DNA of 53,883 nucleotides, the filler included, from Sphacelaria rigidula (taxonomy: Eukaryota): assembly GCA_964200075.2 (NCBI GenBank). It is 4 parts of 4 records of this genome, joined end to end, with 100 filler letters (N's around TTAATTAATTAA, not from the genome) between each part and the next. Parts side by side here need not be neighbours in the genome. Positions count along the whole stretch, not along the records: positions 40,490 to 53,883 come from CAXNAA020002911.1; 3 more parts are not named here. One strand, given 5' to 3'. Both the position numbers and the translations under genes were made by a program. Shown in pieces: positions 1-53,883 of this stretch. Every line of letters starts with the position of its first letter. The first letter of the stretch is position 1. The notes below the pieces were generated by a model. That model saw nothing but the letters and a program-made list of their open reading frames with translations, made no database searches and had not been told where the DNA came from.

Positions 1-159
1 GGGGAATTCAGGTGATCCGATCGGATCGCCGAAATTCCCTGAAATTGGGTTTTCCCGTAGGACCACAACATTTATCTACTGTCTGGAGTGTTGTTCAAAG
101 AGATGCTCTACAGACGTCATATTTGTACAAAAATACGAATTATTGGTTAGGCCGCTTCT

Positions 160-626
160 TATAGACTGAAAAAAAACCTGTCTGAGAACTGCCCTTTTGA
201 ACCTTTCACCTCAGATTATTGGTGGAATACGGGCCTTGGTGGATTTGGCCCCCTCGGAGAGATTCGCTCTATTTTTCACGAGGATTCCAGCGCGCTTGTG
301 CGATCTTTCGTACTCCCAGTTTTACTCCTCCTGGGCGCATTCTGGATTTTTTCAGTCGCCGCGAAAATCGTCCAGTTGTCGGGAAAAGTACGGATTTTTC
401 ACGACGACTCGAATTTTTTTCAGGAGACTGAAAAAAACGAAATTCCGGCCAAGAGAAAAACTGGGAGTTGTGCGAAAGATCGGACAAGCGTGCTGGAATC
501 CTCGTGAAAAATAGAGCAAATCTTTCCGAGGAGGCCAAATCCGCCAAGGCCCGTATTCCGCCAATAATCCGTCATGAAAGGTTAAAAAAAAGAGCAGTTC
601 TCAGAGAGATTTTTTTTCAGTCTATA
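160..626. mobile_element. Foldback MITE-like element (near-complete ~470-bp imperfect palindrome)
   Basis: TATAGACTGAAAAAAAA at 160 mirrors TTTTTTTTCAGTCTATA ending at 626. The arms pair almost to the centre (~390), and TA is present at both ends. The mirror-image ORFs on both strands are a by-product of the symmetry. Confidence 0.85.
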
Positions 627-1453
627 CGAAGAGATTTCTGGGCTAGGAAGTTCGATTGAAAGGATTCCAGACGGCTCCGTATACCCAGGTCTGTCTTTCT
701 CCAATGCTGGGCCATGTACAACACTGGCTTGATCTTCTCCGACCGGTAGCCAAAGGAAAGCAATGTGCATCCTTGCAGCGTTACAAGAGCGTGCAGTATT
801 TCCGGGTGATTCCACAATAGGGTGGGGGGGGGGTCTGATTCCACGAGAAATTGTTCATGGGTGTGCCAGAGGACCTAACTAGCACACTCGCGGTGCGCTT
901 TTGCATGTGTCAAGCAATATCCTATCTTACAATGATAATAATGATAATGCTTGTGCATTTTTAAGTGGTGACAACTGCGTTCGAACAAATGCGTTGTTGC
1001 TGCTTTCGTGGAAGAGATGGCCACAAATACCCCCTCTCCCCTATCTTAGGATGACTCTTTCAACACGGTGACTATATCCATGAAATTTGCTAAGAAAATT
1101 GTCCATCCCTTCCCCATAATGTGGGCTTAATGTTACAGGCGGCATAGAAATGATGTGGAGTGCCTGGACTGAGCAGATATATGCCACCCCTTACCTGTGT
1201 CATTTACTAGTTCGTGCTCTGAAGATCGACAATTATTGAAAAACGAACCACAAAGCTATGCTTTCCCTACACCCCCATCACCTGTTCTCTTCTTCTCGCG
1301 GTGGTTGGCATATGTACTGTACCCCCGATGATATTCAAATGCCACACGCAGTTCTCCTCCATGATAATATTCCTCAATGTATGAGCCGTATAGAGCAACT
1401 CTTGTTTTGAGTATAGGTCATACTACATTTTTCACCAATCCGTGTACTGCCAG

Positions 1454-2267
1454 ACTCGCATAACCCAGGAGAGCGGAGCGGGCACCATGCTACCTACACC
1501 GCGAGAAACTGCGAGGGCGCCTCCCCCACCTCCTCGAGCACTATCTTCCTCCATCAATGTTGATACCGGTGCTCCTCCACCGCCGCCACCACCGCCACAA
1601 CTTATTGGTGGGGCTCAACCAATTGCTTCGACTCCTCCGCTGACCGTGTCCGAGCCAAAAACGACAACAGGTACCATGGAAGAGGGTGGCCCTGTCCCCG
1701 TCTCTCCTTCTGCAACAGCAGCAGCAACAGCGGCAACGACGGCACCTGCGACAACGGCAACCAAAACAGAAAAAACAATAGCTGCTGTCTCACGGGCATC
1801 CCCTATGGCGCCGCCACCGCCACCGCCACCGCCGCCGTTGCGTTCATCCGCTTCTTTTCCGCCAGCGGCCATCGGTACTGGTGCCAAGGATTCCGCCAAC
1901 ATAGTACGAGATGATAATGCAGCAGCAGCAGCTACAGCAGCAGCTGAAGCACCACCCGGGCAGATCATTCCACCCCCTCCTCCTAGACCTGTTGCGTTCA
2001 CAGCGGATGCAGCCCCGCCCGGGCCTCCGCCCAGACCGCCGCTGGCAATGGCAGAAGCAGAGGTTGTCGATGATGCTCCGCCGCCGCCACCGCGCCCGAT
2101 GGCACGGAAAGATGGAGATGTTGGAGGGGCGCCGCCGCCGCCGCCGCCGCCGCCTAGAAGGAGCGACGGAGAGGGTAGGATCGGAGGAGATTCCGAGAGA
2201 AGTGGCGGAGATCCTGGGGGGGCTGGGGAGCGGAGATCACCTGCGGGAAGCGGGTTGCAGGATTTAG
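1454..2267 (+). CDS. Gene 1 exon: Pro/Ala-rich low-complexity region (5' exons not identified)
   Basis: Open frame; acceptor cag|ACT at 1454; phase-1 donor TTAG|gtgtgt at 2267 is compatible with the next exon. Confidence 0.7.
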
Positions 2268-2814
2268 GTGTGTTTGATCGGGGGGCAGTCAAAGTCTGGG
2301 AGGTTTGTCATGTGTTGCTTCGTTGAAGGTATCGCCAGATGCAGAGAGGGGCCGGCCGGGGGAGGTAAACCCTTCATCCACTGTCATACAACGTTTTCGC
2401 CTACTGCTCTGTGTCCTGGTGGCGGGTTTTCCTTGCGATGCATGTTGCTGCGCTAGTCTACAGTTGGAGCATCTCAAGAGTTTGCTTTATTTTGTTCTTT
2501 GTTTGCACCACAGCCGGGCTCTCGGCGGTGACTGTTCTTTGCAGGGTTTCCCTGGATGATGACGATATCAACAAGATAAATCAATATTACCAACAAGATT
2601 GAACGCGTATATCTAGCATGTGGAGATGGTCGATTACCGAGGCCTTAACGTACTTTCCCTTGCGAAACTTTATTTCATATTTTTGCAATAAATCAAACAC
2701 AGAAGTAGTTCCACTGATTGTCTTGCCCCCGTTCAGCACCGTGTTGGTAGCCGTCCCTTCTTACCTACCCACCCATCCACCGTGCTTCCATTCCCCACCC
2801 CCGCATTTACCAAG

Positions 2815-3797
2815 GCGATCCCGAAGGGCAAGATTCTCTCAGGGATCACCCACCTCAACACCAGATCCCCCCTCCGGGCCTCGCACTCCGCAGCAACTCT
2901 CTTGCGCTACCTAACGACAAAAGTACGATGCCGCTTCCGCCGGGACGCGGGCCGCCGATCCCGCCAGGGCGTGGGCCTCCAATGCCGCCAGGAAGACCAC
3001 CAGACCAACCAAGCAGAGAAAGCGGGTCAATGAGGGGAGGTCCACCAGGAGAAAAAGACTGTATGAGAGGTGGCCGAGGATCCCCGGGACGCGTTCCCCC
3101 CTTCGGACCATCTGGCCCACCGGGCCCTCCGGGCCCTCCCGGCCCACCTCCAAGAATGCCCCCAGGTGGCCCAGGAAATTTCTCGACAGGCAGAGGCATG
3201 CCTGTACCCCCGAGGGGAATGATGCCAGCACCCCCCATGATGCAGAGGGGTAGGGGGGATGGGCGGGGTGGATTGGGGGAAGGACCCCCATTTATGGGTG
3301 GCCGTGGCGGCGGCGGAGGGCGCGGTGGAAACGGAGGACTGGGGGAAAGGCCGCCCTCGGCACCGCCGGAACCAGGACAGAGACCATGGTTTCCCTCTAG
3401 CTTTGGTGAACCGGCAGGGCCACCCGGGGCGCGACCGCCGCCCGCGAAGCCGCCCGTGCTGCCCCCCAACCCTCCCCTCCCCTCATCGTCTGCTACGGTG
3501 AACGGAACAAGTGGTGGCGGACCTAGAGGACCGTCCGGAGCTCCGTTGCCCCGCCCCCCACCCCCGCCCCCTCCGCCGCCACCGCCAGCGCCACCGGTAG
3601 GAGGGGCGGCGACGGCGGCCGCAGCGGCTGGGGCGGCGGGGATGCCTCCCCTGCCTCCTGTACCGCCGCCTGGGTTGCCGCCGCTGCCCCCGGGGGCGCC
3701 GCCTTTGCCTCCCGGAGCACCGCCACTCCCCCCCGGTCCGCCGCCAACGGCTCCAGTGTTCGCGGATGACGGGAACTTTTTGGCGAAGATGCTCAAG
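2815..3797 (+). CDS. Gene 1 exon: Pro/Gly/RG-rich region ending PVFADDGNFLAKMLK
   Basis: Phase-1 acceptor caag|GC; the frame is open from 2815 through the 2928 ORF; donor AAG|gtaagg. Confidence 0.8.
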
Positions 3798-4231
3798 GTA
3801 AGGGATAGGGAGGATGTGGGCATACCGGGTGGGGAGGCAGGGGGGAGAGGGGGAGTCGCGAGGAGCCGGACCAGTTTTTATCGCCATCCAGTGTGTTTCG
3901 AGATTCACTACAGTAGTTGATTCAATATTTGCAGCTCTTCAATCTATATGTCTTTATTTGGGACGGACGGAAGGGTTTCCTGCTTATTTCCGGGGGGGGG
4001 GCTTGGAAGGGAAGGGTCACTCTCGCAATGCTGGATGCTGCGCGCGAGCCGGAGCAAAACTGCCATACCCGTGTGGACAGAAGAAAACGTGTCCTTTCTT
4101 CCCGATGCTTTTTTGTGAGTAGGAATTGCCGTCTCAAAAATCTGATGACTTTTGCCGTTTGTTTTCTTATGTGTGGGGGGTGGGAACGGGCGGGCGGGCG
4201 GGGGCGGTCTATTCTCGTGTGTTGGACACAG

Positions 4232-4360
4232 GAGCAAGAGGAGGAAGAGAAGCGAAAGAAACTTCGCGAGGCTGAGGAAGAGAGGCTGAGGAAGATCAAA
4301 CAGGCTGAGGAAGACAAGAAGAAGGCAGAGGAGGAGGCGAAGCTGGAGAAGGAGCGACAG
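4232..4360 (+). CDS. Gene 1 exon: Glu/Lys-rich coiled coil (EQEEEEKRKK...KERQ)
   Basis: cag|GAG acceptor, CAG|gtaaat donor, 129 nt, phase 0/0. Confidence 0.8.
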
Positions 4361-5249
4361 GTAAATATCACGGGTGAAAGCGAGGTAGGCGCTGCTCAGT
4401 ACCGTAGGTTACGGCGTATATCACCGGTGTTTGGCATATCACCCTCTCTGGATAACACCTCCCAATAATGAGTTTTTCGCGATCTCTGGCTCCATGGCGG
4501 TACCTACAGAGCAGCACTGGGGTGTATGGTATATGACCGCCCCCCTCCCCTCCGTTTCAGGAAAGAGTTCAGCACCCAAGTTTTGAAGGAGTCCAAGTCT
4601 CCCAGGCGCGGGTGGCTGGTGAAGTGTCGTGTTTCCAAAATTTGATGAAAATCGGACTCATGTGCTGTACTGTCAAATTGCAATGTACCGGGGAAATGCC
4701 GTCATTTTATCTGCTGTCTGTGTACTGTAGGTGATGCGCTTGCACCGAAAGGTCCGCAGACATGAAGCCGAATGTTAATGTTACATTTGTTATTATCAGT
4801 TCTATATGACCCGACCCGCTTACTGATAACCCCGGGCTAGTCAACCCGGACCGTTTACCGGGCCTGTCACCCTGGGGCTGTCATCCTACAATCCCCAGTC
4901 TGGGATCTTCATTCTCCCGTCTTGGAGGCTCCCCGTAGGAGCCCCCTACCCAGGCACTCTGTGTTCCAACCCAAACCCTGCCTTGGAAAGTCCGTCCCGT
5001 TCAAGTTCACGTCTCGGCTCCGCACACTCCGTACCCTTTTACCGAGTGAGAAGCTACAACCTGCGTACACCCACTGTCCGGTTCAGTTAAGTCACACCCG
5101 CTGTCCGCGCCTGTGTCTTATACATTCATGCACCAAGTTGAGCAGCATAATGGGGTGACAAACTTCACCGAAACGTTACTCCTGTGCAGTGTGGGAGCTT
5201 TTTGCTGGCAGCTTTCAATCCGTCTTGTCGGCGACGCCCTCCCCCCCCA

Positions 5250-5308
5250 CGTCTCGAATGGGATGCGTGGTCAATGGTCAAATGACGAAGGCAAGCAACA
5301 AATGAGTA
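5250..5308 (+). mobile_element. Short 3'-end copy of non-LTR family A
   Basis: CGTCTCGAATGGGATGCGTGGTCAATGGTCAAATGACGAAGGCAAGCAACAAATGAGTA matches the copies at ~15583, ~40002, ~40224 and ~41553 (reverse complement). Confidence 0.8.
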
Positions 5309-7950
5309 TCCACACACACACACACCCTACACCAACACCCCACCCCGTACCAACTACCGACCCCTCGGTGATCAGTTTTCGGGTCCTGATAAATCATCAA
5401 CCGGGAATCACATGTACACTCACCTGAAATAGTGGTCATCACTGGTAACAGAGTACGGCAGTGTGAACAGATGAAGGATCGGACAAATCAATGAGTCTTC
5501 TGGAAATTGCTTGGCTTTAGTGTAACGGATTCGAATCGTACGAATTGATCCCTAGGTCTTATTTTCAGCGTTGCAACCCAGGTACACGCAGCCCAGACAC
5601 GTGGAATGGCGCAAAAGTTGCGTGGATTACCCTTGGACCAGCGGTCAACTTTTTCTCCCTTTNNNNNNNNNNCCCTTTTGGGCAATCAGGCCAAAGATAT
5701 CGTGAATTTGGTGATTCGTAGTCGTGATGATTCGTCCTAACCGTGAAACAGATGAACTCTCCCCATGGAAGTCACAGAGAAAGGGACTTTCCATTCCCGC
5801 AAATCACCAGGACAAGAATAGCTGAGGGTCAACCCGTTGATCGTGAAGCCGTCGATTCGACTTCCACGTATCCCAATGCATCCCTTTGCATTAGCCCTTT
5901 CGGGACCGGATCCCCACTAACACAGGGTTGACCCTGTGTCAGTGGAAGAATAAAAAATGAGTCTTCGAGCGACCTGCCCAATCATGGTGAGGCGAAATTT
6001 GTAGACCAGACCCGAAGGACCAGCGCAGGGATTGTTGTCGAGTGTGATGCCACTGCAAAGATCGTGTGGGGGCCCTATCCCAGATAAGCTTCTCCAGGTT
6101 TTCAAGTGCAGGATGGTCGCAGCTTGGTTTTATGGTATTACTTGCACTCAGTATACCATTCCCAAGTTTTTCCGGAGTGTTTTTTGTGTCCGAATTCTGT
6201 ACTAAAACGTAGTAATTTACACTAACACAGGGTGGGCCGGGAAAAAACGGGAAGGAGTGCACATGCCACAATGTGGTCATTTTCACGAGGCACAAAATCG
6301 AGGTGGGCTGTGGGAAGACAAAAGGAGCTACCGTCATGAATTCTGCGTATCCCTCTGCCGATGACCTGTAGTGTGCAGTCCACATGTATGTTGTGGACGG
6401 GGATGACAAAGCTGTATATAGGCAGCTGATTTCGGTAGCTGAGAATTGCCCAGAACGTGCAAGGAAGTTTGCAGCGGCAGCTGCTGCTTCAGTTGGAGAG
6501 GCGTACTAGACTGTACTGTACTAGACTGTTGAATGCATGCGCGCCGCAACGCTAATACCCTTCGAAGAGAATTTGCCGCATGCAACAAGGTGGGAAATGG
6601 CGGCCCACCCCTCGCCACAAAGGGCTGTGTGGCAAGGTGATGGGGACAAAAGTATCATCCGAAGCCACAAGTGGCGGGCGGCCCGCCGGTCGTCGCGTCC
6701 CGTTGGAAGCTCTTGACCACGACCCATACTGCTTGCTGCATTAGATGTACACCACCTAATGCGCACCCTGCACCTGAGACTAGATTGGAACTTTCGGTCT
6801 TGTCATAACCCTGCGGTTACATGAACGGATTATCAGCAACACGCCATTGTTTCGTGCAGACGCCAGACACGTCATTCCTGACCAGCCTCATTGGCCGTTC
6901 TGGAGGCCCGGTCCCAAAAGGGTTAAAGGTTCTGCAAGGAGTGCGTCTGCAGTAAAGATATCGGTCAAAAAGGTTAACGCCAAACATGACACCCCCCCGT
7001 CGAGACAGTACTTTTGCTACGCCATAATGAACTGTCCTGTTCTGAATCCATAAGATGTGTGGGATGGATGAAAAAAGGGATTTGCCTATTGAGCGCCAGG
7101 CAGATAGATGGACACCTACAGTCTCGCGCGAAATAGAAATGAAACAAAGGTCTCGGAACAGAATTGGAGCTCTTTTCATCCCCTCGCGCACTGCTGCAAC
7201 GCCCAACCCCAGATCTAGACGCATGGGCTTGTTGATTGTGGTCTACATGACATGTTACCGAAGAAGTTTCAGCGCATAGCAGCGACGACAGCGCGCGCAC
7301 GACCGTGCTTCCTGCCCTGAGCATCTCTACAGTCGATATCGAAATGACTTTTCTACAGATTGTCATGATCTAGAGGGTGTGCCAGTACTCATCTACCTTC
7401 GTTTGCCAGCCCTGTACCCTCCCAGGAGATCATGATATGGAAGTGAGTGCACAACCATGTCGACGTATGTATTCACTCACGGTACACGGAATCTGGGCTG
7501 CGAGGTCGCCATTTTGAGGGCCTATCGGCGGTATATCGGTATTCGCTTAATTTAATTTGCTCGTTGGCCGAAAGAAGCTGAAACTTGGTGCACGTACTGC
7601 CTGTTTTGTGTCCAACTAGTGCACCAAGTTTCATGGTTGTGCGTCCGACCACGGTCGAGAAATGCATAAGCAAAGTTTTCGTACAATGATTTTTGTATGC
7701 CGGCCAAGTGCGGGCAGCCACAAATACAGGGCGGGCATTCCGTTTCTTTCATTTTATTCTCACTACCGTTGTCATTTTTCTTTCGCCGAATGTGATCACG
7801 GCATCAACAGACGAGACGCACGTAGGTGGCCATATTGTGGTTGAAAAGTCGTGTGTATTATCCCTTCCTCGAGCTTCCTTTAGCAAGTGTTTCCATTTTC
7901 GTTTTACGTTGGGTATGTCAATCTTGTGGGTAAGTCAATCTTTTGAATAA

Positions 7951-8080
7951 TAGAGAGTTTCGGAAAACAAAAACAGGCCGGAAAAACCTCAGTGATGATC
8001 GTCGTTTGATTGGATTTTAGTAAGAAGACGCAAATTATCCCTGAGTTTTTGGCTCAAAAAATGTTTTCCGAAACTCTCTA
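7951..8080. mobile_element. Small MITE (~130 bp)
   Basis: Perfect 19-bp inverted ends TAGAGAGTTTCGGAAAACA / TGTTTTCCGAAACTCTCTA, with further internal symmetry. Confidence 0.75.
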
Positions 8081-9511
8081 ATGACTACAGCTGGATTATT
8101 ATTTACAGAGGATCAGCTAAGCACGACAACCAATCTATTCCCATCAGCCAAACTATTCGAGCATTTTCCACGCCCCCCCCTCCCTGTCTCTCGCACCGTG
8201 ACGAGCTTGTGAACGCCATCATTCTCTTGAAGGAACACTCGCCGCACCCCGGGAGAGCGCCCACCAATGGATCGTAAGATGCAATCCTTTCAACAAAGAA
8301 GTCGTTCAGCGACACTGTCGCACTACAGGCTAGTATGTTCACGCTCATCAACCTAAAAACACTCACCAGCAAAACTTCAAGCCGTTTGAAGGAGTGAGAC
8401 CCTGAAATTTGCACAATTTCGCTACGGTTTAATACGTCACTGTCGAAGGTCGAGATATTTTTAATTCTTGAATATTTTTACCGTTTTTCGGGGGTCTCAG
8501 GGTCTGGGTGGAAACTCGGGTACCATACGACCCCTTGAGAAACCGTCATGAAGTCGGAAAGCAAAAAAAAAACTCGTCCACCGTAAGTTGCGCAAAATAG
8601 CCCGTAGCAAATTCGTGCAAGGTTTCAGGATATAACTTCTAAAAACGGTGTGAAGTTTTGCGCGTTTATGCGAGGACGTGAGCTTGAAACATGTAAACTC
8701 CCAACTATTTGGTTTTAATATGAAAATGTCTTTTTTGGGTGTATTTCACGTCAAGGCGAGAAAGCTGTTGAAGGCTATACAATTTGTTGACCGAACTTTG
8801 TACACATGTTCTTTGGACTACCCCGGGACGCATCCTTTTTTCTTCTCTTCAGGCATTCTATACCGCCTTCCCGGGGTCTTCACACTGGGATCCCCGGTAG
8901 CTGGGAGAGAATAGAGAAGCTTTGAAAAATTGTCGAGAGTACAATATTTTAATTTGAAGGATCAATATCTACGGAACTGCCAAGTTTGAGCGCGATCTGA
9001 GCTTTTTTCGACATATTTACGGGAATTCGTCACGAGGCTCCCTGGGTCTTTCGTGCGTATCATCAGTGGAAATCAGACGACGCCAAAACCCCACATCACC
9101 GAAACATCACGGTTTGGGGTATAATTCGACCCCGTAGAAACCGTTTTCAAATACGTTTTACCCGTTCGAGCTGATGGCGGTTATAATACTACGATTCGAA
9201 GGATGTGGAGATTGGGTGAATATTGGGCTGCGAATTTATATTTTGATCTCAGAACAATTTGAAGGGCGCTGATTGGTCGAGGTAACTTTTTGCCCTCAGC
9301 GCCACCACTGTGGCCTTCAACACAATTCCGGCTTTTTCACGATCTTCGGCTGTCCATGGTGGTCAGTATGATATCATGTATGCAACTGTGGGGTAGGTAT
9401 TGCGGAAAGGCATTTGCTGATGATACAATTTTTGGTGATGAGCGTGAACCGGCCTGTACATGCTTTGTGATGAAGTCGAGAGCTGCAAGATTTTTTCTTG
9501 CATGGTGTCGT

Positions 9512-9613
9512 ATGTTGTCGTACTTGTCACCCCCCCCTCCTTCCCCGGGGGGGCGGGGTGAGTCTGTAGTCTTTGAAGGGATCAAGCCCATGGATCCCCG
9601 GGTACATGCCTTG
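9512..9613 (-). repeat. Dispersed repeat family B copy (diverged)
   Basis: Reverse complement reads CAAGGCATGTACCCGGGGATCCATGGGCTTGATCCC...GACTACAGACTC...GGAAGGAGGGG, similar to 14009-14100. Confidence 0.6.
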
Positions 9614-10781
9614 ATCGATTGACCGGTTGATTGTCGCACAGCAACTCATCCTCGAGGGGTCCAGTCGTTACACTAGATCATGACCCCCATCATGCGGTGT
9701 TCCATTGCCTTGAAGTATTACGAGCGTGGGTACGAAGACTGTTGTATCGCCGGAGGTCTTATTCCTTCGTCCCCTCCGATACCTACCACGGGCCGTGGAT
9801 AGCGTCGCTTGTGCTCAATTTCGTGTCACCCCTGCTGTTGTCGGCGGACCATACGTGTGATGTGATATTTTTTTTTTGTGTGCGGGCTGACCATAGGTTT
9901 TTGTTCGCTCTAGCTCGCCCGAAGCATACATCGACCCTCTTGATACGAGGCCGTTGTTGGGTGCGGTGGGGACTGGGGGCTATGGGGTATGAAGAACTCA
10001 CTACTATTATCGTTATTGTTGGTATCGTTGTTATTGTGGAGATCGCCGTTTTGGCATGTGCAGAGAGATTTCCTTTCATGACGTGTAACTTCGTGAACGG
10101 CTGTAACAGGGATATTTTCAGCGAACTGCTGACTATCCCTGGGGATCACTTTTGGCTAACTCGCTCGCGCTCGTCGAGCTCTTCCGAGTGATTTGCCTGC
10201 CTAAACCCACGACTTACGGACAATCCTTGACTACATAACACGAGGAAAATCATCGGCCACCCTCGACGGTTACTACCGTCACCGGGAGTCTCACCATCTC
10301 TACATTATCGTGTTTATCATTGTTATAATCGTGCTCATTATGATCATTATTCTCATCAGTTTGTATAATATCGTTATTGCTCATTGTGGAAGGCACCTCT
10401 TTGCAGTGACATATCAAATGCTGATGCCACACATGTATCAAGAACCAGAGCATGCAGGTGAAAAGTAGGAACGGTCCGAAAGGACCAGACTACCGAGGAC
10501 CCTGTAATGCCAACGATACTGGACAACTTGGGGTGATACCAGGAAGAGCCTGAAATTAGGACGGACCAACATCCCCCGAAGAACTGATCGCCCTCTACTT
10601 CTTGCCTACATATTACAGGGGGAAATCATCGCCAGCCTCGGAGTTCCCTCAGCATCAGGACGACAGCCTTCCCCGTAGTCTGTCTACCCTGGCGACATGC
10701 CTTCCTCACAATATTGTTCTTTTTTTTTTTTTTAGTCGGGTACAACATTTAAAGCCCATCCCATCTCATCGCGTGGAACAG

Positions 10782-10952
10782 GCTCATGCAAAGCGAGTAG
10801 CCGCGGAGAACAAACGGTCACGACGCTTTGCTCTAGGCGGTGGGTTTGGATCAGGGCGGTCGAAGGCGGCCAAGCTGAAAATGGGCAACTCGCGGGGGAT
10901 AGTGGTGAAGGCCTTCGCTGCCGATAGCGACGAGGAGGACGCCAGCGACGAG
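10782..10952 (+). CDS. Gene 1 exon: AHAKRVAAENK...KAFAADSDEEDASDE
   Basis: cag|GCT acceptor, GAG|gtcagt donor, 171 nt, phase 0/0; follows a 6.4-kb repeat-filled intron. Confidence 0.7.
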
Positions 10953-12199
10953 GTCAGTTTGTATATTTTGTTTGTTGTGTTGGGAAATGGCGACGTTCAG
11001 GCAAGTATACGTGAGCATGTAACGTCATCGGCAAATACGACGCCAATAGAACAGCGACGCAGTCCTTTGCCATCAGGCGGGTCTGCAGTTCAAAGTGATA
11101 TGCTTACATCGGGTTCATTCGGGAAACTGGGAAACCTGTGGTGTGAGCAACTTTAGTCGCTTTTAAGGTGGCCCAGCTCGTTTTATATTTGAGTTTCCCC
11201 CACTTTTTTCGTTTTCTTCGGCAAAGGATTTCCGTTTTGTTTGCCTCGAGTGTATCTATCTTGAGCCCACATCTGGGTCACTTTTTCTTTATATCTTTGG
11301 GATCACTCGATGTGTGACCATCAATCAGAAATCAATCCATACGGAAGCGTTTTTCGTGGAGGCATTTACAAAATTGGGCTACAAAGGACATGCGTAAAGG
11401 TACGCACTCTTTTGTTGTCGACAAAAAAATCGCCATCAGTGCAGTTCATCCCTACAGCAAAACACTACTGCTATTGCTAAAAATCACCTTAGCAAAACAC
11501 GCCTCAAGAACAAAATAGAAACCCCCGGGTACAGGTAAATCTCGCATAGGTATACGCGAGCGTGCTTCGCAGAGGACCGATCGGGTAACCAACCAATTGA
11601 CCACCCCTATGGATCAAGACCACATGAACAGAACAAAACACGTGAACGATAAATGAATGAAGAAACTTCCAATTCTGTAAAGCACAAAAAGAGAATCTGG
11701 GAGGGGGGGGGGCACGGTTAGATTCAGGTACACCTGACGTTTCGGCTAATCACAAGACTCAGCCGTAAACCCTGAATATCCTACCCGAGTTGTACCTGAA
11801 GTTGTCCCGACATTGTACTGCATAGAGTACGGGGTTCGCCTCATAGCGTTGGGTGATGGCGTGTCGGAGTGCTTCTTTTTTTATTTCGATGCGGTGGGTT
11901 CACGTCAGCAATCACCCCGCACTTGGTATTAGTGGGGTGCAGCAGCGTCACGCAAAACGTCGCACGCACGCCCCAATTCGACGACTCTTGAGCTGAAATT
12001 TCACAAAGACCTTCTGCACCCAAGGAAATAGTACGTCCCATGAGCAGCTGCGGGTCCTTAGTTTTTCCCTGGACTCACAATATTATCTTGTTTTTGCTCA
12101 AATGTCAAATCCCCATAACTCCCTGTCCCTATTTTTTTTATTTGCTGCTCACGTGATGTTCTGCATATCGATCATAATAAGCTGCTCTCGAAATTTCAG

Positions 12200-12235
12200 C
12201 GTCCAACTCCTAATATCGCGCCGTGCGTCGCCTGA
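12200..12235 (+). CDS. Possible terminal exon of gene 1 (RPTPNIAPCVA*)
   Basis: tttcag acceptor in phase 0 followed by a stop; no independent support. Confidence 0.25.
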   Translation, partial: RPTPNIAPCVA

Positions 12236-12857
12236 GCGAGAAAGTCACCCATTGTTGGCTGGCGCAGCTCGTACACACAAACGGAATAAACTGCGGAGGA
12301 CGAGAGACAAGAAAAAATAACCCGAATAAAACCAGGCAAGAAGAGGAAAAGAAACGTGAAGGAGAATCAACAGCAAATTCAAGGAAAAATTCGCCCCGAT
12401 AGAAACCAAATGAATACATGACAAACTAAGGCTAGGGATGGCCGCCCCCTGTAGTTTGGCTTCAAGTGAGAAAAGGCCCTGCACAAGAAGTACTTGCACC
12501 AATGCGTTAAACAGAACAACGATTTTTGGGAGAAATTTGCGGCTCAGCTATCTTGGATCATACTGTTCTGGGTGTGAGCCTATACCGGAGTGTTGTGTGG
12601 TCATGATTCACAGATGTGGTTAGTTGACGCCTACATACGAGATGCGTACCCGCAGTGAGAGGAGTGATGACTTTGATGCGCGATTGCCCGGGAATCCGTC
12701 AACCTTTCTGACCGTGGGTATGAATCAAATGGTTGATGCGACCGTGGGAACAAAATTATACATATATGTTGTCCTCTACGAGATTGTAACTGCAAGCGGT
12801 GCTTTCGTAGGTCCGTGTACAATGATTCAGTTATTGTTTCATGATTATCATGTCTTT

Positions 12858-12937
12858 ATTTGTCGCACTTTGAACCCCTCCCCTTCCTCGGGATGCGTCC
12901 GTGGTCTCGAGGGATCAACCCAATGATCTCCGGTACA
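12858..12937 (-). repeat. Dispersed repeat family B copy
   Basis: Reverse complement reads GGGTTGATCCCTCGAGACCACGGACGCATCCCGAGGAAGGGGAGGGGTTCAAAGTGCGACAAA. Confidence 0.75.
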
Positions 12938-13397
12938 GCTACTAATTTCAAGTCATTTAATTCAATTTTTTTACCATGCCCTTTACATCATGTGAGATAC
13001 TGTACAGTACAAGCCTGATTCTAGTATGGACTTCATCACACAGAGTTTTATAGGCCTTCTGGGGCCCGTAGCTGCAGTTCAGTACAGCGCGGCGGCGGGA
13101 TGATATCCAGGGCAACACCCCACAAGCAGTGGCTCTGTGTATTGGTATACGGGTTAGTGTAACCAATTTTCGCTTTTCGCGTCGCCATACGGGCGGTATG
13201 GTTGCGTTGGCCGGGGTTGACGTTGCAGCCATTCTGTGCGCTCAACGTGCTGCTGCATTCTGCACGGCTTTTGGATTCGAGGCATGAGGTGAGGTACCGT
13301 ACCGAGCGTGCCCCCGGTATTTACCGGGGTATCCCATACCGTGGTTTGCGTAGGTATCGTAGGTATGACATTTCAAAATACCGGATTGGGCGGGTAC

Positions 13398-13497
13398 NNN
13401 NNNNNNNNNNNNNNNNNNNNNNNNNNNNNNNNNNNNNNNNNTTAATTAATTAANNNNNNNNNNNNNNNNNNNNNNNNNNNNNNNNNNNNNNNNNNNN
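13398..13497. other. Assembly gap with TTAATTAATTAA linker
   Basis: N44-TTAATTAATTAA-N44; the same 100-nt structure occurs three times. Confidence 0.95.
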
Positions 13498-13917
13498 GCA
13501 CACACCGTATCCCAACATGCCCACGCCCAGGGTGTAGACACATTACATTGCTTGTAGCCCAGGATATGCCAGCCCTCAGGGTGTATAGTGATAATATGCG
13601 GAACTGTGGTCACGTCAAACGAACGACCTCACACGGCTAAAAATGAAAATTGAGGATTAACGGTTAGTGTCTGTGGGCACCCTAGTTTCGTCGATAATGT
13701 TCCCCCTCGTTGAGTTCCCGGACAGAAGGATTGCATTGCTGTAAGTGTCTGTAAATGACCCAGCACTCTTCCCGCATTGTGACTTTTATGGTGAAGCCGC
13801 CGGTGGTCTGATAGTCCACCGGACATCGTAAGGGTGGGCAGAACGCGGGTTATATTCCCGTCAGATGCGTTTGGGTTTTCTCTTCGAAGTTTATGATTTT
13901 CCGCCGTTGAAAGCAGC

Positions 13918-14100
13918 AGGACGTGAGTAGACAAGAAGGGCTTGACTGAGTTTGTTTGGCGAGAGTTGACGCGATGCGGTAGTGCTGATCCATTTCGCGA
14001 AGCCCTAGTGCAAGGCATGTAACGGGGAGAGATAGGCTGATCCCTTGAGACTACGGACTCGTCCCGAGGAAGGGGAGGAGTTGGAAGCGTGACGAACAAA
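13918..14100 (+). repeat. Dispersed repeat family B copy (longer)
   Basis: AGGACGTGAGTA...GAGAGTTGACGCGATGCGG...GGACTCGTCCCGAGGAAGGGGAGGAGTTGG aligns by eye with 19711-19890. Confidence 0.75.
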
Positions 14101-15582
14101 ATTGGACAACAAGGTCCCGGGTTCGAATACCGGCTCGATCACGCGACCAAAGTGAGAATATCTGCAACAGTTGAGGGGGGAGCAAAAAGTCGCCAGGATG
14201 GTGGAGTAGGGGAACAGCATGGTGGGTACACACACTCGTAAACAAATCTCCTCCACATGCTGTTTGAGCCGAGGTTACAGTAGTGGATAGGTCCCGCTGA
14301 AGCAAGCATTTTGCACGTGGCTGAAAGGGGGCAAGGCTCAGAGCTAGTGTGCATACCATGGAATTCACTCTGCGTGTCGGTATGCACGCAGGCACAGCGT
14401 GTAGCTGACTGCTTCGGGGTGTGAGGACCCACAGAGTCAACTACGTCGTCCGGCCGTAAGTTATGAGGGTCGTCGCACCCTGACCTGATGGAGCGCAGAC
14501 ATTTTTCACGCCGAAGTGCAGGATTGTACTGTACGGTGCTCTGCTGTGGTGGGCTGTGGTGTGCAGTGCTATGCACCCTGTATATCGGTATACAGCATAA
14601 TCATCGAATGGATGATGAGATGTATATATCGCACTTTTAGCAGGTAACGGCAAATGTCAGATACATCGGTCCCAGTTACCGATACGATACGATACATCGT
14701 ATCGGCCCGACATATCGGTGTATATAGGTACCAATACACAACCCCGTTGAAGAGTGATTCCGTGTTTCTTTACGGCAAAACAAGTCCACGGTTCGAATGA
14801 ATCACCGAATCCACGATTTTGCAGGACTGCTTGCTCGGAAAAGAGGGAAAAAAGTTGACCACCGGTCAAGAAGGTTTCGAAGCAATTTTTGCGCCATTAT
14901 ACGTGCCTGGGCTACGCGTACCTGGGTTGCAACGCTGGTAACAAAGTTTAAGGATTGATTCGTACCGTACGAATCAATCACACTAAGATCAACTATTTTC
15001 CAGACGAATCCTCAATTCGTCCGACCCTTGAAAAAGTCGAAGGTGCTGTTGTTTTTCATGGTGTTCATCTTTCCATGAAAAGTGGTCTTCGTTCTGGGCA
15101 CAGACACATGTGCGTACCAAAAATGCCACCCGAAATCTTCAAACACAAGTACACATACCATAAAAGCAATGCCTGCCCTCCGCGCGTATTTTCGACACCA
15201 GGTGCTGTTTTTTGGATACCGGGGCACAGGCGGGTGGTGGGACTGGCGGGTACGCCCGGGGGCAATCGTGATGTGTTGATACCGTTGCTAGCAGCCTGCA
15301 GGTACGTCGTGATCTGAGCTATACTTGTTTTTTCCCGTGCCTTTGTAATTTGCGACCAAAGCGGCGGCATGTGGCCGGCGCGTATAGACTTCTTGAGTTG
15401 GGGAAAGCAGGGGAAGGCTGTTGCTTCTTTACAGCTGAATGTTTTTAACGGCATGCGTCTCTGATTGGGTTGTTGCGAGACATGAAATCTTGGCGCAGGG
15501 TTTGTACCACAGCACCTACACGCACCTGCAGTGTGCACCAACTGACACGGAGCCCAGGGACACATAACTCCTACCCCACTGT

Positions 15583-15645
15583 GCTTCGTCTCGAAAGGGA
15601 TGCGTGGTCAATGGTCACACGACTAAGGCAAGCAACAAATGAGTA
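15583..15645 (+). mobile_element. Short 3'-end copy of non-LTR family A
   Basis: Matches the family A consensus; CCCCACTGT at 15574 recurs at 15752. Confidence 0.8.
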
Positions 15646-15974
15646 GCACAGACGGCTTGTCCCCCCACCNNNNNNNNNNTCGCGAAAGGGGTGGGTTGTC
15701 ACTTGTCACACCCCAAAGCAAAAAAAAAAATGAGGGGCCCCCCCCCCCCCCCCCCACTGTACCGTACCATACGTTTCCCTTCTTCACGTTACTATCAATA
15801 ACCGCGGGTCTGCGCGCCCCGATAATGGGTGTTGATGTCGACCATCGTGCAGATGCAGCTGTAGAGTTTTGTGGGTAATTATCACCACCTACGGTGCTGT
15901 ACTCCTCACGCAGCGGACAGCGTACGCGATAAACTCGGTATTTGCGCTGACCGAACACTCAGAATACAAGCATC

Positions 15975-16973
15975 ATGCTTGAGCCCGACCCCGACCCACA
16001 ACGTTGTTTCTCCGATCCCAGGTACCCTGGCCTCATATTCCGCCGTGATGGACAAGCAAAACCGGATATCGGAAAAAGAGACCGTATCGTGTTTCGAATA
16101 GTCACAAAGGATATAGATCACCCAGATGAACAGCTGTTTCCGCTGTCGGCGCTCACCCCACCCCCGTGCATTGGCTCAAGCAACCTGCCGATTCCCCACG
16201 ACACCAACAACGGCCCTAATGCAACCGAAGACTCCGCTGCCGCCACCGACGCCGCCGCCGCAGCAGCAGCGGCAGCATCCCTCGGCATAGTCTACCACCC
16301 CTTGCCCTCCTCGACCGGCGGCTCGGCGGCGGCGCCAGGAGGATCATGTCTCACGCTCTTCACAGGTTGGAAACTCGACACCGTTGTGATACCCGACCTT
16401 GTGATGACTGGCGCGCTGTCCGCAGAAGACGGGAGAGCTGTTTCGGACCTGGTTAGAAAGGAGGATCCGGTCGTAATCTCCGCGTTTCGTATCGCAGCGG
16501 CCTCTGCAACAACGGGCACTGCCGCCGCCGCTGTCTTCTCGTCCGCAGTTGACTCGAAATGGAAAAATCATAAGCCGCTTGCAGCTGTCATGCGCGGGGG
16601 GGGTGCTTATGCGGGCGACGGCCGGGATAGAGGAGGCAGGCGCGGGGGTGAGGCGAGCGGCGCAGCAACAGTAGGGGCTTGGAGGAGTGGTCAAGTGCGA
16701 GATCGCCTGGTGTACATGATCGAGGTTATCTTGGAAAATCGGCGGCGGAGGAAGGGGGTGATGGATCGCGGTGGTGGAATCGTGGCGCGGGTCGGCAACT
16801 ATGGTGGTGCGGGCTTCGCCTTGGGGTCTGCGAAAACGCTTGACGAGGAGAGTCGTCTGTGTTACGACGGTAGTTACACCGGTTATGCTGGTGCTGCGAC
16901 AAACGGCGTTGTGCCGGAAGCGTTCCAGGCTGATGTGATCGCTTTGGCGGACATTGCGCTGCTTACGGGAACG
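15975..16973 (+). CDS. Gene 2 exon 1 (start codon uncertain), uncharacterised helical-repeat protein
   Basis: 999-nt open frame; donor ACG|gtgagt, phase 0. Confidence 0.75.
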
Positions 16974-17164
16974 GTGAGTATGAGTCGTGCGTTAGCATGT
17001 CATCTTGCTGGTGGGCGCAACCCCGAGATGTTGCCCATCTGATGCATGGCACAGCAAGCTCTGGAATATCTTGTAAGTCAATGCGCCGGCCTAGAAACTG
17101 ATATCCCTCCCACCAAACATATTTCGAGAACGGCGGAGAGATCCCGCCAAGTAAAGACATCGAA

Positions 17165-17584
17165 CAGCCTCGATCCGTTTTTGAGGTTCAACATTTGGGT
17201 GAGGTTCAACTCGAAAACAGTGCCTTCCCTGACCTAAAGTCATAATCAATGAATTTCATATGGACGACATCATGCCCCCCAACCTCCTTGAAACTATTTT
17301 TGGGGGTTGCCCGTCCTCCGTACCCCCAAAGCGTATGTGCGGAAGCACCTCTTTGCCTCGATATTGGGGCGAAAAAGGCGACGTTTTCAGCCCGAAATTG
17401 GTGCTTTCGCATATACGCTTTGGGGGCACGGAAGACGCGTAACCCCCAAAAATAGTTTCAAGGAGGTCGGGGGGCATGAGGTCGTCCATATGAAATTCAT
17501 TGATCATGACTCTAGGTCAGGGAAAGCACTGTTTTCGAGTTGAACCTTACCCAAATGTTGAACCTCAAAAACGGATCCAGCCTG
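17165..17584. mobile_element. Intronic foldback MITE with ~185-bp arms and CAG...CTG ends
   Basis: Left arm GATCCGTTTTTGAGGTTCAACATTTGGG... mirrors ...CCCAAATGTTGAACCTCAAAAACGGATC; short central spacer; TA on the right flank. Confidence 0.9.
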
Positions 17585-18590
17585 TAATCGCTGGGATCAT
17601 GAGATCGTCATGCGCGTGCCCTCGGAAACACACGTCGGATATCGATTATATTCTAGCTTAGGTATGGGGCGAAACTGACTAAATATGCCGCGGAGCTAGT
17701 GTTGGAACAGTTCGGCGAAAATTCATGTCTGTCCTTGAGACCCTGCTGCGACCCTTTGCTTGCGTCACCCGCGCGCGCTGCGCACGCTCTGGGAAATGTC
17801 GTCGAGCCCGCCGAGCGATCCGCGCTGGGAGAAGACCTCTGTCTCCACAACCTTTCACGATAAGGGGAGGGACAAGTGACTGTTGAGGGTACGTTACACA
17901 ATCAAGGCTACGTGGCAGCGTCGCCGGTGGTTTTTCTCCTTGCCTATACCCTCCAAGCACTGCCCATGCGAAAACGTCAATGCGCCAGGCAATTGTTTTC
18001 AGAATTTCGAGGTGAAACTTTGACACCAGAGAGACAAGACATGAGTCTGCCATTTCAAATGAACCACGTGTCGTCTTCTTTTTTTTCACTCCTTTGAAGG
18101 GGTTTGGAAGACAGCCCGAATTTTTCAATCTTCCGCAGATGAGACGAGAAAACGACGTGGTTCGTTTGAGTTGGTAGACCTATGTGGTGTTGATTTAGTG
18201 TCTAGAATTCACCCCGTAATTCGGAAGTCTTGCGCCGCGCGTGGTCTGTGGTCTGTGTTGGCGGGTGTTGACCGGCTCAGCCGTATATTCGTATTGCCGG
18301 ACAGGTTCACACGCTGCCAAAACCTGTCGTCAATGGGCATGCTTGTCAGCCGCCCCACCGTGCTCGATCCTGAGTAGAAAAGTATCAACTCGGTCTCTTT
18401 CTTCACCTATCTATGCTCCCACCTTTTGTGGTTTCTCTACCCATGCGTGCAATAGAATACCGATCCGTCCGACACAATAGAGAAGCTTTGACCACTTGCA
18501 TCTCATCAAATTCGTACAGCACGTGCAAGTACAGTTGTCACACATTCCCTGGACGTGCCCCTGGCTCCCACTTCTTGTTCGAATACAAAG

Positions 18591-19109
18591 ATGTCCAAGG
18601 AAGACTATGTCCAAGCTCTGTACAAGGCGGTCACCCTAGACCCAGCTCTCGTCAAGGCCTATCGCGCTGACGTCCGGCAAATTCTCATAGGCCACGGGGA
18701 GAAAGGAGGCGACGAGCCACCGTGGGCGACACTCGGAGCCCTGGGCGCCTCGTTCGAGCCCCGTCTACAGTCCCAATCTCACTTGGGAGCAAACACACCG
18801 CCGCCATCGCCCCCGCCGTACCAACCCGCGCTCCGAGAGGTTAGGGCGCCCATCTCGTCGCAGTCACCCCTTCCGGCGCCGTCAGCCCCACCTTTTTATC
18901 GGTCTGCTCGTCGCGGCATGGGGGCACTCGCGGCGGCAGCGATGGATGATGGAGATTTGATAGGAGGGGAGCTCGATGAAAACTACAGTATTAGCGGGGA
19001 CGATAGTGAGGATGATGATGAGGTCGAAGAGCAAGAAGCTGGGGAGGAAGACGGGGAAGGTGATATGTGCGCTCGTGAATCTGCCCTTCGGGATCGCTTT
19101 TTGCGCCGG
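18591..19109 (+). CDS. Gene 2 exon 2 (MSKEDYVQALY...RDRFLRR)
   Basis: aag|ATG acceptor after a pyrimidine tract; CGG|gtgaga donor; the junction completes a repeat module. Confidence 0.75.
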
Positions 19110-19295
19110 GTGAGAAGGCTGGGCGGGGGTTCCCGGAGAGGGTGAGGGGGGGAGAGAGGGATTCCATGTCAGAGAAGGACGCCGATATGCTTTTCACACG
19201 ATAGTATGTTTTTCAGTGCTTGTGTCGCTTTCTTCTGTCTGAATCACCGCCACTGACGCGGCAAAACTATCATCATGCTGTATGGATAACAACAG

Positions 19296-19439
19296 GCAGT
19301 GACCTTGATTGCGGAGGCGCGCAACGGGCTTACCGAACGTGAAAAGGCCCTGATCGAGGACGCAATCGCGACGGAGCATCCATGGGTGTCCGCTATTTAC
19401 GACGAATGCAGGGAAACAGGAGATATGCGAGGGCTTATG
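19296..19439 (+). CDS. Gene 2 exon 3 (AVTLIAEAR...GDMRGLM)
   Basis: cag|GCA and ATG|gtgaga, 144 nt, phase 0/0. Confidence 0.8.
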
Positions 19440-19710
19440 GTGAGAGAGTACAGACGATTCCAACACGGTGGGGATGACAGGGGAGGGGGGGACGCTACAA
19501 AGCCCAAGAGTGTGATATGGAGACGGATGGCCGAGAAAGTGAATATGCTGACGCCTGTGATACCATCTGACATTGACCCGCCGTGCTCCGATGGTTCAAT
19601 CGTACAACGGAAGCCATCGGGATGAAAGAATGCGGGTCCGGTTCCCGGCAGGTTCATTTGTTTGGTGTTTGATGTACTGTATGTTTATTTTCTGTCGTTG
19701 ACAGCGTGTG

Positions 19711-19890
19711 AGGACGTGAGTATAAAACTAGAAGGTTTCATGACGAGAGTCAACGCGGTGCGGGAGTTCTGGTACTGTACAATCCGCTATACCAAAATGC
19801 AGGGCGTGTACCGAGGAGAGATGGGTTGATCTCCGAAGACCTCGGACTCGTCCCGAGGACGGAGAGGAGTTGAGAATGTGCCGAAAAATA
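19711..19890 (+). repeat. Dispersed repeat family B copy (intronic)
   Basis: GAGATGGGTTGATCTCCGAAGACCTCGGACTCGTCCCGAGGACGGAGAGGAGTTG is similar to the other family B copies. Confidence 0.7.
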
Positions 19891-20134
19891 GTAGATGCAC
19901 TTTTTCATTTCGTGGTGTCCTGACGCTACGTTGAGGTCGTAGATGGTACGGGCATTTGCTTCGTTTCTTGTGGCAAAACATCTTCAAATAGTGGTGTCCG
20001 TAGTATGCAGGAATAAGCCGTTGACTGCGCTTCCAGTACGCCGACACACCTCGTTCGTGAGCGCAGCAATATTCACGCAATTATTTTTTTCACACCCATC
20101 TGTCTGATCGTGTATTTGACGCACACACATGCAG

Positions 20135-20845
20135 CAAAATCTGCAACGCCTACCGTCTCTTCTTGAGCAAGATCGAGCGACTTCCTCCGGTACCGCCGCC
20201 GCCGCGTCGCACGATGGCGACATCGGGCGCTCGCAGCAACAGCCTCCGATCCCCGGAGGAGACGAATGGGAGCCGCCCATTTCGGTACTTGAGCAGCTGC
20301 AGCAGCACCACCGACCGCCGTTGCCACCACCACCGCATCTCCATAGACATATCCAGAAAACGGCGGGATGTAGCCAACACTCGTTAAACATCACAGACTT
20401 TCAACGATCTGATGGCGGTGGCTCCAAGTCGTTCTTGCCCGCCCGCACGGATTCAGCCCGATCACGGCCGAATTCGCATTCACTCCGAGCGACGGCCGTG
20501 GAGACAGCACGGGGCACTATGCCGGCGACAACGAGGGGGGAATTTCCGGGATTGCTGACCGGAAGGAAGCAGCGAAGCAGCCGCGGGGATTCCTCCAGTC
20601 GAGTCGGCGGTGCCGGTCCGGCAGGGGGTGGGGGCGGTGGTGTTGATAGCGCTGGACCGCAGCCGGTGGAAACTGCGCTTGTGGTCGAGCAACTCTCGCG
20701 GGTAATTGCGGGTTGTGCCCACTTGCTGGAGTTGAGGGGCACGGTTGGGAAATACGAGCAGGAGGCGCTTCGGGTCATGTCGGAGAGGGCAAGCCCTGTA
20801 TTGTTGGCTGCGGTCGAGGTGTTCGGCGCCAACCAGGACCTTGAG
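20135..20845 (+). CDS. Gene 2 exon 4 (QNLQRL...FGANQDLE)
   Basis: cag|CAA acceptor; probable GC donor GAG|gcgggt. Confidence 0.75.
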
Positions 20846-21206
20846 GCGGGTGAAGTGATGATACGTTTTTGTTGTTGTTCCCATTTTGTGTTTGCTTACA
20901 AGATCGATCGCCATCGATTCGGACGCCTCTTTTATTTCCGCGATAGGAAGTCCTCTGAACATCGATTTGCACCCTTTTTCATAAGTGTGTGTCGCAGCAA
21001 ACGTGAAACGCGAAAGTTTTGGGGTATCAAAATCATGGTTGGGAATGCTGCACCGTCACAGAAACAACGCTCTTCCCCTGTCCCACTCGCCTGGCCTTTC
21101 GACCCGAGTCTTGCACACGCCGTTTTGTCTTGTCCCTTACCAACCAACTTACCGCTCACTGCACAGCACTCCGTTCGATGTCGCAACGGTTTTCATTCAT
21201 TTGCAG

Positions 21207-22113
21207 GACCTCCTCGATACGCTCACGGAAGCGGCGAGAGCAGAAGTGTCGCTCACCTACAGCACCGCTGCCGACAACAACGACGGCCGCAAAAAAACAG
21301 CCGCGTCAGGCACCAGTCCTCCTTGCACTGCTGCTGTTGCTGCTTCACCCGGGAGGGCAGCAGGTGAAGGCGGGTCCGTTGGTAGCCGCGCCGTGGCGCG
21401 TAGCGTACGACGCAGCATCTCTCCGAGGGCCAAGTACTTGGAAGAAAACCCTTCCCCTTACTACATTTACCTGTCGCAACAAGGCCGAGAACCCCGATTT
21501 CACCACCGCCACCAGCAACATAGCTTCGGCAGCGACATGTCACATGCACGAGGAGGATCAAATGGAGGACGAGGCGAATGCCAGGGCGGAGAATCTGGGA
21601 AACACGGCGACGACAGCGCCGTAAACACCACCAACGGAGAGTTGATTAGTCGAACCAACAACGGCTACCTTTATCCTGATGTAACTACCGCTGAGAGTAG
21701 CAGCACCGACACCCATGGCTTCCGTTCGCCCGGCTTTGGGCTCTCATCCCCGCCACTTGGGAACAATCTGGACGGCGAGGGATTTCCCAACGTATCAGGA
21801 GCCGATACTGGAAGCCCAGCACAAGTCGAGAATGCAAGCACTGTATCTCTCGGCGAGAGCGGAGATGGCTTTGTTGGCGGTGACCGTAATGCGAACGTGG
21901 AAGCAGCGGCAGCGGCAGCGGTAGCGGGGAACTTATCCGAGGCGGCCGAAGGGAGCAGTGATGCAAGTAGGAATAGCAAGCGGAAGGCGGCAGCCGGGTT
22001 GAGAGCGCAGGAGCTGGCGGCTGCGAAGTTTGCAGGGATGAAGAAGACCGCCGCCGCCGCTCAGGGTGCAGGGGAAGCGGATGCAGACTCAGCCAGAGGA
22101 TCTGCTTCTTCCG
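21207..22113 (+). CDS. Gene 2 exon 5 (DLLDTL...GSASSG)
   Basis: ttgcag|GAC acceptor; phase-1 donor TCCG|gtgaag. Confidence 0.8.
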
Positions 22114-22717
22114 GTGAAGTCAAAGGTTTGCATTCTCCATCTTGCATGTGTCTTCCATACGCTCCTATACGTTGTTAGGTACTGCAGTACTTCCATCGCG
22201 TGTTCGGCTGTTACCGGAGGGAACACCGCAAGGAGAGACTGTGTGAAACTGGCAAAACGTGTACTATTCCAGCAGTTGGACGCAGGTTGTATCTCGTATT
22301 GGCTGTTTTCGATTTTCATGTCCAAGCAGGGGGTGTTGCAAACCTACCGATGTCTGCCGACTGTCGTGAATAGGTAGCCGGTGACAATCCCATGATCGTT
22401 GCACGGCACAGAGCCGCTGGTGACAAACAGAGATGTCGCTTTTGCTGGTCTTACTCGCAACGCCCTCTCATCAACCCATCCGTTGCGTGTATCAATGGGC
22501 CGCTCCGTGACAACGTTGGCATTTTTGCAAATGTCCTTGCAGTGGTTCCGAGAGCGCATTTGCATAATTTCACCGGTACCCCACTTGCATTAGCAGTCCA
22601 CAACCTCCGTTCTTTTCCCTGTCTGCCGGATGGATGCTGATAGCTGTTCGTCTTAGCTTGCTTCCTCGACAATGATGTTTCATCGTTTTTTGGTTCGTCT
22701 CTGTTCTCGATGTACAG

Positions 22718-22842
22718 GCCCCCCTCGCGACGCAGAGCCAAGTGGCGATAAGCGGCTGCGGCAGGACGTCTCGCAGCTTATCTCAGTGATGAAGAAACAT
22801 GGCATGCTCACGGACCAGCAACGTCTATTCCTTCTCGCGCAG
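22718..22842 (+). CDS. Gene 2 exon 6 (GPPRD...QRLFLLAQ)
   Basis: Phase-1 acceptor tacag|GC; donor CAG|gtgatt. Confidence 0.8.
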
Positions 22843-23699
22843 GTGATTTCTACGCAGCACGGACGAGTTGACAACATCGCGCATGCCATGTTGTGAAATT
22901 CTAGTCTTCCTGCTTGTGCAATTTGACAGCATGGGACGGCAGGAGACTTCTGGAGGGAGCTGTCGTGCCGAAAATACCAAGTCTGTCTTGTAGTTTGCCG
23001 TGTGCGGGTTAGCACGGGGGGCAGGGGGACTAAGACGAGAGCGACATGGCTCTCGGTAAAACGTAAAGCGTGACATTCTTGGTGTATCTAGTTTTGGAGT
23101 GGAACATGTCCGCTGCCATCCCTGGGCTCGACAATTTTACTGCTCGTGGGCGAATGTGACACACAGTAGCCGGGTAATCTACGTGTACTCATGAGGCTCC
23201 AGAGAGACATGTCTTGCATTGCACTGGGTTGACAAAATGACCGTTTCTCAATAAAATTGCTCTGGGTTGAGTTATATGTCTGGACATTATCCGTTCCAGA
23301 GCACTGCCCCCCCCTCCGAGCCTTTGTTGCAACGACGCTGTAGAACACGCCACTCACTGGGTGAGCTAGGCAACGAGGTCACCGGGGTGTTCTCGCTTGC
23401 GTTTTTTTCGCGGTAACCATGATTCCGGAGTCCGATCATACTGTGCGGGGCGGAGAACCTCATCTCCGCCCAAAGGGGATGGTGGGACCATGATACGCAG
23501 TATTTAAATAGTGAAACGTACATGAGGCAGTGTAACCCGTGGCTGTCTCTGAATGTGGCGATACCAGTAAAAGAAGCAACCCACTCGAGGCTGTCGTCTA
23601 AATGCGAGATGATTAGTAAGTATGCCTCGGGCCGAACAAGCTTCCTAACATGCGGCTCAACCTTGATGCCACTCGCCGAACACATCACGGTGCTTCGCG

Positions 23700-23805
23700 C
23701 TTGGTGATTGATTGCGAGCCTGGTGCGGCGAAAACCCAGCATGCTCCGTCTTGTAGGGATGCGAGGTCAACAGCGTTATGAGTACGGCATGCACAATCGT
23801 AAGTA
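23700..23805 (+). mobile_element. Diverged family A-related 3'-end copy
   Basis: GCTCCGTCTTGTAGGGATGCGAGGTCAA...CGGCATGCACAATCGTAAGTAC followed by a C-rich tract; similar to 33970-34110. Confidence 0.6.
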
Positions 23806-23913
23806 CCCCCTCTCCCCCCCCTCCCTCCCCCTTCCCCCACCGCGCGCGCGCCCGTCCGTCATTCATCCTTGTGTCGTTGCATGATTGTTCTGAACGTGTC
23901 CGCCACGTCACAG

Positions 23914-24759
23914 GTAGGGCGCCGTATCACGAGACAGGCTCGTAGGCATCACTTGGAGTACGCGAGGACGGGTGACTCGAAGGTGTTGTATGCAGTGCTA
24001 ATGGCGTTATCCACGCCGTCTCGTCGCCCAGTAGATGACGATTCGGATGAGGATGAAGATAACGATGATGGTGATGACGTCGATGGTACCATAAGCGACG
24101 CTCTTGCAAAGTTTATGGAAAGTGAGGAACTGGAGGAATATGAGGAACTTGACGAAATCGAAGAACTCGAGGAAAGTGTAGAACTCGAGGGGAGCAAGGG
24201 AAGCGAGGAGAGTGACTCGATTGAGGAGGAACATGAGGAGCACGGAGAAGTAGAGAGCAACGAAGAACCCCGTGCCAATGAGGAACTTGGAGATCGTGAA
24301 CGATCGAGTGAAAACGAGCAAAACGAGGGACGTGAGGAAAGCGCTGGACTTGAGAATAGCGAGGAGAGGGAGGGAATGGAGACACCAGCAGAAGTGAAGA
24401 ATCCCGCCAAAAACGGCAGCAACCTGGAGGAAATCGAGAAAAGAAGCGAGGAAGAGAACGGCTCTTGTGACAACCAGGGTCGCGAAGTTGAAATTGTGGC
24501 TGACGGTGGCGAGGCATCTGGTAGCGCAGGCGTCAACCGCGATGAAATCGAAAAGACGGTGCTTCCGAGCATGACGGATGCTGGTGCACAGGAGAGGGCT
24601 GCGAGGGCCGAGCACGGAGAGGGTGATGTGGGGGGTAGAATGAAAGATGACGGAATTGGGGACATGAGCGGGATGGCCAGCGCGAAACAGGCGGGTGGCG
24701 GTGGCGAGGGAGAAGGAGAGGGCTCAATGAGTCGAGAGATTGAGGCCCCCGTTATATAG
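23914..24759 (+). CDS. Gene 2 terminal exon with a long acidic tail
   Basis: cag|GTA acceptor in phase 0; Glu/Asp-rich ORF ending at TAG. Confidence 0.75.
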   Translation, partial: VGRRITRQARRHHLEYARTGDSKVLYAVLMALSTPSRRPVDDDSDEDEDNDDGDDVDGTISDALAKFMESEELEEYEELDEIEELEESVELEGSKGSEESDSIEEEHEEHGEVESNEEPRANEELGDRERSSENEQNEGREESAGLENSEEREGMETPAEVKNPAKNGSNLEEIEKRSEEENGSCDNQGREVEIVADGGEASGSAGVNRDEIEKTVLPSMTDAGAQERAARAEHGEGDVGGRMKDDGIGDMSGMASAKQAGGGGEGEGEGSMSREIEAPVI

Positions 24760-26894
24760 AAATCAGGAAGGCAGTACCGTGTATTCGCCACCTAGTCCAA
24801 CGGAACCAAGCAACCGAAACTCAAGGTGACAGTGACAATATGAAAGAAAAAGGAAAGCGAGCGCTGTATTGTCCGTGCGTAATGAATGCGTCATGCACCG
24901 CGGTGCACCCGTAATAAGACCTATTTGCTATGCGTTATTGTGTCTTTTGTTTTGTGTTTCGCGAATGTAGTAGTATGTCTCTGACCAACAAAGTGACTAG
25001 CTGTGCAAATATACATACAGGCAGCATGTGCGCTATATATATATATATATATATATATTGCGTGAGTTTTGCCTTGTTGAGTGCGATGTACTTGCATTGC
25101 AGGCTGTCGTGGCCGTGACGGTGGGGAGGGGTTGGTTCCGTAAAATGGCGAGGATTGGAAGCGGGCCGCACGGTTCGTACCATTTATTCGTTTGGAGGGA
25201 GGGGGGAGTATTTAACTTCGCGATTACTGACTTCGTCGCATGGTTGGTGGTACACCTCTTCATAGTCTGGTCTACTGTAGTGCCGCAAGTACCGTGCTGC
25301 ATTTTGCCCATGTCCGGTGTACGCGGGGTGCACTAGTTGTGTAGCGAGTGAGTGAGAGGGCACAACGCAAGGCGTTCGAAAGTTTCGTTGTTGCGTGGCT
25401 GAAATGGGGTTGCGACGTTTTGTCGCTGCGATATGTCCACATCATTCTATTCTTGTTCGCGAAAAACACACGGATTAAATTTGCTTTTATTCGTTTGTTT
25501 GCTTGAAACGCTTTTATTTTTCATATCTTACTTTTAGGAACTAGATTGACGTGTACATTGGTGGGTAAAGAGAGTTTCCTTCTCTCTTTCTCTGCCTTCA
25601 GTTGTTGACGTGTTTGTTTCTGCGGTTGTTCCGCGGTGCAGTCGGTCGACTGCATTTTAAACCCGAGGGAAAATGTGCCCGTTTTCTTTTCCTAGTATGC
25701 TCATGACGGTTTATCGTGGAGAAAATCTGCGTCGGTTATCCGCATTTCATCCGCACAGGCCGTATAATGAGGAGAATCACCGCAAGGCACAGGAATGTGG
25801 CCTCCTCGACTTTTTTTGTCAAGCGTATATTCGTGTGTGGTGTGGGGTAAGGCTTCTATGAGAGAGCGGGATCAGTTGGAACATCAACGCAATCCCTGCT
25901 CTACTGGAAGACGGGAACAGCAGACGCTCACAGTTTCTCCATGGGCAAACGTTTTGCTGGGGATAGATGCGATTCGATCGAACCATGAGGTCGCTCCTTC
26001 GGGAAGGGCAAACCTATGTGGTAACTGTCCGCAATAAGCCCCCCTCGCTCACCACTTGGTGAGCAATCTTTGTGCTGACGCGCTCTCCGATTAACCTGAT
26101 GGGGCCGAGCGCCAGGGAAAGGATGCTGGGAAATGAGGGGCAAAGTATATTTTCATGTTTCTTTACTCGTTGTGGGTGGTACTGGTTGAGAGGTGACGAT
26201 TGTCACGTAAAAAATAAGGAATATTTTTTAGGCTTTCCCGGTTGGTGGAGAAGACCCTGAGATACTGATGATTCCTATTTTCAGACGTTTTCAATGTTTT
26301 CTTCGCAGTCCAAGTTAATTGACGACCTTGCCATGAAATTTGGACCTTGTTCATCTATCTACAGTGACGGTTACTGTACTGTGGTGAAGAGTCACGACGG
26401 CAGTTACTCAAAATGCTAGTGGTGTTTTTGTTTTTTTGTTGGTACTTGTGTAGTGAACATAGTTATGGCAATGCTATGAGTATGATCTTGATCGGGTCGT
26501 GGCGCCAGTCGAAATGGGGGAACAGCACCTCGTGTACAGAGGTGGACCCGCCTGAACCGAATACAGAGGAAGATGCAACGCATACCGCGAGTGACACCCC
26601 AGGATCGTGTGATGAGGCACACACGACGCATTTGATGCGACGTATCTGAAGGGAGAGTGTAGGCCGATTTCACCCTACAAGTTACGATACGGGTCAGCGC
26701 AGGTGGTTTGCTGTACAGTACTGTTACGTGTGGATGATGAAATCATGGATAATTTGGTTCCATTCAGCCCTGTAAGGTCAAGTCCACCGAACAAATTAAC
26801 GGCGTGAAATCGCATTCTGACTTTTCGCCCAGCACACATACCCCCCCGCCCCCCAACCCCAAACACCGCCCCAAAACAAAACAAAAAAAACAAA

Positions 26895-26994
26895 NNNNNN
26901 NNNNNNNNNNNNNNNNNNNNNNNNNNNNNNNNNNNNNNTTAATTAATTAANNNNNNNNNNNNNNNNNNNNNNNNNNNNNNNNNNNNNNNNNNNN
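26895..26994. other. Assembly gap with TTAATTAATTAA linker
   Basis: N-run/linker/N-run, 100 nt. Confidence 0.95.
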
Positions 26995-26999
26995 AGACC

Positions 27000-27060
27000 T
27001 TTTAGCCCAGGGTCTCATCCCGAGGAAGGGGAAGGGTTCGAAGTGCGAGGAAAAAACAAA
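27000..27060 (+). repeat. Family B 3' fragment
   Basis: CTCATCCCGAGGAAGGGGAAGGGTTCGAAGTGCGAGGAAAAAA. Confidence 0.6.
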
Positions 27061-27570
27061 ACAACAATGTGAGAGGTCACATTTTCTACAATTTTCCACT
27101 TTTTTTAAGGAAAAACAAGCCAAATAACGCAATTTTTCTTGCCTCCGGCGGCGCTCCCGCGGGCCCCCCTCACCAGCCGGGGGGGGGCGTTGGCGCGGCG
27201 CCGATTATTTCCCAGTTAATAGACTTCACCGATTAACTGGAAAACAATCGATGTACTGGCCGCGCCAGCGGCCGGTTTAAACTTAACTGGCCAGAGCAGC
27301 GAGTACACAGCCCTAATCAATAACCTCTACCGCCAACAATCGATTGTTCTAGGGAGCACCTATCGATAGCCAGTGACGCTAACGATACGTTTCGATAAAT
27401 ATATGGCTCATTGCAGTGGTCTTATGGCATCAACGGCAATATCCCTCACACATGAACACTCAACTACCTGAGGCGACAGCTGGCCATAGCTTCTGTGGAA
27501 TAAGGTCGAAATATTTACCGGCAATATGCATACGAAGTACCTAGCTAGTGATCAACGCCGTTCAGCTCCC

Positions 27571-27785
27571 ATTGTGGCCAGCAATAGATAATGGTAGCCG
27601 CGATTCAGATTGCATTGTGACCAGCGATAGAAATTGGTGGCCGCGATTCAGATTACATTGTTTTCAGCAATAGACATCGGTGGCCGCCATTTAGATCTTC
27701 TTGTGACCAACAATATGTACTGGTGGCCGCGTTGCATATTCTACTGCGAGTACCAATAGATATCGGTGGCCGAAATTCAGAGCCT
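27571..27785. repeat. 43-bp minisatellite, 5 degenerate units
   Basis: Units start at 27571, 27614, 27657, 27700 and 27743; consensus approximately ATTGTGACCAGCAATAGATATTGGTGGCCGCGATTCAGATTxC. Confidence 0.85.
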
Positions 27786-30700
27786 ATCGCAAAAATAACA
27801 TGTATTGATAATTCAGTTAAAGTGTGACAATCAGTGAATCTATCTATCTATCCATTCATCGAAAACGTGGCCACTCCATCGTCACGGCAAAGATACATTC
27901 GGTCCCCTGTCCCGAATCTCTTGTCGCCTACAATAGCTGTCGATAGACAGTGATGCCAGTCGATTATGATTATGAACATTAAACGTCAAGTTTTCGAGGC
28001 TGTTGCAGCCGCAATGTTCTATTACATAGTCTATTGTCCAGGGTATAAGCACATCTCACCCACGCAAAAACAATTATATAACCGCTCATGTCCATCAGAG
28101 GGACGAACCCGTAAGACCAACGTCACACCAACAACAAAATCGTAAAATTTGTCCATATATATTGCGGATTCCTACATCGCATAACCGTTCCAAATTTGCG
28201 GAATCGTGACGTCATATTGTCACAAGTAGTGTCATCATATACCCACTGCATGTTCACCTGCGGGTTCTCTGCTGTGCTTTAACAGAGTATAATATGCTCT
28301 ATACATGGTATGTTGCAGTGTAGGTGTGGCAGCAGACGACAGAGAATATCGGTAGGCGTTGTATACCAGAATAGATTCTGGTATATTTCTCTCGATATTC
28401 GTTGCCGCCCTCAATAGGTCTTGTGCGCCCTTTATCAATAGACACTACCGTTATCAATAGATTTGGTACACAATCTATCAATAGTCATCGCCGTCATCAG
28501 TGTATCTAGCACACAGTCTATCGATAGCTATTGCCGTTATCAATTTACTTGAAAAGCTATCGATCGATATATTCTGTCGGCGGCAATAGTTTTACGTGGA
28601 GGGTCACAACAGACAGCTGCCCGGGCAATAGTGTAGGAAAGGGGTCTACCGATAGACATTGCCGACAACAATAGAAAGATAAACTTGTCGATCGATGGGC
28701 ATTACGGACGACAATATTGGCATCTTCTGCGGCAGATTCTATCGTCATTGCAATAGATGCCGTCTATTGTCCAGGGTGTGTGTTGTCTGCCGCAAGACAA
28801 AACCATTCTTGCTCGAAGGTCTCCTCAATCATCAGGGCTGCGCTGCCTCCCGCCTCCGGTTCGGCTGCTGCAGTTATCAAGTCCGCCGTCACGTACCTAT
28901 CCCTCGCCATTCCATATAGTACTGTCTCCGCTTCTGCTCTTTTCCTCCTCTTCACCAGGCGGGGAACGTATTTATCTGTTTACGCCTACGTGAGTTTCTC
29001 CACCTCGTCTATCGCCGTTCCTCATCCTTCTCCATCAGCTGCCGCTCTTGTCGCACTGCGCATGCGACCTGCCATTTGGGGAGGCAGAGACAACTCATCG
29101 TTGAGTGCAAGACGGCGTAGCTTTGTCCTTGGGAGTTTAGGAGCTCCACCGCTCCCCACGTCGTTGTGCTCGGGGGTTTTGACGGTCGTCGCCGGCAATG
29201 ATGACGGGTTGGTTAATGATGAGGCAGCAGGTGAATGCGGTGCCGGCGATGCGGGTGACTACTCTGTGGGCGTTGTTGGTGTAGGTGGCGTTGCTGATGA
29301 TGGTGTTTCCGGCGCTGCTGCTGTCGGCGTAGACGGTAGTGTAGTCAGTGCCACCGACGACGGCGGTGTAGGCGGCGCCGAGTCCTGATCAACCGTGGAC
29401 TCTTGAACGGGGTTTTGTGAAATCGCCCCGCCTTCCCCGCCTCCGCAAGGGGACGGTAAAGCTATTTCACCCTCTCCACCAACAGCGGGGGTTCGCGATG
29501 TGGCATCGCCTGCCCTCCCTTCGGAGTTGAGTAGCGAGAACGCCACATGGCGGGAACCGCGTGGTGAAGCGCCCACGGCTGGGGTTCGCTCCACAGACTC
29601 GCTTCCAGCCGGCCCTCCTTCAACGTGGTCGTCCCTCGCTCCGCCGGGCATTGGGATCGGTTGCCGTGGTGCGGGGGAAGGAGTAAGGGGGATATGAGCC
29701 CACGTTACTTTTCAGGTCGTAATAGTTTGCCCTGTTGCGGCCATCACTCGCATGGCGTCGCGTGGGTATCCTAGTGCTGGACCGAGGTATCCGCACCTTT
29801 GAGCTTTCCGTTGCAACTTATCTGTCCTGTGTACCCTACAAAACTCAGGTTTCAGGAAAGGAACTAAATTGTTGTCCGGTTGCGATCCGTGCCACACCTC
29901 ATATGACGTCTTGTTCCCAGGATTCGCCGAGGTTCCGGTACAGTTCAAAGCATTGCACGCCCAGTTCGCTTGCTCCGCCCACAGATTTTCACCACTTGGA
30001 ATATTCTGATCCGGATACATGTGCGATGCTTGAATTTTGGCGCACGGCGGGCTGACTACATGATGCCTATTGCGCGTTCCGCTACACCTTTGAACTGTGG
30101 AGAGTCGGCAGTTGTTTTCTCTTGCTTGATTTTCTCCTGATCGCATAGCTCTTCAAACGCACTCTTCGAAAATTCACCTCTACCATCGCTGCGAACCATC
30201 TCAACCTTTCTAGGGTGAATTTCTGCGATGTACTTCGCGAAGTACTATCCGGCCCCATCCTTCGCGGGGAAAAAGTACAGTCTAGTGTACCAGGAGTGTT
30301 CACCACGAACTATCTTTATGTACCACCTCTCCTCCCAGGACCTAACTGGTTTTGGCCCTGTAAGGTCAACGAGCACTCTAGATGCGGGCTTAGCTGCTCT
30401 TACATGTGTTGATCTTGGGATGGGCCGTCGGAGTCCTCTTCCCTCCGAGCATCTTTCTCAGGGTCTCATCTCGCCGCGCAGCTCCACTCCGAGCTGTTTG
30501 GCTGTTTGGAGCAGTAGGTTCTCGTGTGCGTGGGCATGAAAACAGTGGAAATCGTTGATATCAACGACTCGGGGGTCAAGATGGTGCCCCGGGGCAATCA
30601 CAGCGCGATGCTGACGCATGCATGTCATGACTTTCTGGACCTAGTCGGTGGGTGTACATTTTGAGGACTCTGTGTTGACCGAGGATTTCCAGGGTGTTGC

Positions 30701-31569
30701 CTGACTTCAACTCAACCCGGAAGCCGTCACATGTTTCAATGTAGGTGTGACTTGCAGTAAATATCCTAGTCGATGAGAAATGATGTTAACGGACGCCTGG
30801 TGCGTGATTTACGTCTTTGACGTGTAAGACTACACGACGTCCGTCAGATGTAAAGACAAGAGTCGAACTTCCTCTGCCCACGATCGGGTAAGTACCGCCG
30901 CCCGCACACCGCAGTACCCTATCCCTGCATTCTCGGTACTCCGTCACCTTACTAGAACCTGGCGAAAAACGTTGGATTGTCCCCCTGTCAAACACCCGCC
31001 CCCATCTTGCTGATCTACACCCCCCGTCTCCATAACAAACGCACACTCGCCGGTGGTGTGTTCGGCGGCCTTCGTCGTGTCTATGCTAGTGAAAGACTCC
31101 GCATCAGCATCCGAGCACACGGAGTTGTCGTAGACGACGTCGCTTACCAAGCCCATCGCCATAACCACATCTCCTCTAGACTTCGGGCAGTCAAGTAGCT
31201 GCTGCTCTCTCTTGCCGCACTCACTACAGTACCTGTCCGGACAGTCTCTCGACCGGTGTATCGTCATCTTCTGACAGGTGTGGCATCGCATCATCGTCGC
31301 AGCCCCCGATTGGCTGTTCGACCGACGACTGGCTGCTTTTTCCCTGTTCCTTGTCGCCACCGCGACCTGCGTCCTGGCTCTTTCCCGGTTTTCCTTTCCG
31401 GCGCGGGCCGTTAAGTCTACCAGGTTGGCCCTTGACAATAAGGGCCTGGTCGCCTGAGGAGTTCTTCTTTCCCTTGGCGAGTTCTGCTTAAAACGTGCCG
31501 ATGCGAAACGTCTTCGAATGACCCTGACATGATTTCCCTCGTGAGTGGGCCCTCCCGGTCCTCCAGCGC

Positions 31570-32502
31570 TTACTTCTGAAAATTGCACTCCGGGGGGAGG
31601 GCATTGACAAATTTAAGGAGGGTTTGGACCTCCGTCAGGTTGATGTTGGTGCCATATGATCTTAAATGCCTCGCCACTTCTTCCATCTCGATCAGTTTTT
31701 GGATCGGGTCATCACGAACGCCAATCTTCACATGATGATACTTGTCTAGCAGTGGTAATCTAGCCCCATTTGTCTTGGGACTGTCCAACTCGTTCGGTTC
31801 ACGCCATACAGCTGCAGGAGAAGGAATTCGGAACATAATACTTTGATCCCTCTTGTGGTCCAGACTCGCCACCAACATCTGCCTTGCTCTTATGCTTGCG
31901 ACTAGTATGTCTTTTCCGTGTCTTGCCTCTAGGAAACGCACGGGTAGCTTTGTGTTCCCCACCTCCACATCCTGCGAACTATCGTCCGACACGGTGAAAA
32001 GCCAATCAACTCCGTCGCTCCTCGCGAAATCGATAAGCTCGGGTTTGTAGTGGAGTAATTCCGAACTTTTCCCAGAAACCTTCGGGACAGAAGCCTTGAA
32101 AACTGGCAAACCAACAACGTTTTGGACACTTGGTCGATCATGACCGTACACAGCGACAGGCTCACGTGCGGGGTCCATGCCCCTTGCTCCGTCGCTTCCA
32201 GCCCTGTGGTCGCTCTCGCTCGGGGGCTCCCTGCTCGCCTTCGCGGCTGCGTCGTCGGCCTCGAGATGTGCTAGGGCTGGCTGATCCATCAGCCGGGGGG
32301 TATTGCGTCGTTTGGTCTCCTTCAGGAGACCCATCGCTTTCGATGACGTCGCTCCATCGCACGCCATCGGACTCGTGATCTTCAATATCATTGACTCTAC
32401 TCTGTAATACAGTTTGTCTGGACCGTACATCCCTATAAGATCAGTCAGTGCACTAAACTGACTGTTGAACTGGCTCACCATGTTCTCAAATTGAGCAGTC
32501 AT
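31570..32502 (-). pseudogene. gag: copia gag
   Basis: 310-aa ORF with copia gag-like motifs; a frameshift separates it from the zinc-knuckle region. Confidence 0.8.
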
Positions 32503-32556
32503 TCAATCTCGCCTGTCTACAAAAGGGTTAGCAGCTCCATCGTTCCCAGCCATACC

Positions 32557-32862
32557 TGCCCAATCGATTGATCACTAGTGTATTCCTTCGCTCAGGCGCA
32601 GGGTATATGGTTTGTATCATTTATTAGAGAGCACCCAAGTAATGCTGTAACTCGGGAGAGTGTAGAAGAGAAGGGAGACGCCGACGAATGATCGAGGTGG
32701 CGCTGTTTGTATCGCCCAGCTACTGTACTGTGCCACATTTGTACACACTTGATTATCAGTACTAGTACCTCACCCCGATCCCCTGTTTTACGTAAATCCG
32801 GTATGGCTGCGTGTATCTGAGTCACACGAACAACGTACACTGCCTATGGTCGGAACTCAACA
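32557..32862 (-). repeat. Candidate 5' LTR (TG...CA) followed by a PBS-like GGTATGGCTGGG
   Basis: Minus strand reads TGTTGAG...GGGCA then GGTATGG, about 55 nt before the gag ATG. There is no second LTR to confirm the boundaries. Confidence 0.5.
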
Positions 32863-33969
32863 AGGACATGACTTATTCGGGATATGGATTGCAAAGTTAC
32901 TTGCAGAAAATGAGAGAAGGGCGTATTCTCGCCTCATGTAGCCCATGCGCAAAAGTATCCTTCTCCACAGATTTACAACGCCCCGTAGTTGGGCCAGACA
33001 TGCACAGGTACATCTGATGGGGTCTTTTTTCCTTGAGCACATTTCCTTTCCTAGACCGCCTTCCTAATGTTTCCGTTGCGCGTGGCGGACTACTGCTGTA
33101 CCTCATGTAGTCAGCGTGCGCATTTACCGAAACCCCCAGTGAAGTTACCATGGCACCCGAGAATCGATTCGTTTCAGGCATGTTTGCCCCTCACGAACAC
33201 AACAGCGATCAAACCTGAGAGGCGGGTGTATCACCGCAAATCCGATGGTGGGCTCTTGCTTCGTTTTTCGTCAAACCCTGACTCTAACACTAACCCGCTC
33301 CAACCCACTGCAGACCTAGATCCCTTAGGCACGAGGGGTGTAGAGATTTTACCAGGCAACGTGTGCTCTGTTCTGGCTCAAATCAGCGCATGTCATATCG
33401 GCGCCTGAGGTGCCGATTCGCGGTCGCTGTTCGCCCGCGAGGCGAGCGCTTCGGACTGTGACCCCCTCTAGAAATCTGAATATGACAATCAAGACCAGAA
33501 CCAAGTACACGTTCAATCATAGGATCATGTTGCCAACTTTGCGTGTACTCTAGTAAAAACCGACGTGTTATCGTCATAACCGCGGTCGTCGCACCCCCCA
33601 CGGTCACGGCAGCCCCCTCTGTTGGAGCACCGTGCAATTTGTCACGGCCAAAATGTTTTTTTCACCTCCTCCCCTCGTAACCGTGGGGCGACAGTCGAGG
33701 GGGGTGAGAATGAGAACGCTTCTAATGGCGGTCTCCATGAGGGTCGGTTTTGGATGTTTTTTACGAGTTCTTTGGCTTCCGCCCCCTGTACGCCATCACC
33801 CCCCCTGCTGCGGCGGAACTCTCGAACTTTCATACGTGCCATTGCACGCCCCTCTTCATCGTAGCACCGTGAGATATGTCACGACCGAAGTAGGTATACA
33901 AAATTTGCGGCGCTTAGGCCGCGTCTCATCGAGACCCGAAAAATCAGTTTTCCAACATCAGTTTCTCCT

Positions 33970-34117
33970 GTGATTGGTCGCGACAATACCTCCCTCCCCC
34001 CAAAAAAACAAAAACTTGATCCAGCGAAAACTTGGCGTGCTCCGTCCCGGTTTTGTAAGGATGCAAGGTCAATGGTCCTATGACTACGGCATGCAAGATC
34101 ATGAGTACACCCCCCCA
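33970..34117 (+). mobile_element. Family A-related 3'-end copy with C-run
   Basis: GGATGCAAGGTCAATGGTCCTATGACTACGGCATGCAAGATCATGAGTACACCCCCCC. Confidence 0.7.
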
Positions 34118-36464
34118 CAAACAAAAATCAGCTTTGGACTTGATTCTGGTGGCGGGCGTCTGATTTCTGAGAAGTCTTTTGCACTTTTGCAAAATCAGTT
34201 GGCCTGTTGGAGAAGTCGCGCTCATCGTAAGGGAACACAACGGTGCGTCGCAACCGCCTCACTGTCCTACTGACACCCGCATCACCGCTGTACTACGACT
34301 ACTGTCCTATACTGTACCATGGACGTGACCAGATTACACGTACCGGGTCACGTCACTGCAGAAGGAACTATGCACCGTCGTGCTGTACAGCACATTCATC
34401 TCGTTCATTGATCGAGTGCATAGCGGCCAAGCTCGTGTGTCTGGCATTTTCGATCTGGGGTGAGACATCGCGGGAAAGCAGGTAGGAGGCACCAACGCAA
34501 GATGGGGGGAACATGAACCGCTCTCAGCTGGCTATTATATTCGCCTGCCGCGCGTGCTTCTTTCCTTGGTAGTGACACCTGTCATTGCGCTGAGCGCTTG
34601 GTGGCGGGGCTCCGGGATGGGCCCTCCCTTTTGGCGGGATGAGTTGTAGTGTGCAACTGTATGTGCTGTGGTCCGGTGGTGTCGAACAGGTCAACATATT
34701 TTGCTGGCCGTTGAACGGGCCAGCCCCGTGCATCTTCGGTGAATCACTCATGACCCTGAATGTTTTTTTCGAGCAGTCGTTGCTCTATATGGGATTTTCG
34801 ATAAGGCTCAATGTGGTCGTTTTGCATTGACCCAGACTCAAGAGAATGGTTTTGAGAAGTGATGCTCCGGTGTGGATCAGACTCGGGCCATGTTGGAGCA
34901 TGCTTGGGCAATCATGTACCCTCTGGGGCAAGTCTTGAGCTTGTTCAGGCAAGCATTCGCCTACTACGACGAGTCTTCTGCCATAAAAGGAAATTCACAC
35001 CAATAGCGGCAAGTCTCAGACGTGATCACGCCCACTAGGGCACGTCTGAGGCTTGCTGAGGTAGGTCTTGTGCAGCCCCAGGCACAAATGGTGGACTTGG
35101 GCAACATGCCTTGAATCGCCTCGGCCCCTTTTTTCGTCTAAAGTGAATGCCTTGGTTATATTTTACGGCACGCTTCGCGTGCCTTAGAGGAACAGGCCTA
35201 GGCGTACGAACTCGTTTCAGGTCGACGTGATGTCCGATTATCGACAGCTTGGAACCATCCCGCTTTCCGCACCGTTGGCAGAACAGTCGCACGCCCGAGA
35301 CCGATATGTCCTCAACCTCGAGCACCTGAGCCCCATCCGCTGACGATATGGTTTTGGGGGTGTTGCCCAAGAGCCCACTGAACCCCGGCTTCCGCTTGTT
35401 CCTGTTTCCTCACGGAAACGTTGTCTGTTGGTTTATGGCCGCCGTCATTACCGCGGCTCACAGCGGTGCGCACGGTTGAGCTGCGATCGCGATTGAAGAT
35501 AAATGATGCAGGCTAGTTTTTTTGTGATGAGCTAGTGCGCCGCTGCATTTCTAGCTGGAGGCGTGAAGTATGCCAGTAATCAACATGTCCGCCATTTCCG
35601 CTGGTGGAATTGCCACAGCAGGTATTGCTGTGCCTCCCGTAGCTACTGTCGGGCCTGCAGTGCCGCTTGTAGATCCAAGAGCAGCAGCGGCAGCACCAGT
35701 AATAGTGCCTGCACGAGTGGGAGCAACATCGTCGTTGCTGCCGCCGACCCGTGATTGCGATCGTTGCGTCAGCACTACGTTTCGACGGTGCACGCGTCGC
35801 AGACGTCATATTGCTGCCTGTGTACGTGAAATGGTAGCGGAGCTAGGCACTAGCCAGCAGAGCAGAGATGGTACCAAACGACTGCCGGTCGAGTTCGCCA
35901 CAGAACAGAACTATCAGTGTCTGTTTTCGTGTGCCATAGATACCATCATTGCGTTTTGGAGGCGTACATGTTGCCTTTATGGGTCTGTTTACTGTCTCAA
36001 GATAATGTTTTTGCTGCCACAGCCGTCCCGGCGGTCGTGAGGTGTCGCCGGTGGCACTTTTTGTCCTCGACCGTACACATGCAAGCGTAGTTGGATATTC
36101 TACAAAATCCAAGGCATGTGCCAGACACGCCTTTGCGCGGTTTAACGGCTTAGCCAGGACTATAAATACCGAAGGTGGACACGGCTTCAGACGTACCTTA
36201 GAAGGTGGTGCCCGATTCCGATCCTGGTAAAGTTTCATCCTGAAGCTGACCAAGGACGAAAACTACAGTAGTTCAACACTAAAAGCAAGTTATTGGTCAT
36301 ACTGAGTCAAGTGCTATCCCTGAGAAATATTGTACACGGGATTCTACTTTGTGCCGTTGGCACGCAATAAAACAAGAAAAAAGGTTGATCGTGAGCCAAG
36401 TATGTGTCTCCCACTCCGTCTCGTTCTGTGTTCGACCCGTCCTGCTTGATCTTCCTCCTTTCAG

Positions 36465-36882
36465 GATTTCCGTCAGCTCTTTTCGCGGGAAAATCCAGGC
36501 CACCTCGACCTCACGAACTTTGTTCCGAGTCATTTGGCGAAACGATACTTTCACAACTCCGAGCGATGCCAACAGCAGCGCCAGCACCAGCACCATGTTC
36601 GCCCGATCCATATCCACGTCCCACGACCGCGGGGAGAGGCGACACTCACCTGATCCGGCCCTGTCGCAGGATTCCGATCTCGAGGTTCCCCGGAAGGTAG
36701 CCTGCGATCTTGCTGTATGGGCAAAGCTCGAGTTTCCGTCGGTTACATTGAGCGAATCTGGTAGGTCATCGGTCGATCAAGGCTGTGATGGCAAGAAACA
36801 TCCTAGTGTATGCCCGGTGGCTACGTCGTTGAAAAACATACGCAAGGGCATCGAAACGACCGTCCGTGCGTGCGTGCTGGAG
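36465..36882 (+). CDS. Gene 3 internal exon: end of one OB fold (ISVSSFRGKIQATSTSRTLFRVIW) to the start of the next (TTVRACVLE)
   Basis: tttcag acceptor; GAG|gtatcg donor; OB-fold-like strand pattern. Upstream exons (around 36023-36225) are unresolved. Confidence 0.55.
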
Positions 36883-37305
36883 GTATCGGCGGTGGAGCGG
36901 ATGTGGACATGGGAGTCTGCGGGAGGTAACCAATGTTATATTTCTTTGCATTTTTCCCGTAGGTGAAGCACTCTGGCAAACTACCAGTACAGGAGACTTT
37001 AGTGGATCGTGAACCGAAACATCGAGAACATGCGCAGCTAGAGTATGAGGTTTCCGTACTGGCAGTTGTGAGCGCTTCCGGACTGCGTTTGCGAGGGGCA
37101 AGCTTGAAATGATATTTGGATTGCCGCATTGAAGCCTGAAAGGCCATAGATTGCATTGCTTTGCCGCAGGTCATCCACGCAGGTCTGTCGTTGCTCACGT
37201 TGGTCATGACAACGTGTGTCCGACGTCCTCTGCGCGTCTACCCACCAGTGGTCATACACTTGAATTTATTTTTTCGCCTTGAACCGCCGGCGCGTATTCA
37301 AACAG

Positions 37306-38339
37306 GGCAGCGTCGGAAGGAGCTCGTCTCGCGCGCAACGACGCTCCTCACCGATGGTGAGGGGAACGAGTTGACGCTCCAACTGTGGAGCGACCTAGCG
37401 TCTGACGGAATTCTCACCAAGCTCAGAGCAGCTGCGCCGCAAGGATCCCCATCTCGGGTGCGCGCAGTCGCGGCAAGTGGCGAAGAGACTCAACGCGCAA
37501 ATGATGACGCCGCTACTGGGAGTGGTTGGAATGGTGACAAGCCCTGTGTGTTCGAATTTACGCGGCTACGGCCAGATTTTCACTCTACGTGCGAGGCTTT
37601 GGTCCTCAACACCACTAGCAACAGTGAAGTCAAGCAGCTAGATCCTCAATCAAAGGAAGCATTAGACATTGCCAACGCCGTCCTAGATGGAGCAACAGCA
37701 ATGACAACGTTAGGGTCAGCACACCTGGTGGACTATCGGCATGCCGATACAACTGGGCAGACTAGCAATGGTTCCTACGAAGCAGGGATACAGTGCTCGC
37801 CAAGTGTCGCCCGAGTTTTCAGCTCGGTGAATGAGCTTCTAGCCGCAGAGGGCTACAGCGGAATGGCCCGGTTGGTTGGGGTTGTTGTGCGAGAATTTCT
37901 TGTAGATCCTCCGCGAGAATCTGCAGCGCTGACGACCAGTTCCCCCACTTTTTCTGGTGCACCTTGTGCTGGGGGACCAGCAGCTCTGTTTTTGGGAGAC
38001 CCCGCGAATAGAAATTCGGGTGGAGAGTCGATTGTTCGTGTGCTTGTCGACGGTGAGGCACTCAGAGATGTTTTGGTTGGTATCCCTTGGGAGGCTTCCG
38101 CGCTGTGTGGCACGGCATCCCTCGGTGGGAGTATCTGGCCGCATTCGAACGGTGTCGCTGAACAGGCGGCTGCGTGCGTGGCTCGTTCTCTTTTGGATGG
38201 CTTGGTCCAGGGGGGACGAGAAGGAGAGCTGCTGGATGCTGTGTTGGCCTGCGTGGCATCTGCAGACGAAAACGGAAGATTTGTCCAAGGAGGTACTTCG
38301 TATCGCCTCGCGCAGTTGCACGCGCATTTAGCACCGTAG
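37306..38339 (+). CDS. Gene 3 terminal exon: OB-fold protein, SHLD2/FAM35A-like C-terminus
   Basis: Long ORF containing LLTDGEGNELTLQLW, CVFEFTRL, LVLNTTSNSEV and a terminal ADENGRFVQ..YRL; acceptor aaacag|GG. Confidence 0.7.
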
Positions 38340-40001
38340 TGTACTTGGATAGAGCAAGGCCAAGAAATGAAATGTTGAGATACCAAGCATCGACCGTTTT
38401 CGTTCGTCGATTACGCAGAGTACTAGTTGGCCTGGGAAAATCCACTGTCAGCCGTGAGCTCGCCAAGTATATATTTTTGGTACATATCCAGGTGAATATT
38501 GTTTGAGTGCTGGAGCTCGGCAGATGAGACTCAGTCTGCCAGCTCGTCCAATAGCTTGTGCCCAATTATAGTGGCGACCGTAGCGGCCCACCGACCACCG
38601 ACCGGCAGCGATCTTTGCCCATTGGGCTCTCTTTCCAGGTCATTGATGTTTCTTCTGCTCCCCAAGAAAAACATGGGATGGGAAAGCAATTCGGTGGTAG
38701 CTATCCTGATGTATCGAAACCCTTATATCGCAAGAACTTCATGAAGCAGGATCGGTCGGCGTACCTGCAACGGGCACTGACTTCGAAGAACGTGAAAGTA
38801 GGTGTGTCATTCGCCATAGGTGTACTTCCCTGCCATCGCTCCAAAGAAAGTGCCCTGAGTACCCCAGGGATTGCCATTCACCGCCATCACGAAATCACCT
38901 CTCGAAGGAAACATGTAGTCACGTGCTAAGTAATTGTGTGCTGTGAACCGCTGTACTACACTGTACTGTACTGTACTGTCCCGCCCCCTTCTCCCATTGT
39001 CCTCTGCGATCCTGTAGAGTTGTCCTCGATACGAGGACAACTCTTGCACAAAATAGCAGTGCTCGTAGAGGAAATAATTGTTGTGTACTTGTCGCACATG
39101 TTGTGTGCTTGTTGCCTCACACCATATCTACCTACATGTGGACGGTTCAAAACGGCACAGTACATGCAGCGTCGGGTGAAGTCATCCGCACTGTTGCTGT
39201 CCTCTTTGAACATCTGTTTTCTCAGGTGTGGACATGATCAAAGGAGGGAACTACAGTACTCATGAGACGTTGCTCCCCAAAGAACACTTCGTCCATGTTT
39301 TCGGGAATGACCTAACGTGCTTGCGTCTCAAAACTTCATGACACTGACTTGCTGCATCGCCTTCTGCTTGCTGGCACATGGCCTGTCCCCCGGTCCAGGG
39401 TAACTGTGTGAATTTCGTGTCAAAGTTGGCTGCTGCTCAATGCGCGTCTGGGCACAAAGGGGGGTATCCTAGAAAGGGGTCTCCTCGCTATTCGGAAGAA
39501 GTGGAAACATATTTCAAACTCCGTCGAGCCCACACAGGAGTGAAATCCTGTAGTCAAACGAGTCATCCCATGATGGGGGGGGGAGGTATTGAGGGCCATT
39601 GCTGCCACGAAATTCCACTTCAAGTTGTGGTTGGGAACAGCAACGGTCGTTCGAAGGCGCTTGGTACCAATAAGACACTTGTTCTTACTGCTTGACACTG
39701 TTTTCACCCTAATACGAACGCACCGCGATTGTGTTAGGTCGTCTGACACACATATGAACTCTCTTTTTGGTGGAATCACCCCCCCCCCCCCCCCCCCCTC
39801 ACCCCGTCATAGGATCTCGCAATCCTGCAGAAGAAGTGCCACTTGTACGCACGATGCTGACCTTGTGATCGGCTCAGCACTACGAAATACCTCCCAGGTT
39901 GCTCACTCGCACTTATGATATATTCGCCTGTGTTGATTGATGTGTAGTCCCTGCCCGAACAACTGTCAAGATGAACATGTTTCTCCACCCCCAATGCTAG
40001 T

Positions 40002-40076
40002 GCTCCGTCCCGAAAGGGATGCGTGGTGAATGGTCAAACGACTAAGGCAAGCAACAAGTGAGTCCCCCCCCCCCCC
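40002..40076 (+). mobile_element. Family A 3'-end copy with 17-bp TSD
   Basis: CCACCCCCAATGCTAGT occurs at 39985-40001 and 40075-40091. Confidence 0.9.
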
Positions 40077-40223
40077 ACCCCCAATGCTAGTACTGAGACA
40101 TGAATTTTAAACCAGCAAACCGACGCCCAAGGTGTCGCACGTGACGGATAAGCCACGGCACGGTTTGAGCCCCACCTACAGTACGCTAGACACTTTCTAC
40201 GATAGCCCCCCCCCCCAAACCAG

Positions 40224-40300
40224 CTCCGTCTCGAAAGGGATGCGTGGTCAATGGTCAAATGACTAAGGCAAGCAACAAATGAGTACGCCCCCCCCCCACC
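40224..40300 (+). mobile_element. Family A 3'-end copy with near-perfect TSD
   Basis: CCCCCCAAA(A)CCAGCTC flanks both sides. Confidence 0.9.
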
Positions 40301-40389
40301 CCCCCAAAACCAGCTCAAAAGTGCCACGAAAAAAATGGCGATACAGCGCCTCATGTTTGGGTTCAGGCTGCATGAAGCGCCTCATATTG

Positions 40390-40489
40390 NNNNNNNNNNN
40401 NNNNNNNNNNNNNNNNNNNNNNNNNNNNNNNNNTTAATTAATTAANNNNNNNNNNNNNNNNNNNNNNNNNNNNNNNNNNNNNNNNNNNN
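40390..40489. other. Assembly gap with TTAATTAATTAA linker
   Basis: N-run/linker/N-run, 100 nt. Confidence 0.95.
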
Positions 40490-40550
40490 AAACACGAACA
40501 CCACCACACACAAGGAGGAGAGAGAACGAGCGAAGCAAGAGGGGGGGGGG

Positions 40551-40596
<46 letters not shown>

Positions 40597-41529
40597 CGAC
40601 AGGTGGTGGGCGTCAGTTCGCAGAATAGCCGAAAAGCTCATCAAGTCAACCATGTGTTTGAAAGATCCCCACGTAACATTACAAGCCAGGAACGAGGCCC
40701 GAGAGGAGCGGAGATACCATTCCGAGCAATCAAGGCTATCATAATCATCACTTCGTTCCCCTACACGTGGACAATTTTGCTGTCTAGCCGTATTCCTCAT
40801 TTTAGCCGAGACAATTCAGCCACAGATTACATGGGCACGAAGAACGCTTTTCATTTTGCTTTTAGTATGTGCCACCTGTCTGACCTCTCATATGTTGCCG
40901 GCATAGCTTCACACTTCAGTATTGTATAACACACAGCAGAGGCATCAGCAGCATGTAGTAGAATGAGTTAAGTGAAGAGCGATGGCACACTGACTGCTTC
41001 TTTTCTGTCGCATCCAGCGGAGACACACCACACACACTGAATCTGCATGCAATAGACTGCAGGGTCAAAACCGGTCAGGGGTTCTTCAGTACTATTTTCT
41101 ATATAGATGCCCAACATCCACATGATGATGGGAAAAGGTATTTTGGGTTGCGAGAATAGAGCTGTTGTGAACCCCAGATGTGGCAAAGTCCATCTCACTT
41201 CACCTGCGGGGAGATCGCTGTCTAAGGATTAAAAAGGAACGAAGAAACAGAGAGGAATAAGGGAAAAAATGGGACAAAAAGACTACTTTTTGTAAAGAAT
41301 ATCGTGATGGTCGTGTACTGTACTCGCACCATGAAAAAACGTTTTTTATATGTCTCGACATGTCTGACCTGTACTCCTCAATTACAACACCATTCAAGAT
41401 TACGATACATGTACATACGCGAAAGTAGATGGTTTCATAACATCCAAGCGGGACATAAGAGTGTCACCCGTCACATCAATCGCAACTTCCAGCTAACCTC
41501 TCGTCTGAAGCTCTGGCATGGGGTCTGTC

Positions 41530-42250
41530 GGGGGGAGGAGGGGAGGGGGGCGTACTCATTTGTTGCTTGCCTTAGTCGTGTGACCATTGACCACGCATCC
41601 CTTACGAGACGGAGCACCGTTCCGACTCCTAATAGAGATACCTTCAACACTACGACGCTCATTACGTTTCTTCCGCAGCTCATCACGTTTCTTCCATACA
41701 TTACACACAAACAAAATTACATATCTTATCCCCGTCCTGAGGGCGTCCCGCGTGCCTTCATTGTTTGACCATTGACCATACATTCCTCTCGAGACGAGCA
41801 CCGTTTCTACTCCTGATAAAGACACCTCCAATATTGCAGCGAACATTGCCTTCCTTCCATACATCACACAAACCCTTTACATATCTCGTCCCCTTCCTGA
41901 TTCGCCTTCTGTGGCCACCATTTATCTCTTGTAATAGTAATGGTTTTCTTTCTATTGCCGAGTGTATCGAGCGATTCCATGCCACCTTCATTTGATTCCC
42001 ACATTTCCCCCTTTAACACGTCCCATTCCTCCTTGTAGAGTTCACACTCTGCCAACATATGAGTTCTACTTTCTACAGCTCTGCCACAGAGATTCTGTGC
42101 ATCTACTTCCTCCTCCATTCGACTACTGGTAGTCGTCATAGCCCTGTGTATACATCGACGTAATATTTTCATCTCGCCCTTTCTTCTCAAGGTTTCCCTC
42201 AACGAGTGTTTCCTACATTCACCTCGGGGTATCATGCGCGGCATAATATC
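41530..42250 (-). mobile_element. 5'-truncated non-LTR retrotransposon (family A parent) with a duplicated 3' end
   Basis: Degenerate C-terminal CCHC finger LCGRAVESRTHMLAEC. The ORF ends GAPSRKGCVVNGHTTKASNK* and is followed by GTAC and a C-rich run. A second 3'-end copy lies at ~41750-41870. Confidence 0.75.
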
Positions 42251-42590
42251 TCGTCAGCATGACCGGATATCATAGCGAATCACTTCACGCGCAACAATCA
42301 GAGCAAAGCCACCAACGACCAAAGCAAGAAAATCAGTCCCTGCCGTGTCCATATATAAAGCAAACATCCACTTCAATCGTGGGGCGAAAAGCGCGCTTTG
42401 TGCTTGAATGAAACTACCTCGTGAAAACTGTTCCCTCTTGTAGGCCTAGTGTATATCTCTTTATCGGCTGCAACAAAAAAACGAAATACAGTGCAGTATT
42501 CGGAAGGTCTTGAAATATCGACCTGCGGGGGGTATGTGTCCTTGGGTACACTAGCCTTTGGAAGATGATCATATTTACGTGGCCACTAAC

Positions 42591-42668
42591 CTTCCCCGCC
42601 TCGATGTCCTGCGGCGCAAAGAAGGCGATCATGGGCATGCGCGGGTCGTGGGTGCCAACGAAGACCAT
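42591..42668 (-). CDS. SET-domain gene exon (MVFVGTHDPRMPMIAFFAPQDIEAGK)
   Basis: cccag|ATG and AAG|gttagt, 78 nt; SUV39-family SET-C motif. Confidence 0.9.
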
Positions 42669-43792
42669 CTGGGACAAACAGTGACAAGAAAAACAGAAGA
42701 ACGAGAAACTGGGAACTGAGAAAGACATCAAATGTAACACCAACAACGAAAACTTTTGAGAAAATGGCCAAAATCGTGTAAAGAAGCGTGCCGTGTTGTA
42801 TTGTGTCGTGTCGTGTCGTGTCGTGTCGCAAAATGAGATGGATTCATGTGGGCTTTCACATGGTGCATGAAGAAAGTGAACACTTATGCCACCACTTCAC
42901 AAAATCAATCATGCGAAATGTCGTTATGTTTGAAATACCAACGCCGAATCCTTCATTACAATACCTCCTTCTGGTCTACACCAAGCGCGCCTTGCACCGA
43001 TCACGCACAACAAAATGAAAACAGCTACTGGACATAAAAAAAAAATACAGTAAATGTTTTCCAATTTCGAGATGTAAACAAAGAACCGTTTTACGTTTGC
43101 AATTGTCATTCACGGCTTTCCCCCCCCCTCTCGAATGGGTACTGCACAAGAGCTTTTCCACTTGAAGCCATCAAGCAGAGGCCGGCCATTTCTACAGTAG
43201 TTTGCTGTTTGATAAGTTTTTTTTAGTCTACTCTTTGCATCTGTTTCCCCCGTGTGCTTTTTTTCTTCATTTTCCTTCAGCGAGTGTGTCCGTTTCGTTT
43301 CTTTTTCATCTCGGGTACGTTTATCGTGACGTCACCGCTGGATCCCCGAGGGATCCATCAATATGCGACAATCAATCGATCAATCAATCAAATTCCGACA
43401 GGGTCCCCTGCTGGGGACTACAAAGAAGGATGGGCACATGCATGTGAGACTGCTGAAAATGACGTGCACTCTGCCCGAGAGGGAGCCGCCCTCGTACGCT
43501 TGAGGAAAACACGTTGCATATTGCAGTCATAGATCGTCATGGTGACCGGTTATTGGGGGTTCTGCTCACAAGACACGCCCTCATTCAACAGACAAAATGG
43601 CGCTGCCTGATACGTCTTCGAAGCGCGTGTCATCATCCACCGCGCGTGTTTGCCATTTGAATCTGAGCGATGCCACCCGTTCGGGATTGGCTCTCCCCCA
43701 GGTTTGAAATCAACCTTCTGAGCCTGTCGATCGAAACCTACAACAGCAGCGGTGACTCGTTCCAATATACTCCAACAGATAAATGTACGGAC

Positions 43793-43873
43793 CTGCTTGA
43801 TGAGGTTACCATCACAGCTATGGTTGATGAAGCGTGCCACGTTTCCGTATGCGTTAGCATCGACGACCAGCAC
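43793..43873 (-). CDS. SET-domain gene exon (VLVVDANAYGNVARFINHSCDGNLIKQ)
   Basis: Canonical RFINHSC motif; tgcag|GTG and CAG|gtccgt, 81 nt. Confidence 0.95.
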
Positions 43874-45682
43874 CTGCATAAAGGAAAAAAGAGAAACAAA
43901 AGAGAAATATATATATACATATATATATTCATAAGCAAAATAAATCAAATCAAGGGCGCGCCGGTGTGCTCTTCAACACTACATTCTAGCAAAATTCCAC
44001 GTGAACGCGTATTCTGGTGTGAGCCGTTTGCTCGGGAAGCAGATAACACTGTAAGGCAAGTTACCTCAGGGGTGATCCTGCACACGTACTATAGAGTAGT
44101 CCACCTCCAGTGCACGTCCAGGTACATGAAAAGCTGGATATGAGGTTACATGAGGCTTGGTCATGGGATATTATCTGGAGTGTGACTATGACTGCTTGAC
44201 ATATGATGTGCTTGCAGGGAGAAATAGGGATCACTTCTGGTTTCAACGAAGACAGCTGTTTATAAAACTGCTTGAATCTTGAAGCCTCTGGAGCCCTCGA
44301 TAGGGAGGAACCCTCTGGAGCAGCACTGTCACCTTGTTCTGATTTCAGACATGTCTACAGTACTGTCGTATGACGTCTGTTCGAACTCCGTGATACAAAT
44401 GTAGCAAAACGGTAAAAATCTCCTCACTGTTTCTATCATTTTAGCATAAACCACTCATTTTCTTCCAGAAGAGTCCGTAGTTTCAAAGACATCAATCTAT
44501 CCGGCCCTAGGTACCCATCCCATATTTTGTCATCGTCGATTGGATCATGACCACCACTCCCACACCCCGTCGAGTCTTCGTCGAATCATCTTTGCAACTC
44601 ACTTTCTGATGCCCTCAAGGGCGAGAACCAGATTGTCCTCAAAACGACCACAGGATCTGTCGGGATTCAAACCCCCAACCCGCTGCCCTCAATGACTATT
44701 AGAGTACCATTTTAATTTAGCCCGCCGGGGCGCGGCGATATATTGCACGATATCACATTCCCGCAAAAACACACGGACAATACGATGGGTATCGTAGAAT
44801 ACGGTGTGTATAGCATCGATGCGTTGCATAGCACCCCCCTGAAAAAACGACCAGATAGTGACTTCAGGCTTTCGTGTCGATTAGAATCTGGGAGAGTCAT
44901 CTTTCCCTATTTTCATTACACCAAAACGCGAGAACGGCAGTTGAGAAAATGATTACCGCTTACCTCGAGTCTTTGACCGCGGTAATTTTACCACGGCATA
45001 TTGACGGCGTCGTGACTTTTTCTTCTAACTTTGCCGTCGTATCGGTCAAATATGAAATGTCACGACTCTACCACGCAGCGGCAACACAACATTGCCCTTC
45101 TATTTTTTGTGGAAGCCCGTACCGCGAGTCTTTGTCGGTCATTTTCCTGTTTTCGCACATTACACCATGAATGGCAAAGATCATGAGCATATTCGCTCTG
45201 ACCGCGGGTCTTGCATCTCCGCGAAAGTCTAAGTTTTACCCAGGAAAAGTCGAGGGCTCAAACATCCTCGTCACCCCTCGCATGCGTCAATCCTTGAAGC
45301 GTCGAGAATTAACTGTTCCGAGGATACGGCCTGAGAGTCCCACGGACGTTTGGAGTATGGCAATTACATGCGTCAATGACTCTTTCATGGCCCCCAGACG
45401 CCGAATCCAGAAACACAAACGTTTTTTTGGGACGATCTGTTGGGATTATGATAAGTGAGGCCGTTAATGTCAATGATTGAGCACGCAGATTGATGTTTTC
45501 GGGCACCTCGTGTGTGCTGTGAAAACGCTTACAGCGACGCGCCCGTAGAGGCCACAACTTGCACAAAATTTGTATGTGGCATACTCCATGCCGTGGTAGC
45601 ATCGGTCACCGCGCACGGTGGTCGCCCCTCACCAAATATGCATTTGCGGTACTGTCTGCTTGACTACATTGCATGATGCACT

Positions 45683-45684
<2 letters not shown>

Positions 45685-45724
<40 letters not shown>
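45685..45724. repeat. (TG)20 microsatellite
   Basis: Direct reading. Confidence 0.95.
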
Positions 45725-45725
<1 letters not shown>

Positions 45726-45909
45726 CACCGGTCCGGCGGGCCCAGACCTTCCTGTTCCCATGTAGGCGTTGTATCTTTCATCAAATAAATCATCCCGGGC
45801 CCCCAGGAACAACCAGACCCGGAAAGGCCCACCAGCACAACTTGGCGCCATGAGGAGTTACTCACGCCGGGAATGGCCGGTAGTCCACGGCGCATCAATG
45901 CCCACTTAC

Positions 45910-46196
45910 ATCTTTGGGAGAAACGCCTCGTCCGCCGGGTCCCCCTCTTGCTTGCTTTCCATCTCTATGCACATGCCCATGTCCATTTCCTCTTCCCTTC
46001 CCACGGTCTTCACCCACCCCGCCGCGAATCCTCAGAGGACTACCGGTACTATCGCCACCGCTTTCCGGAACATTTCCAGCATCAGTGCCCGAATTAGTCC
46101 CCACACCGCTCTCACCGTTAATCGCAGGAACATCATCAGGAACGTTTTCATTGTTGCCAACGGTCGCGGGGGAGGTAGAGGAAGTGACACTGGTAC
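45910..46196 (-). CDS. SET-gene exon, Gly-rich low complexity (GTSVTSS...LRIRGG...SPKD)
   Basis: Phase-1 acceptor ccag|GT matches the phase-1 donor of the giant exon; phase-0 donor GAT|gtaagt matches the SET-C exon. Confidence 0.75.
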
Positions 46197-46769
46197 CTGG
46201 CGGTGCATCATGACAACAGCACGTACTTGACATGAGGACCGCAAAGTAGTCTAGTCATAACGTGAGTTCATGAATGCCAAATGCGAATATTTCTGGCATG
46301 ACGTTTTACTGTAGTGGACGACTACTCCTGGACTTGAAAGATCGGACAATCTTGGGAAGTTGAAGAGTTCAGCTGGAAAATGACGGGCGAAGCGGAGGGG
46401 TCGAAGACTAGCAAAGCAACTTGGTGGAGCACATTATGCACCGAGCATAAGCGTGGGATGCCCGAGCAAAACATGAACGGAAATGTATACCTTTTGTTGT
46501 CCGGCAAAAAATCAGCATGTATGCCCCCGCAAACGTGTTGTCTCACAGCGGACCTACGTAGTCCGTCAAAATCCCATTCGCCGTGTACATCCGATGCATC
46601 GTACTTTTGATCTGATTATGATTGATTGTGGCACTATAACTGATCACCCATTGGTCCAGCCGTGGACGCATGATAAACGTACCCAAAAAAAGCAAAACTG
46701 AAACACTCGTTAAGAAAACGAAGGAGCAGCAAAAAGCCGAACAGAGCGACATAGTAGACAAAGACGTAA

Positions 46770-46814
<45 letters not shown>
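46770..46814. repeat. (AAT)15 microsatellite
   Basis: Direct reading. Confidence 0.95.
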
Positions 46815-46816
<2 letters not shown>

Positions 46817-47264
46817 AAAAAAAGCAAATCACAAAAAGAGATGGCCAACCTGAAAAAAAAAGTACTGTATCATCTATATTTGACATCGTATCTAGCCGCA
46901 CCCCCATCAACATTTTGACAACAACGCGGGATACAGCAGCAACACATTTCTCACACGCCCACCGCAATTTTCGGTATACACGATTTCAATCCCGAGAAAT
47001 CTCGAACACAAAATCCAAGTCAACACGCACACATCGCCCCTAATATCCATCGCGTGTAAGCAGACGCGACTTGCAGACCTGCGAGACGAGCTGACGTGGA
47101 AATTGGTTCCAACTAGCAATGTCCAAAACCAACGGATGACGTACACATTGTCAGCCTCCAGCAAACGGCCAGAAATCCATAAAAATAATCAAGGGCGAAT
47201 GCATATCCTAGCGCTCCCCCCCCCCCCCCCCCCCCCTTGAGATAAATCGGCTCACGCCACTCAC

Positions 47265-50200
47265 CTTCCTCGATGTTCTCCACCACACCGATAGCCGACG
47301 TTGGTGCGGTAGTAGGCACCGCACGCGGACTTTCCACATCCATACCTGTTGGTTCCGCGGCACTCTCTCCAGCGCCTGAACCGTTTGAACTATAAGAATC
47401 AACGGTCGATGACACCGTCGCAGGCACGACAGTCGTATTTTCCACGCCTGTGGCTGCTGGTACCGCGGCAGTCTCTCCAGTGCTTGATTCGTTTGAACTA
47501 GAAACGCCGACAGCCGACACCGCAAGCACAGACACCACAGGCGCTACAGCCGAATTGCCCACATCCGTGACTGTTCGTGCCGCGGCACTCTGGCCAGCAC
47601 TTGAACTGTCTGGACCAGAAGAACTGGCAACCAACGCCGCTGACACAGGTATCGCAGGCGCCACAGTCAGACTTTCCACATCCATGGCTGTTGGTGCCGC
47701 GGCATCCTCTCCAGCACTTGAACCATCTGGACTAGGAGCGCTCAAGGCCGATGTCGCCACCGTAGGCACCGCAGGCGCGACAGGCGCGACAGACGCTGCA
47801 TTTGTATTTTTCACACCCGTGACTGTTGGCGCCGCGGCACTCTCTCCAATTCCTGGATCATCTGGGCTAGAAGCGCCGATAGTCGACATCGCCGTCGTCG
47901 GCACCGCCGGCGCGACAGGTGCTGCAGTCGTATTTTCCACGTCCATGGCTGTTGGTGCCGCGGCACTCTCTCCAGCGCTTGAATCATCTGGACTAGAAGT
48001 ATCGACAGTAGACGCCGTCGTCGCAGGCATCGCAGGCACTACAGGCACTACATCCGAATTTTCCACGCCCGCGGCTATTGGTGCTGCGGTATCCTCTCCG
48101 GGACTTGAACCGTCTGCACCAGAGGCATCGACAGCTGATGCCGCTGTCACAGGCACCGCCGGAGCGACAGGCGCAACTGTCGGACTTTTTACGTTCGTGG
48201 CTGTCGTCGCCGCGGTACTCTCTCCAGCGCCTGAACTGTCTGGACTAGAAGCGCCGACAGTCGACGCCGCCTTTACAGGCACAGCCGGCGGGACACACGC
48301 TACAGTCGTACTTTCCACATCCGTGGCTGTTGGCGTTGCGGCACTCTCTCCAGCGTCTGAACCCTCCGGGTTAGGAGTATGGACAGCAGACGCCGCAGGC
48401 TCAGGCACCGCAGGCGCGACAGGCACGACAGCCGGATTGCCCAAGCCCGTGGCTGTTGGTTCCACGGTCTTCTCTTCAGCGCTTGAACCGTCTCGACTCG
48501 AAGTATCGACAGGCGACGTCGCCATCACAGGCACCGTCGGTGCGGCAGATGCTGCAATCATATTTTCCACGTCCATTGCTGTTGGTTCCGCGGAACTATC
48601 TCCAGCGCTTGAATCATCTGGACTAGAAGTATCAACAGTCGATGCCACCATTGTGGGCACCGCAGGCGCTACAGCCGGATTTCCCACGCCCGTGGCTGTT
48701 TGTGCTGCGGCACTCTCTCCAACACCTGAGCCGTGTGGACTAAAAATATCGGCAGCCGACGTCGCCGTCCCAGGTACCGCAGGTGCGATAGGCACAACAC
48801 TCGTATTTCCCACGCTGGTAGCTGTTGGTGCCGCGGCATCCTCTCCAGCGCCTGAATCGTTTAGACCAGAAGCACCGACAGTGGACGCCGCCGTCACAGA
48901 CACCGTAAGCGCGACAGTCGGACTTTTCACGTTCGTGGCTGTTGGTGCCGCGGCATCCTCTCCGGCGCTTGAACCCTCTGGGCTAAAAGCACCGACAGTC
49001 AACGCCACCTCCGCGGGCACCGCAGGCGCGACAGCTGGATTTCCCACGTCCGTGGTTGTTGGTGTCGCAGCATCCTCTCCGGCGCCTGAACCGTCTGGGC
49101 TGGAAGCGTCTGCGGCCAACACCGCCATCCCAGGCGCCACAAGTGCGTCAGTTTGACTTTCCAAGTCCATAGCTGTTGGTGCCGCGGCATCCTCTCCAGC
49201 GCCTGAACCGTCTGGGCTAGAAGCACCGACAGTCGACGCCACCTTCGCCGGCACCGGAGGCGCGACAGTCGGACTTTTTACGTTCGTAGCTGTTGGTGCT
49301 GCGGCATTTTCTCCGGCGCCTGAACCGTCTGGGCTGGAAGCACCGACAGTCGACGCCACCTTCGCCGGCACCGGAGGCGCGACAGTCGGACTTTTCACGT
49401 CCGTGGGTGTTGGTGCCGCGGCATCCTCTCCGGCGCCTGAATCGTCTGGGCTAAAAGCACCGACAGTCGACTCCACCTTCGCGGGCACCGCAGGCGCGAC
49501 AGCTGGATTTCCCGCGTCCGTGGTTGTTGGTGCCGCGGCATCCTCTCCAGCGCCTGAACCGTCTGGGCTGGAAGCGTCTGCAGCCAACACCGCCATTCCA
49601 GGCGCCACAGGCGCGACAGTTCGACTTTCCACGTCCATGGCTGTTGGTGCCGCGGCACTCTCTCTAGCTCCCGAGCAATCTACATTGGAAGCACCAGCAG
49701 TCGGCGGTGCAGTCGCAGGCACCGCCGGGGTGACAGGGGGCACAGTCGGACTTTTCACGTCTGCGGCTGTTGGTGCCACTACACTCTCTATAATGCCTGA
49801 ACCGCTTCGACTAGAAGCGTCGCCAGCCGACGTCGCTGTCGTGGGCGCCGTCGGTACGACAGGCGCTTCAGTCGGACTTTCCACCTCCATGGCTGTTGGT
49901 GTCGCGGCACTCTCTCCTTCGCCTGAACTGTCTGGAGTAGAATCGCTTTTCATTGAAGACCCGCTTCCCGCAGGCTGTGTGCTAATGCTGTTTTCAGGGC
50001 CCAAGCAGTCGAGAACATCAGAAGTAGTTTTACTTGAAGAACTGGGTTCTACATCTCTCTTATTTCCCGAGAGGGGACAATCAGGGGTGGAACCGGTGCT
50101 GGCAACAACGTCACCCTCTATGCCTTGTTTGGCGGCGCTGATCATGGCGGGTCCAGCGCCCGCGGGCGCTTTGACGAAAACATCCCCAACCGGCACCGAA

Positions 50201-53133
50201 GAGGTGGCCACGGGAATTTCTTCCCGGGGCAATCCCTCCGCAAGCGGAGCACTCATTGTGCTGATAGGCGCAACCACAGCCCCCGGAGTAGCACCACAGT
50301 CACCGGTAACCGCGGTGGCATTATCAGTCCTTTTGTTCTCTTCTTGAGAGAGTTCCGAAGTCATCTTTGTACCGACCTCAGCAACATCACCATCATTGCC
50401 ATCATCCATCTCGTTTGTCACCACGTTTTCCTTCTCCGGGCTTTTCGTGCTCTCCGACCCCACAACCTCAGGCGTTTCGAGCTCCATGGCATCCTGCACT
50501 CCATCTCTCTTGTGGGATTGCCGCGCCATCACGGCCAACCCTTCCTTCTCTCCCTCTACATTACGAACTTTACTCATGGCGCCACTCTCGCCTGCGCTGC
50601 CTACGTGTGCTTCACCATCACCATCACCACCACAAACACCACCCGCCGGAACTCCGTCCAACTTAACCTGAGACTTCACAGCATCTCTCGCCACCTCAGA
50701 AGTCGCCACGTCATGAACGCCTGCTGCTGCCGCCGCCGTCGCTACTGGTGACGCTGCCGGGGCGACACTCTTGCTCTCTTCGTCACTGGCGGTGGTGGTA
50801 ACGCTTTGAAGCTTCACCCCAGACACGGTCGTTGCAGCCGACAACACGTCAGGATTTGCCGGTGCAGCGGTACTTGATGTAGCCTGCGGTGAATTGTGAG
50901 GGCTTGCTTTTGAGACACTTGCTGTTGAGTCACCTGCCGTCGTCAGTGGCGACAATCCTTCCGGCTTCGCTGCAGCCTCTTTTGCTGCATCCGGCGGTAA
51001 GTCTTGGGGAGTGCATGTGGCGGGACTCGGTGTAGTCCTTGGCGGCGATTCTTGAGGCTTTGCTTCCGATAAAGTCGTTGCCGCCGATACCAACGTCTCG
51101 GGATTTGTCAGTGCGACGGTGCTTGTTGGAGCCGGCAAAGATCCTCCAAGTTTTGCATCAAACTCACTCGCAGCAGTCGATACCAACAGGTCGGGAGTGT
51201 CAATATCAACATTCGTTTTAGCCGGCAGTGATTCTTCGGGGATTGCTGTCGAGACACTCGTTGCAGTCGATGGCAGCAACCCTTCGGGCTTCGCGTCCGA
51301 TCCATTCGCCGCAGTCGACACCAACGCGTCGGGAGTTGCCGATGCGGCACTCATTGCAAGTGAGGACAAGTGTTGGGGGCTTGCTGTCGAGGCACTTGTC
51401 GCAGTCGACGACGGCAGTCCTCCCGACTTCGGTTCCGACCCACTTTTTGCAGTCGACACTAACGAGTCGGGATCTACCAGGGTGGAGGTATTGGTTGTAC
51501 TCGATGGCGACGATCCGCCAGGCTCTGCTTGCGCCCCACTTGCTGCATCCAGCAACCTCTCGGGATCTGCCGATGCGGCATTCATCTTAGTCGTCTTCGA
51601 TGCTTGGATGCTTGCATTTGAGACGTTGGTAGGTGGCGTCGGGGATCCTTCGGGCTTTGCGTCCGACTCACTCATTGCTGCCACGGGTGATCCCTGGGGA
51701 CATGCTGCCGAGACACAATTTGTAGTCGGTGGCGGTAATCCTTCCGGCTTCGCTTTCGACCGGCTAGTTGCAACCGACACCGACCCGTCGGAATTTTTCA
51801 ACGCATTGCTTTCCATAGCCGGCGGTGATCCTAGGGGGGTCGCTGCGGATACATTATTTGTAGTCGGTGGCGGCGACCCTTCGGGCTTCGCTTCCGATGC
51901 ACTCATTGACGTCGGCACCAACGCGTCAGCGTTTGTTTTAGTTGCCTTTGATGCTTGGTCGCTTGCTATCGAGGCACTCGTTGAAGTCGGTAGCGGCAGT
52001 CCTTCAGGTTTTGCGATGGACCCGCTCGTTGAAGCTGGTGGCGATCCTTGGGGGCTAACGTCTGAGACACCTGTTGAAGTTGTTGGCGACAATCCTTCGG
52101 GCTTTGCTTGCAATCCACTTCCTGTGCGTGGTGCCGGCACAGGTTCGCTGGCGGTGCCAGCAACGTCAGCATCGACGCCCGGCGGCGCCGGCAAGCCCTG
52201 CCCTGTTGTCGCCGAAGTGGCACTGACGGTATGTGTCGCTGATGCTATCTCGGTAGTTTTCGTTGAACCCGACGCCATCTCGGCGGTGGTAGCACTGGTT
52301 GGTGCAGCTGCTGGTGAGGCTGGGTCGACGGTTGCAGCGTTGGGGAGAGCCGTTGTTGTTGCTGTTGTGTCGGCAGATGCTGCTGCGGTCGGTTTGGTGA
52401 CGGTCCGTTCTGCTGCATCAACAGCAGGCGCGGCCACCTCATTGTCCACCTTTGCCGGATTGTTGTCCTGCGTCGAAGGGGCTGCTACTGGCGGGGCCGA
52501 AGGACGAGACCCCGCCAACGCTGTGGGCCGGGTTGGGCGAACCTTGTCCGTTTCTTTGCTGGTTGAAGGGTCGGTGATCGCAACAACGTCAGCAGCAGCA
52601 GCGGAAGAAGTGGAAGGAGCACTAGCGGAAGAACTTCCAGGGGTGACCGAGATTTGGTCACGGCCAACCTCCTGGTGTCTCGAACCGCCTCCGCTGGAAA
52701 TTGTCGGAGCCTCACCAGTACCCGCGTCGAGCTGTTCAGGATCACGACCGGTCCCTCGATTCGCAGAAGCACCAACAGCTGAGCCGTCTTCTCTCACTGC
52801 CGCACCGGAAGACGACTGTGGAGTTGGGGTGGCCCTAGAGGCGTGTGTATCTGTCGGCGGTCTTTGTGAAGGTTTGGCAGGAGCAAGAGGTGCAGCTTCT
52901 TTTGGTAACAAAGCTGATGGTGGCGCCAGCGGAGGTGACGCTGCTGTCGTCATGAAGGCTGTTCGCTTTCGTTCTTCTTGTTGCTTCTGCTGCTGCTGCT
53001 TCTGCTGGAGCAGACGCTTTTTCTTTTGCATCTTCGTTTCCAGCAGGTGCTGCTGCTGCTGCTTGTACGCCTCCCTCTCGCGGCGGTTCCATTCCTCGAC
53101 TTCTTCACGGGACATCGAAACTCCGCCCACCAC
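47265..53133 (-). CDS. Giant 5,869-nt exon, Ala/Ser/Thr/Pro-rich with two tandem repeat arrays; probably part of the SET gene
   Basis: Uninterrupted ~1,956-codon frame; CTAAC branch point and gggcag|GTG acceptor; GAAG|gtgagt donor. Confidence 0.85.
47290..49960 (-). repeat. Coding tandem array of about 22 x ~40-43 aa (SSPDGSGAGEDAAAPTATDVxxPTVAPxVP...)
   Basis: Counted in the translation; near-identical 120-nt units around 49170-49560. Confidence 0.9.
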
Positions 53134-53346
53134 CTGCCCATGCCGATCATACATTCATCCAGCGTTAGGGACGTGGAGACGATGGTATGTGCACCCTGAA
53201 GGAAATGTGCAATACACATCTCTGCAGTAGGCACTCCGCGGAGAAAACACAGTCAACTTCGTTGTAATGAGAGCATAGGGCTATCTCGACGGCCACACTC
53301 CGACATCTCCGATTCTGTAGGGCATGATCGACCTGCATCATAGACC

Positions 53347-53347
<1 letters not shown>

Positions 53348-53396
<49 letters not shown>
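53348..53396. repeat. (TG)n microsatellite
   Basis: Direct reading. Confidence 0.95.
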
Positions 53397-53402
<6 letters not shown>

Positions 53403-53823
53403 CACTTGAAATCCCAAAAATGCTTTGGGCCGAGCCGCTGACTTTCGGCAGTAGAACACTCGCCCTGAAAGCAAGTTTTTCGTTTAGACAAACCGGTCCT
53501 TGTCCAAAAATCACAACTATTTCACGGTAAGCACGCGACAAAAAAGAACAAATAATGATTTAATCGAACATTGTTTCGTCTCACGGCCAACATTGCAGCC
53601 CAACAGTTGGCGAAACGTCGCACAGAAAAAAAGACACGCTGCGGACAAATTACGCGGCCAGCAAACGCCTCATCATATCCTTCACATTGTTCGGGACTCA
53701 AACAAGGGAAACTCTCAAGACAAAGGTATTTGTTCTCTTTCATGCGAGAAGCCCCTTCCACGATCTGTGTTTCTCTCTGTAAAAAAACGGCGGTTTCAAC
53801 TCTGAAACATGTACGAATAATCC

Positions 53824-53883
53824 GGGGGGGGGGGTGTACTCATGATCATGCTTGCCATAGTCATCAGACCATTGACCTCGCAT
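53824..53883 (-). mobile_element. Family A-related 3' end with C-run (cut by the window edge)
   Basis: Reverse complement reads ATGCGAGGTCAATGGTCTGATGACTATGGCAAGCATGATCATGAGTACACCCCCCCCCCCC. Confidence 0.75.

Follow-up and report, generated by a model that had tools for sequence, protein, structure and literature searches.

Introduction

The closest described precedents for the gene reported here are the SETDB1/Eggless/MET-2 (KMT1E) enzymes, in which a SET domain of the SUV39 clan is interrupted between its N-terminal half (SET-N) and its C-terminal half (SET-C) by a stretch of non-SET sequence. In SETDB1 this interruption is about 350 aa long. A figure of about 150 aa is given in one account of SETDB1, which describes this stretch as regulatory, full activity depending on ubiquitination of K867 (PMC8397983). 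Other members of the clan, including EHMT1/EHMT2 (GLP/G9a), the plant enzymes SUVH4/SUVH6, SUV39H2 and Clr4, carry a continuous SET domain, with just 6 residues at the corresponding point of EHMT1. Split SET domains are thus a known kind of architecture, and for brown algae a gene listing from 2011 already names Esi0162_0064 of Ectocarpus siliculosus as a putative homologue of SETDB1 (PMC3145265). The mark with which such enzymes are associated is reported to be scarce in this lineage: two papers describe H3K9 methylation as weak in Ectocarpus and, for brown algae at large, as lacking or found only sporadically (PMC7784034, PMC13076208).

Here we describe a gene of the brown alga Sphacelaria rigidula in which a SET-C half of SUV39 type is preceded, in frame, by at least 2,052 codons of non-SET sequence. 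Among the papers listed by a limited literature search, none dealt with giant SET insertions, which is not proof of absence. A SET domain holding a loop of more than 2,000 residues would, to our knowledge, exceed all others in the length of its interruption.

Results

A 2,105-codon open frame on four spliced exons

The gene lies on the minus strand at the end of the window, by which we mean the whole 53,883-nt stretch of DNA analysed. Its features, in the direction of transcription, are as follows.

53134..53883, minus strand: 3' end of the upstream intron, with the acceptor AG at 53135-53134
47265..53133, minus strand: exon 1, the giant coding exon (5,869 nt; 1,956 codons plus 1 base; open frame)
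52954..53115, minus strand: first part of the giant exon, charged and rich in Glu, Gln, Lys and Arg, resembling a motif in the insertion of relatives (not significant)
50914..52107, minus strand: second, looser repeat family, with 9 'AKPEG'-type copies (exon residues ~343-740)
47341..49959, minus strand: tandem repeat array of ~22 units of 39-45 aa (117-135 nt; exon residues 1059-1931)
46197..47264, minus strand: intron 1 (1,068 nt), which includes a run of poly-G as well as an (AAT)15 microsatellite
45910..46196, minus strand: exon 2 (287 nt), Gly/Ser/Asn-rich, still part of the insertion
43874..45909, minus strand: intron 2 (2,036 nt), without a SET-N exon
43793..43873, minus strand: exon 3 (81 nt), first SET-C exon, with the NHSC motif
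42669..43792, minus strand: intron 3 (1,124 nt)
42591..42668, minus strand: exon 4 (78 nt), second SET-C exon
40490..42590, minus strand: start of the downstream intron, with retroelement fragments, running to the contig end

Joined by coordinates, the four exons form one stop-free frame of 2,105 codons (6,315 nt). Exons 1 and 2 together measure 6,156 nt, a multiple of three, so that the frame is kept; exon 2 ends in phase 0 with SET-C immediately next. The final 53 codons correspond to the first two-thirds of SET-C, and the preceding 2,052 are non-SET. Because an in-frame TGA sits 24 nt upstream of the acceptor, a longer giant exon is ruled out, and because the other two minus-strand frames across the same span hold only ORFs of at most 111 aa, the giant open frame is more than chance. 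Retroelement fragments are present in the introns flanking the exons, among them a weak zf-RVT match by Pfam at 41864-42253 in the downstream intron, which is cut off where the genomic contig of the gene stops at an artificial linker (40390-40489); the final coding exon or exons do not lie in this stretch.

Contigs assembled from sequencing runs were used to examine splicing. The junctions 47265/46196, 45910/43873 and 43793/42668 all read CT..AC on the plus strand, that is, GT..AG on the minus strand, and each is carried by one contig in each of runs X1, X3 and X8 (depth 115-168) and by none in X5; X8 has record lengths and depths identical to those of X1 and may be the same data. In raw form the joints stand at 46194>47263 and 43871>45908 (cut +2), plus 42668>43793. 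Two intron bins, 44523-44969 and 45417-45863, have zero depth in X1, X3 and X8, and depths of 72 and 26 in X5. From the joints together with the zero intron depth, X1, X3 and X8 behave as RNA and X5 as DNA; this judgement is ours, the automatic guess having been 'RNA?' for X1 and X3 and '?' for X8. The exon lengths and the phase-compatible joining of the giant and 287-nt exons onto the SET segment, as proposed in the first-pass annotation, therefore hold in the RNA-like contigs at both of the junctions that it named. Two of the observations that it said would overturn its reading were not made: the contigs join 45910 straight to 43873, with no SET-N exon between, and the end of the giant exon shares a contig with exon 2 rather than belonging to a separate gene (X3 record 10, 2,618 nt, spans 47263-47715 and 45908-46194). 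The four exons belong to one expressed gene.

Transcription continues beyond both ends of the genomic contig. Across the giant exon, RNA-like contigs have a depth of 62-190, against about 25-35 in the DNA-like run (contig depth being a poor measure), with coverage ending at 53134 and the donor joint at 47263-47265. The RNA-like contigs that cover 49635-53134 extend beyond it by 4,624 nt (X3 record 15) and 4,711 nt (X1 record 8), and this extra sequence matches nothing on window positions 53135-53883, whereas a DNA-like contig (X5 record 23) continues uninterrupted through the acceptor to 53338. Since the RNA-like contigs leave the genome at this point and the DNA-like contig does not, 53133 marks a used acceptor with much mRNA upstream. 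At the other end, RNA contigs reach about 1.7 kb downstream of exon 4, outside the window, and bin depths over 40490..42590 are far below the RNA contig's depth of 115.

The SET-C half belongs with brown-algal split-SET proteins

The ORF containing exon 3 matches Pfam SET (PF00856) at E 2.6e-5 (25 bits against a gathering threshold of 22.4) over profile positions 46-78 of 105, and a SET-C HMM built from relatives matches exon 3 at E 3.8e-14 and exon 4 at E 1.8e-6. In Ectocarpus, these relatives carry the annotation 'similar to SET domain, bifurcated 1': P0037 (E. siliculosus, 1,012 aa) and its Ectocarpus spp. copies P0026, P0036, P0038, P0039 and P0030. A further close relative is P0040 (EukProt g19367.t1). 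Exon 3 is 78% identical to P0040 and 67-83% identical to the relatives overall, 83% being the value for a short fragment, P0010, which may point to the nearest lineage; for exon 4 the values are 59% (tblastn, E 3.9e-6) and 48-59%. The exon 3/exon 4 boundary coincides, to the residue, with that of the relatives, and several short fragments (P0012-P0018) begin in sequence from the acceptor onwards and share the same exon start. With a SET-C core that includes the NHSC motif, the product has a hallmark of SET-domain lysine methyltransferases. Its SET-C sequence is closest to KMT1 enzymes: exon 3 alone finds EHMT2/EHMT1 as its best PDB matches (E 8e-6), with KMT2A/B close behind. On these sequence comparisons, assignment to the SUV39 clan is supported.

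In the relatives the order is pre-SET, SET-N, an insertion with a UBA-like domain, SET-C and post-SET, and all of those whose record includes the N-terminal half have pre-SET and SET-N. Pfam recovers Pre-SET, UBA_4 and the C-half of SET in P0037, P0040 and P0036, as well as a weakly matching zinc finger of ADD-like type. The alignment of P0040 with EHMT1 falls into two segments (residues 623-708 to chain residues 123-198, and 1244-1323 to 205-283); its best PDB-sequence matches are SUVH6, EHMT1/2, SUVH4 and SUV39H2 (E 2.6e-28 to 1.7e-21), and of the 60 PDB sequences listed, SUVH, EHMT, SUV39H2 or Clr4-type chains occupy the first 24 places. An AlphaFold2 model of P0037 from a 9-row alignment had a mean pLDDT of 36; only the UBA-like helices were confident and the SET halves were unusable.

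Compared with these proteins, the Sphacelaria gene shares the SET-C sequence, the boundary between the two SET-C exons and the presence of low-complexity sequence right up to the first SET-C residue; the SET domain is also split at the same point. It differs in scale. In the four of seven relatives examined in which both ends are present, the insertion measures 421, 526, 534 and 560 aa, against at least 2,052 aa here, roughly four to five times more, and the two tandem-repeat families of the Sphacelaria insertion were not seen in the relatives. The split position was mapped through the alignment of P0040 with EHMT1, and on the C-terminal side, the one that lies within the window, SET-C begins directly after 2,052 non-SET codons in the same frame, as expected of the SETDB1 group. 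This interruption is several-fold longer than that of SETDB1, whichever of the two lengths is taken, and compares with more than 400 residues in the relatives and 6 in EHMT1.

The first-pass annotation had called the domain SUV39/SETDB1-type. Its placement in the SUV39 clan stands, as does 'SETDB1-type' as a description of the split SET, but the term does not carry over as a statement of orthology: the triple Tudor and MBD that precede pre-SET in SETDB1 orthologues were not found by Pfam in P0040, P0037 and P0036, the relatives on which this was judged, which, unlike animal SETDB1, carry the ADD-like zinc finger and UBA-like domain instead.

No other SET part is found in the window

No SET-N, pre-SET or post-SET was found anywhere in the window on either strand, in agreement with the earlier report of no SET-N motifs or pre-SET cysteines in the ~2,050 aa or in intron 2. 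Motif expressions run over the whole window included SET-N types (GxG, YxGE) and the catalytic-tyrosine type (ELxFDY); tblastn with 25 different relatives in three runs gave none of the three parts; among seven family profile HMMs searched against 1,947 six-frame ORFs, only the SET-C profile matched; and one of 300 different window ORFs matched SET by Pfam. Intron 2 (43874..45909) gave no SET-N by Pfam, motif expressions or profiles. Neither did motif expressions or profiles detect a catalytic-tyrosine motif in the window, exon 4 being followed by the ~1.7 kb of mRNA that is off the contig. A UBA-like domain had no match in the window by family profile or Pfam, and could lie upstream. The 2,052 insertion codons lack the 'SPPSSP' motif, which in the relatives follows the UBA-like domain and precedes SET-C; it would be expected in the part seen, and for this reason the gene may be a divergent paralogue of the Ectocarpus family.

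Three weak candidates were rejected. A post-SET-like match at 41589-41729 (E 0.048-0.49) is without the post-SET cysteines and lies in a retroelement, within a bin (41394-41840) of very high copy number (depth 7e4-8e5). A Tudor_4 match at 25275-25520 (E 0.011) is a low-complexity translation on a different contig. A small 'GFGV' motif at 42951 is in intron 3, in the wrong order, and is missing from the RNA contigs.

The insertion is built of low-complexity repeats

The entire giant exon is low-complexity sequence rich in Ala, Ser, Thr, Pro and Val (18.6, 13.9, 11.0, 11.0 and 9.5%, respectively) and forms part of the insertion in the SET domain; no Pfam family matched it at E<=1. The main array comprises 22 units found by an iterated HMM (E 1.5e-9 to 4.4e-19), and Tandem Repeats Finder (TRF) reports periods of 117 and 126 nt across 47673-49942. 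As every contig, DNA-like ones included, breaks within the array, the exact number of repeats rests on the window assembly. In the second family, a motif scan of the exon translation gave spacings of 31-122 aa between 'AKPEG'-type copies (eight gaps: 31 aa four times, 46 aa twice, and 41 and 122 aa once each). The repetitive insertion, of at least 2,052 aa, is probably unstructured.

Resemblance of the insertion to other proteins is slight. The charged start of the giant exon gave best BLASTP pairs with the relatives' motif at E 0.039 (P0040) and 0.11 (P0038); with P0042, only the fourth pair falls at this motif (E 9.8), and a motif HMM was not significant (E 3.3). Aligned whole against the family by hhalign, the giant exon gave only a low-complexity match at 7% probability, and among 8,000 candidate proteins of 1,107-3,523 aa the giant ORF had no match at E<=0.001.

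Discussion

We consider it likely that the four exons are part of one transcribed gene for a SUV39-clan lysine methyltransferase with a bifurcated SET domain, a member of the family annotated as 'bifurcated 1' in Ectocarpus. The upstream mRNA would encode pre-SET and SET-N, and probably also the UBA-like domain as in the insertion of the relatives, and the downstream mRNA would supply the catalytic-tyrosine motif and post-SET. Both SET halves are predicted to fold together as in SETDB1, with the insertion looping out as a disordered tether between them. The insertion may have grown as the two repeat families duplicated in tandem, their exact sequence being only loosely constrained.

The first-pass annotation had offered two options, an extreme bifurcated SET or a half-SET protein, and the evidence favours the former. 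Had SET-N been lost or never been present, the product would have no catalytic activity and would end in what remains of SET-C, while the upstream mRNA would hold domains of another kind, further low-complexity stretches or an extended 5' UTR. The window without any SET-N or pre-SET, the missing family insertion motifs and the modest identity of exon 4 to the relatives all fit such a protein, and SET-N itself would have to lie in upstream sequence beyond the window. We nevertheless regard a half-SET product as unlikely, given that pre-SET and SET-N are present in those relatives whose record includes the N-terminal half, that the NHSC exon is 67-83% identical to theirs, and that the upstream mRNA, at least 4.6 kb, suffices for the ~700 aa found N-terminal to the insertion of P0040.

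Still less probable, in our estimation, is an expressed pseudogene, that is, a transcribed but decaying paralogue of the Ectocarpus-type gene whose insertion expanded freely once the enzyme was no longer needed. The pooled pN/pS of the repeats is 0.83 (136 pairs among 17 units), a near-neutral value that would fit decaying sequence too, as would the retroelement fragments in the flanking introns and the little or no H3K9 methylation reported for brown algae (PMC7784034, PMC13076208). Decay is difficult to reconcile, however, with 2,105 stop-free codons over four correctly spliced exons, with conserved SET-C residues, and with the higher depth of RNA-like than of DNA-like contigs, poor measure as this is. 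Finally, an arrangement in which the giant exon is mainly part of a different transcript, or in which exons 1 and 2 are often spliced out to leave a compact enzyme, is very improbable: these exons could be removed in frame and contigs cannot show isoform ratios, but X3 record 10 links exon 2 with the last part of the giant exon, both SET joints in X3 share that record's depth (117.1), and no competing joint at these sites occurs among the joints listed, 304 further joints standing outside that list.

What is new in the bifurcated SET gene that we favour is scale, an insertion of at least 2,052 residues with two tandem-repeat families at a site that takes up only a few residues in continuous SET enzymes, in a gene that is still transcribed, correctly spliced and open. 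Whether an active SUV39-clan methyltransferase tolerates a disordered, repeat-built loop of more than 2,000 residues within its catalytic fold, and gives it a scaffolding or regulatory role, is a more tentative proposition that we put forward as a possibility on the doubtful side. If so, the loop and the UBA-like domain of the relatives might together serve in regulation or as a scaffold, for example in ubiquitin-dependent activation (compare K867 of SETDB1) or multivalent tethering, and an active enzyme would set a practical upper bound on the loop length that the SET fold tolerates. The true substrate could then be other than H3K9. The gene also bears on a wider question of brown-algal chromatin, namely that H3K9 methylation is reported to be scarce, yet KMT1-type genes are kept and expressed. 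Together, the insertions of this family, from 421-560 aa in the relatives up to more than 2,000 aa in Sphacelaria, provide a natural length series in which to ask what the insertion does.

Gene structure and transcript evidence

On the minus strand of the fourth contig, an ORF containing 43873-43793 matches the C-terminal half of the SET domain (SET-C; Pfam SET, E 2.6e-5, profile positions 46-78 of 105), which is carried on by a short exon at 42668-42591 (-). Further upstream in the gene lies a stop-to-stop ORF of 2,013 codons (53154-47113, minus strand) that is rich in Ala, Ser, Thr, Pro and Val and has no Pfam match at E<=1. Four exons are recognized:

53133-47265, minus strand, exon 1 (the giant exon), 5,869 nt
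46196-45910, minus strand, exon 2, 287 nt
43873-43793, minus strand, exon 3, 81 nt, Pfam SET
42668-42591, minus strand, exon 4, 78 nt, SET-C

Their splice sites are canonical AG/GT throughout, and joining them gives 2,105 codons with zero stops, bearing out the lengths of 5,869 and 287 nt and the phase-compatible joining onto SET-C proposed in the first-pass annotation. Exons 1 and 2 sum to 6,156 nt (2,052 codons), an exact multiple of three, such that skipping both together would preserve the frame and yield a compact enzyme. Because of the splice-site orientation, the minus strand is the coding strand; long plus-strand ORFs opposite the giant exon, at 47396-49153 (586 aa), 49157-50344 (396 aa) and 51056-53227 (724 aa), are a by-product of stop-poor repeat sequence.

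Assembled contigs from four sequencing runs (X1, X3, X8 and X5) were mapped on 40500-53883; none of the eight candidate runs is recorded as RNA. Splice joints 46194>47263 and 43871>45908 (46196/47265 and 43873/45910 when the cut is shifted by +2), as well as 42668>43793, each occur in one contig in each of X1, X3 and X8, all with CT..AC ends on the plus strand, and no X5 contig carries any of the three. In intron bins 44523-44969 and 45417-45863, depth is 0 for X1, X3 and X8 but 72 and 26 for X5; across bins 49887 to 53015 the depths are 62-72 and 27-90, respectively. The joints and the intron depth pattern therefore indicate transcriptome-like behaviour for X1, X3 and X8 and genomic-DNA-like behaviour for X5, although X8 has the same record lengths and depths as X1 and may not be independent. 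X3 record 10 (2,618 nt) spans 47263-47715 and 45908-46194, and both SET joints in X3 share its depth; one assembled transcript therefore carries the giant exon together with the SET exons. Thus, both junctions anticipated at the outset are present, the giant exon is not seen as a separate gene, and the direct joint across 43874-45909 reveals no SET-N exon there. Frame and joints together confirm that SET-C is directly preceded by more than 2,000 aa of low-complexity repeat sequence.

Homopolymer runs in the introns gave rise to numerous false joints in the DNA-like run; long G/C runs lie at ~47220-47245 and ~40540-40600, and microsatellites (TG)20, (TG)24 and (AAT)15 at 45685-45724, 53348-53396 and 46770-46814.

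Gene ends beyond the contig

The first 3,500 letters of X3 record 15 (8,124 nt) match 49635-53134, as does X1 record 8 (8,211 nt), and their remaining 4,624 and 4,711 nt, respectively, are absent from 53135-53883. X5 record 23 continues past the exon edge to 53338, an AG occupies 53135-53134 and an in-frame TGA lies 24 nt upstream of the giant exon. Taken together, the contig break at 53134, the X5 read-through, the AG and the TGA identify 53133 as a used acceptor, and the mRNA extends at least 4.6 kb further upstream, beyond the window.

Transcript-like contigs also continue for ~1.7 kb after exon 4. This sequence is not in 40500-42590, because bin depths there are 2-30, compared with 115 for the contig itself, one uninterpretable high-copy bin excepted. 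Three N runs (13398-13497, 26895-26994 and 40390-40489), each 44 N + TTAATTAATTAA + 44 N, are artificial six-frame-stop linkers joining concatenated contigs, and sequences on the two sides of a linker need not adjoin in the genome; the last of these means that the gene's contig ends at 40490. Gaps of 10 N also occur at 5663-5672 and 15670-15679.

Search for the remaining SET parts

We searched the entire 53,883 bases on both strands for SET-N, pre-SET, the catalytic-Tyr motif and post-SET. Motif regular expressions found none of these in the window, and tblastn with 25 different relatives returned SET-C as the sole accepted match. Among 1,947 ORFs of >=15 aa, seven profile HMMs derived from the family alignment matched SET-C alone (E 3.8e-14 and 1.8e-6), and of the SET-related parts sought, Pfam likewise found only SET-C in 300 different ORFs. 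The first-pass finding of no SET-N motifs or pre-SET cysteines in the ~2,050 aa or the 2-kb intron before SET-C therefore stands by all four approaches. Weak matches to Tudor_4 (25275-25520) and post-SET (41589-41729) were examined and rejected.

Relationship to a brown-algal bifurcated-SET family

With exon 3 as query, HMMER returned 34 matches at E<=0.001 among 1.84 billion representatives, many of them short gene calls whose reading frame runs through the same acceptor into this exon; the nearest is a short fragment, P0010 (83%). The informative relatives are Ectocarpus proteins, namely P0026 and its relatives, including P0037 (source name 'similar to SET domain, bifurcated 1 [Ectocarpus siliculosus]'), and P0040 from EukProt. 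Identity to P0040 is 78% for exon 3 and 59% for exon 4, and identity to P0037 is 67% and 48%, respectively; the boundary between the two exons is the same in all three genes. The window gene therefore belongs to the Ectocarpus bifurcated-SET family, as an orthologue or a paralogue. Pfam identifies Pre-SET, UBA_4 and the C-half of SET in these relatives, with no Tudor or MBD, and a sub-threshold ADD_ATRX finger in P0040. The family 'SPPSSP' motif was not found in the window by profile HMM.

P0040 aligns with EHMT1 in two pieces, separated by 6 residues in EHMT1 and 535 in P0040. In the four relatives with both ends present the SET interruption measures 421, 526, 534 and 560 aa, whereas in the window gene the part seen is already at least 2,052 aa. 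The gene is thus a new and extreme addition to a family that brown-algal annotation already recognizes; its N-half and last exon presumably lie outside the window. Of the two initial readings, a half-SET protein or a bifurcated SET with SET-N beyond the window end, we consider the full bifurcated SET the likely one.

PMC3145265 already tabulates putative homologues of SETDB1 and EHMT2 in E. siliculosus. PMC7784034 describes only a weak H3K9me2/3 signal in Ectocarpus, and PMC13076208 describes brown algae as largely without H3K9 and H3K27 methylation and mentions two brown-alga-specific SET families.

The insertion and its possible function

Two sets of repeats make up much of the giant exon:

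47341-49959, minus strand, tandem array of 22 units of 39-45 aa, giant-exon residues 1059-1931
giant-exon residues ~343-740, nine looser 'AKPEG' units

Pooled pN/pS among 17 units of the tandem array is 0.83; composition and an open frame have been preserved, the precise sequence has not. In SETDB1, the interruption is regarded as a disordered loop at the SET-N/SET-C junction. Similarly, the two halves here would fold together into the usual SET structure, with the insertion presumably exiting and re-entering at that junction as a disordered loop. Such a loop may have grown by tandem duplication, consistent with the repeat structure.

UBA_4 (E 5.8e-8 to 1.5e-6) lies inside the SET interruption of P0037 (646-685), P0040 (844-883) and P0036, a further relative (735-775), and this UBA-like domain is the sole confidently folded part of the AlphaFold model of P0037, the remainder being too poor for use. 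The charged start of the giant exon resembles a motif after the UBA-like domain in relatives, a match that is not significant. The interrupting stretch of SETDB1 is regulatory, full activity requiring K867 ubiquitination, according to PMC8397983; by analogy, the UBA-like domain that the algal relatives carry at this position may point to a link to ubiquitin.

P0001 (a Logan contig, 347 aa), from another SET subfamily, runs from ~240 aa of Ala-rich low complexity straight into SET-C. From this layout, long low-complexity SET interruptions may occur more often than the literature on SETDB1 implies.

Probable mobile elements

A very high-copy element with a homopolymer-run end occurs at 41394-41840 and 53463-53883, at depths of ~7e4 (RNA-like runs) and 8e5 (DNA-like run). 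Its core (tail) motif has five copies in the window against 0 expected:

41552-41573, minus strand
40265-40286, plus strand
40044-40065, plus strand
15625-15646, plus strand
5288-5309, plus strand

Just upstream of the element is a weak zf-RVT match (41864-42253, Pfam), and the element probably represents the 3' terminus of a non-LTR retroelement within the gene's introns. On another contig, 30789-32502 (minus strand) has weak Pfam matches to copia-type gag (E 0.025) and a Pol beta-barrel domain (E 0.0058), and is possibly a degraded LTR retrotransposon.
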